Position numbers and translations under genes: made by a program. The notes beneath the pieces are model-generated. The model saw only the letters and a list, made by a program, of their open reading frames with translations. It was not told the origin of the DNA and made no database searches. Of a stretch of DNA of 63,906 nt, positions 1-63,906 are shown in pieces (the first letter of the stretch is position 1; the number at the start of each line of letters is the position of its first letter). The stretch is from Rhynchobatus australiae (taxonomy: Eukaryota), in assembly GCA_034780895.1 (NCBI GenBank), contig JAUZTB010000118.1, positions 55,567,942 through 55,631,847 of the forward strand, written 5' to 3'.

Positions 1-2022
1 GGGGGGGGGGGCGGGGGGTGAGGGAAATGCAGACTTTCACTGAGGATAAGATGGATGCCTGGCCGATTTTTTTTTTAATTTGGGCCTTTCCATACAATTA
101 TGGTAATATTAATGAAACTTTAATGCCAATTCAATCCTTTAATATGTTTTAATGACAATGTTATCCATTTGATATTGTTTAATGGTGCTACTAATATTGC
201 AACAGAAAACTTGAATTATGTAAAGTTCTACACAAAAATTGAATTCTTGGTCAGCTATTTCCTAGAATGAGCTGCTTTTTATGTATTTGTCTTTCATATA
301 ATTTGTTCAAAATTATCTGTCTTTCTACACTTGCTCTTCAAGCTATGCAATGTACTCAAGATTTTTAATTGTGACGAGTGTCAAAATTGACTTATAATAA
401 ATTTGAAAGGTGTGCACTTCAGAATGTAAACTAAGTTTTGAGTGGTCAACACCCTGGTACTTGCAGTTAAACTATTCCCTAATTATCAATGAATATTGCC
501 TAAATTTATAATGGCAAACATTACCCATGATATGTCTGTTTTTTCATCTGAAGCATTTGCCCAAGTAGAAGCAATAGGGTTAACTTTAAAATTGAAGCTT
601 CATAAAATGAAGCTGGAAATATTTGTTTATAAAATTACACAACCTGAAAGCTCCAACTAATATATGAAGGATTTTCATCGTTATCTACTTTATTTCTTTG
701 CATAATCAGTAGGGAATTTTGAAATGATTCTTTCAGCCTTTATAGTGGATATGCATAAGAGAAAATAGCTTTCTATATATACCCAATTGATTCAGCAAAT
801 CAAAGGGTTGGATGTTTTCCTAAATGAAAAAACAGCATGGTTTGATTTCGTGAATATATTCACACTTTCAAAATAAATCATATACAGCCATCCAGGTGTA
901 CACTGAGGAAAGTATGTTCTTATGAAGCAACTTATCTTTTGTCCTCTAAATAACAGGGTGAACTATAGGTGGAACTTTTGAAGCACTTTGACATTGGCTT
1001 AATAGGAACTTTTATCATTCTTTTAATGCCTCTGTTGCTGTAAATGCATTAAGAATTGAGTTTTTAGAAAAACTTCTTCAGCACTTTATTTGTTATTTAT
1101 AATGTTTAAAATTAGTAGAATAAAAATAAAACACCTATATTTTAAAATTTTCCAGTTTCGCTTATAATCTGCAGGTTTAAAAATCCCATTGAAATTGTTG
1201 CAGTCCCCAGGCTTGCAACAGATTTGGTTCTCATTTGTCACCTCTGCCTCAGACCTTTTGCGTTTGGTAGTGCACGAGTTAATGCCTGAGACCTTGAAAT
1301 ATCAATGGCTGAAGATTCCAGCTAACAACTTCTGCCTCCTTTCCTTGTTTTGCAAAATATTTTTCCCAATTGGATGGAAGCAGTATCTGACAAACATTTA
1401 GGGCAGTAATTTTCTTGCATACTGTTTATTTATAGTTAAATGGAGGCAGCCATTATGAAAATGTGCAATTTGTTTGGAAGCGGATGTATCTTGCTGCATG
1501 ATGCAGCTTAATTTTTCTGGATATGGGTTTGTAAGCAATAAATAATAAACATGAAACACTGCCATTGTGACACCATGAACAATCTTTATTGTTGAAATTA
1601 TGCATTTTGAAGCTATTGAACTTTATGGCCACAGATTTTAAATCTGACCCTTCTCTATCAAGGTTTGTCTGATGTAAATGGTAGGTATCATTGCACTGTA
1701 AAAACATAACATGGCAACCACTTGCTTTGTACACAATTTAACTTCGGTGCTGCAGGTGCATTCTTGAATATCAATAATTTCTCTAAAAGATTTCCTGTCA
1801 TTGTCATGAATTATAAAATTGATGTTTTCCCCTCCTATTTAATGCTACCAGGATGTATCCCTTTCTCCTAAAGTTTAATACATTGACAGCCATCTATAAC
1901 ATGGAGTAATATTAGTTTTTTGCAAAATACTGTTTAGGGTACTGGATCTTGACTTTATACTGGCATAGATTTTGAACTGTGGATTGGTGATACTAAGATC
2001 AAAACCTTTCCTTGCCATTCAG

Positions 2023-2142
2023 GAGCCTTTTGAAGATGGTTTTGTAAATGGAGAAGAAAGCAGTCCAGCTGAAGATGCTGTATCAAAACATGTTGCTGAC
2101 AATAAAAGTGTTGTAAAGTTTGGCTGGATTAAAGGTGTGCTG
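2023..2142 (+). CDS. SLC12A2: SLC12A2/NKCC1 coding exon (human exon 2 equivalent), 120 nt, phase 0/0
   Basis: ccattcag|GAG CCT...GTG CTG|gtgagt; encodes [40 protein letters not shown]. The EPFEDG...[11 protein letters not shown] segment is NKCC1-type rather than NKCC2 or NCC. Confidence 0.96.
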
Positions 2143-2924
2143 GTGAGTAACTGCTAATTATTTGCTTTCAATGAATATCAAGCAGCTGAGTCTAAATATA
2201 CTAAACGCTTTAACCTCATTTCTCATTGAGCTTTACAAGTCTTGTGGACTTTAGATTTCCAGTAGATGTGTGGTTATGGATTCAGTTTTGTGCCTGCCTG
2301 CACCAGATTGCAATAAAATAATCCCTTATTTTTGTGACTAATAATTGGGTTTTGAAGATATACTGTTTCATGACAATTTTAAAAACTTGCTTTGCATCAG
2401 TAACTGTAGCTTTCATAGATATTAACTGCCAGGATGAAATGCCATTGTGTGACCTTGAGTAAAATGTAAGCAGAAGCTTTTTGTGCAAAAATATATTTCA
2501 TTCATCATAATTTTACATGTGATATTTATTGTATCTCTGCCCTCCATAGAGAACTGAAGATGAGCCATTTCAGTTCCTGCGTTTGGGCGAAAAGTCAAGG
2601 AATTGTTAGCATGCAAAGAAAACGAGGGCTGCATGCAACTGATTTTTGGGGGTGGGGGATGCAGAATTGTTGGCTATGTGGAATGCTTTATGATGGGGGT
2701 AGCTGACCATATTGTAGTTTAAAGGAATGTTGGGTGAGAATTTGAGTCAGTGGTACTTTATTTTGGGTGGTGGTGATGGAGGAGTAGGGTATTGAAATTA
2801 AGGACATCTTTAAGAATGGGCTGAAATGTCAACTTGAGGATTCTTAAAAATCCTTTTCAAGTGGTTCTTTAGTGCAGTATCGTCACATTGGCTCTGCCGT
2901 TCACTATTTTGAAAATTTTGAATT

Positions 2925-3121
2925 TATTCTCCAGATGCTGTGGTTTCTGTTACATCCCAAAGGCGTGTGGGTTATTTGGGGGGAGGGGGAGAGGAAGTGT
3001 TTATTGAGTTATGGTAGGGAATAAAATGGGGTTAATGAAGGATTGGTGTAATTGGGTGGTTGTTGATTGGCATGGCCTTGGTGGGCTGAAGAGCCTGTCT
3101 CCATGCTGTGTGATTGACTCT
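2925..3121 (+). mobile_element. HE1/V-SINE-type SINE remnant (core plus CR1-derived tail)
   Basis: Core 'ccagatgctgtggtttctgttacatcccaaagg' and tail 'gggctgaagagcctgtctccatgctgtgtgattgactct', shared with other copies in the window. Confidence 0.6.
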
Positions 3122-3856
3122 AATTTGCACTTATTAAAAAGAATTCCATTAAGACTAAACATCGCTGTGCAATTTCAGCATAAATGGATAAGAATGAATT
3201 CATTTAAACTCCTTTCAATATAATTGTTTAATACCAAGCATTTTTCATATTCAATTAATCTGAATCTCATATTACTATTGCATTAAGGCTTTCTAAAATA
3301 ATTACTGCAAAAATGCAAGCTTATGATGGTAATTAACTGCCAGAAGGATTGTTAGAAATCTTTTGCNNNNNNNNNNNNNNNNNNNNNNNNNNNNNNNNNN
3401 NNNNNNNNNNNNNNNNNNNNNNNNNNNNNNNNNNNNNNNNNNNNNNNNNNNNNNNNNNNNNNNNNNTTTTGCAAAAATAAAGCCAGTGATATTCACTGTA
3501 CAAAATGAGGCAAATAAGAATATACAACCCTGAGTAGGGATATTGGTAAAGGAAGTTCAAGTTAACCTTTTTAAAGGTTAACCTTTCAAGTTAACCCCTC
3601 AAGCATCTTTCAACATACCACATACTCAACTCATCCAAAATTCCTTTAAAATTGCAAAACTGTCTGCTACCCCATCATATTACGTCTACACTTCCAGCAA
3701 TGATTTATTTCCCCAAATCAGTTATCAACGTGTTTGTAGGTTTTCTTTAAATCTTGACCTTTCTAGTTGCAGGAAATGAAATTTAATTTTTTCATTTTTT
3801 TATGAAAACCTAACTGGATCTAGAAGAAAAATATTCAATAGTGCTGTGTTGTATGT

Positions 3857-4405
3857 GGGTAGCCCAGTGACACAGCAGACAGTACTACTGCTTCACACCT
3901 CCAGAGACTTGGGTTTGATCCTAATTTTTGGGTGCTGTCTGTAAACTTTTGACATTACCTTTGTAGGTTTACCCCAGGTGTTCCAATGTCCCAAAGGACT
4001 GTTGCTTGGTAGATTGATTAGTTACTGTAAATTGCCACTAATTTACAGTAGCCAGTTAAGCTCCCAACCAGTACACAGTGGCTGGAAAATTGGAGTTGAT
4101 GAGCATGTAAGAGAATGGGTTACAGGGAAACAAGTAGGGGAGTGGTTCTTGAGAGGCAGCCTAGACTTGATTTGCCAAATGTACTCTAATGACATTTGGA
4201 AAGATGAACAGTATTAAAGATCAAAATGGTGGTTAGAGAACTCTTAGTTTGTTCTGTTGTACATGTTGTATAAAGCTTGGTGGGAGTTGATGGGAGTGCA
4301 AGAGGAAAAATGAGATCAGAGGATGAGTGTAGCTTGGTACTTAATGGTCAGTGTGGATGCAGTAGGCTGGAAGGCCAGTTTCTATGCTGTATGACCTTAT
4401 GACTT
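3857..4405 (+). mobile_element. Decayed tRNA-derived SINE(s), HE1/V-SINE type
   Basis: tRNA-like head with B-box-like 'gggtttgatcct', core 'ccaggtgttccaatgtcccaaagg...gttactgtaaattgccacta', and tail 'ggaaggccagtttctatgctgtatgaccttatgact' near 4370-4405. Confidence 0.6.
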
Positions 4406-5588
4406 TGCCAGGAACAAATCAAGGTGGATTTGGGTTGCTAAGTCCTTTTAAGCTTCCTTAAGGCAATATGATAAACTCTCCAAGCAATTTGCAGTAACCT
4501 AGATTATCTTTTTTCCAAGGTCTGCTTATGCTTGGCATATTCTTTACAGAAAGGATTTCAGTTTAAAATTAGTGCATTTTTGGAGATGGAGCATAACTGG
4601 TGAAATGGAGAAATACTTTTTGCACTGTTCCATTGTAGAGGACTTTTCATGTACTCAAGGTTCCAAATCCTGTAACATCGCTAACAATGGTGCTTTTTGA
4701 ATGGAGCCTTTATGTAAACATAGCAGTAATTTGTGCACTCTATTGCCTTGAGATAGATAACCAATTATTTTTTAATCTTTTTGATTGAGAATATTTTCCA
4801 TGTGTATCAGAGCTCCCATACTTTCATTTGGTGTCATAGGAGTATTTTCTGAAGCACAGTGAGTGCAAAAGATGTATCCTTCAAGTACAGTGCCTCCAGT
4901 CAATTGATTTTTTTCCCCCAAATTCTGGGACTTTCCAATTCACAAGCAATCATATTTTTAATGATTTGTACACTATTCCAGCACAATGATGCTTTTATGC
5001 ATGTAGCCCGTACATCATGCACCCCTGCAAGAAAAATATTCTGGGCCTGCTCCCCAGGTATGATTTTGGCTTTGATATTGAAGTTTTCTTTGCTAAAATA
5101 TGTACTGTTAAGGTCTTGGTTTTCAGTTCATAAATTAGGCTATTTCGCTCCCTTAACCAAGTTAGGCATTGTGCTAGATTTGTTATCAGTGGCTGTATGA
5201 AAATGTGTTGCTGATTCATTAGTGTACAACTGTAGAAGTGTACCACTTAATTTCTCTCCTTTTGCCCATTACTTTATGAAGTCTAACTTGTAAATTGTGC
5301 CTTGGAATTTGTGTTACAACTACGCAACTTTCTTTGATTTTGAGTGTTGATAGCTGATTGTTCAATTACATAGTTGGTGTGCATATTTTCCAATCTATTA
5401 TGATGCTCCTAGGAAGATTTTTAATACCTTTTTAAATTGCATGGTTTTAAGTGAAGAACAGAAAATCTATAACCAAAATGATTTGGACAAGTCACTTCCT
5501 GTTTTATTTGCTAACAGCATTTTGGTAAAAATTTGGAATATGTGATCATCAGCCTCTTCTGCTCATGGAAATTTTCCCTATCCACTAG

Positions 5589-5664
5589 GTACGATGTATG
5601 CTAAATATCTGGGGGGTGATGCTCTTCATACGTTTGTCATGGATTGTTGGTCACGCTGGAATAG
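5589..5664 (+). CDS. SLC12A2: SLC12A2 exon 3 equivalent (TM1), 76 nt, phase 0/1
   Basis: ccactag|GTA CGA TGT...GGA ATA G|gtaggt; encodes VRCMLNIWGVMLFIRLSWIVGHAGI(G), the CCC-family TM1 signature. Confidence 0.97.
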
Positions 5665-7502
5665 GTAGGTAAAATAACTTTAATTTGTGGTGAGCTAGTG
5701 CGTAACGGAGCCTTTTTAATCATAATTTGAATGCAACTGATTCACTTGTAACATCTGGTTGGCTTCCTTAGTTGGGTGTCACTAATAACAGTTCTTAATG
5801 AAATATTTGTAACTACGGACAGCAAAATTAATACCTTGAGAGAAGATTTCCTAAAAGATTTGAACCTTTACCATGACATCTTGCATCTTAAATTCAGTTG
5901 GTCTTGTTCTGTGAATGTGGCCATTATATTAATCACAAATTTGCTTGAAAGCATTGTATGTAATTATTCCCTGTCTGCCTTGTGTTTAACATCTTCATCT
6001 TCACAAACTGGGGTTAATGGCACCTGCTAGGTTCAATGTGTGGGACAGTTTGTGAATAGATATTTTTAATTAAATTTTCAGGTTGAGTTTAACATTGTAA
6101 GCTACTATGAAAGGCTTACTTGATATTATTGGAATATTCCATATAAATTTGAACTGTTGTTGCAAATCCCTATTCTTGAAAGATTAATTAAGAAACAGTT
6201 TCCAAAGTAAAGCTGTACTAAGGGAAAATATGTATCCGGAAAAGATTATCTCTCGGTAGTAGCTCATTAAGATAAAAGCTGTATCCGGATTAATAATGAA
6301 AATTGAGTACTTCACTAAATTTGGGTGTTTTGTCATCAAATTGATAAATATTGCTTGACAAGTTGGATTTATTTAGATTATAACTTGCATATATGTAGCC
6401 TTTATGGAAGTATCTTTGAACAGCATGTATGGAATTCGATGCCTGGAATTCTGTTTCTAAATATTTATATTCCACAGGATTAGGTGATTTGATTATTTTG
6501 GTGACTATATTCATGCAATGCTATGAAACCTCCACAATACTTGGCCATGCCTTGGCTTGTCTACTACTTAAACCTTTCATTATCTTTGTTACTAGGGGGC
6601 TTGACTATTCTAATATACTTGTTAATTGATGTTGGAAAAAGGAATATCAACTGAAAATAATCCAAAACTTTTGCCCATCTCCTTGTACTAAGCTCCACTT
6701 ACCCATAAATATATTGCTGGCTGAACCACAGTAGTTCTCTGTAAAAATATTGCCTTGATTACTTTCTAAATGCTTTTCCTCATTTTCAAATCCATTTCAT
6801 GGTTCTCGTGTCTTTAAATTTGCAGTATCCTACTCTGAGAATCTATATGGTTTCTTGATGATCTCCCAAATGTAATTATGCTCCACTATTGGTTCTCATG
6901 ACTTTGGCTGCCAACACAGTGGGAAAACNNNNNNNNNNNNNNNNNNNNNNNNNNNNNNNNNNNNNNNNNNNNNNNNNNNNNNNNNNNNNNNNNNNNNNNN
7001 NNNNNNNNNNNNNNNNNNNNNNNNNNNNNNNNNNNNNNNNNNNNNNNNNNNNNNNNNNNNNNNNNNNNNNNNNNNNNNNNNNNNNNNNNNNNNNNNNNNN
7101 NNNNNNNNNNNNNNNNNNNNNNNNNNNNNNNNNNNNNNNNNNNNNNNNNNNNNNNNNNNNNNNNNNNNNNNNNNNNNNNNNNNNNNNNNNNNNNNNNNNN
7201 NNNNNNNNNNNNNNNNNNNNNNNNNNNNNNNNNNNNNNNNNNNNNNNTAAAATCAATTAGTTTACCTGGTCTCTTGGAAGTCAAATATTGTATTGGATGT
7301 TATGAAGAAAAATTGGGAAGAATTAATAATTCAAGTTTATTTTGCTTTTTAAAAATAGTTTTTTCTTTTTAAGACGTCTCTAAATTCAAATTCAAACTGC
7401 TTGCTTTTTGGCCATAATCCAATAGTAGATATAATCAGGATTTTGTTTCATTATGCTAAATGGGTTATTTCATGATCAGTTTTGTTAGTGCAAATGTAAA
7501 AG

Positions 7503-8900
7503 CATGAGAAATAAAAATAGGTATAGGCCTTTCAAGCCTGCTCCACCATTAAATTTGTGACTGATCTTCTACCTTGTTGGTAGTTTTCCAGCACAATCTC
7601 TATATCCCTTGATTTCACAATATCCAGAAACGTATTGATGTTTGAATCAACACTTGTGAGCCTCCGCAGCTCTCTAGGATAGAAAATTACAAAAAATTAA
7701 TTATTCTGAGTGAAGAAACATCTCGTGTCATCTCAATGAAATCTCCTTTCTTTGGCCAAATTGATATAGGTAGGGTCCAAGCATCACTATCTGCAGTACC
7801 CTAATAGCCATATCCTGCCAACTTGAAAATTACCTATTTTTCCAGTTTCTTCTATCTGAAAACCAATTTTTAATCCATGTCAGTATATTACCACCAATTC
7901 CATGTGCTCTAACCTTATCAATTTGTGTAGCATCTTAACCAACACCTTCCAGAAATTGAAACATACAACATCCACTGGTTTCTCCTACTATTCAAATCTA
8001 CTATTCTACTAATCACAACTCGAACATCACCAGATTAGGTAAACATGATTTTCCTTGTCTCGATTCAATCCTGTTGTTCTTGTTTTGTTACTACACTTTT
8101 TATGTAAGTTGCACTATTTTCACCACTAACAGGTCAGTAGCTCTTGTTATTTTTATTCATCCTTTCTTTAATAGAGCTGTCACATTTGCTACTTTCAAAT
8201 CCATAAGAACAATTCTAAAATTAACACAACTTTTGGAAGATAATCAGAGTATTCACTCACCAAACCCACCTCTTTCAAAACTTGGATGTAAATCATTACA
8301 TCCAATCATTAGCTTGAAAGCTAATGAACTTGTATTATTTTTGACAGAAGCTTAGTTCCTTCAGCTCATTATTGACACACCCTTTGTTTCCCATATACCT
8401 GGTAGGTTTTGAATGCCTTCTCTGTGAAGGTAGATGCAAAGTAACCGTTTAATTTCTTATTCCTTAAATTCTCCTGTCTGTAAGAAGCTTACACATGAAA
8501 GTGTCTTTTTTTTAAACGTACCAATAAAATTTCTTAAAGTTTGTTTTGTGTTTCTCATGAACCCACTTCTATTTTATCTTGCCATTCTTTCAGTTTCTTG
8601 GTCCTCCTTTGAGTTCTAAAATACTTGGGCCTACTACTTCTGGCAAATTTATAAGCCTCTTCTTTGGAATTAACACCAACACTATAATTTCTCTGGTCAC
8701 TTTGTTGATGAATTGCTGATCCATTGCTTTAAAGGAAAACTTTTCTTTTTGGCAGCTTGTGCAGTTTTTCTTTTGAATGCGCCAGCTATTTCCTACCATA
8801 TGATCTTTTGATTATATTCTCCCAATTAGCCATAGCAAATTCTTCTCTTCTGCCCATATAGTTTCCTTGTGTTTAGATCTCTGACTCTGTGTTGAATTAA
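7503..8900 (-). mobile_element. Highly decayed CR1 LINE remnant
   Basis: Begins with the reverse complement of a CR1 3' end ('ggcctttcaagcctgctccaccatt...gactgatct'). Internal reverse-strand RT-like pieces include 'aacaccttccagaaattgaaacatacaacatccactgg' and 'aaacatgattttcct'. Confidence 0.55.
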
Positions 8901-9034
8901 GTCTTGGAATTTGTCATTTAAGTTTCAATCCAGATGAGTTTCGTGAGCTGCATTTTAAACTTTGTGGTTATTGGCTCCTAGTACTGAATAGAAGTTTAGA
9001 AGAGTGAAAAGTAATTTGATTGCAGTATATAATA

Positions 9035-9410
9035 ATGGGATCGACGTGAAGAGACTGTTTCCTCTGCTTGTTGGAGAATCCTAGAACTGGGGTCACTTCT
9101 TGTTTGAAAGGAACTACCCTTTTAAGACTCTAGGTGCAATTTTCTGAAGATCATGATTCTTCGGAACTCTGCTTCAAATACCTTTTCAGGAGAGCCTTCA
9201 TTTACCTCCACCTTAAGAATATTTTGATCTTTGATCAATAAGGATTGGGGTGAAAGTTCCTGGGGGGGGGGGGGGCGCCAGATGGCAGATGGGATGCGCG
9301 ATAGGGATGGATAGACAGGAATGTGGAGGTGAGGTTGCAGTATGATCAGCCATGATCTTAATGTATAGCAGACCAGGCTCTATGGCTGTATATTGTAGTG
9401 ATGTGCTGGT
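9035..9410 (+). mobile_element. CR1 LINE 3' fragment
   Basis: 'gagactgtttcctctg...ggagaatcctagaactggggtcac' (LFPL.GES.TRGH-like) and the 3' UTR motif 'gatcagccatgatctt'. Confidence 0.6.
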
Positions 9411-9589
9411 ATTCAATTAATGGTTCTTGCATATTTTCGTGTCTTGTTTAATCCTTTTACTTGCCAAATAAGTATCAATATTACGTGTGGGCATGTTTCT
9501 AATACACAAACTTTAATGTGGTTTAGTTTATAGAACTGATATTTAGCATTTTTTTTGACTTTTCTAAATTTTATTCCTTTTGTAAACAG

Positions 9590-9685
9590 GTTTGGCTCTT
9601 CTAGTTATTGGCATGGCGACAGTTGTCACCACCATCACAGGGCTATCAACATCTGCTATAACCACCAATGGATTTGTTCGTGGAG
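9590..9685 (+). CDS. SLC12A2: SLC12A2 exon 4 equivalent (TM2 + ICL1), 96 nt, phase 1/1
   Basis: gtaaacag|GT TTG GCT...CGT GGA G|gtaatg; encodes (G)[31 protein letters not shown](G). Confidence 0.97.
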
Positions 9686-10164
9686 GTAATGTTTTTGTGC
9701 TTTGCTTGCAATATATTTGTGCCAATGTATTGCATTTCATATTAGTATCTCCATGTGATTTTGAACATTTTCTGCATGTGATTGTTGGCTTTAGATACAA
9801 AAGGAGAAACTGAAGGATCGGTTGGATAATTTTCAGATCACTGTGTGTGTCGTTTAAGGACTCTTTATGTCACAAGAAAGGAATTTTAAGATGGCTGAAA
9901 GCCATGATTTTAAAAAAAAACATAATGCAACAATGCTTTTATTCATGTTTCTGTTTAGTAATTTATTACTCCAGAAATAATTTACTTTATGGCATGGACT
10001 TGGCTCTTTCAAGGTGAAGTGTTTTATTTAAAACTGCTTTTGTATTTGTACATGTTTGATGATGCAGTGAAACACAGGTTCTTTAATATTTGTGTAAAAA
10101 GAAATCTGTTTATAGTGCTAAGGTGGATAGGGAACTGTCTATCTTGTTCAGTTTCTCCCCTTTC

Positions 10165-10661
10165 ACCCTCACCAATTTTTATCAATGCACCATAAAAAGC
10201 ATCCTATCTGGATGCATTATGGCTGGGAATGGCAACTGCTCTGCTTGTTTCTGTACGAAACTGTAGAGAGTTGTGGACGTAACTCAGCACATCACAGGAA
10301 ACTGCCTCCCCTCCAGACATTCTCTTTTCTTCCTCCTCCCATTGGACAAAAGATACAAAAGCCTGAAAGCATGTACCACCAGGTACATATAACAGTGGGA
10401 TAGAAGATAATTGAACTGTCGCCTAGTATGATAAGATGGATTCTTGACTTCACACTTCACAATTTACCTCATTGTGGCCTTGCACCTTATTGTCTACCTG
10501 CACTGCACTTTCTCTGTAACTGCAATACTTTGTTCTGCATTCTGTTATTGTTTTACCTTGTACTACCTCAATCCACTGTTATAATGAATTGATCTGTATG
10601 GATGGTATGCAAGACAAGTTTTTGACTGTACCTCAGTACACGTGACAATAATAAACCAATT
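10165..10661 (+). mobile_element. Rex1/Babar-type LINE 3' end
   Basis: Decayed reading TNFYQCTIKSILSGCIMAGNGNCS (Rex1 C-terminal motif), then a 3' UTR ending 'gtacacgtgacaataataaaccaattt'. Further tail copies lie at ~10902-10970 (+) and ~13396-13546 (-). Confidence 0.7.
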
Positions 10662-11724
10662 TACTAGTTGAGAGTAAGCCTTAAAGTAGATTGAATTACG
10701 TTTATTGTAAACAACTTGAAGTATAATTCAATAAATTTAATCTAAGACTGACTATTCTAATGGGTGCAAACCATGTATTAAGACCATTTTTATTCCATTT
10801 TAACTGTAGATGGGTTAGTTTTGTACAAAAATACTTCAGAAATAGTTGTTAACAGCTAGAATGAAAAACTAGGTTATAAACACTAATTAGAAGTGACTGC
10901 AGTTGATCTGTATGGACGGTATGCAAGGCAAGTTTTTCAATGCACCTTGGTACATGTGACAATATCCCAATTCTAAGTAGGCCATTTGGTCCCTCAGGCC
11001 TGCAGTGCTATTTAAAAGTTCCTTTGTGAAAATCAACTTTGATTTAATGATATTTAAAAATGTGCTGGTTAGAGAACTCTATCTTAGTCTATTGTCTGTT
11101 AGGGAGAAAGGTCAGTAACTTGTAAGTCTTGATTGCTTGAGACTTGTGTCCGAAACTGCAGTGCCTTGTAGTGTTTGTAAATTTAGTTGCCTTGTATTTT
11201 ATGACATCTTCACCTCCTAATTATTACACCACTCATGATTTAATGCTGGAGTGTTATTACACAGACCCTCTGCTGGTTTAATTGTTGGTTAAAAATGCCT
11301 TTTTCATCTACGAGCATAGAGGGGGTTGTCTGTACCTGCAATTGCAATGTAACTGGACCCTGACTTGTGTGCTCATTCAGTGTAGACATGTTATTGAATT
11401 CCAGAAGGATCATTGATTCATGATTTAAGCAGTGTGAACAAGGTTTTACCTTAAATTCGCTACTTTCTCAATNNNNNNNNNNNNNNNNNNNNNNNNNNNN
11501 NNNNNNNNNTTCTCAATATTAATTCCAACTGGCTGGCTTTATCAGCCAGTTCACCAAGAGGCTTGGGGCCAAACTGTTTAAAAATTCTATCAATAATTTC
11601 TCTGCCACTTTAAAATCTTTTTGCATAAATGCTATTTCCTCACCACAGACCATTTGGACCATCAGGTATCTGCTGGCTTTCAGAAATCTCCCATTTTATT
11701 TCTGTGTAGCCTATCTGGGGGGTG

Positions 11725-12140
11725 GGGGGAAGAAGACACATCTCTGTCCTGGAGTGAAAGACCTCATCTTGAGAACAGATGCGGTGGAGATGGAGAAACT
11801 GAGAAAGAGAAAGATGTCTGTCCCAGGACTTCTGATATGTCCTCCATTTTCAGAAAAAGGGGCTTCCTTCCCTCTGGTTGATGGAGCCCTTGCCCAAATT
11901 GCCTCTATTTACCAAACTTCTGCTCTTACTCCACCTTTTCCCCAGACAACAGGGATAGAGTTTCCTTGGTCCTTTTCACCCCACCGGCCAACACATTCAG
12001 TACATCATTCTTCAACACTTCTGCCAGCCACATCTTCACCTACCCAGTGCTTTCTGCAGGGAATACTCTCTCTGGTTTCTCCTCCCTTCAAAACCTCTCC
12101 CCTAAATGCACCAATTCCTGCTGTAGCATGGTTCCAGAGG
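11725..12140 (+). mobile_element. Penelope-like element fragment with an inverted 5' segment
   Basis: The + strand from ~11820 reads RTSDMSSIFRKRGF / VDGALAQIASIYQTSALT / RDRVSLVL. The - strand of 11725-11818 reads SQFLHLHRICSQDEVFHSRT (Penelope RT C-terminal motif). Confidence 0.65.
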
Positions 12141-13395
12141 AAATGCTTTTATGCCTTTTTTGTTTATGGAGATTTTAATATGGCCTATATCATCCTGCTT
12201 TCCAGACATCCATGTGTTTGAAGGGCAGCTTCCCATTTGTAGCAGCTTTCATATAATTAAAATCTCTGTGGTTAATGCTATTGAATAAAAGTTAACACAA
12301 GGTACAAAATCCTTTGGGATAAGTGACAAAAGTTCCTTCCATGTTGGGTTTTAAGGAGCATCTTCAAAGAGGTAGAGATGTTTAAAAGAAATTTCAGACC
12401 TTGGCATAGAGTCAACTGACTAACAATGCAACTGCTAGTCAACTTGGCAGCAGTGCAATAAGATCACCAATTTTCAGAGGCTAAAATAATGAAGTGCTGA
12501 TTGAAATTTGTGGCACTTGAAGTTGGATGTGGTGAAAAGGTGGCTGTAAAGGGTGATGTGGTTAAATAGGAAATGACCTATCTCTATTCCCTGCATGTCT
12601 GCTTGTGCTTGAAAATCAGGTGGAAGGATTTCTCTGAAAATTAAATGCATTTGAGTTTTGTATTTTGGATACAATGATGATAAAGGACAGCTGTCAAATG
12701 TGACTGACAATTTTTGGTGAATATACATAGCTGATTAGCTCTCTGGATCTTCCCATTGTTCTATATCAGTGTGGAATATAGGACCCCTTATCTTAATCGC
12801 ACTGTTTTGTGACTTGGAGTTTGATGGACTGCTCAAGGGGTTGATTGGAGTCTATTTAACCCAGCCCTTTGTCTTGTTTGTTGTGTGGCCCATTGTGTTC
12901 TCTGTACATTGGCCTAGTATCCCAGAATCCTGTGTGCCTCCTGGTTGTCACAATTGCTCTGAACCAACCAGTATGGAATATGTTTATGTACTAGTTGAGC
13001 AACAAATCATTATCTGTATAAATACCATGGTTTGTTCCGGACTAATTGTGTTGAGTGGCTGACTTCTATGTAACACTACAGCTGCTTATCTAATAAAGAG
13101 CTGTCTTTGTTTGCACAGCTGCACCTTGTGACTTTAAAGCCAATCACTGCAAGTATCAATAAAAGACTTTAGTTCTCTACAATATTGACATTTAGGAAAG
13201 TAGTTTGAAGGTGGGTTCTTGTGTATGTCAGTGGTTCCAATTGTGTATCCTCCAACCTCTATTCCCAAACATATATGTGCTCTTAACAGAAAATCCTACC
13301 CTATTCCTAAGCACTATGAAAGCATGTCCCTGTTTGGCCCTGCATTAACTACAGTTGGTGAACATTAATTAACTAATCTTTGCCACCACAAAGGT

Positions 13396-13546
13396 AAATT
13401 GGTTTATTATTGTCATGTACTGGGATACAGTGAAAAGCTTCTTTTTCATGCCATGCAGACAGATTGCCCCATGCATAATTACATTGAGATAGGAAAAAGA
13501 AAACAGAATGCAGAATATAGTGTTGCAATTACAAAGAAAGCGTAGT
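13396..13546 (-). mobile_element. Rex1-type LINE 3' UTR fragment
   Basis: Reverse complement of the 10500-10661 tail ('aattggtttattattgtcatgtact...aacagaatgcagaa'). Confidence 0.65.
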
Positions 13547-15409
13547 CTGATCCTTTGCTTACCAAAGGATTGATCCTTTGCAACAAGGATTGGGGAATGC
13601 ATTTCATTTCTCATGAGTGTCTGCTCTGCTGCCAGCCATTGAGCTGCCAATTTGAGGACAATAGGTACAAATGCTATGACATCGGGCAGCAAGGTGCCGC
13701 CTTGGGAATTGCTAGTTAGACGACTACATCACTGCGGGGAATAGCTCCAGCTGGGGGGGTGGGGGCGGGGGGAAGGTTGGCAGAACTGACTAACAATACC
13801 TAAGTGACCTTGATCTGCTCTGAAACCCACTGGAGTGCAGGTTTTTGGAATAGGAAATAATACTACCTCCTACTGAATGAATTCTTGCATAAAGAAAGGT
13901 TCTTTAAGGTCATAACCCCCTCTGTTAACTGAGGGATACCCTATACTATCAAATCATTTTTCAGTAGTTCTACAATAGCTTCTTGATCCACATTAGTGTC
14001 AGCTCTTGAACAAAATTATTCCTGATCTCCAGCTCTTTCATAATATTGTTTTTTTTTCTAGTAATTAAATTGCTTTTTTTTTTGAAGCTGCTGTTGAATC
14101 TGTACCATCTGTTTTGTCATGTGGTCGATGCTAACTCTAACGTGTTTATTCTCAAGTCCCTAGTTATTTTCTAAATTGACGTAAATGCACAAAGTAAATG
14201 CTGTTATCATTTTGAATCTTTCACCTTTGTCAAAGATCTTTGTCAAATCACCTCACAGCTTTGCCCACTCTTGAGCACAGCCATCTTTAAGTTAATCCAT
14301 GTAATAGCATCCCTCATTCCTTTTTAAAATATTGTAGTAAATCTAGTGCATGCTTAAGCAGTGTCTAGATTCCATATTTTATTAACCATTGCTGATCTGT
14401 CCTACCTGCATTATAGCTTTGTGCATAAACTGTGCCAATTTCTGTCCTTGCTCCCATTTAGCAATTAGAGACTTTAATTTTTAACACTTATTTAACATTT
14501 GGAAGAAATAGTAAGAAATTATCTGCATTAATTTTCATCCAGAAGGTATTAAACTTCATCTGCTAAATATTGAACTCTGCTATTTTCATTGATCATGGCT
14601 CTTCCAAGTTCTCTCTCTCATTTTTATGGATTTTGCAACTGTGCCTTGCATGACACCCCCTACCCCACTGTCCATTTAATATAGATCAAAATTGTCAGCT
14701 GTGTGATGTGGAACTCTGGGGTACACATCTACATGCCTCCGTCTACCAGTTCTGTTGGCTTTTCCAATTCTCTGCATTGGAATAGACTAAATTTGTTTCT
14801 GGTCAATAGTATAGTGCATTGCTCTGTAGAAATAAAATAAGTGGAACTGATACAGGACTCTAGGTTTGGATAACTGTTATGTATATGTTAACATTTTGTA
14901 TAGTAATACTGAATTGCATTAATTGTGCTGGATTTTTGCATCTCAATGGGATAAAGAATACAAAATCTTTTTTTTAAGTGGAATGGCTTTTATGTGTCCA
15001 TCAAAATGCTTAATTGTCAACATGCTGTCAGAAAGTGCACACCATTACAGATTGCACAGATGAAAATTAACATGGTTACTTTCTGTAGTAACTCAACTTC
15101 ATTTCCCAAAGCTGATTCATTTCTGTTTTCCTTCTGTATTGATTTGCAAGGTGATCTGGGTGCCAAGTAGAAGAATGTGATCTCCCTGTAAGACACCTTT
15201 CCAGATTCTATTTATGGGCTGCCTGTTGAATTATACATCAACCATAGTACAAGGCAGCTGCCTACATTGGGTATTGGATTCTGAATTTGTTATAAAGTTT
15301 TTGACCTCATGCCAATTGCCACCATGCCAGGCTTGACATCCTGGATGCAGTTGAACATAAGAATGAAGTTTAATTTCCCCCCACCAGTCAGTCATCGACT
15401 GTGTCATCA

Positions 15410-16160
15410 ATAGAACATAGAACAATATTGTACAGAAACAGGCCCTTTGGACCACCATGTTTGTACTGACCATGATGCCAATTTAAACTGAACATCTGCC
15501 TGCACATGGTCTATATCGCTCCATTCCACCTGTTCTCATGCTGGTCTAAATAAATGCCCCTTAAATATTGCTGTTGTATCTGCTTCCACCACCTCCCCTG
15601 GCAGTGTGTTCCAGGTGCCTACCACTGTGTGTGTAAAGCAAAAACTTNNNNNNNNNNNNNNNNNNNNNNNNNNNNNNNNNNNNNNNNNNNNNNNNNNNNN
15701 NNNNNNNNNNNNNNNNNNNNNNNNNNNNNNNNNNNNNNNNNNNNNNNAAAACTTGTCTCAAATCCCCTCCTTTAAACTTTCACCCTAATTTAGAAGCTAT
15801 GCCCTCTACTATTTCATATATCCTGGGGGGGCAAGAGACTCTACCTAGCCTATCAATTTCCCTAATAATTTTGTGTATCTCTATCTGACACTGTAGGGGA
15901 AATGATCCAAGTTTATTCAACTTCTCTCTTATAGCTAATACTCTCTCTAATCCAGGCAACATTTATCTTCTGCACCCTTTCCAAAGGCTCCACATCCTTC
16001 CCGTAATGCAGTGACCAGAACTGCATGCACAATCCAAATGTCTCACTAAAGCTGTAACATAACTTCCTGACTTTTATACTCCTTGTCCTGACTGATGAAG
16101 GCAAGTATGCTATGGACTAGCTTTACCATCTTATCCACTTGTTTGCTACTTTCAAGTACT
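15410..16160 (-). mobile_element. CR1 LINE 3' portion
   Basis: Minus-strand ORF pieces CMQFWSLHYGKDVEPLERVQK and MLPGLER..LNKLG. Its 3' UTR matches that at 23460-23520. Confidence 0.85.
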
Positions 16161-16164
16161 TGGG

Positions 16165-16410
16165 AGGCCTTAAAGTGGCAGGATGGGGAGTAAAGTAGAG
16201 GTTGGGTCAAGTAAGTCTAAAAGGAAGGATAGACAAGGCCAGGTTTATGGGCTGAAATGTATTTACTTCAGTACAAGGAGTATTATGTGTTAGGCAGATG
16301 AATTTAGAGCTGGGATTAGTACATAAAACTACGACTTTGTAGCCATTGTAGAAACTTGGCTGAGAAAGTCAGGACTGGAAGCTCAACTCCAGGGTTCAGA
16401 TGTTTCAATA
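16165..16410 (+). mobile_element. CR1 ORF2 5' (APE endonuclease) fragment
   Basis: Decayed LKCIYFSTRSIMC*ADEFRAGIST*NYDFVAIVETWL; shares 'gttgggtcaagtaagtct.aaaggaaggat' with ~20961-20990. Confidence 0.75.
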
Positions 16411-16724
16411 AAAGTTGATTGTATTTAGAGAAAGTGATAACCCAAGATGCATCTTTTGTAAGTTGCATCTGAGGCTCTTAATTAATGCAGCTTATGCTCT
16501 CTCCCCCTCTTTCTCCGCCCCCCACCCCAGCCCCATAAAAGAAAATAAATAANNNNNNNNNNTGGTTTTGCAAAAAATAGTTTATTAACTAGCCTATTTA
16601 AAGTTCTTAAATCTCCTCATCTAACTTAACTTTTTGATAATGTGCCTACCAGTGCTGCTTTTTTATTTGGACTATTTCTAGCATTGCGTTTTAAGATTTA
16701 TTGAAGGCACCTTGCCCTAAGACT

Positions 16725-17260
16725 GTAAGGTATAGGAGCAGAATTAGGCCATTCTGCCTATTTGAGTCTGCTTCCCCCATTCAATCACAGCTGATTTTTT
16801 TTTCCACAACAACCACCACATTCTTCCACCTTTCCCCTTACTAATCAAGAACCTATCTATCTCTGCCTTAAATACAACCAATGACTTGACCTCCACAATC
16901 CTCTGTGGCAATGAATTCCACAGATTCACCACCCTCTGGATGAAGAAATTTTTGCTCATCTCAGTTCTAAAGGGATCTGAGACTCTCAGTAATGGAAACA
17001 TCGTCCTCTTCATGTCCACTCTATCCAGGCCTTTCAGTATCTGGCAGGTTGCAATGAGATTCCCACCTCCTCCTTCCCCACGCATCGAGCCCCCCCCCCG
17101 CCCCAAAATCCTTCTGAATTTCATGGAGTACAGGCCCAGAGACATCAAATGCTCCTCATACATTAAAGCTTTAATTCCTGGGATCATTGTTGTGAACCTC
17201 TTCTGGACCCTCTCCAGGGCCAGCACATCATTCCTTGGATACGAGGTCCAAAATTACAAA
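16725..17260 (-). mobile_element. CR1 LINE 3' portion
   Basis: ORF 16744-17226 reads LALERVQKRFTTMIPG...SLGLYS...RVVNLWNSLPQ...FKAEIDRFL, followed by a CR1 3' UTR. Confidence 0.9.
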
Positions 17261-20200
17261 TAACTGATTTTTAGTTGCTACCTTAATTTGTTGTCTTGCA
17301 GCCCCACTGCTTTTTTCTAGAGCAGGATACTGATTTCCAGGTTCAATTGTGCCAGTCAGGAAATTTGACCAGGTACTTTGCAATGTGAACAGTCTTTCAG
17401 TCAATGCAAGTTGTGCATTAAATAGATACCTTATTGAAGTTGCTCATTGTGCAATGCTTTTAAGACGTTGCTGGGAAGGTTTGTTCTGAGGTGCATCTGT
17501 CAGAACAACCAGCTGCTTATAGTTCTGCCACCTTGCAGTGATTTTTTTAAAGGGTCCTTCTCTGAGAAAAGTATGGTTTATGGACATGAATTTAGTTACT
17601 TAACAAGTTCCTTCAGTATTTCTTTTGGCTTGCGACCCTTGGTTAACTCTGCTCTCACACTTACCTGCTATTTCTCATTATGCACTCCATAACAGCATGC
17701 AAAAGAGATTATGCAAGGCCATTTGGTGCTCAAGCTCTACTGAATTTAATTGATGGGCTTGCAACCAAAACTGTCACTAATGTGCCAAGTAATAGATTAA
17801 CGTGTCATTGTGGGCACAGAGGCATTTCTAGATGTACTTGCTCCCACACTGCTAACACATCCTCCCCAGTAAATTGGGAGAGACAAGATGCAACTCCAAT
17901 TGTAAACTAAATCATTATTTTTTTCTTTTTGGCTACTTCTAGCCTTGTTTGGGGTCTGACTGGGAATTGAGTAATATGAATAATGTGACATTCTTATCTG
18001 GTTTGTCTAAGACATGTTTTGCAAGTAAATCCTACACATTTTAATACTTATTTCAAGACTTGCAATATTAAGTCCTGTGCCTGAGGATATCCAGAGACCA
18101 CCTACATGGTTTGCACTGCAGACTATGCTAGAGACTTCAATAACGCCATATAGTTTCCCTCTATTGTTTTCCCTGAATCCTCTATACAAGAGATCCCAGG
18201 GTGGGGGGTGGAAGAAGAGGAGGGAAAATGGCATGTATGTGGNNNNNNNNNNNNNNNNNNNNNNNNNNNNNNNNNNNNNNNNNNNNNNNNNNNNNNNNNN
18301 NNNNNNNNNNNNNNNNNNNNNNNNNNNNNNNNNNNNNNNNNNTGGATTTTTCCACAACACAAAGCTGCATCATCTGTGAATGAATCGTAAAACAAGAGTT
18401 GGAGAAAAAAATGTGTTCATTTTACTTTTTTTTCCACTAAGTCTGAGTGAATTTTATTCCGTATCTCAAATGTTTGGTTAGTGATTTATGAATTCTGAAA
18501 GGACAAATTTCTGTTATCTGGATGGCCATAACACAAGGGTCACCTGTATAATAGGTTGACCTCCTATAGGTTCTGGTGGTTAATGTTTGACCAAATTGTG
18601 AGCTGAAAATGAAGTGTTTGTTTTAATCAAAACAATAAAAGCTTTGTGATCTTAAAATTACTTTTGTTGTTATTAAATGTGATTAGCCTGTCAACGTGCT
18701 TCAGATTAGTTTTCATTTACTCTAGCTGACTGATTAAAGGCTCTGGTCATGATGTAAAACAAAGGTCTGAGGCTTTTCCTACATGTATAAAATTCTGCAA
18801 CACAGTGAGAAAAATGTGATCACTAAATTTTGATGTTGCTGGAGAAATAGCTGCTTATCATAAAAAGCTGAGTCTTCGTAAATAGAGGATTGAGTTTTAA
18901 AGGATAGTTGTTGCATTTAGCAATTATGATTTCATATTAGTGTCAACTAGCTGTCACTAATTCAAAATGCTTGGATATTTTTGGAAATATTAAGCCAAAT
19001 GTTTGAAGAAATGAACTGGACCAAGAAAGATGTGAAATAGTTTCTGGTTGTGCTGCAGCCAATTTGGTAAATATTGCAATTTAATCTCAAGCTTCAAACT
19101 TCAGAGGGGGGGGGGGGGAATAAAGTTTAAGAAATGCTTAACATAAATTTATAGTTAGCAGTTGATGTTTAANNNNNNNNNNNNNNNNNNNNNNNNNNNN
19201 NNNNNNNNNNNNNNNNNNNNNNNNNNNNNNNNNNNNNNNNNNNNNNNNNNNNNNNNNNNNNNNNNNNNNNNNCTTACCATAAATTGATAGTTAGCAGTTG
19301 ATGTGTAAATTTCAGAAGATTGTGTCTTGGTTTAACCTGGGAAAGAGACTCTCTTTAATAAGTAATTTTCATTATTCACAAATTTTTCTGCCTTTTTAAG
19401 ACAATGCACTACTTTGCTACAAAGCTGATGTTTCATTCCTGAAGCATTTTAGGCTGAAAACGTGCTTATGTTTTTTATCAAGGGTTGGGGGGTGGGGAAG
19501 GGAAGCACAATTTTAGACTGTGTGACAGACAGGCCCTTGAAGATGACTTGTTTACAGTGGACAAGAATCTCATTTGACTTCTCAATGTTATGCTGCTTCA
19601 GTTTTCTAGAGGATTGCAGTATTGTTATTGCTTTGCTGGTTGCCTGCAACTATTTAAAGGGGCTTCAGAGATGCAATTTCATATTGTATTATGGTCTTGT
19701 TTTCTTAGCTATGCACACTTGTTACATTGCAACAATACAAACCGAACAATCTGCAGTTTTGCTGTAGATAAGTGTTCATCTGTCACTGATGCACAGTGCT
19801 CTCTTGTACAACTTTAGAATAGTATTATTAAATCTTGAATAGCTATTGGACCAGTTTAATTAAGCTTCTGATTAATCATGTGCAGTTTGCATTGCTTATT
19901 AGTTAACACATTGAACCGTAAGCCTGCTATCCAGCCCTGATTTTGAAGAATTCAAAGTGTTTTTAAAAAAATACTTGGTGCACTAGAAATTTTCTTGATT
20001 CAGTAAATTCACCTATCACCTGAAATTTCCCATCCCTTGAAATGGAGTTGCTGATCCTATAGCAAATCTTACCTGGTGCAGATTTGATGGCCAGCATTCC
20101 TAGCATAACTGAGGAGATTGCAGAAAGTTGGTGCTCTGCTGTCTAGTATCAGGTCCAATGATGAGTGTAGACAATAACTGTGGCAAGAGCTTCCTTGAGG

Positions 20201-20429
20201 CTTTGCAGTTTTGTGTGTGTGCCTCAGCAATTCAAACTTTCAAACTGGCTCTCTGCAAGAATAAAAGTTGTAAAGTGTTTTTAACCCAAGTGTGTTCACC
20301 TGCTAAGTTTCATATTTTGGTTTGCTGTGCAATGGGATTTCTTACTGGATTGGAATGAAGATCATCCATGAAAATAAACCAGAGGATCTGGCACCACAAC
20401 CAGCTTTTTTGTATTGTAGTGTAGGTCAA

Positions 20430-23400
20430 GGACTAGGTGATGAATAGTGAGGGGGCACTCTTCAGTCAGGCATAAATGGTGTACTGCCTCCCAGGTGCTT
20501 GGGTCAAGAATGCTGAGCAGTCACAGGACATTCTGAAAGGGGAAGGTGCAGAGGTTGTGGTCCATATTGATGTAGGCAGGAAGAGAGATGAGGTCCTACA
20601 AAGAGAATTTAGGGAGTTGTGCAGAAAACTTTAAGAAAAAACAGATCTCCAGGGTTGTAATCTCAGGATTGTTGCCTATGCCACATGCTAGCAAGATAAG
20701 AACTAGGAAGATAGCACAGTTAAATGTGTGACTACGGGTTTGGTGCAGGAAGGGAGGTCTTTGGGTACACAGATCATTGGGCTCTCTTCCCAGGCAAGTG
20801 GGACCTATACAAGAAGGACGGGTTGCACCTACACTGGAGGGGCACCAATATCCTCAAGGAAGGTTTGCTAGTGCTACTCAGGTGGGTTAAACTAGTGTGA
20901 CGGGTGCATGGAAACTGGAGCAGTAGGTCAGCAAATGGAGGAATTGGTAGGAAGCTGGAGGTTGGGTCAAGTAAGTCTGAAAGGAAGGATGGGCAAGACC
21001 AGGTTAATGATTAAGTTGGGGCCAATGGATTGAAGTGTTTTTTCAATGCAAGGAGTATTGTGAGGAAGGCAGATGAACTTGGGGGCCTGAAGTAATACAT
21101 GGAACTATGATGTTGTAGCCTTTACAAAGATTTGGTTGAGAGAGATGGGCAGGAGTGGCAGCTCAATGTTCTAGGATTCCGAAAAATTGGGATGATAAAC
21201 GTGCAGTCACTATGATAGGGTTATACTAAAGGCCTCCCAATCACCTGTGGGATCTCGAGGGACAGATATGTAGGCATTATTGTGGAAGGATGCAAAAGCA
21301 ACAGGATGGATATAGTAGGTGACTGGGATTCCTCTAATGCCAGAGGCTCAGAAGGGGCAGAATTGTACGGTACCTTCAGGAGGGTTTCTTGACAGTATGT
21401 TGATGGACCAGCTGGGGGCAAGCAGGCACACTAGACCTTGTATTGGGAAATGAGCCTGGCCAGGAAACTCCATTCAGTAGGAGAGCATTTTGTGAGCAGT
21501 GATCATAAACCCCAAGTTTTCAGATAGTTATGGCTAAGAATAAGACTGGACCTCTGGGAGGGAGGGGGGTAGAGTTGTGCTAAATTTGGGGAAAGCTAAT
21601 TGCAACAGAATTAGGAAGGAGCTGGGGAGAGTAGATAATAGCTGCTCCCAATTGGGTAAGTCAACATTGACTTGTTGGAGTCACTTAAAGGCTAGCTGGT
21701 CAGACTTCAGGACCAACATCTTCCAGTGAGAGAAAGACAAAGATGGTAAGGTTTAGGAATCTTGGATGATTGAGAGTGTTAAAAATTGAGTCAAAAAGAA
21801 TAAAGAAGCTGTATTGTGAAGGGTCGTGGCTATCACTTGACACCATTGATCACCTGGGTTGAAAGCCACATCACTGTCAATCAAGGTCTGGCTCCACCCA
21901 CCCATTAGTACACACACTTGACTATTGGCCCCTGTAAATGTCTTTTGTACTTGGCCCTGATCCATTGGCTTGTTTGAATTACCTGGGCTGCACCACAGAG
22001 CCCTCCAGCACTATAAAGAATGCCACATGCGTGGTTCTCTCTNNNNNNNNNNNNNNNNNNNNNNNNNNNNNNNNNNNNNNNNNNNNNNNNNNNNNNNNNN
22101 NNNNNNNNNNNNNNNNNNNNNNNNNNNNNNNNNNNNNNNNNNGTCGTGAAACAATGCTGAAGAGACCAGTGGTAAGAGTGTGCACTTCCTCAAGGGTTAG
22201 GAGTGTCCTAAGTAGATTCCTGGTAGCGTAGAGCCGATGCGTGCACTGAGTCGAGGGGTGGCAGGCATTGTATTGTTTCTTCCTTGATTTGTTTGTACCC
22301 AGTTTGTGTGTGCATCTCACCCTTGTTGCAATTTCCTCCACATTCACAATCACAGTGTGTGTATGAGTATGTTCGTTCCCATTCATTCTGTCTTTGCGAA
22401 TAAATTGTTTTAACTCCAAAGACTATGTCCAGAGTCCTTGCCCTTCGAGACCTTATGAACTTGTCTTACAACAGAAACATCAGCTGAAATTGGACAGGGC
22501 TTTTGAGGAATACAAAGGAAGCAGAAGAAAACTTTAACAGGAAATCAGGAGGGCTGAAAGGAGCCATAAAATGTCCTTAGCAAGTAGGAATAAAGAACCC
22601 CAAGGTATTTCATATATTTTAAAAACAAGCGGGTAACCAGGGAGAGGATGGCATCGCTCAAGGGCAAAAGTGGGAATTTGTGCCTGGAGCCAGAGGAAGT
22701 GGGCAAGGTACTAAACAAGTACTTTGCACCAGTATTCACAAAGGAAGATGTGGAGAATGGTGAGATCAGGGTGGGATATACTGATATTCTCAAAGGATTC
22801 AGTAGGATGCACATCAATTGGAAATATGGGCACAGAAGAAGCAGTTGGAGCTTAATCTGAACAAATGTGAGGAGTTGCACTTCAGGAGGTCAAATGTAGG
22901 AGGGAAGTATACAGTGAATAGCAGGATCCATGGGGGCATTGATGTACAGAGCAATATTGGGGTGCAAGTCCCTAGCTCCCTGAAAGTGTGAGCTCAAGTA
23001 GATAAGGCACAAAAAAAAGTGTACAGCATACTTGCCTTCATTGGTTGGGCCTGAGTATAAAAATCAGGAAGTGATGTTGCAGTTGTATTAAACTTTGGTT
23101 AGGCCACATTTGATGTATTCTGTACAGTTCTAGTCACCACACTGTAGGAAGGAATTGGAGGCATTGGAGAGGGTGCAGAAGAAGTTTGCCAGGATGTTAC
23201 CTGGATTGGAGTGTATTAGTATTAGCTGCAAGGAGAAGTTGAACAAACTTGGAATATTTACTCAATGTTGGAGGCTGATGACCAGATTAGGGCCAAAGTG
23301 AAAGGATATTTGAGGCAAGTTTTTTTTTGTGGTAGGTACCTGGAACCTGCTGCCAGGGAAGGTGATGGCGGCAGATACAATAGCAATGTTTAAGAGGTAT

Positions 23401-23525
23401 TTAGATGGACGTATGAATGGGCAGGGAATAAAGGGATATGGATCGTGAGCAAGCAGATGTGTAATTTAAATTAGCATCATGGTCAACACAGACGTCAGGG
23501 GCCAAAGGGTATATTCCTGAACTTA
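20430..23525 (+). mobile_element. Decayed CR1 LINE with ORF1 (SGNH-esterase-like) and ORF2 remnants; interrupted by a solo LTR, RT core deleted
   Basis: ORF1 remnants MVYCLPGA.V, VVVHI, RVVISGLLP and DGLHL. Endonuclease remnants FNARSIVRKADEL, LDLVLGNEPGQ and SDH. Also EVGKVLNKYFAPVFTKE, C-terminal ALERVQKKFARMLPGL and a CR1 3' UTR. Confidence 0.88.
21810..22473 (+). mobile_element. Solo LTR nested inside the CR1
   Basis: TG...CA termini with imperfect terminal inverted repeats (tgtattgtgaag / cttacaaca) and a 5-bp TSD GAAGC/GAAAC. ATTGG boxes at ~21924 and ~21964, TATAAA at 22012 and AATAAA at 22399. The CR1 resumes on both sides. Confidence 0.8.
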
Positions 23526-24250
23526 TCGTCNNNNNNNNNNNNNNNNNNNNNNNNNNNNNNNNNNNNNNNNNNNNNNNNNNNNNNNNNNNNNNNNNNNNNN
23601 NNNNNNNNNNNNNNNNNNNNNNNNNNNNNNNNNNNNNNNNNNNNNNNNNNNNNNNNNNNNNNNNNNNNNNNNNNNNNNNNNNNNNNNNNNNNNNNNNNNN
23701 NNNNNNNNNNNNNNNNNNNNNNNNNNNNNNNNNNNNNNNGTTTGCAGTTGTTCTCTTGTGAGTGTCTACTGACTTGTAAATATCCTGTATTTTTTTTAAA
23801 CACTAATGCCCACTTGGGGCAAGTACCAAGGTTCAATTGTATATAGGTTTCGGTTAAAATTCTAAATGGGAAGAATTTGCTTATGTAAAACAAGAGGGTT
23901 ACTGTTTTGCACCACAGATCAATTGCTTCATTTTACTTGATGCTCTAATTATTGATGAATAATTTCACAGAATGTATCAACTTTTGTATTGAGTAGCACT
24001 GTGACATTAGCACTTTGTGTGGATGTAGTTGCTTGGACAAGGAATTCAGATTGCAGAGCATTTCTTAAATAGCACAAAGATGTTTCTTTGGGAAGTGGGT
24101 TCTTCTACAGGTAACTTGTTTACATTAATACTGATGTATGCTGTAACTGCATTAGTTTGGTGCTCTTAATTTCAAATTATTTTCTAAAGTGGCAAGATAT
24201 CAAAATATTAAATTGTAAGTCAGACGACATGTTTTGTGCATATAGTTTAA

Positions 24251-24445
<195 letters not shown>

Positions 24446-24619
24446 TAAACATCAACAAACCTATTCTCTTTTAAAGTGTTTAGATGTATTAATTTTCTGC
24501 AGGACATCAACAAATTTGATTCGGCTATTAACTCTCTCAGTTATAGAAACTTGATGTTTTAATGTGTTTTTAAATTTGTTTTATTTCATAAACTTGATTT
24601 TATTTTTCTAATTTTTGAG

Positions 24620-24730
24620 GAACACAATGCGCTCATGATTGATGAAATAAATGACATCCGGATTGTAGGAACCATCACCATTGTGGTCCTCTTTGGAATA
24701 TCTGTGGCAGGGATGGAGTGGGAAGCCAAG
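24620..24730 (+). CDS. SLC12A2: SLC12A2 exon 6 equivalent (TM4), 111 nt, phase 0/0
   Basis: tttttgag|GAA CAC AAT...GCC AAG|gtagga; encodes [37 protein letters not shown]. Confidence 0.95.
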
Positions 24731-24964
24731 GTAGGACTCCAACATCTGAATTTCAGTGAAGTACTCTGATTACGGACATTGTTGCCATTGATCACACGTT
24801 TGCAGTGTCAGTGCTATGATTACACATTGTTTTAACTATGTAACTTGTTGGGGAAAAGTTGTGGGAGGAGTTTCTTATAAATATAGGTCTCAACCTTTCA
24901 TGAATAGTGAAGGAACAGGAAAGTATGGGATAAGGAAAGAAGTGATTTACTAGGTGGATAGAGG

Positions 24965-25250
24965 GAAAGGTTCAAGGATGTACTCAAAGCCTCCTTGAAG
25001 AAACTCAACATCCCCATAGACTCTTGACAATCTTTGCTCATGAGCACTCAAAGCAGAGAACCTAAACACAATGAATTAGGAGCTTATAGAGGCCCTGTGT
25101 AAATTGTGGAAAGAGTAACCACCTCTGAAACTACTTGTCTGTCAGCCACTGTCCCTTCCATTTGTGGAAGAATCTACAGTCCACACATTTGACATTTGCC
25201 ACCTCAATGTGCAAAACTGAAGAAAGTCTTCCATCCCATGGCACTGTGCA
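24965..25250 (+). mobile_element. RTE-clade LINE 3' fragment
   Basis: Reads FKDVLKASLKKLNIPIDS*QSL, then a decayed C-terminal zinc-finger region (CP..CGRI..). Confidence 0.65.
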
Positions 25251-25899
25251 AGAAGGAACTGGTTTAAACACTGCCAGCATAATTGCACAGAATGGGGTAA
25301 ATAAAATCAAAGAAGGAACTGTGGGCTTTTACCTTTACTACCTTATTTTTACATTAGTTACCATGCAACTTCTAGCTATGAATTGCATATTTAGTTGTGT
25401 GTAATAATGTTTTCCACATGCATTAATGTATAAGATTTGAACATTTGGGGGAACTGCAGATCAAGATAACTGGCTCTAGTGGTTCTGCTGAGCCTCTCGT
25501 CTGAAAAGGTTTGTCAATGTCTCCATTACAATTATGCATTCTGTGCTTGATGATTATTTAGTCTGCCAGTTACACCAGATCTTTCAGATTATACACATGC
25601 TTAATCCATCACCTGTCTTTTCCCAGACCTCACTCATTTTAAGCTATGGATGTCCAATTCTTTTCCACTACCACAAACCCCACTTTTTGACTCTTTCTAC
25701 CAGTTGGGCTCTGGCTTATCTTATGTGCCAATATGGTAGAGCATTCTTTTGATATAGTCCTAACCTGCTGCCCTCCATCTACTTCTCGTTATTAATGACT
25801 GTATTAGCACTGTTTCATGGTTTTGTCACACATTGGCAAAATTTGAATCACTGTTCTGTCTGTCCTTTGCCTTTGTATTTGTTCCTTGCCTTTATTTCT

Positions 25900-26680
25900 G
25901 TAGGAGAAACTGATTCTTACAACTAATCCCACCACACATTCTACCATCCTGTTTTCTGAGTACCCTAGCTCTTTGTCCCTGTTTCTATATCATTGGGTTG
26001 CCACCATCTATGCCAAGAGCATCTTCCTCTTCCTTCAACTGAGGATTTAACCTCCATTGTGGTTGATAAGTAACTCTGCTGTGTGTTCAAGTCACACCCT
26101 TCACTTCTATTCTTGCCTCCCCTATTTTCTTCCCAAATGTTTCCCAAAACCACGTTTTCTCATTCCATAGCACTTGCCATAATGCTAAACGATATTTTAT
26201 TTCCCTCATTTCCAGCACCTCCATTTTAATGTCATTACCATTCGTCTTGTCTCCTTTCAGCATTTCAAAGGTTTATGCCAACCTGCTCGGGTCTTTCAGC
26301 AGTCCTTTTTCTCCACCTCCACCCCCTCCACCGTGAGTGACCATTTGGCAGAACACCTCTTCAGTTTGAGAGTATAACTCTTATTTTTCTGGGCACTTGT
26401 CCATTCTATACCTCGTTCTGTATAATTTCTGTACTCTGCCTCCTAACACACAATTGAAATTGAGGGCCAAAATCTAATCTTTTTATTAGCCTTCTGGACT
26501 TGACACTTAGTTCAGGGTTGTTTTTCCTGATAATTTTACTCTGTTTCTTAGGGTATTTTCATCCTGTTTACTTCACACCATCATCTGCCTCTATGCCTAT
26601 TTAAAATTAGTCATTTGAACTTTTATCCCAAGCTCTGGAAGATGATTGACTTGGAACATTTAACTTCCCTTCACTATAAA
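25900..26680 (+). mobile_element. Highly decayed Penelope-like remnant
   Basis: 'gagtgaccatttggcagaacacct' (DRFAEHL-like) and a PLE-type tail near 26635-26680. Confidence 0.4.
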
Positions 26681-26796
26681 TACTGTTTGGCTTGAAGTTT
26701 CCCAAAATATGCTCTTTCCATTATAGTATGTTTCGGATATCCCATAGTCTATCCAGAAAGAAATTACTTAAATATTCCCTTTTTACTACTTTGCAG

Positions 26797-26905
26797 GCTC
26801 AGATTGTACTATTGGGAATTCTGCTAGTAGCCATTACTAACTTCGCTGTGGGAACTTTCATCCCAGCAAATGACAAGAGAGCAAAAGGATTTTTTAATTA
26901 TCATG
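26797..26905 (+). CDS. SLC12A2: SLC12A2 exon 7 equivalent (TM5), 109 nt, phase 0/1
   Basis: ctttgcag|GCT CAG ATT...TAT CAT G|gtatgt; encodes [36 protein letters not shown](G). Confidence 0.96.
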
Positions 26906-28399
26906 GTATGTAAATAAAAAGAGATTGCTCATTTTATTGATGGTGGTTCTTGAATTGAAATATGTCGTCAGAATTACAGATTTTCTGCTTGCTGTACGTC
27001 TTGTTTTTCATATAATTGGGTAAAATGAATTGACAGTCGATTTGAGTTCTATGAATTATAAACCTACTGGGCTAATGTATATGTTTTGCACATTCACTTA
27101 TGTTTGGTTGTTTCATGAATTGTACTACCATGGAAACTAGATTTGTCCACATGCCTATCCATTTTTGTCTGATTGTTTGTTACTGTTTGACCATAGCCAG
27201 CAACAATATGTAGGCATTCCTCCTGTGATCCCCGATATTTGCTTGCAGCAGACAAGTTCATTAACAATTAGGAGCAGACATCCTTTGTTTAATTCTTTTC
27301 TAACCCAAAGCTGCTGAGATGGCAATGCCGATACAGTCACTTTGTTTGAGATTGGTTCTCTTGTCATGTTCAATCTTCAGTCATTGCCAAGTTTCTCCCT
27401 GGACAAACCTCCTATGTCATTGAAAACTTTTGTTTTATAATTTCCAAATGTAAAAGTGCTATTTCCTGTTTTTTAAAGTTTTTTTAAAATTTTGTCATTT
27501 TGCCTTGAGTTTAGATTCTCAGAAAGGAAGTTATCCAATGTATTTATAGTTACTATTTATTGGTTGCTTAATTTAGATTGTTTTTCTGTTTATGGATTCT
27601 CCTGAATGTCACTGTCATTCTGTAAAAGCCAATTTTTGTTTCTGGGCCTTTGTTACCTCTAGACTTTGTTCATTTGGAATTTTCTTCTTTAGGCTTGGTT
27701 TCTCTCTCTTACCAAAATCGTATCCACAACATTTGCATTATTTCTACTGTTCTATTGCATCTTGTTTCATTTTTCAGTGAAGTTGCACTCAGTGTTCCTC
27801 ATTGAAGCTTAATATGNNNNNNNNNNNNNNNNNNNNNNNNNNNNNNNNNTGTGTTTTTAAAAAAAACATATTGACTGTATACTTGTTGAACTATTTCAAG
27901 CTGTACAACTGCTTGAAGAGGAAAGGCAAGCATGTGCCATGAGCTGTAGAAGCAGCTTTAATCTGTTTATACATAAAAGGCTTGTTATTAACGTTCTCTT
28001 GTCCAATTGTTTACAGATGTCTGGAGAGTATATGCCTTTTAAACTCCTTTCTCCCTATTGTTTTCCAAGCCATTATTACTTGTGGACCCCTTTGGTTCAA
28101 AATTGGTCGTCCAGTTTTTTTCTCTCTCTGCCATCTCTTTGATACACCTGATTTTGTATTTACTGTGAAACATGGAAGTTTCCTGTGCTGAATTCAACCA
28201 TAATACATATTTCTATCAGCACTTCTACCGTACGCCCTCATCTAACTTGATGAAGAGATTTGCATCTATAGTGTCCTCCAGAACCCTGAGACAGGCCAAG
28301 CTCATAATATCCAACATAATCATAGTTACGGTATAGCATACAAAAGACTGTCAGTGTAGAGTTCAAAAGAATGTGTAGTGGCTGGTTTTGTGGCTTTAG

Positions 28400-28530
28400 T
28401 TGGCCTTGATGCCAGTTAGTGCTTTAGGATCTTTCGAATATACAGCCCATAGGACCCTGGTTTAATAATCTCATCTGAACATGGTTTTTCTGTCTCAGTG
28501 TGCGACACTGCATTGGAGATTAGCACATGT
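28400..28530 (-). mobile_element. Deu-domain SINE remnant
   Basis: 'ggatcttt...ccctggtttaataatctcatctgaa...actgcattggagattagc' resembles the reverse complement of the Deu domain and head. Confidence 0.45.
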
Positions 28531-29511
28531 TTATTTAGGGCAAATGAACATGCAATAGAATGCATGTTGCATTCAAATTTTAAACAAAATGTTTCAGATT
28601 AGCATTGATACCTTTTTATTTATATATATATATATATATAATTTATTTATATTANNNNNNNNNNNNNNNNNNNNNNNNNNNNNNNNNNNNNNNNNNNNNN
28701 NNNNNNNNNNNNNNNNNNNNNNNNNNNNNNNNNNNNNNNNNNNNNNNNNNNNNNGTAATAGGCAATGAAAATTGCACTCTGTTCTCAATTCCTGAATAAC
28801 AGCTTTGGGGAAAAGGGTGCTTTCAGTTAAGGGCCATAGACTTGCCTCTTCCAATATCTCGGTTTCAAACCTCATTTTGTCCTTTTTTGCTTTCCTTCTC
28901 TCTGGGAAAGAGGCCTTTTTAAAGACATTTATTTTTTTTCAGTCACTTGCTATCAATGACCTCAATCTGATTTTTTTTTTTCCCCCTCCCCTCTTGGTAT
29001 AGCTTTGAAAAATCAACTGTTCATTAGTTTCTGTTCACTTTCTGAACTTTTACAACAATGGACCCTTATGTTTTCGGTTTGACATAAAGTGAGCTGTGAT
29101 GTACCACAAACTGAATATGCTTGGTGTCTACAAAATCTGATGAATTCACATTATTTAAAAATACAAGAGAACCAATCCCAGAATCTTAATTTTCTAAGAA
29201 AAATTAGTCAGTAATAGCAAACNNNNNNNNNNCTCCTGGAACCAGGCAGGATTACTATTAAAGGTATTTTCTTTAACCTCCATTCTATGAATGTGGATAT
29301 TTTCTTATTGTTCAGTGGTCATCACATCATTCACAAATGTCCAGTAGTATAGCCCAATTTTTCATGACTTTAGCATATGGTAACAAGAATATTTTGGAAC
29401 CTTTACTGAAAACCCAAATTGTGTAGACATGATAATCCACTACATAAAATTGGCCTTATTGAAAAGTAATTGTTGCATTCATTGCATTAAGTTACTATGT
29501 TGGCATTTCAG

Positions 29512-29631
29512 GTGAAATATTTTCAGAAAACTTTGGGCCAGATTTTCGTGAAGGAGAAGATTTCTTTACAGTCTTCGCTATTTTCTTCCCTGCTGCTACT
29601 GGTATTCTTGCTGGGGCAAACATCTCTGGTG
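29512..29631 (+). CDS. SLC12A2: SLC12A2 exon 8 equivalent (TM6); 3' end (~8 nt, 'DLA') lost in the N gap
   Basis: catttcag|GT GAA ATA TTT...; encodes (G)[39 protein letters not shown], then runs into Ns at 29632. Confidence 0.95.
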
Positions 29632-30799
29632 NNNNNNNNNNNNNNNNNNNNNNNNNNNNNNNNNNNNNNNNNNNNNNNNNNNNNNNNNNNNNNNNNNNNN
29701 NNNNNNNNNNNNNNNNNNNNNNNNNNNNNNNNNNNNNNNNNNNNNNNNNNNNNNNNNNNNNNNNNNNNNNNNNNNNNNNNNNNNNNNNNNNNNNNNNNNN
29801 NAATGTCGTTAATTATTGTTATATTGCTGCTAAAATGTAATGGATTTTTCATGACATTTCACCTTGTTGTGCGGGGTTTTTTAAATTGTATTATCTTGCA
29901 TGAAATTGGAGTAGAACTAATGGATCTGTAATTTGCCCATTCTTTTCACTTTTGGCTTCTATCTCTGCCACAATACTGAAAGTCCATGTGGGATTTCATT
30001 TGCAGTTTCTAACATGACTGATTGCAGTGAACTGTACTGCTTCACTCTGACAACAGTTCTATCTCATCATCTCCCTTGATCCTACTGCTGCCTCTGATTT
30101 GTCACACTGCTTGACTGACTCCAGTGGCAGAGATTTTCCCTCTAAGTATTGTAAAGACCAAAGTCATCGTCTCTGGTTGAGGTTGTATGGCATATTTTAC
30201 TATCTTTTGTTTTATTTTGCCTCTAGTTTAGCTGCTGGCACTAAATTCTCCCCAGTCTAAAGAATTTCTGTTTCCACCTATTGCTGTCTCAGCTCATCCA
30301 CATAACTTCAATCTATGCATTCATTACTACAATTTCAACCAGTCCAACACTTCTCCAGCCTCTCCTACCATGTTAGGATTCAGTTGGTCCAAGTTAGTAC
30401 TGCCTTTATCCTAATGTTTACACTGTTACTTGACAGCCCACTGGCTTTTGATCCAGGAATCTTTCCATTTTTAACTGCAGGTACAAAATCCGAAATAATT
30501 AAAATTTTTGGTCTATGATCCTAAAACAAGGAATAGTTAGACCATGAGCATGCTCTAAGTTGCAGGGGAGGCCAAGAGAAAATAGACGGCCAAGATACAG
30601 ATGGTGTCGGTGCAAACTAAGGGGATGGTGAAGGCTTGTGCTGCTAAAACATTTGGAGATGATGTAAATAGAGAGGGATTAATGCAAATAGTAGTAAGTG
30701 AGGAGCATATGGGAGTGTGATGAGATAGGGTGGTGCGGGGGCAGTGATTGGGGGAGAAAGTGTTGGAACGGAGAGAGAACACCAGTTTCTAGAAATCTG

Positions 30800-31310
30800 T
30801 TAAGAGGAGAATGCTGAAAATACCCAGTAGGTCGGACAGCACTTATGGAGATGAGAAAATTCAGTTAGTTTTAAAGATTGAATATCTAGCAAAAGAACTG
30901 ACACAAACCTGAAGAGTTGGTTATCTGAAATTGTTGAATTCAGTGATTTCTGAGGGTTGCAGTTTACCTAGGCAGAAGATGAGCTGCTATTCCTCAAAAC
31001 TTTCATTGGGCTTTGTTAGGGAAAAAATAGAGGCAACAGGTAGTGATTTGGTGGGGGTGGGAGGATGTGAAGAATTGAAGTAACAGGTAACTGGAAGCTT
31101 GGGATCATCCTGATCAGAGATGTTCTCCAAAGCAGTCATCCAATGTATTTTGGTTTTTCCAGTGCTGAGACCACATGAGTACTGAATACAGTACACCAAA
31201 CTGGAAGAAATGCAGGCAAATTGCTGTTTCACCTGGAAGAGTGGTTTAAGTCCTTGGATGGTGAGAAGGGAACAGAGAAAGTGTTGCATCCTTTGGGAAT
31301 GCAGAAGGGG
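30800..31310 (-). mobile_element. Penelope-like element (GIY-YIG endonuclease region plus tail)
   Basis: Minus ORF TIQGLKPLFQVKQQFACISSSLVYCIQYSCGL.TGKTK (the FTC.SSN.VYCI.C..CG..YIGET motif, decayed); tail 'gaatgctgaaaatacccagtaggtcggacagca'. Confidence 0.75.
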
Positions 31311-31319
31311 GAGGGAAAG

Positions 31320-33270
31320 TGGTACGCAAGGAATCGACACTATTATAGGTGATCTTAATCTGCTTATTTATTGGACTAATCAAACTGGTAAGGGTACCAT
31401 GGAAGTGGAATTTCTGGAGTGCATCTCATTGATTGTTCTGAGAAAGATTACAGAACCCACCTGGGGAGGGCTACTTTTGATTTGGGGGGGTCATGTGTAT
31501 TGAAGAATGATGGGAGATCTTTTGGACAGTCCTCTAGGGTAGTGATTGCATGGTAAAATTCCTGATGTTGTTTGTGGGCAAACACCAGTGGTTCAAAACC
31601 AGTGTCCTCCAATTAGGGGCAATTTTGTAGGCAAGATGGAAAAGCTATCTTGAATGGGGATGTGGGGTGGGGGGCGCTTGGTGGTGGGTTGGTAAGGCTG
31701 AAGAAAAGTTCAGTGGANNNNNNNNNNNNNNNNNNCATCCAGAAAAGAACTTTATGTGAGAGAACCACCATTCATGGTTAACAAAGGAAGCCAAGGAAAA
31801 TACTAAATTAAAATTAAAGCCTACAAAATAAGCTAATGGTAAACCAGAGGATTGGAACACTTTCAGGAGGCAGCAACAAAGGACTAAAGCAAATGTGGAA
31901 GAAAATTGATCTTTGAGAGTAAACTGGCAAGTAATAAGAAAATAGCAAGAGCTTCTGCAGATATATAAAGTGGTAGATAAGTGTGGGTCCCCTGGAGGGT
32001 GAGACAGGGAATTGAGGAAATGGCGAGTCATGCAAACCAATAGTGGAAGTCACCGCAGGCATCCCAATGATAACAGATTAACTAACTAGTTCTAAACAAG
32101 AGGAAAATATCTGTAATCCTGTTATGAGAGGATTGAGAAAACAATGGGATTAAAGGTAGACAAGTCTCTAGGACTTGATGACCTGCATCGAAGTGTTTTG
32201 AAGGAAGAGGCTACAGGGATAGTAAGGCCATTGGCTGCAAATTTTCAAACTTGCTGAGTTCCAGGAGGGTACCAGTGAATTGGAAAACTGAGTGCAACAT
32301 CCCTGTTTAAGAAGGGAACGGGGACAAATCATGGAAAAACTATAGACCTGTTAGCTTAATATTGTTAGAAAGATGCTGAACTGCATAATCAAGATAGTTG
32401 GGATGTCAAAAGTGGGTCTTCTACAACTGAAAATTTATGAAGTATCCCAATTATTGGTCATTGGCCCTCAGTTATTTACTATCTGGTATTCACTTGGAGG
32501 AAGGAGCAGGGTATTGGCTATTCAGGTTTGCTGATGACATAAAACTAGCTGGAAGGGCATGCTGTGATGAGGATATTTGGGCTCTGTAATGGGATATAGA
32601 AGAGTTGAGTGAGTGGACAAAAACTTAAGCAAATGGAGGAAAGTGTGAGGTCATGCCCTTCAGTAAGAGGATTCAAGAGACAGACTATTATCTAAATGGG
32701 GAGAGACTGCAAATAAGTGGGAGTGGGATCTTGGTGTTGTGCAGGAAACAAAAATGCAGGTGTGGTAAGTAACTAAGAAGGCCAATATTTATTGCTAGGG
32801 ATTATAATTTAGAAATGAAGTATTGTTACAATTGTTTGAAGTGTTGGTAAGGCTGCACCTGGAGTAATGTGTGCAGGTTTGGCCCCCTTAAGGATATACT
32901 CGTATTGGATGCAGTCCAAAAGAGATTTGCTAGTCTAATTCCTGGGATGAGAGAGTTGTCCTGTTGGAAATGGCTAAAAAGGTTGTATCAGTGCTCTTTG
33001 GAGTTCAGAAGAACAAGGGATGATCTTAATGCAGCACAAGATCCTAAAAGGCCTCAAGGTAAATATTAAGATGTTTCTACAAATGGAAAAGTCCTGAAAC
33101 AAGGGGACATAGATAAAAGTTGAAAGAGAATTATTTTAAACTGATGTGTAGGAATTTCTCCTTTTTGTGGGTGATGAATCTATTTCACAGTGTGGTGGAG
33201 GCTAGATCACTTGAGGTATTTAGAGGTAGCTCTATTTTGAACGATTAGGGAATTGAGGGCTAAGTAGCTC
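31320..33270 (+). mobile_element. Decayed CR1 LINE (ORF2 with internal deletions)
   Basis: Remnants IIGDLN..I.W, DKSLGLDDLHRSVLKE, NYRPVSL, LGPQLFTI, RFADDIKL, RLHLE*CV and LDAVQKRFASLIPGM. Confidence 0.85.
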
Positions 33271-34027
33271 TCAAAGTACACCTTTTAAATGCAATTGAGA
33301 GTATCTGCCTGTATTGCCCTTTGTCGTCAAGTTTCTTCCAAGTTGGTGAGTTTTTCCCCATATCTTCCCATTAATCCTTTCACCACTTATTTTAACTCTT
33401 GTCCCCTGCTTTTTGACCCTTCTACTAGGGAACTAGATCACTGCTCATCACTATATGCACCTCAATTTCACCTTTTCCAACTCTGTTCTGAAGAAAATAA
33501 CCTCACTTCCTTATCTGATCTTCCATCATAGTTTATTTTGAACTTGCTGATCTTGTGCAAGTACTTGGGCGCATCCAATTCTTTTTAAAAGTGCCTCTTT
33601 TTTCCTGAAGTGTTAAGAAATCATCTTCAAGGCACTTTTTTTGCTCACTCAATTAGCTAATTGAAATTTACAAACCCTGTGTATGCTGTTTAGTTTAACT
33701 ATGTCCAAGTTCATGTTAATCTTGATCTAGTACCTTTGCCACCATCTGAGGAATATTGTTGCTTCTATTTTTTTTGGTGCTATTTTCAAATACAAAGTCC
33801 AAGATTCCTAGTTTTTGAAGAAAATGTACAACATTTACTCGTTCCAATTTTCTAAACCTCCTGGTTTTCATAATGCGGATGCAGGGTCGATTTGAGCTCT
33901 GGCTTTAAAATAGCCTACTTGGTTCTGATACTGGTATCCTTTTGTCAAACAGTACTGTAAAGTTAAAAATGAGGATAAATAAGATGCAAAGTATAGAGGA
34001 TTTTAATTTTTTTTCATCTTTAAATAG

Positions 34028-34112
34028 GATCCACAGTTAGCCATACCTAAAGGTACACTCTTGGCTATTTTAATCACCACAATAGTCTATGCAGGAGCGG
34101 CTGTTGCTGCAG
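34028..34112 (+). CDS. SLC12A2: SLC12A2 exon 9 equivalent (TM7), 85 nt, phase 0/1
   Basis: taaatag|GAT CCA CAG...GCT GCA G|gtaaag; encodes DPQLAIPKGTLLAILITTIVYAGAAVAA(G). Confidence 0.96.
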
Positions 34113-34303
34113 GTAAAGTTTTTTTTTCTCTCTTGTACAATGTTTTTACCCAAATAAAGATGGTATTACAATTAAGAATATTTTCATTTAATTTGCAATG
34201 TTCCATATTGTTTGTCTTCAAAAATCGAGGAAACAATTATAATAATGCAGTGACCTTGAATAAAGAGAGGTTTGAGTGTTGCTGTAAAAATTCTGGTTAA
34301 AAC

Positions 34304-35775
34304 CTTTGGAATCTTGCCCATTTTTATTTAAATGGAATGTCAGTCATTGAGTTCTTCCTGTGAACCTGATTTTTAGTGAAGCAGTTGGCTTGGGTTATCC
34401 AGCTATAATTTTTATTTCAATACTGCAAACTCAATTGTTGTTGTTTCCAATAATTATTCATCCAAAATTTCTACCTCCTTATTTTGATTTATTAACATGA
34501 AATTGGTTGGTTTCATACTAATCATATAATGGGTAGGTTGATTATTTTCAAGTTGGAGTAACTTCATTTGCTTTCTCTTAACATTCTTGATGCCAATGTG
34601 CACAGAACGTTTTGTTTACTGATTTTTCTTTAAACTTGATTATTAGTAGTTTTGTAGTGAACAATATTTTAAAAGCTTGCCTTTTTATGTTGTGCAAACT
34701 AGGAAGTGGTTTAGTCAACATAGTACTTTTAAGTGAATTGGCTGAAGTGAAATATGGACAAATATATATCACTCTGACCTATTCCCAGGACCTTATGTTA
34801 TCTACTCATTAGGGAATAAAAATATCCACCATTGGGAGAAAAAAAACAAGTATTCTGATAGGATTGATGTCAATTAATTCCTACTGGAACTCTACACATT
34901 TCTTAATATTAGGGCTTTGTAAATGATTAGTGTATTGAAACAGTGAACCTTGACTAATAAACAATTTAATAACCACCAAAGCTATATGAAGATGAACTAG
35001 AATTTGCAAGTGAAATTTCTGTATAGGAAATACCATCTTGTAAAATAACAATTTTTTTTAAAAAAAAGATGCATGCCATTCTAGAACACTCCAGTCCTGT
35101 ATCCTGTTATTTAGTTGGTGATCTCACTGGGTGGATGTCAGACCGTGTGATCTGAAGCATCTTCTGTATGTAGTGTATTTATTCATTATTATTTATGAAG
35201 CTGAGAGGTTTGAAATGTTATTGCTATAGCAGGCCTGTTTTGGGAATGCTGTAAAATTAATTTATGATGCAAACTCCTTCATCTTGAAATACTCAGAATG
35301 GTGCTTGTGTTAAGTGAAACAGCAAATCTTCAAAAAGAAATCAAAATCAGTGTCTGTTTGGGCAATTAAAATGGGATTTAATTGTTTAACTTTCAGCATT
35401 TAGTGTTGAAGNNNNNNNNNNNNNNNNNNNNNNNNNNNNNNNNNNNNNNNNNNNNNNNNNNNNNNNNNNNNNNNNNNNNNNNNNNNNNNNNNNNNNNNNN
35501 NNNNNNNNNNNNNNNNNNNNNNNNNNNNNNNNNNNNNNNNNNNNNNNNNNNNNNNNNNNNNNNNNNNNNNNNNNNNNNNNNNNNNNNNNNNNNNNNNNNN
35601 NNNGACATTGCATGGATGATGCTTGGCGAACTTTTGAAATTATTCTTTGAAATCTTGCCCATTTTTATTCAAATGGATTGTCAGTCATTGAGTTCTTTCT
35701 GTGAACCTGATTTTTAATGAAGCAGTTGGTTTGGGTTATCCAACTACAATTTTTGTTTCAATACTACAAACTCAA
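34304..35775 (+). repeat. Diverged local direct repeat: 131-nt copies at 34304-34434 and 35645-35775
   Basis: Ungapped alignment with 10 mismatches by my count, 9 of them transitions. Confidence 0.9.
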
Positions 35776-35929
35776 AACTCTTCTGTAGTAAAGAATTGTT
35801 TAATTGTGCTCTTTTTTTAAAACCTTAATTTTCTAGCTACAGCACGATGTCTATATAGAAGTGAGGCAGACAAAGATGCCAGTCAATTGGGTAATTCATC
35901 ATGCAGTACAAGCCAATGCATATTTTGTA

Positions 35930-37860
35930 CAAAAACTGAAAACTCCAGAACCACTCAGGTTGAATAATGTCCAGATGGAAAGAAACTGAGTCAACCTTTT
36001 TGGGTCAATGACTTCTCATTAGAACTAGTAAAGTGGGAAAACAATTGCTTCAAGGTGCAGGAAAGGGTAGGGATGTAGAGAACAAAGGGAATGCCTTTTA
36101 AAGGGTGCCGACCAAATATGTCATGGTTAAAATTACTCATTGATAGAAAAGACAAAAACAAATGAATACGTTGAAACAGAAATACAGTATACCCTGCATT
36201 ATGGAGGTTTTTTCCTCAAAGACCACCCATATCAAGATTTTCCATAACGTGACCCCTTAACAAAAATTGACAAAAGTTTGTTGTATCTTTCACATTTTGT
36301 TTTAGTTTTATTTTTCTCACAGATTCCACGAGAGCAAATTTTCATTCTTTGAAATGAAACAAGAATTTTTTTGCAATGATTTATGAATCCAAAAGGGTGA
36401 ATTTCTGTTACCTGAACTGCCATAACACGGGTGGGGGTACAATCTGTGGAAACAAAAAACTGGATACCTGAAGTTACTGAATTTGATATAGTCTCAAGGG
36501 CTGCAGTGTTCCTAGATGGAAGATAAGGTGCTGTTTCCCCAATCATGCTTTGGGTAATGTTCCTACAATGTAGGAGGCACAGATGGAGAATTATTGATCA
36601 GTGACAAGAAGCTCAGGGTCACCTTCCCTGATTGAATAGGGGTATTCCGCAAAGTGGTCATCCAGTCTGCGTTTGGTTTCTCCAGAACATCATACGAGTG
36701 CTGAATGCAATACACTAAATTGGAAAAGGTGCAAGTAAATTGCTGCTTCACTTGGAAAGACTGTTAGGGTTGCTAGATACTGGGAGGGGAGAAGTAAAAG
36801 GTTTGGTATTGCATAGAATGTGTATTGAAAATGAGAGTGGTGGAAATCAGAGTTAGAAGGAATGGCCCCTTCAGAATGGTATATTTTCTGATGTGACTTT
36901 CTACACCAGTGCCTTTTTGAGATGGCTTCCATTTTCCTTGACCTTGGCTTCCCCGCTCCAGTATAGTTGATAGGTATGTCCATTGCATTGCCTCCCTGCA
37001 CTCCTCTCCCCCTTTCCTCCTAGCCTGAACAAGGATAGGGCTCTTTATCCTGGTTTTCCAGCTCAACCAGTCTCCATATTCAACATCCATAATTTTGTTT
37101 TACTTTTGGTGGAATTCAGCTGCCAGACACTACTGCCACTTTCCTCCTCTTCCCCCTTTAAGTATTCCAGGACTCGCTCGTTCACTCTATATATCTCTTC
37201 CAACCACTTTCCCCTTTGTGGCACTTTCCTGTACAATTGCAGGAGGAACAACTAACTACCCTTTTACTACTCGCAGGAACCCAAGCAGGTCTTCTAGGTG
37301 AGGCATCAATTCTTCCCTGGATTGGAAAAATCAAATGTAAATCTGTGTTTTGCAAAGTAGTTTGCCACCATTCCATTTGTAAGGATGATCTTGGAGTTTC
37401 CTGTAGCTTTTAATTCTAAATTCCATTCCCACTCTGGCCCTCCTACCTTATAATGCAGCCCAGTGNNNNNNNNNNAACACGAGGAACAGCACTAGGTCTT
37501 GTCTGGGAATGTTGCAACAGTTATGGCTCCATTGATTTTAGCAATCTCAGGTAACCATATTTTTTTCTCTTTATAAATGTTGCTGGATGCTTCTGTTTCA
37601 GTTTAAAAAAAATTTTTTCGTTTTCATTTTCTTCCATCTCAATTGCCATTACCAAGACAACCATTGTTTTAAACAATCTCCTTTCTCGGATATTCCCTCT
37701 GTTCTCTCCACCCCTGTTCTGCAGTTTATGGCATGCTTGTTTTCCTTCCTTTTTATGATTCTGATAAAAGATCAGTAACCTGAAACATTGACTCTCTCTC
37801 CATGGATGCTACTGGACCTGATGTGTTTTTGGCATTTTGTTTGTATTTTCCAACATTTGC
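35930..37860. mobile_element. Divergent pair of Penelope-like fragments (- strand ~35930-36780; + strand ~36940-37860)
   Basis: Minus ORF KQQFTCTFSNLVYCIQ. Plus-strand NKDRAL.. and GTFLYNCRR..YPFT remnants. PLE tails at both outer ends ('ctgataaaagatcagtaacctgaaacattgactctctctccatggatgct'). Confidence 0.7.
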
Positions 37861-37901
37861 TCCAGTAACACTGCATACTTTTTTATGTACCTTTTTATCA
37901 G

Positions 37902-38056
37902 GTGCTTGTGTTGTGCGTGATGCTACTGGGAACCTGACCGATATGATCGCCCCTGGAACGGTGACTAACTGCACGACTGCAGCCTGTAAATTGGGTTTCA
38001 ATTTCTCCTACTGTGCCACAAATAAATGTTCTTATGGTTTAATGAACAACTTCCAG
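37902..38056 (+). CDS. SLC12A2: SLC12A2 exon 10 equivalent (glycosylated extracellular loop between TM7 and TM8), 155 nt, phase 1/0
   Basis: tttatcag|GT GCT TGT...TTC CAG|gtgaga; encodes (G)[51 protein letters not shown], with the loop cysteines and sequons NLT, NCT and NFS. Confidence 0.96.
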
Positions 38057-38720
38057 GTGAGAAGAGAAATCAAGTCATTTCTTCATCTCTTCAATGTGTA
38101 CAATCAATTTGTTAAGAAATTGCATATGACTAACATGTTAATGGGTTCTTGATAATTTCACTAAATATTGATGAATCATAATTAGAGACTTGGTCGTGGA
38201 TTGCATTCAATTCCAGTGATGCATCAAAAGGCTTTTGGTGAGAATATTGTTTTACTGTTGATTTTGGGCTTAATCTTAATGTAGGTGCTGCTGACCATAA
38301 CACATCTGGAGAATATGTCCACTTCCAGATGAATAGATCTGGAAGGATTTTACAGTACCTGTTGGCTAAGTACAGGATGTGCCAATAATCTTACTTTTTG
38401 GATTTAAAAAAACAATAAAATTGTTTTCCTATTTAGAAATGTGTAAATATTACAGATTGATCAGTAGTAATAATTTGCAACGTAGGACAGTAAATTAAAG
38501 CAACAGAGGTGCTTCTTTAGTTCCTTTTCAGTAGAAAAAGAGAAGCAGATTCAATATATAATTTGCTTTATGGTATTACTCCTTACAGATCCTAACAATT
38601 GGACTTTGCCTATCATTCAGGAATTACTTCATTGAAATTCAGTGAGCAGCACCATAAAGTTCTGTGGGTATTTCCTCTGTTAGAATAAACTGTTTGTTCT
38701 GATTAATCCTACTTGGGTAC

Positions 38721-38930
38721 AAAGTAGCACAATGGCACAGCTGGTAGAGTTGCTGCCTCGCAGCACCAGAGATTGGGGTCCAATCCTGACCACCTGGTTT
38801 TGTTTGTGTGGTTTGCATGTTCTCCCTATGACTGCATGGATTTCCTCCAAATGTTCTGGTTTCCTTCCATGTACCAAAGATGTGGGTCAGTAGGTTAATT
38901 AGCTACTGTAAATTTCCCCAGATGTGTTGG
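38721..38930 (+). mobile_element. tRNA-derived SINE (HE1/V-SINE type)
   Basis: A-box-like 'tggcacagctggt', B-box-like 'ggtccaatcc', and core 'tttgcatgttctccc...ggttaattagctactgtaaatt'. Confidence 0.8.
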
Positions 38931-39339
38931 ATACTCAGGTNNNNNNNNNNNNNNNNNNNNNNNNNNNNNNNNNNNNNNNNNNNNNNNNNNNNNNNNNNNN
39001 NNNNNNNNNNNNNNNNNNNNNNNNNNNNNNNNNNNNNNNNCCCCCCTCTCTCTCTCTCGCCCAGACTGACATTGACCAGTTGTTTCAACAACGTCATGAC
39101 GTTCTTTATCTTCTGTTGACGTAAGCACAGCATGCACACGCACAATCTAAAGGGGACACTCACTAATAGACCTAGTCCATAACAGTAGTTGAAGGATTCT
39201 TTTTGTTTTGCTCAGTAATTGTCTGTCATAAATTAAATCTTTAGCCTAGCTACACCAGGAGAAGACTGGGTTTTCAGTGATCTGGTCTGTATTGCAGTAA
39301 TGCCAACAAAAGGATACAGGATTGACCATTATTAATAAT

Positions 39340-39435
39340 TCTGATGAAGAGTCTTCTACCTGAAACATTGACTGTCTTCCCAAAGTTGTGGCCTGACTTG
39401 AGTATTTCCAGCATCTGTAGTTGTTTTTTGATTTT
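39340..39435 (+). mobile_element. Penelope tail fragment with a hammerhead-like core
   Basis: 'ctgatgaagagtcttctacctgaaacattgac...gcctgacttgagtatttccagcat'. Confidence 0.65.
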
Positions 39436-40229
39436 CATTATTTACTGTCACTTTTTTTAAGCCTTCCAATGTAATCTTTTTTGAAATGGCAGGATTATAT
39501 TTGTTTTTTGTCTGCTTTTTCAGGCAATTTCATGATTTCAATGTATCGCAAACCTTGAACTGTTTAATTACTATCCAGTGAATGAAAATTGGATGAGACG
39601 GGAAAGTTGGATTGGAGAACTAACCCACACATTTTTCGCTCCCACTCCCCAAATTGCCAGGTTTTTATGAAGGACAAAAAACGGGCAGGCAAATCTGTGA
39701 CTTGTGTACATGTGTATAATTGGTAGCCATCCCAAAATGGTTGCAAATCAGCTGTGCTAAGTTGAGATGTGGGGCTTAGGGTTGTGCTCTTCCCAGAACC
39801 TATATTCTTTCTCATCAGTTCCTGTTGGATGTGATTGAAGCTGCTCTCTCTTCTCCAAAACACACCCCTCACCTCTCGCTATTTGCTTAGCTGATTACGC
39901 TCCCCAACTGGCCAAGGTGCATGCATGAGCCCCACATTTTATTACTGAGCGGCTATACTGCACCAACTGGTCTGCCTAGCTCCAGCCCTCCCAGGCAGCC
40001 ATTGCTTTTTGTTTTAATGGCTCGCTCTGCACTGAACCATGCAGCAGTGAGGTCACTTTAATAGTTTGGTTGTTGCAGGAGCACCAGCAGAGGTCTGAGC
40101 ACTCAACCAGGTTCCTTTACAATAGTAGTTATTCACTTATCAACAGAAATATCAACTTGAGACTTTGTAATTTTTGCAAATTGATAAAATTTAATCATTT
40201 TAAAGAGTGATCTGTGCAATTAGTGTGGA

Positions 40230-40650
40230 TAAATACATGCAGTACAAAAATTTGCCCTTCATCCCATGACGTCAGTGCTGATCTTTTTGCCTATCTATGT
40301 TGATCCTATTTGCCCATATTATTTTCTGTGCCCTTTGTAAGTGTTTTAATGCCCCATAAACATAGTAACTATATGGGCAATAGTAACTATTCCTCCATCA
40401 CCACCTCTGGCAGTGCATTCCAGATATAAACTTTTTTTTAAAAGGCCCATTCCCTTCAAATACCCTTAAAATTCTGTCCTCTCTCCTTAAACCTATGCCC
40501 TCTTGTTTTTGGTACTTGTATCTTGGGGAAAATGATTTTGACTATCTATCTATTGCACCTCAATCTTGCATACTTCTTTCTTGTTGCCCCTACACTCTGG
40601 GGTAAATAGGCTCAGCCAATCCAATCTTTTCCCATAATTAAGATTTCAAT
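40230..40650 (-). mobile_element. CR1 3' fragment
   Basis: 'ccatcaccacctctggcagtgcattccagat' (reverse of WNALP.) and 'cttaaacctatgccctcttgtttt' (reverse of KTRGHRFK). Confidence 0.65.
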
Positions 40651-40699
40651 TTTTCCAACCTTTTTGGTTTCCATTGTTTTCAAGGCATACACAACAAAT

Positions 40700-41050
40700 T
40701 ATATTTTGTATTGCATTTTTTTTGCTTCCCATAACATCTTGCACTTCACAAATGTAATTGAGCAAGATTTGTACCAAGCCATATGTGGAAATAATGGAAA
40801 TAACTGGCCTGAGGCTAGATCGAAGGGAACATCTTAAACAACACAGGCAGAGAAGCTTGAGGTGGGAATTCCAGAACTTGGAATTGAAGGCTTTAAATTC
40901 AGGAAGATTGAAACCAGAATTGCAGGAGCATGTATATCTGAGGGATCTGAAGCTGAAGGAAATTGGAAGAGGAAAATGAGGCCATGGAGGGTTTTGGGGG
41001 AATGCAAGAAGAACAAACTTTAAAATTTTAGGATTGCTTAACCCAGAATC
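40700..41050 (-). mobile_element. L2-like LINE 3' remnant
   Basis: 'gaacatcttaaa...gggaattccagaactt' motif; related remnants at ~12340-12410 (-) and ~63600-63812 (+). Confidence 0.45.
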
Positions 41051-44000
41051 AAAGTATCTTCTGTGCTGGAGTGAATATGAGTAAGTGTGAATTAGGGCAT
41101 AGTTACTGCAAATGTTTCAATTCCAGATAGTTCATCCTCTGCTCAGTTTTTAAAAAATTGTTTTTGATTTCATTCCTGTATATAAATAATTGTTGTAAGT
41201 ATTATCTACTCAACTCTTGCTAATTAGATGCAATGTAATAGCACACTATCCCATCTGTTCATGCTTGCATCTTTTTACTAACAGGTACAGTTTTCTGATT
41301 CTGTTAAGAAGCATGTCTCCAGTTGGAGAACTGAGCATTCCAAGAATCGTTTGCAAAGTGGCTTTCCTTCCCATTTTTTTAAATTGTTGGATCAAAGATC
41401 TTGGGTCTTGTGATACACTTGTGTCAGCTGTGATCTCTTCATTGACCTTAATGCCATGATTCTAAAGCAAAAATAAACCACCAGCCTCCAAGTAGTTATT
41501 AGCTACTTTTGTATAATAAATGCTGGTTGTGGTTGGCCCCTTCTTGTGTAGTTCTCTTCAGTATACCATAACTCTCTTATTTAGCAGAGGTAACAAAGTG
41601 CAGTATGAGGAAATTGTCCCTACTAACTTTGAAACAAGACAGGAAAGGCACTGGCTGAGAACCCCATTTTTCACTTGAATTTCTGAAGACGACTTCTTCT
41701 CAATATTGGCTTTCTCCTTGGTGTGCTTTGAGGTTTGATTCAAGCATTAACTTGTCTGTTATCAGATTGTAATTCCTGCAGCATTATTGGTTTCTATGTC
41801 AGTCAATATATTCAGTTGGAATTGCTTCATTTTAAGCTGATGATTCTAATTTGCTGAAGATAGCATATGTATCCAGAATTTGAAAATGCTTTTTTTTTGA
41901 TTAAAAGTGAGTTGTTCTGCCTCGCAACAGCTGCGATATGTATAAATATCTGTGCTCTAACATACCTATACTCTGCACCTGCTCATGTCTTTGAATGCCT
42001 TGGCTGTATTTTACAGCAATCCACATTTGCCTCTATTGCTTAAAAGAACCAATTAACATTTGCTCTAGTGCAGTAACAGTTACTGTGGATGGTTTTTGTT
42101 AACCAAGGTAGTACTACTTTCAACAGTTGCTTCTAATGTGTTCAACTTCAAAGGCAATATTTCTGGATAAGCACATTTTTCAATTGTTCGTGGAATCAAA
42201 TGCAGCTGGAAAACAATGTTACAGGATGACGTTGGAAATTTTAATGTTGGTTTGAAAAGATAAAGATTTATGCTTTTTACAGATAGCAAATTACATGAGC
42301 TAAATCTTTGTTCACTTGAACATATCATCACTGAATTTAAAGGTACAAATTGATGTGGTGGTGATTAGAAAAAGGGAGAGTTGAATTCTGACGACTTTGC
42401 CTTGATGTTCCCATATTTGTTCAAAATTTTTTATCAATGCTTTTGGGCATGATGGCAGATTGCCTCACTTGAAACTGTGGTCTTTTGTGTGTACCAAAAA
42501 GGTGGTTTGGCCTTATTTGACAGATGGAGTTGTCTAGAACATGCCTTGAGCAAGTGGAACAAGCAGTCAACTGAGATTGTGCCGTAAGGGCCAGAGTGGT
42601 AGCAGTGCTAGTCTCTTAATGTTTTATTGTTGTGACATTGTCAGTTATTAACTCTGGGAGATTTGATTCTAGGATTTGCTTCATCCTGATCACCCTTTCT
42701 CTTTCACCAAGTTTTATCAAGTAGACATTTCCTAGAAGGTTTGATTGTCAGATAAAGATATTTATTTGAGCTTTGACACATGCACTGTCATTGAGGATCT
42801 GAATGTTTCATTTAAAATGTCTAGTTTTGATGTTTTAGAGAAGAATTCGTATGGCCATGAGCAAAGAAGGGCAAGAGATGACGAAGCTAAATAACTAAAG
42901 CAAGAAAATAAAGTTCAGTACTGTATTTCAGAAAACCAGAGTCAAGATTGAAAAACATGAATTCACAAAACATTCTACATGAAACCAGAGTCAAAAGTAC
43001 AAATAGATTTGGAGGGATATGATGAGAGATATATGCCTTGTGTTTGAACAAGACTGGGGACCTGTAAACATTTTTCACAAAAGACAAGTAGATGATTCTC
43101 TGTGAAAGATTCTGTCACTGCACTCAGATATTTGGATTTGACGATATCCAAGGGAGTTGGCTTGAGGCATTCAGGTGCATTGAGTTGAGAAGCAGAAAGG
43201 AATATGGTTTAGTTCTTTGAGAAATTTCCAGTAAGGGCACAGTGTACCATGCATGTTTGCCAAAATGACACAGTTAACAAACTACACTGGAATTATTTTT
43301 GGGCTTATAAAGACTAAGGTTATTTTCAAGTTATTGAAGGGAAATGTTTTTTCATTTCTTCAATGTTGGGTGAGAAACTGGAAGGATATCGTTTCGTACA
43401 TATTTGGGATGCATTGCCACAGGAAGGGCTTGAGGCAGAAAATTAAGCTGAGTGAGATGATGCATCAAATCTTGGGCTTCATTTGGTAGGGAAAGAGCTG
43501 ACACAAACATAGACTAAACCCCCATTCACTGATATTGTGCTGCATAAATCACAAAGGAAATCCAAATATTATGAGAATAGATTAAACTGATTTCCTTTAT
43601 CCTTCTTATTAATCATGCGACTGAGTTATGCTATGCAACTTTCATTTGTCACTGAAGCATTCCAGTTGTTTATGTGATCATAGCCTTTGGTTTCACTTGG
43701 TGTGCTGATAATCCTTTGGAATCTCACTGAGAATGGTAAAGCATATTTGTTGGCACTGAATGATAAGTAGTATCAGTTTTGCATGCCACAACGTTAATGC
43801 ATTTATTTATCAAGTCTGAGGTTTCTTTTTGAAATGAAGGAGTTTCCTGCAGTTCATTTGTTCAAGCCATCACAAGGTTGAGATGTACTATAACAGCAAA
43901 GGGAAGAAATTGTTTCGGGGAAGCTTCAAGATTATTCTGACCTTTTTACTTAGTTCTGCTAACTGAGAATTAGCCCCTCAACAGACACTGAATTAAGCCA

Positions 44001-44499
44001 TTTAAAACATTATAGTGGTAGCATGTTTAAAGATTTGAACTACTTGAATGCTGCCACCATCAGAAGTTAATGACTGTTACATAACCAATGAGCAAACCTT
44101 GCTTGGGATAATAGTTTGTTGAAGATAGTACCTGAAGGCTGGAAGGTGAAAATATTTGGGGATTCACACATTGTTGCCCATCTTGTGTTGCAGCTAGGCA
44201 AGCAGTGGGTGCTGAAGCTTGTACTTTTGTGATGAGGGTAATGCTGGAAAGCTCCCCCACCCCAAGTTGACCTTGACTAATGCTGTTCATCATGTTATTT
44301 GTGGGTAGTTTCACTGTTATTCATCTAATGTGTAGGTATGACTTTCCTTGGATTATCTGGGTAGGGTGAGGGGAAAAGTTGAGTATGTTTAAGATGGCTT
44401 TGGGGCGATATGCCTGGTGGTGGATCACAATCAAGTGTAATTCTTTTATTCAAAAAGGTAAGGAAATAAGAAGGAGGTGGCTACAGCTAGTGAAGCTAC

Positions 44500-45730
44500 T
44501 ATTAAGGTATTGGGTGGAGTTGGCATAGCTTTGTGAAAGGGAAATCCTGTTCAGCCAATTTATTTGCATAATATGCTGTGGTTGATGGGCAAAGATAGGA
44601 TGTAGGATATAAATACCTAAGCTTCCAGAAGGCATTTGATAAGGTGCTGCATCAAAGGTTATTGGAGAAAATAAAAGCTCATGTTGTAGTAGGAGGTAGT
44701 GTATGATGCAAAGGGTAACAGCTTTGCTGGTTAATGGGAAACATTAGCAACAAATAGTTGTTCTTGTGACTTACAAGTGGTGTGCCACAGGGATCTGTTT
44801 TTATTAAAATCTCATTACAATTTTTAATATAATTTTGGTATTGAAGATATGGTTGCTAAATTTACTGATGTCACAAAGATGGAAAGGAAAGTAACTTTTG
44901 AAGAGGACATGAGGATACCAAGGGACTTAAATTGAGTGGGCAAATGTGAAATTTTCCACTTTGGTAGGGAAAATAAAAATCATGGGACTGCAGAGCTCTG
45001 AGATTTATGATTCACTAAAGGCTAGAAAGTGAGTTGATCAAGTAATTATGGAAGCTAATGTTGTTATTGCTTCTTGCTGGAGGAATTCAAAAGTAAGATG
45101 AATATCAAAAGATTGCAAGTGCTGAAAGTCTGAAATAAAATTCTGAAGGGTCTTTGACCTCAAATGTTAACTTTCTTCTTTCTCAGGTGCTGTCTAACCT
45201 GAGTGTTTTCTGTTATAAAATTAAGGAGGTTATATTTTGGTTATGCAGGGTATTGGTGAGTCCACATCCAGAGAACTTACCGTATTGGTCTCAAAGGAAA
45301 AAAGTTTTGTTGAAAGCAGTTCAGAAAATATCTGGAATGGGCTAGTTGTCTTGAGGAAAAATTGGACAGGCTGCCCTGGTGATTTGAAGATGAAAGAGAA
45401 TTTAGTTAGAATGTAAAAGATCCTGAGGGGACCTCAACAAAGAGGGTGTTACCTCTTGTGGGAGAATTTAGAACTTGGTGTTGCCAGTTTAAGACACACA
45501 GATGAGGCGGAATGCTTTTGAGGATTGAGTCTTTGGAATTTCCTAGCAACACTGAGTCCTTGAATACTTCTAAGGCCAAAGTAGAAAGATTCTTAGTGAG
45601 CAAGGAGATGAAACATTTCCACCGGTGGACAAGACTGTGGAGTGGAAATTATAATCAGAGCAGCTGCAATCTTATTAAATACCAGGGCATACTTGAGGGG
45701 CTAAATGATGTAATCTTGCTAATTCATGTG
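44500..45730 (+). mobile_element. Decayed CR1 LINE (RT to 3' end) with a nested PLE-tail piece at ~45100-45215
   Basis: Remnants HSFVKGKSCSANL, FQKAFDKVLHQRLLEKIKAH, TSGVPQGSV, VAKFTDVTK and FKAKVERFLVSK. Confidence 0.85.
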
Positions 45731-46174
45731 TTTGTATGTCATCCCACTTTTAGCATTAGATAACAGAACTAAACAGATCTGTGGTACTTCAGGTACAAAC
45801 AAAACTTGGAAAGGTAAATACTTTAAAATAATTGAGATTCTGCCACTTGGCAGTAGATAAGGCATTATTTCATAAAACTAACTAACGATATGGTAATGGC
45901 TGCACGAACCAGAGTGTATACCAGTACGTTTGCACTACCAAGATATTATTGTTTAAACTGTGAAAACTCCAGCAGTACACCTCTCCCAAAGCACTATTCC
46001 AATCTGCCAACATATCCATGTTCTGATAATCAAATGGATGGGTCTTCTCTCTATTAAATCTATCAAAAAAAATCCATAATATCTTGCATACCAGGTTGCC
46101 TTTTAGTAGATTCATTAAATTCAGATCTCTTTTCAGGCTTGGTACTTTCAATATAAATTGATTTTCTGCTGTCA

Positions 46175-46506
46175 CAGGTCCTCACCAGGTTATGACAAAT
46201 TTCTGTTCCTGAGAATTTTTCATAANNNNNNNNNNNNNNNNNNNNNNNNNNNNNNNNNNNNNNNNNNNNNNNNNNNNNNNNNNNNNNNNNNNNNNNNNNN
46301 NNNNNNNNNNNNNNNNNNNNNNNNNTGAGAATTTTTCATAACCCAAACAGTTCGCAAGTCAGAAATGCAGCTGCAAACAGAGTTCCCACACAGAGGATGC
46401 CTGTAGCCCCACAGCAGCCAGGAAATCCATCCTGCTGTTCTCCCAAACATGCACTCAGTGTATGGGTTATACATAAGTTGGGCATTCATAAGCTGGACAA
46501 GACCTG
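46175..46506. mobile_element. Tc1/mariner (Tigger/pogo-like) MITE
   Basis: Imperfect TIRs CAGGTCCTCACCAGGTTATGA and TCATAAGCTGGACAAGACCTG, followed by TA (left flank is CA). The internal 100-N gap has duplicated flanks. Confidence 0.7.
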
Positions 46507-47469
46507 TATTTTAAATATTCGCCCACTCTTCAAAAAAAATACCTCCAAATCTCCTTTTGGTTTGGTGGTTCTAGTTTGTTTAACATGCTCAGTGGAAATA
46601 GAGGTTGCCTACTTGAAGTTGGGAATTTACATTGTGCAAAATATTTTTAGCAACTATCTAAATTGAAGGCAAGTGAAAGTTGCATTTACTCACTGTGCCC
46701 AAAACTGATCTGGCATTTATGGCACTACATCAAAGTATGTAGATTATGTAACTGCTAATGTTTGATAAGGTTCCCTGTGTTTTTTTTTGATGTCACTTAT
46801 TGGTGGTTGGACTTTTTTTTTGGGAGTGTGTTCTGCATTCTGTTTCATGTCTGTGGGCCTATCCAGTCTTTAGAATGTGATTCAGTGTCATTTAATGACA
46901 GCATGGTTGGTGCAATGGACTTATTTTTAAAAATCCTAGGAATGTGAATGCTACTGCTAAGATGATCCTCCAAGGCCCAACCCTACTCTCTCAGGACAAC
47001 TATGGATAGAAGTCCACGTAATCAAGAATGCTGCTAAGTAGAGTTTCAAGATTTTTGATCCAATGACATGAAGGAACAAAGATCTCTTTGGAAGTGAGAT
47101 TTGACCTGGAGATGTGTTAATCCAAACATGCAAATTTTGGTGAGCCGCTATGGTGCATTACAGTGAATAGTGAGCATTGACCATTACATACAACTGTATC
47201 CATTCAAGAAAAAGCAAAGAATTCTATCAGTTAGCTGCATGAATTAAATAACCTCCTTGAGACATGACCACTTACCAAAGAATATCTAGCTGCCAAACTA
47301 CAGTAGACATTGTATTTTTACAGTTGATCGAGTTGAGTTTCTGGTCAGTGGTGTACTAACCCCACCCTATCCAAAACCAGAGATGAGGGTGACATGATTG
47401 AAAGTAATGGGAAGGTAGTGATTATTATTTTCCAGTTTTGTTAGGCTCTGTTCTGAGTTAGAAAACTAT

Positions 47470-47800
47470 GGATTCTAGTTTCATGCTGGAAATTTGAGCA
47501 TAAAATTCTGGACTGTGACAGAAGCTTGATTGTTCAAGGTGCTATCTGTTCTCAAATGGATGTAAATGATACCATGGTACTTTAGACGATGATCTGTGGT
47601 GCCCTAACTGATTTATTTCTCCCTTGATCAATGTTGCTAAAATAGGTTATCTGATTCCTCATCACTGTTTATTGGGAGCTTTGCATGTAGAAATGGAATG
47701 CTGCATTTCCTACTTGTGACAACCTTTCAAAAAGAGTTTTGTTGTAAAACAGTTTGGGATGTCTTGAAAGAAACATGAAGAGCACAGCATAAATATCTTT
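47470..47800 (+). mobile_element. Deu-domain SINE (SacSINE1/AmnSINE1-like)
   Basis: 'ggatgtaaatgataccatggtact...gttatctgatt...ctgtttattgggagctttgc...gctgcatttcctac...tttgggatgtcttga' follows the Deu domain plus tail layout. Confidence 0.7.
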
Positions 47801-48826
47801 TTGTTGCTGTTCCTATATATTATCCAGTTCTAGCAGGTGAGTACCAACTGATTAATCTGAATTCTGAATGGAGCTAACATCAAACATCAAATTGGATGCA
47901 CACCCTTGTGTGTTTTGTCGTAGCCTAGAGATAGTCCTCTGAGGACTGAGGAGCTCTGGCAGTTCTATCTTAGGATTGAGATGATTGACCTACAACAGCC
48001 ATAACTACCTTCCTTTGTGCTGGAGTCTCCTTCTTCTGCCTTCTGGTTGGCATTAATTTCTATTTCCTTTGTTCCACATTCAATTGAATACTCCTTAATG
48101 TCACAAGCAGCAACTCTGACTCTGCTTTTGGAATTGAGCTTACTGTTCTTGGAGTATAGATTATTGTCCTTGAAGGGTCAATCATATTGAAAGATTCAAC
48201 CTAATGGTGGGGTAGGTCATAACATTTATAAAATACACTGTAGTAATATAAAGAATTTGTAGTAAATTTTAAGGATCTGGTTGAAAATGTACAGTCTGTT
48301 TGAAATAAATGTAATGTGGTGTAGAGGCATAATACAATGCCCATTGAATAAGAGCTAAGAAATGCATAAAGGTTTTCTTTGAAAATAATGTAGCAAGATA
48401 ACAATTTTTTTCCATTATTCCAGTTCTTTTAAAAAAAAGTATCTCATTCTATAATGAATGCTTTTGTTATGCTCCCAAATTAAGTCAGTGCTGAATAAAA
48501 TGAAATGAAGTTTCAAAGGTTTTTTCAGTAATATGTCCTGCAGAGGATATCTTGATAAAAGGAGGCTTTCATGTCATTATCAATCTGCCATATCTTAGAT
48601 TGATGTTAAAAGGGCATTTGAAAGACTGCTTATTCAAATGTGATTAATGAAGGCCATATGCCGGTCAGATTTTTCTGGTAGTTGAAAATCTTCAAGAATA
48701 ATTGCCTCCTTGCTTTAGAGGTTTTTTGAAGGGTAGGACAATAAAGTAATGTTAACCTAGTCCTGTGTTATAGATTAATCTGCTTTAATAATTTCAGTAC
48801 AGATTCTGCCCTGGTTCATGTCATTT

Positions 48827-48937
48827 AGGGCAGCAGAATGGTGCAGATAGGAGAGCTGTTGCCTCACAGCTCCAGCATCCCATATTCAATTTTGACTTCT
48901 AGTGCTGTCTGGGTGGAGTTTGCATGTTCTCTGTGAT
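48827..48937 (+). mobile_element. tRNA-derived SINE head fragment
   Basis: 'gctgttgcctcacagctccagc...gtgctgtctgggtggagtttgcatgttctc'. Confidence 0.7.
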
Positions 48938-48979
48938 TTGTATGATCTCAGTTGCAACAAAACCAGTAGTAAATTTTTA

Positions 48980-49440
48980 TTTCATTTTCTTGATGTTGGT
49001 GTCATTGGTAAGAGCAGCATTTATTGTCTATCTAATTGCCCTGGAGAAGGTGAAGAGCCACTGCCTTGATCTGCTCTAACCCTTCTAATGCCATAATACT
49101 GTGGGGTAGGGAGTTCCTGGATTTAAATTCAGCAATGAAGGAAGAGTGATATATTGACAAGTTTGGGTGGTGTACATCTTGGGGAACTTGTAGATGATGG
49201 TATTCCCATGTGCCTGCTGCTCTTGGTCCTCCAAGGCATCAATTTGGGAGGTGCAGTTAAAGTAGACTGTGATTAACTATTGTGCATTTTGTAGATGTGC
49301 ATGCTGCAACTACAGTGCATCAGTGGGGGAAGAAATGGGTGTTCCTGGAGGTCAATGCGGCATCAGTCAATCGGGCTGGTTTGCTCAAGTGGGTGAGAGT
49401 GAAATCAATGTAGTTGAGCTTTTGGATTGTCTCAGTTTCC
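48980..49440 (-). mobile_element. Non-LTR retrotransposon 3' remnant, clade uncertain
   Basis: 'cagcatttattgtctatctaattgccctggagaaggtg...gggagttcctggattt' reads as the reverse complement of a LINE C-terminus (WNSLP) and 3' UTR. Confidence 0.5.
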
Positions 49441-50989
49441 CAGGATATTAAGTTCCAGTCATAAAACTATAGATATTGTGAAATAGTGAAACTGTCCAGA
49501 AAACTTTTCATTGGGTCATTATACAGTCAGCGCATGATACAAGCCAGATAGCTGTAAATTCACACTGAGAGGTTCACACCAAGATATTTGGTGATAGTCT
49601 CCCATTACACTGGTCAGAAATGTCTGCCTAGATTATTTGGTGACCAAGAAAACTCTCCATAGCCATACTTCATGACTGCACTTTGAAAATATTAATTGAA
49701 ATTTCAATAAGTGCTTAACTAGATTGCCCATGATTCTGAATTCAAGCACCCCGGGTCGTACTTGATTGCTATAGAACAGGAGCAGATGGTATTCATAACT
49801 TTAATGAGGGGTTTCCTCTTTTTTTCTGATTTTCTGTAGGGTTTCTGGTTCAGTGGTTGGAAGGAGGTTCTTAAAAAAAAAACAGCACGTGAAGTTGTCT
49901 TGTTGGAATCCTTTCATTTTAATGTTTGTGAGCTACTCTCCTGAGTACCTTATCACTTCTGCTGAAGGTATTTTACTAAATTATAGAACACCTGCTGCTA
50001 TTGCTGTGCCAATCAATAGCAGCTCAGTAAAGTGGATGCTATAGTTTCAGAAATGTGAGAATTGCCTGTCACCTTTTTAGTTTTATCAGCCAAAGAATTT
50101 TCTCTTGCTTACCAGCCACTGGAATGTGACAGCATCACTCAGCCAGCCATGCTGCAGGAAAACTGGACTGGATTCAGTTTTTCTTCTGGAAAAGAAATGG
50201 AGGAAAATCTTGTGTCTGTGTAGTACACTTTGAACTTTATGAAATTAATATGTAGTGTGGTGTATTATGCATAGTTATTTTTAGACAGTTAAGAAATATT
50301 ACATCATAGCTTGGGGATGGCTTGAGAATTGAAGCTGCCTTAAACCAGTTGCTTTTTTGTTGCTTTGTGTACTGTGACCTGACATCTAATACTGTAATTG
50401 AGTTGGTTGTTACTATCATTGTAATGACACTAGGCAAGTCTTTTTTTCCTCTTCCTTGGCTCATTTAAAAAGAAAGTTGAAAACATGCAAATTATACGGC
50501 CCTCAGTTTAAAATCAGTCCTTGATTTTCTAAGCCTAGGAATGGCATAATTCCTGTTTTTCTAAAAAAAAATTGGACCAGAGCTGGTATTCAGGTAACAG
50601 CTTTTAATCTGTGTATTATTTTTCAAGGTATATTTGTAACATTACTGATAACATTGCAAAGTGTACTGTCAGCACACATGAAGTTCAGTTTGATATCGAT
50701 TAGCTATCAGCAGACAAATGTGTTTTCACAGTTTAACTTGTTTTACATGAACACAAGTTAATGAAAGGAGTAGGACCATTTTCAGAATGTGCTTTGGTAA
50801 AAGAACAAAAGACCATCATTGAACAAAATGGAATTTTCCAGTAAAATTAGAATGCCTTCTGGTCTTGCATTTACATGTTGGAACGTTATAGTAAAAGCCT
50901 TGTGATGCTATTTTCANNNNTTCACCTATAGATTTTTTTTTTGTCTTAGCTTTTGCAGTAGAGAAAATAAGGCTGGAAAGGTTGAAAGG

Positions 50990-51181
50990 AGAAACAAAGA
51001 ACTGTAGATGCTGGAATCTAGATGAAAAACACTATGATGCTGAAGGAACTCTCCAGGCCAGGCACCATCTGTGGAGAAAAGCAGATGTTCAGCGTTTCGG
51101 GTCAGGACCTTCAGGGTCTGAAGAACCCTGGGTTCTGTGTCCTGAAGAAGAGTCCTGACCAGATACGTTGACTTCTCCATG
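50990..51181. mobile_element. Penelope-tail-derived fold-back element
   Basis: The PLE tail is present in both orientations around a central palindrome AGAACCC-T-GGGTTCT (51122-51136). Confidence 0.75.
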
Positions 51182-52566
51182 TCAGATAACTAAAATTATT
51201 TAAGCGGTGACACAAATGCAGGTCAAGGAATAGAGGGGAAAAAATTTCTGATCTTGTGGTCCTTGGAATCTAAAATTTCAGTTTTGGGGGAGGAAATTGT
51301 TTGACAATGATCCCTTTAAACCTGAAAATCATTCCCTTCAGGAAGACAAAATTTTGGATGGGAAGCTGGTCCTGTGTCTCAAGTATATTTTTTAAAAATT
51401 GTGCTGCACACTCTTGGGGAATTTTTGATTCCTGTATAGTAAATTGCATGGTTGCCTTTGAACCTTTTTTTATTCATATTTTAAAAAAAATTGTCTAGCC
51501 TGAACCTAACATGTTTGCCCCAGTTTAAAGCTGAATCTTTCTGTTCACTGTTAGCCCACCATCATTACTCTCTCAGGGAGTTGGTAACATTTCTAAATGA
51601 GTTGTATGTCTGTGGGGATATGTTGGTTTAGATATGAAATATTAGGATACTGATATTCATGGGATAGTGCATTTTTTGATTANNNNNNNNNNNNNNNNNN
51701 NNNNNNNNNNNNNNNNNNNNNNNNNNNNNNNNNNNNNNNNNNNNNNNNNNNNNNNNNNNNNNNNNNNNNNNNNNNNNNNNNNNNNNNNNNNNNNNNNNNN
51801 NNNNNNNNNNNNNNNNNNNNNNNNNNNNNNNNNNNNNNNNNNNNNNNNNNNNNNNNNNNNNNNNNNNNNNNNNNNNNNNNNNNNNNNNNNNNNNNNNNNN
51901 NNNNNNNNNNNNNNNNNNNNNNNNNNNNNNNNNNNNNNNNNNNNNNNNNNNNNNNNNNNNNNNNNNNNNNNNNNNNNNNNNNNNNNNNNNNNNNNNNNNN
52001 NNNNNNNNNNNNNNNNNNNNNNNNNNNNNNNNNNNNNNNNNNNNNNNNNNNNNNNNNNNNNNNNNNNNNNNNNNNNNNNNNNNNNNNNNNNNNNNNNAGG
52101 TCGAATAACATTCTTTTAATTTTATGCCTCCGGATAATAAAATTGCTAAATATGCTTCACATTAAGAGATGAAAAATACATATCGGTAGGAGATTCAAAA
52201 TGAGTTCTGGATATTTTTGCTTATGACACAGAAAATTGTCGTCTTGACATTAGGAAAGGATTATATTAATATGTAATCTTATTTGCAATTTTTTAAATAG
52301 TATTCGAATTGTGGATCAAAGGTTTGATTAAACACTAATCTACCCTAGACAAAGCCTTCACCTACCTGCCATAACTAATATTAGTATTTGTTTAAATGGT
52401 GACTTTGTATGATTTTGCATTTTTTTGTAGATGATATTTAATTTGGTAAAATGAAGACTGAAACAGTGGTCAGCTGTTTTGGATAAGTATTGGTACTTCT
52501 GGGATTTTTTTTCAGGAAAATGGTTGAAGTTAAAACTTACACTCATTTAACTTGGATTCTTTTCAG

Positions 52567-52674
52567 GTTATGAGCCTGGTATCTGGATTTGGGCCTTTGA
52601 TTACTGCAGGAATCTTTTCAGCTACATTGTCTTCTGCCCTGGCCTCATTAGTGAGTGCTCCTAAAATATTCCAG
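52567..52674 (+). CDS. SLC12A2: SLC12A2 exon 11 equivalent (TM8), 108 nt, phase 0/0
   Basis: cttttcag|GTT ATG AGC...TTC CAG|gtatgt; encodes [36 protein letters not shown]. Confidence 0.97.
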
Positions 52675-52871
52675 GTATGTGTATAATTCCAAATGTTTAG
52701 AAAGCTGTAAAATGTTTTGGCCAAGCTTCCTTTGGCAGTTTATAAATAGTAGCTCTACGTAAAGGTGGTAGGAAAAATAGTCAATTGAAGGGGTCAGTGC
52801 AGAAAAGAAGGAAAATGACTGGCAGGCAAATTTTCTTTCAGAAAGATTGTACTTGTTGAACCTGAAATGTT

Positions 52872-53150
52872 CATGGAATCATAATAGTCAAGCATGGAAA
52901 CAAGCCCTTCGGCACAAAAACTCCATACCCACTATCATCCATTTACACTAATCCTACATTGATTCTACCTGTTGCCTATGCACTAGGGGCAATTAACTTA
53001 TCAGTCTCACATCTTTGGGATGTGGGAGGATACCAGAGCGGTAGAAGAAACTCAGTCATGGAAAATGTGTAAACTCCACACAGTGCTGAAGGTAAAGACT
53101 GAATCTCAGTCACTGGAGTTGAGCAGTAGCTCCACTAGTTGCATCACTGT
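52872..53150 (-). mobile_element. Near full-length HE1/V-SINE-type SINE
   Basis: Reverse tail 'gcatggaaacaagcccttcggc', reverse core 'tctttgggatgtgggagga' and 'aaactccacacag', and reverse tRNA head near 53100-53150. Confidence 0.8.
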
Positions 53151-53479
53151 TCTTTATCAAGGTGCGTCTTTGGCATAGAAGAAATATTACATGAAATGTA
53201 CATGAACTTTAAAAAGCTTTGATAGCCACATGGTCACAAAATTGATCAGCGTATTGTATATGAAACACAGGGATAGATGGTTTAGCATCAAATTGGAACC
53301 AAAATGGCTCCAAAAAATTATTGAAAACTTGGGTAATACAAACCAGTAACACATGATTTGAGCAGTTTTGGAGGGGTGGTGGAGGAATTTTTTTCTTGGT
53401 GAAAACATTAAAATGTTGAAAACAGCATTTAAATACTTACAAAAAAAAACTTGTCTATGAGGGGAAATATCCAAGGTTT

Positions 53480-55035
53480 GTTTGAAGGGAACTGCAATGG
53501 TCATGGAAGATTTTAATCTACATATTGATTAGACAAACTGGCAAGGTTAGCGTAGAAGAGTTTGTGGAATGCGGAAGGATGTTATGGAACCTACCTGGGA
53601 ACAGTATTTTAGATTTGTTCATGAATGATGAACAATTAACAGGTGATCTTGTGGTTAAAGAATCCCCCTAGGAGGTATTGACGACAATATGATAAAATTC
53701 CAGATGCTGTTTGAGAGAGAACACTACAGGACAAAGCCAGTGTCTTCAGCTTAAATGAGAGCAATTGTAATGGTATGAAGGTGCAGTGGTCTAAGGTGGA
53801 CTGGGAAAATAAGCTGAGAGAAGTCAGTAGATGAACAGTGATGGATATTCAAACGGCTGGTCCATGATGCTCAGCTGGAATTTTCATGGAAAATTCATAT
53901 CATGGAATTAAAGATTCCATGATAAAATGGCACAATCTGTGTTGAACAATGGAAGTCAAGGATAATGTTACTTTTTGAAAAGTAGGGCACACAGTGGTGG
54001 GGGCTGGTGGTAAGCAAGAGCATTGCAGTATTTTTAGGATCCAGCAACAAAAGATAAAAAGCTCATAAGGGAGAAAATTGATTTTGATGGAAACTTGCAT
54101 ATTATATCAAAACAAAGTTTCTGTGGATATATTAATAGGAAGAAGGCAGTGAAGTTTCTTGGTCTTCAATTTATTACTATTTTCATTCTGCACCTGGAGG
54201 AGGAAATAAAATGGAAGGGATCAAAGTTTGCTGCTGATATAAAACTAGGTGGGAGAGCGTGTAATGACGAGGACATTGTGATTTTTGCCATAAGATAGTG
54301 ACTGGGCAAAAACCTGGCAAATGGAGTTTAATGTTGGTAAGTGGAATAAAAAAAAGACACATCATTATCCACAAATTAATGAAGTTCAGAGGGATCTAGG
54401 TATTCTAGTACATGAATTGTCAAAAGTTAGCAGGTAGGTCCAATGAGTAGTTTAAAAGCCAAAATGCCATTTGTCTTCTTTTGTAAAGAGTTTGGGAGTT
54501 TAAGCATGATGTTTTGTTACAGTTGTATAGACTGTCGGTGAGGCTACACTTAAAAATCTCTGCAACATTTTGACCCCTTTGCCTAAAAAGGATTACAGTA
54601 GCATTGGAGGCAGTTTCAAGGAGTTCCACCAGGCTAAGTCCTGGGATGAGAGGATTGTCTTATCAAGAGTGTCTAGACGGTTTGGGTCTGTATTCCTTGG
54701 AGTTTAGAAGAATGAGTGGTAACCTTATTCAANNNNNNNNNNNNNNNNNNNNNNNNNNNNNNNNNNNNNNNNNNNNNNNNNNNAATAAGAAGCCAGTAAT
54801 TAGAACTGTGGTGCATAGAGATTCATTATCTTCTGAGAGGGTAATGAATGTCTATATTAGATGTATTTAAAGCAGAGACAGATAATATCTCGATCTTTCA
54901 AATATTTGAGGGTCATGGGGGAAAGCAACACACACGGAGTTATGCCAGAATAAATAAGCCATGATCGTATTGATGATGGGGCAGAATTGAGGGACTTGGT
55001 GGCTTACTCCCATTTTCTTGTGTGTATTCTTATTG
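53480..55035 (+). mobile_element. Decayed CR1 LINE (endonuclease to 3' UTR, most of the RT core deleted)
   Basis: Remnants VMEDFNLHID, LGLQFITIFI, SKFAADIKLGG, LEAVSRSSTRLSPGMRGLSYQECLDGLGLYSLEFRRM and the UTR motif 'agccatgatcgtattga'. Confidence 0.85.
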
Positions 55036-55678
55036 TTAGTTGTATTTCCTTGCCCCAATATTTGTGATCTTGAAAATCCGTAGCTTTTTAGGTGTATTTT
55101 TCCCCAGCAACTTTGGAGATTCATCAGAATGCAGATACTGAATTGTATTCCAATCTGCTACCTTTTTTTTATATTAACATTTTGCTCTCTTCAGTATGTT
55201 CTTTCTTCCGCCCAACCTCCTTGGTTTTGGGTTATTTTCCACTACCTTAGCCACCACCATTTCCCTTTCCAGTGTTTTATTTTTCCCATTACTTGCCAGA
55301 TTCATTGGCCTGATTTATATTTGCATTCTTTTAGAAAGACACCATTTCAATTGAAGAAACAGTCCTCAGAAGCTCCCGTAATTTTGACCTCCAAACTTTT
55401 TCTTAACCTTGCTCTATTAAGAATTCTATATCTGGGTAGACAAATACTTTGCAATCAGCCTTTGTTTATAACAGTCCAGGAAATTGTTATTTATCTACTG
55501 GCATTGTTAATGCTACATTACAGATATACTGGTTTAAAAATTTGTCTTGTGTAACTGATGTTGCATTGAGTAAATGTATAAATGCTTAAATTTTGTGCAA
55601 ATCTTGTTGCTGTTTTGACACATCTGTAGTGCTTTTTGAATGGGCAAAAGGAGTAACAAATGTTTTATTTTCCTTCAG

Positions 55679-55802
55679 GCTCTGTGTAAGGATAATATAT
55701 ATCCTGGTCTTCACATATTTTCAGTTGGTTATGGCAAGAACAATGAACCATTGCGTGGATATGTTCTTACATTCTTCATTGGTCTGGGATTCATATTAAT
55801 TG
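55679..55802 (+). CDS. SLC12A2: SLC12A2 exon 12 equivalent (TM9), 124 nt, phase 0/1
   Basis: tccttcag|GCT CTG TGT...TTA ATT G|gttagt; encodes [41 protein letters not shown](A). Confidence 0.97.
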
Positions 55803-56697
55803 GTTAGTCAATATTTTGTAAACTACCAGCAAAATTATAAAATGTATTACAATCTAAATCTAACTAACTGCTTCATTTTGTATTTGCTATCAAAGAAACT
55901 AAATCCACCATAGCTGCACAATTCCAGAGCAAATGTTTTGCATTTGCAAGGAAGAGGCAGCATTTTTATTTTTCTACAAATGTTTTAAAACATGACCACT
56001 GCTTTTTAAATTGATCCCTGTATATGGTATTGTACTGAATTTGACTTTGCATCTCAATAGTGAGAGAATCCTGATTAAGCTATCAATACTTGGGGCAAGT
56101 CTCATGAAGAATGAAGTGATCTGGCTTTGGAGGGAACTGAAGAAAGCTTGGGTGGGATGATTGGGTGGGGTTTGGTTTACTTTGGCAGGTGAGTGTGTTC
56201 CTTGTGAAAGACACAAGTGACTGTGTCTCATCGAGATGAGTTTGGACAGGGCAGTGGAGAAAATGAATTGTATTGTATTACAATTGATCCACAGCAAGGC
56301 TCGATATACTCGGGAAAAGAAGTCATTTTAACCTGTGTAATGTTTTCACATCCTTGGGCCATTTCAAAATGCTTTGCAGCTAAGAAAGAGAATGATCACT
56401 GATATATGTAAGCAATTTACAAATGTAGAAATGTTTGTGTATTTTGTTCCAAAAGTAATGTGCTGTCTCTTGTATGGGATGGCCTGAAAGAAATATTGCA
56501 TTTGTTAGAGTACTTGCACTTTACACACTTCAATGATGATACTGAGCAGAAATAGTTCCTGCGTGTGTAAACAGAATGAAAGTCGGGGAGAATGTGATCG
56601 TGTATGAGGATGGTACATTGTACTTGTGATTTTATTTTAATGTATATTTCTGTTGAAATGATTTCTGGGTGATATTTCGTTTGAATATGGCAAATGA

Positions 56698-56859
<162 letters not shown>

Positions 56860-57296
56860 TGAATCAAATTCAGAATTTCATGTGGATGAATGCAGTTATT
56901 TACATTTTTGGGAGGGTAAATGTTTGTCATCGGACTATTTTAGATTCTTTAGACTGTGGAATGCATTTCACCGTCAGAGTTAGTGACTTTGCCAGGAATG
57001 TCTTTGCACTTTTTATACTGAATGTTTTCAGCTATACTGGATGATTGGAGAATAGTCATGGACTCATGATGGCAAAGAACATGCTCATTGAACCCATGCC
57101 AGCTCTCTGTAAAGTAATTCAGTCAGTCCCATTTACCTACTCTAAGCCTGTAAACTGGAAGCTTGTTTCTCTCCAGCAAGCAAGCCCAGGATGCTGCTCC
57201 TGATCCTAAGCAACATTCCCAGGGTCCTGATTGTTATAGTAAATTAAGTTCCAAAGTTCCATCACTGGAGATTTTTGGATGACAATTTAAAACCAC

Positions 57297-57570
57297 AGGG
57301 TGACATTATGGTGCAGCAGTTAATGCTGCCTTACACAGCTCCAGGAACTGGGTTTGATCCTAACTGTTTGCCATCAGTGTGGACTATATGGGGTTCTGCC
57401 AGGTGCTCTGATTTCCTCCCACATCCCAAAGATCTGCTGGTAGATTAACTGGCCATTGTAAATATCCTTCAGGAAAATGAGGGGGAAGGGGAATGAGACT
57501 GATGGGATTGCTCACTTAGGAACTGGCAAGGACCTGGTGGACTGAATAGCAATCTCCTTTGTCACAGTAA
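57297..57570 (+). mobile_element. tRNA-derived SINE (HE1/V-SINE type)
   Basis: 'tggtgcagcagtt', 'gggtttgatcct' and 'ggtgctctgatttcctcccacatcccaaagat...ggccattgtaaat'. Confidence 0.75.
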
Positions 57571-58065
57571 GTCGGCCAGTGTGTTCTAATCCAATTTTCC
57601 AGAAATCATCGATTATCTTCTTGGGCAGTGAATTCCAAATTATTACCACTTTTTAAAATAAAAAGTTCTCTTATTTACCACTACTCAAGTCAAAATGAGT
57701 GAATCGGCCTTGAAATTGTGAGGTCAAATCCTGCTGAGGCAAGAATTCATTTAAGAGGGTCAGTTTTTCAATAGTATTTTGACTATTTTTTTCTACTTGT
57801 CATTAAACCAGGTAGGGTCGATTATTCAGAAAGGGAAAATGAGTTCCACTGAAGAATCAATTTTGTAACTTTGTAGGAGTCTGCACTTGTGAGTTTGTAC
57901 ATGGGTGAACGTGTACAAAGATGATAATTACAGTATTTGTAAGAGAGGAAATGGCAATTCTTTATTGCAGCTCTATTTGATGTAAAATAACATTGAGAGT
58001 TTTATAATGCCTTACCTCTCATCTCTATCATATTGAACATCATTAATCTCCTTACTTCCACACAG

Positions 58066-58226
58066 CCTTCAGTAAACGACACAAAGCAGCTTCAAGTTCA
58101 TACCCTCCATTGCTGAATCCACAGACTCCAAAACCAAGTTCAGTGGTGCACCAGTTGCCTTCATATACAGATACTCCTCCTTCAGCTGTGCACAACCAGC
58201 CTGCAACGTCCAACACTTCTACACCA
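58066..58226 (+). other. Candidate cryptic or captured exon, 161 nt, phase 1/0, Pro/Ser/Thr-rich
   Basis: Branch-like 'cattaat', pyrimidine tract 'ctccttacttccacacag|', an open frame FSKRHK...TSNTSTP, and donor 'cca|gtaagt'. Confidence 0.5.
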
Positions 58227-58819
58227 GTAAGTTATATCAAAGTTTCTTGATTTGCAGTGCATTGACAGAGGATGGGATTACAGTTATAATGNNNNNNNNN
58301 NNNNNNNNNNNNNNNNNNNNNNNNNNNNNNNNNNNNNNNNNNNNNNNNNNNNNNNNNNNNNNNNNNNNNNNNNNNNNNNNNNNNNNNNNNNGAATTCCAA
58401 ATTATTACCACTTTTTAAAATAAAAAGTTCTCTTATTTTCTTTAATTTTTAAAAATATTTTCATTCTTTTCCTCTCCTATCGTTCCTCCCATCCAAAGCA
58501 TTAAATCAATGTTCTATATCCTTGTACAGCTAGATCAGGGAAATAGCTCCAAGGTCGATAGACAACTTTTAACTTGTTTTAAGGTTAACATAGAGTTGAC
58601 AAGTCCCTGTAAAATGGTGAGTGACTTAGTTTAATAAATGTTTTAACTTTTGTGGTTTATGTTGCTCAGTTTATGATGTTTGATCATTTGTACAGCCTGC
58701 AGTTATTCTTAATAGATTGTAAGCCACCATATTAAGCAGAGCCTTATTTTACTTTGCACCACATAAAATCCCATAATGTAGCTGTGATTAACAACTTGAT
58801 TACTGTGTTTTGTACTTAG

Positions 58820-58975
58820 GCTGGCGACCTGCATTTAGATACTATAACATGTGGATTTCATTGATCGGTGCTGCCTTGTGCTGTGGAGTAATGTTTGTCA
58901 TCAATTGGTGGGCAGCACTATTAACAAACGTCATTGTCCTTGCCTTGTATATCTACGTTACCTACAAGAAACCTG
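58820..58975 (+). CDS. SLC12A2: SLC12A2 exon 14 equivalent (TM11-12), 156 nt, phase 1/1
   Basis: gtacttag|GC TGG CGA...AAA CCT G|gtaagg; encodes (G)[51 protein letters not shown]. Confidence 0.97.
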
Positions 58976-60824
58976 GTAAGGCTAATGCAAAGTGTGGACA
59001 AAGTTTTCAATTTTCTTGTGTACTTTTTTTTACAGTAATTTGCTTTTATAGAGCATATTTAGAAAAGATTCCAACAGTAGGAAACAAACTTCCTGAATGA
59101 ATGTGAGCAGGAAAGCCATTTACTGACACTGTCAGTACCAATGTCTGTTCTATAATGCTATATGACCCAAGCTGGAGCAGCACTATAGATGTGAGTTTGG
59201 AACAGGAAAGGGAAAACTGTCATAGAGCATTACTCTTAAACCTTAGCCATTACCTATTAACAAAATGCATATTCACTTTGCCAGCAGGAGGGATTATCTG
59301 TAGTTGAGGAGCCCATCTAGCCATTAACTTAGCTGCCAGTTAGTGTGGTCTAGATGGGAGGGGTTGGCTGGTTTGGGAGAAGGAGCTTGTGTTCATTTGG
59401 GGGAGCTGGGAGGCAATAGGCTGTAATTGCTGGTTGGGGATGGGGGGATGATAGTGGTTGGATAATTGTGTGCAGGGAGGGAGCAGACGAAACCTCTAAT
59501 TTGGTTCCAATACCAATCTGTACCACCTCTAGCAGATTCCCTCAACTCTCTGATATACATAGAAAGGTAATGCAGTTGTTGAAACGAAAATGTTTGGAAT
59601 GACATAGGCATTGCATGCCAATTTCCATGTTTGGGTTCCTCCATGTGTTATGTAGCAGAGATGCAATGAAATCCAGAACACAGATTATTGACTTTGCAAT
59701 CAGTGAGGCTTGACACTGACTTTTGCATTTTATTTTTCATAAAAATTGAATTGCTCATAGAGAATAAAAACATGGCACCACACAATCTAATTTGTAGGCG
59801 AGTCTTTCAGAAAGGATAAAGCTTTTTAAATGTTGGGTTGCAGGTTTTTGCTAATGCATCTGTGTTTTTCTTTAAAAAAAAGTTTAAATACATAGAACAG
59901 ATCTTTCAACTTGATTGAAATGNNNNNNNNNNNNNNNNNNNNNNNNNNNNNNNNNNNNNNNNNNTCTACATTTTTTCCCAGAGTGTTTTTAAAGATTATT
60001 AAAAAGAAATGGTACTTCAGATAAAATATCTTCTATGTTATTATTTTCTTTGCCAGCTGAATGATAGTTTCTGGCTTCTACAAGTCCACCACACATCTAA
60101 CTGGATATTACTGTTTAAAAATGTATTTCGCTTCTCCTGTAGGGCGGTCTCTTTGGCGAGAACCTGCTGCCTGAAATTTCAAGGTCCACAAATAAAATGA
60201 AAGGCTAACAAAATTTTTGTTTTGATTTAATTTCTGGATAATTGATTTTTTTAATTTAAATTTGGATAACGCTAATAAACTTAGTGGGGCATTCGCTTTC
60301 AGTGTAGATGATACTGTGTGATTTCCATTCTTTAGGTATATTTCTTTCAGAAATCTGATACTGAAGTGTGGTCATTTTGTTATTGTCTGCAGATGGTTGT
60401 CATCTGTATAATGCATTGCCATTGTTCATATTTGATTTAAATTTCACAACTAATCTTTTAGTGGCTGTTTTATTTGCCAAGTTCATGCTGCAACTTCTAT
60501 CCAAGTTAGACTCTTATTAATATTTCGAATTCCTTTTATTTCTATTTTGTTGCTTGTAAGCTTGATAAATGATTTACAGTATTGTCAGATGACTGCTCTT
60601 GGTAACTAGGTAACAGAAGATGGAAAAACTGGGATCTATACATTATTACTTAAATTCCCAAATTTCTGTTAGAAACACTGGCTCAACCATGTGTTTCTTG
60701 CAAAGTGTATTGGACTCCCAAGGAGTTGTTTCTAAACCATTGACTCCGGTCTACTATTAACGTATTCCACATTCTCCACATACTGCAACACCTAATTCCA
60801 GATGGTCAGTGTGGGGGAAAATAT

Positions 60825-61210
60825 TAAAACAAAATGCTAGAAGTAGTCAGAAGGTCAGGCAACATCTGCAGAGAGATAAACAAAATTAAAGTTTGGACTA
60901 CTGACATCAGAACTAGTAAAATTAGAAAAGAAATCTGGGTTTGGGGAGAGTATGGAAAACCAGGGTCAAAAAAAAGTCTGATGGTCGTTCAGCCTCTTCT
61001 GATCCACAATCTAATTTTTGCTGCAGGTTGAAAGAAGATCATAAAGTGTGTGTGGGTGAGGTTTAAATTGAAGATGAGTGAAACCTGAGAGCAATAAGAT
61101 GGAAGAGGAAGATTAAACAATGCTGGAAATGAGATAACAGGCTGGAATGGCTGAATATCTGAAATCATTGAATTCTATGTTGAATTCATAAGGCTGCATT
61201 GTGACTGTTC
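60825..61210 (-). mobile_element. Penelope-like tail remnant
   Basis: 'aaatgctagaagtagtcagaaggtcaggcaacatctgcagagaga' and 'tatctgaaatcattgaattctatgttga', like the 30800-30960 copy. Confidence 0.55.
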
Positions 61211-63906
61211 CCCAGATTGGTTCCTTGATATACTATTCCAGTAAACTCAGCTTCATGGAATACTTGAAATCAAATAGATGGGAAAGGTTTTTGCAAGGAT
61301 ACCTCTGGAATTTTGCTGTAATTCTGGTGGCCTATGTCACAATCAAAAACTCACCCCTTAACTAAACAAATCTTCTGACTGCAGACTTCAGATTACAGTG
61401 TTGGCAGTTGATGTGGTGCCGTAATGATGGGCTGTATATTTCTCAAATGTTGGTTGATGAATCTATTCCATGTTGTTTTGATGCAAAGAGGCAATTTTGG
61501 TAAAGTGAAAGTATATGCAAGTGTGGGCAGAGAATGGAAAAAGAGCTTTGTTCTCAACGGAAGCGATTTGTTAGAATGTTAACAGATGGTAATATCATTT
61601 GGTTGCCATGGACCAATTTGTGATATTGCAACTTCACTTTAGGGAGGTCCAGTGTATTTATCAGCAATTGTTAAAACATTTACACAGTAGTTAGGTATTA
61701 GCAGATACGAAGTTGTAATATTTTGGGGGTATGGAGTGAAGTGTGGCACTGCACAAGTTGAACACATTTTAAAATATTGTGATTCTATAATGCAAGTTGT
61801 TTTAACTAAAACAAGATTAATCAGTGATTTCTTAACGTTTCATCACATGCACATTATCAAATTTCATCTGTTGTGTGAACTTAGTGAGCCTGTGGTGGGG
61901 GGGGGGGGGGGGGGGAAATTACTTGAAATTGGACCTGTTCTTTAATTTTAAATAAGATGTTCTGAATATGCATTTATCTTTGTACTTAAGAAGTATGTCG
62001 TCAAATATTGTAGAAATTGTAAAACAAGTAGAATTATAAACTTTCTGGGTTACGACACTTTCTTTTCATAATGACATGTTGATATTACTGGCAATGTGTG
62101 CAACGTTCTTCTGAAAATCTTCTCTTGTTTCTTTCATTTATTTTGGTCACTGTCAAACATATATTCAGACAGAAACCAGAGTGCTTTATTGTTTTTTTTT
62201 GCTCACTTGGTAAACTGTGCAAATGTCATCTTGTGTTTTTTTTTCCCTGCAATCCACTGAACAATTATTCANNNNNNNNNNNNNNNNNNNNNNNNNNNNN
62301 NNNNNNNNNNNNNNNNNNNNNNNNNNNNNNNNNNNNNNNNNNNNNNNNNNNNNNNNNNNNNNNNNNNNNNNTATTCATCAACCAGAGAAACTGAAATCAT
62401 TCTGGGGAAAATGTGCATGCCACTATTTGCTCTTTTGCCTATTGCTTAAAAGGAAAGATCCATTACAGTTGTATGTTGTGGGAATCTTGTTTTTTTTAAG
62501 TGTTGGGTCAGGTAGCATTTCTCTTTAAGCTGTAATTTTTTTTCAACTTGGTCTTGGACTGAAATAAGAAATCACTTCTTGGTTTCCATGTAGAACTTTT
62601 TGGTTTAGTGTAGTAAAAGTAATCCTTTGCTGGATTTGGATGTGTGCCTCTGAAGCTGTGACATTAACTGGATGTCTGTTTCCCATTCTTTGCAACAGAA
62701 CCTGGAATTTGTAATGCATGTCAAATGACTGGCGGTACACAAGACGCTTAATCTAAAAGATATTGATACCTATAGGGCAGCTGAAATTAGAAACTCATTT
62801 CTCCAAATATTTGATTTGACTAATATTAGAGCACAATTATAATGGATTGACTGTTCAACACCATGCCTAAAGATTTGTTTTTGAGATTGCTTTGAGTCAT
62901 TGGGTTGTTTGCTACTTTTTCATTGTTTTAGTAAATTTATTTTGGATGAAGTGAAGACAGCAGACCTACAGAGGCAGTGTAAATTTACATTCTCTGTATT
63001 ACTGTACCTTGCTGAAATCCTGTTAAGATCCTTCCAAGTTTTTAATTCTTTCATCTCTTTTGTTCTTTCTCTCCCCTCACTTAGCTTGTCCATTTGTATC
63101 CTGTTGCCCCCTTTTTGCTTGCTTTCCTGCCCCAGCAATATAATTGTAAACAATCAGTATAGAGGTTGGGAGCATTCAGAAGATACTGAAAATTACTATT
63201 CAAACGGCATGACATTGCCTGGGTGAAATGTATTGGGTAAGGTGGAATTTATTACAGAACATCTGTTTGTCCAACATCCATTATTGGAAGAGTAGAAATT
63301 TCTAACAACAAAATATTCAAAGTCTTTGGTTACTGTAGTTTTTAGCTGCATTTACTAATTTCATCCCTCACCCAAGCAACTGCTTGAAGCTGAACATTGG
63401 TTTTGTATTTAACCTTGAAGTGAGTAATCGGCCACATTTAGGAAACTGCCTATTCCCATCTCTTGGCATTGCCCAATTCTCCCTGTCTTAGCACATCTGC
63501 TGCTGAATCTCTATCATCCCTATCATGCCTTTTGTTCTAAACTCGACAATTCAAAAGTATTCTAGGCTTTCCCTGCTTCTTACCCTCCATAAAATTGAAA
63601 GCATCTTAAATACTGCCCAAGTCCTAACACTCCTCCTATTTCCCCATCTTTGCAACTATCTCTGTTGCTACAAAGACTTTAAGCTCTCTACATCTTCTGG
63701 TATCTGTCTCTTTTAAGATGCTCCTTAAAGCCAACATTTCTTTGTCACCATGCCAAATGTTTTGTTCATCCTCAGGACATTTTGCAACTTTAAATGCCAT
63801 ATAAATGCAAACTCTACTGGTTAGGATGAGATGTTCTGTTAAATGGACAGTATGTAGGCATGTAACAAATGGATGTTTCATTATGGCTTCTGACAGGAAC
63901 TAATTT

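Follow-up and report, generated by a model that had tools for sequence, protein, structure and literature searches.

The NKCC1 locus and the segment in intron 13

The window, by which we mean the whole stretch of DNA analysed here (64 kb), carries part of the gene encoding NKCC1 (SLC12A2), the transporter behind rectal-gland salt secretion. A tblastn search of the window with ray NKCC1 proteins recovered 13 exon blocks in the expected order, which correspond to residues 226-729 of a skate protein. Exon and helix numbers are carried over from the human gene and are assumed to apply here. The encoded protein shares 92-95% identity with shark and ray NKCC1, clusters with batoids (92/98) outside the skate pair and the stingray pair, and is batoid-like at six of the seven diagnostic columns. 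Exon 8 (29511-29631) abuts a 170-N gap at 29632, and its final bases and donor site are absent from the assembly. No NKCC1 exon after exon 14 was detected by tblastn in the last 4.9 kb of the window (58976-63906), for which a long intron or a gap may be the cause. Several stop-free frames of 156-232 codons lie within NKCC1 introns (11523-12218, 16766-17260 and 55084-55551 on the forward strand, 16747-17253 and 40649-41116 on the reverse strand); none of them gave a Pfam match above cut-off and they are probably repeat remnants. In addition, a 131-nt stretch occurs twice at 92% identity (34304-34434 and 35645-35775), 1.3 kb apart, with the second copy starting 41 nt past a 192-N gap. This pair represents either a local duplication or two alleles placed in series.

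The features between exons 13 and 14 are listed in Table 1. As assembled, intron 13 measures 1968 nt; in its uninterrupted form, it would be about 1206 nt long.

Table 1. Features of NKCC1 intron 13 and of the exons that border it (window positions).
Feature	Position	Strand	Remarks
NKCC1 (SLC12A2) exon 13	56750..56851	+	102 nt, phase-1 end; from tblastn with ray NKCC1 proteins and splice sites
Decayed interspersed-repeat remnant, NKCC1 intron 13	57606..57676	+	last 47 nt are the duplicated stretch
47-nt stretch, copy 1	57630..57676	+	ends at the branch between NKCC1 intron and foreign segment
Foreign segment of genomic KANSL1-like DNA, probably a contig tail	57677..58291	+	615 nt; the exon is preceded by 389 nt and followed by 65 nt, putatively KANSL1-like introns
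Coding exon, native to a PEHE-domain gene (KANSL1-like)	58066..58226	+	161 nt; begins in phase 1 and ends in phase 0; residues ~950-1002 of P0002
Scaffold gap, 100 N	58292..58391	.	probably stands in for overlapping contigs (negative distance)
47-nt stretch, copy 2	58392..58438	+	opening bases of the next contig; continues into uninterrupted NKCC1 intron 13
NKCC1 exon 14	58820..58975	+	156 nt

The original prediction described 57677-58291 as inserted sequence that resembles none of the repeats in the window and contains a well-formed exon in frame with exon 13. It was taken to be an exon captured or transduced from another gene, or a poison exon; a filled and an empty allele, or a mis-join, were offered as the source of the insert. 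Our analysis agrees with the description itself. Searched against the window at E<1, the segment matched nothing else, except for one weak self-hit (E 0.32). A branch-point-like TTAAT is present at 58043, followed by a tract with a pyrimidine fraction of 0.76, a CAG directly in front of 58066, 161 nt of exon and GTAAGT directly behind 58226. One of the three frames of the exon is stop-free, and it is the same frame in which the phase-1 end of exon 13 would continue when the two are joined in silico. In such a transcript, exon 14 would be read out of frame and a stop would be reached at 58862. Nonsense-mediated decay (NMD) acts as a rule on stops that lie more than 50-55 nt ahead of a downstream junction. 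The stop at 58862 precedes the next junction, where exon 14 ends, by 111 nt, so that in silico it is placed as the stop of a poison exon would be.

The exon belongs to a KANSL1-like gene

A search with the 53-aa peptide encoded by the exon returned eight matches among 15 candidates, and all eight are annotated as KAT8 regulatory NSL complex subunit 1-like proteins of sharks and rays. We refer to them as KANSL1-like, a database name that covers either KANSL1 or KANSL1L orthologues. The peptide is identical at 53/53 positions to the KANSL1-like protein of the sawfish Pristis pectinata (P0002) and at 40-50/53 positions to those of seven other sharks and rays. Thus, the protein search that had been suggested for finding a donor locus identified a coding homolog. 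Both exon boundaries are native to this gene. At the acceptor, the isoforms P0003 and P0005 lack the 48 aa found upstream and read SSA-T-FSKRHK, compared to VHL-A-FSKRHK in P0002, and this switch between A and T is what a codon N/CC split at the acceptor at 58066 would give. At the donor site, identity stops at 58226, where all eight KANSL1-like proteins enter an RRRR stretch that is missing from the window. Judged from these alignments, the 161-nt exon is a native KANSL1-like coding exon and not a product of chance. Since its splice sites are native, the 389 nt upstream and the 65 nt downstream of it would be KANSL1-like introns. The PEHE domain (PF15275) of P0002 spans residues 1038-1159, downstream of this exon, and the exon peptide itself has no Pfam match. 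It is the only KANSL1-like exon in the window; a second one was not found. The 48-aa exon upstream is skipped in the listed isoforms of Amblyraja and Narcine and kept in the other six of the eight proteins P0002-P0009.

These results support the part of the original prediction that assigned the segment to another gene. However, the quality of the splice sites and the open frame, which had been taken as signs of a captured exon or a poison exon, are properties of a working KANSL1-like exon, and capture is not needed to explain them. Because they are native to the exon, they are no evidence for either role. Likewise, the agreement in phase with NKCC1 exon 13 is a coincidence that exon phase frequencies lead one to expect in roughly one case out of three.

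In each of the three sharks and skates listed for both genes, KANSL1-like is placed on another chromosome-length record than NKCC1. The lengths of the two records are 212,062,168 vs 208,972,130 in Heterodontus (212.1 vs 209.0 Mb), 131,315,132 vs 121,814,736 in Amblyraja (131.3 vs 121.8 Mb) and 141,859,166 vs 142,684,034 in Heptranchias (141.9 vs 142.7 Mb). Therefore, the donor gene is likely located on another chromosome, as judged from these relatives. As the host NKCC1 is of batoid type and the best match of the exon is also a batoid, both pieces fit a single ray. Contamination from a distant taxon was considered and is not needed to account for the segment; DNA from another close ray could still be its source.

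We compared the site with NKCC-family proteins. Of 907 relatives of exon 14, the best 120 were used, none of them labelled Pristis. Exon 13 is joined directly to exon 14 in 100 of the 120 proteins listed, and the remaining 20 are fragments of 91-194 aa that do not include the exon-13 side. Direct joining was found in all 17 NKCC1 proteins from 11 cartilaginous fishes among those listed. Three motifs of the 53-aa peptide occurred in none of the 120 proteins. In the opposite direction, no NKCC1 fusion protein was present among the 15 candidates of the peptide search (96-2000 aa), and this search yielded no candidates of 29-95 aa. NMD isoforms are seldom annotated, and absence from proteins weighs less against a poison exon. 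In titles and abstract openings of the papers listed, we found none on a join between NKCC1 and KANSL1 or on such an exon in elasmobranch NKCC1.

The 47-nt repeat and the scaffold gap

The exact recurrence of 47 nt on both sides of the segment, on which the idea of an insertion had been built, was verified. It cannot be extended in either direction, and the second copy opens on the first base past the 100-N gap. The first copy forms the end of a repeat remnant that shows 68-74% identity to two other copies in the window (40391-40443 and 16898-16932). The name CR1 was given to it in the original prediction; our analysis supports the designation as a decayed interspersed repeat. It had further been stated that this old repeat resumes only from the second copy of the 47-mer. 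The position of the 47-mer within a decayed repeat stands, whereas the exclusive continuation on the right is weakly supported. Compared to nine repeat copies of the window, the sequence following the second copy exceeds shuffles when 25 nt are considered (z 2.9, p 0.015); over these 25 nt, the side of the insert reaches a z of 0.2. With 40 or 60 nt, the right-hand sequence does not exceed the shuffles. In contrast, a profile built from the nine copies extends weakly into the insert and not into the right contig, and two further tests with single repeat copies scored both sides alike.

These continuations bear on the possibility that an intronic KANSL1-like insertion, or a shared repeat, ends at the 47-mer and that the assembler overran from there into the native KANSL1-like locus, so that the exon would again not be part of NKCC1. 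The 47-mer is a branch with two exits of which the native one is not provable by sequence alone, and the weak extension of the repeat profile into the tail speaks for this scenario. However, the 25-nt continuation of the right contig fits the repeat better, and a second novel junction would be required, one lying at 58438/58439 and the other at a site further upstream. We therefore give it a very slim chance.

The assembly around the segment is fragmented. The window contains 24 gaps, ten of them of exactly 100 N, and the median contig measures 1.9 kb. At five of the nine other 100-N gaps the flanking sequences overlap, four times exactly (6, 7, 16 and 6 nt) and once over 36 nt with three mismatches; an overlap was seen at only one of the 14 remaining gaps (8 nt). 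For random contig ends, an exact overlap of at least 6 nt has a probability of 0.002 per gap. Therefore, 100 N in this assembly is commonly a sign that the distance between two contigs is zero or negative and not that DNA is missing. Overlaps too small for a merger point to thin coverage. The 36-nt overlap lies at 19137-19172 and 19273-19308, across a 100-N gap, and its mismatches suggest contig ends resting on single reads (with read errors) or different alleles. A length of 47 nt as the k or k-1 of the assembler was considered and dropped, as the overlaps at other gaps range from 6 to 36 nt.

Thus, a further overlap between contigs, with a foreign tail behind the first copy, is the best interpretation of the 47-nt repeat. 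The foreign segment forms the end of its contig, and the neighbouring contig restarts 47 nt before the branch; both are marks of an assembly chimera, and the gap between them is of the corresponding type. Furthermore, the right contig carries an uninterrupted NKCC1 intron 13, so the empty form exists in the data. The gap behind 58291 is unique among the 24 in having a flank that is repeated within the contig next to it. For a second foreign exon, 140 of the 252 stop-free frames (at least 58 aa) were scanned with Pfam; the scan gave four matches, all below the curated cut-offs, and has low power, given that the KANSL1-like exon itself has no Pfam match. Consequently, chimeric tails are not demonstrably common in the window. 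From the contig sizes in the window, the probability of a tail this short (615 nt) is about 0.24.

Taken together, the sequence data make it probable that the 615-nt segment is a chimeric contig tail created by a mis-join and that this animal has no such exon in its NKCC1; as a feature of NKCC1, the exon is most likely not real. Of the two origins left open by the original prediction, the assembly context favours the mis-join over a polymorphic insertion, and no NKCC1 protein of a relative shows the exon. The left contig would have been extended at a thinly covered spot into the KANSL1-like locus, either via a library fragment that was itself chimeric or through a short word common to both loci, and this extension would have run on for 615 nt. 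The true continuation would have overlapped the left contig by 47 nt only, too short for a merger, and read pairs may then have scaffolded it behind the tail with the default spacer of 100 N. A chimeric fragment at the junction is something we infer. Artefactual chimeric reads that join distant loci via short complementary stretches are described for FFPE human samples (PMC8458033), and true junctions are marked by split reads piled up at one coordinate (PMC13651185). If the mis-join holds, automated gene prediction would yield a spurious truncated NKCC1 at this locus, and foreign exons beside 100-N gaps of this assembly should not be trusted at face value.

Insertion scenarios and comparison with known systems

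The main alternative to a mis-join is a real and recent event. Double-strand-break repair might have placed unspliced KANSL1-like DNA, 615 nt or more of it, into NKCC1 intron 13 as a heterozygous templated insertion (dispersed duplication), and the assembly would then have written the left part of the filled allele followed by the empty allele. Filled and empty forms are both present, and in a short-read assembly a heterozygous insertion would look no different. The short tail slightly favours a bounded insert, and the low-powered search for further foreign exons, which revealed none, points in the same direction. Moreover, the exon is undecayed (53/53), in sense orientation and has intact splice sites, and host and donor are compatible with one batoid. 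The 8-nt word TTACCACT straddles the foreign junction (57675-57682) and recurs 35 nt upstream inside the 47-mer (57642-57649). End-joining can leave this pattern. Compared to random right flanks, the recurrence has a p of about 0.016, with the word being one among several patterns that could be sought, and it could be a mark of templated end-joining or due to chance. However, a single junction is visible, the left one; the end of the tail and the next contig have at most 6 nt in common, and no return from the tail to NKCC1 was found. Coverage of the assembly is thin, and overlaps are common at its 100-N gaps. In humans, 25-30 templated insertions per person are reported by PMC5110952, which also documents a class 2 that has no target-site duplication (TSD) or poly(A). 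From this human rate, which may not hold for rays, about 0.0006 insertions are expected per window of 64 kb, and therefore the prior is low. Overall, we regard a real templated insertion as unlikely.

That such a repair event also gave rise to a segregating, spliced allele, with transcripts that are destroyed or that encode an NKCC1 without its last two membrane helices, appears quite improbable. If the insertion were real and the exon spliced in, a frameshift in exon 14, the stop at 58862, NMD and thus a null allele would be predicted. NKCC1 would then have a naturally occurring loss-of-function allele, and a cartilaginous fish would provide a fresh inter-chromosomal exon capture without the marks of retrotransposition. 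Should the spliced allele be true, the capture of an exon would have been observed at its very beginning, in the transporter chiefly responsible for salt secretion in elasmobranchs. The kind of event itself is known from human templated insertions.

Alternatively, a retrotransposon could have transduced the exon, with the 47 nt as target-site duplication, and the insertion could have become fixed to serve as a regulated poison exon or to produce a truncated NKCC1. The direct repeat that brackets the segment is in line with this, as are the sense orientation of the exon and its phase relative to exon 13. However, the second copy of the 47-mer opens exactly at the contig start, as do the overlaps at other gaps. 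The segment contains no AATAAA, and its ends, of which the right one may lie within the 100-N gap, show no run of A or T of at least 6 nt; the empty site at the branch reads TATTT/TCTT instead of TTTT/A. The intron flanks are retained, and therefore the segment is not a processed transcript. In addition, neither the 15 peptide-search candidates nor the 17 NKCC1 proteins of cartilaginous fishes include a fusion, and the peptide shows no amino-acid change compared to a member of the donor family. The chances of a transduced exon are thus slimmer than those of any other scenario considered here.

Several known systems resemble the arrangement in intron 13 in part. With LINE-mediated transduction and class 1 templated insertions (TSIP) it shares a direct repeat flanking foreign sequence, but poly(A), AATAAA and a TTTT/A site are missing here and the repeat coincides with a contig start. 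Class 2 TSIP (PMC5110952) are similar in comprising sequence of another chromosome over hundreds of nt, with filled and empty forms and without TSD or poly(A), and a distant donor locus is indicated here by three of three relatives; however, calls of this class require both junctions and validation, and at this site there is one junction, drawn from sequence data. The KANSL1-like genes (PEHE domain, PF15275) of sharks and rays contain the same exon with the same boundaries and phases and 53/53 residues, whereas the window contains only one exon with partial flanks, within the scaffold of another gene. The chimeric reads described in PMC8458033 differ in the type of sample, FFPE human material, and the chimeric fragment proposed here is deduced from the anatomy of the locus. 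The segment fits the mis-join favoured above: like a chimeric contig end followed by a negative gap in a short-read draft assembly, it is a foreign tail at a placeholder gap. The contig behind this gap begins anew ahead of the branch, and the flanks of other 100-N gaps overlap as well.
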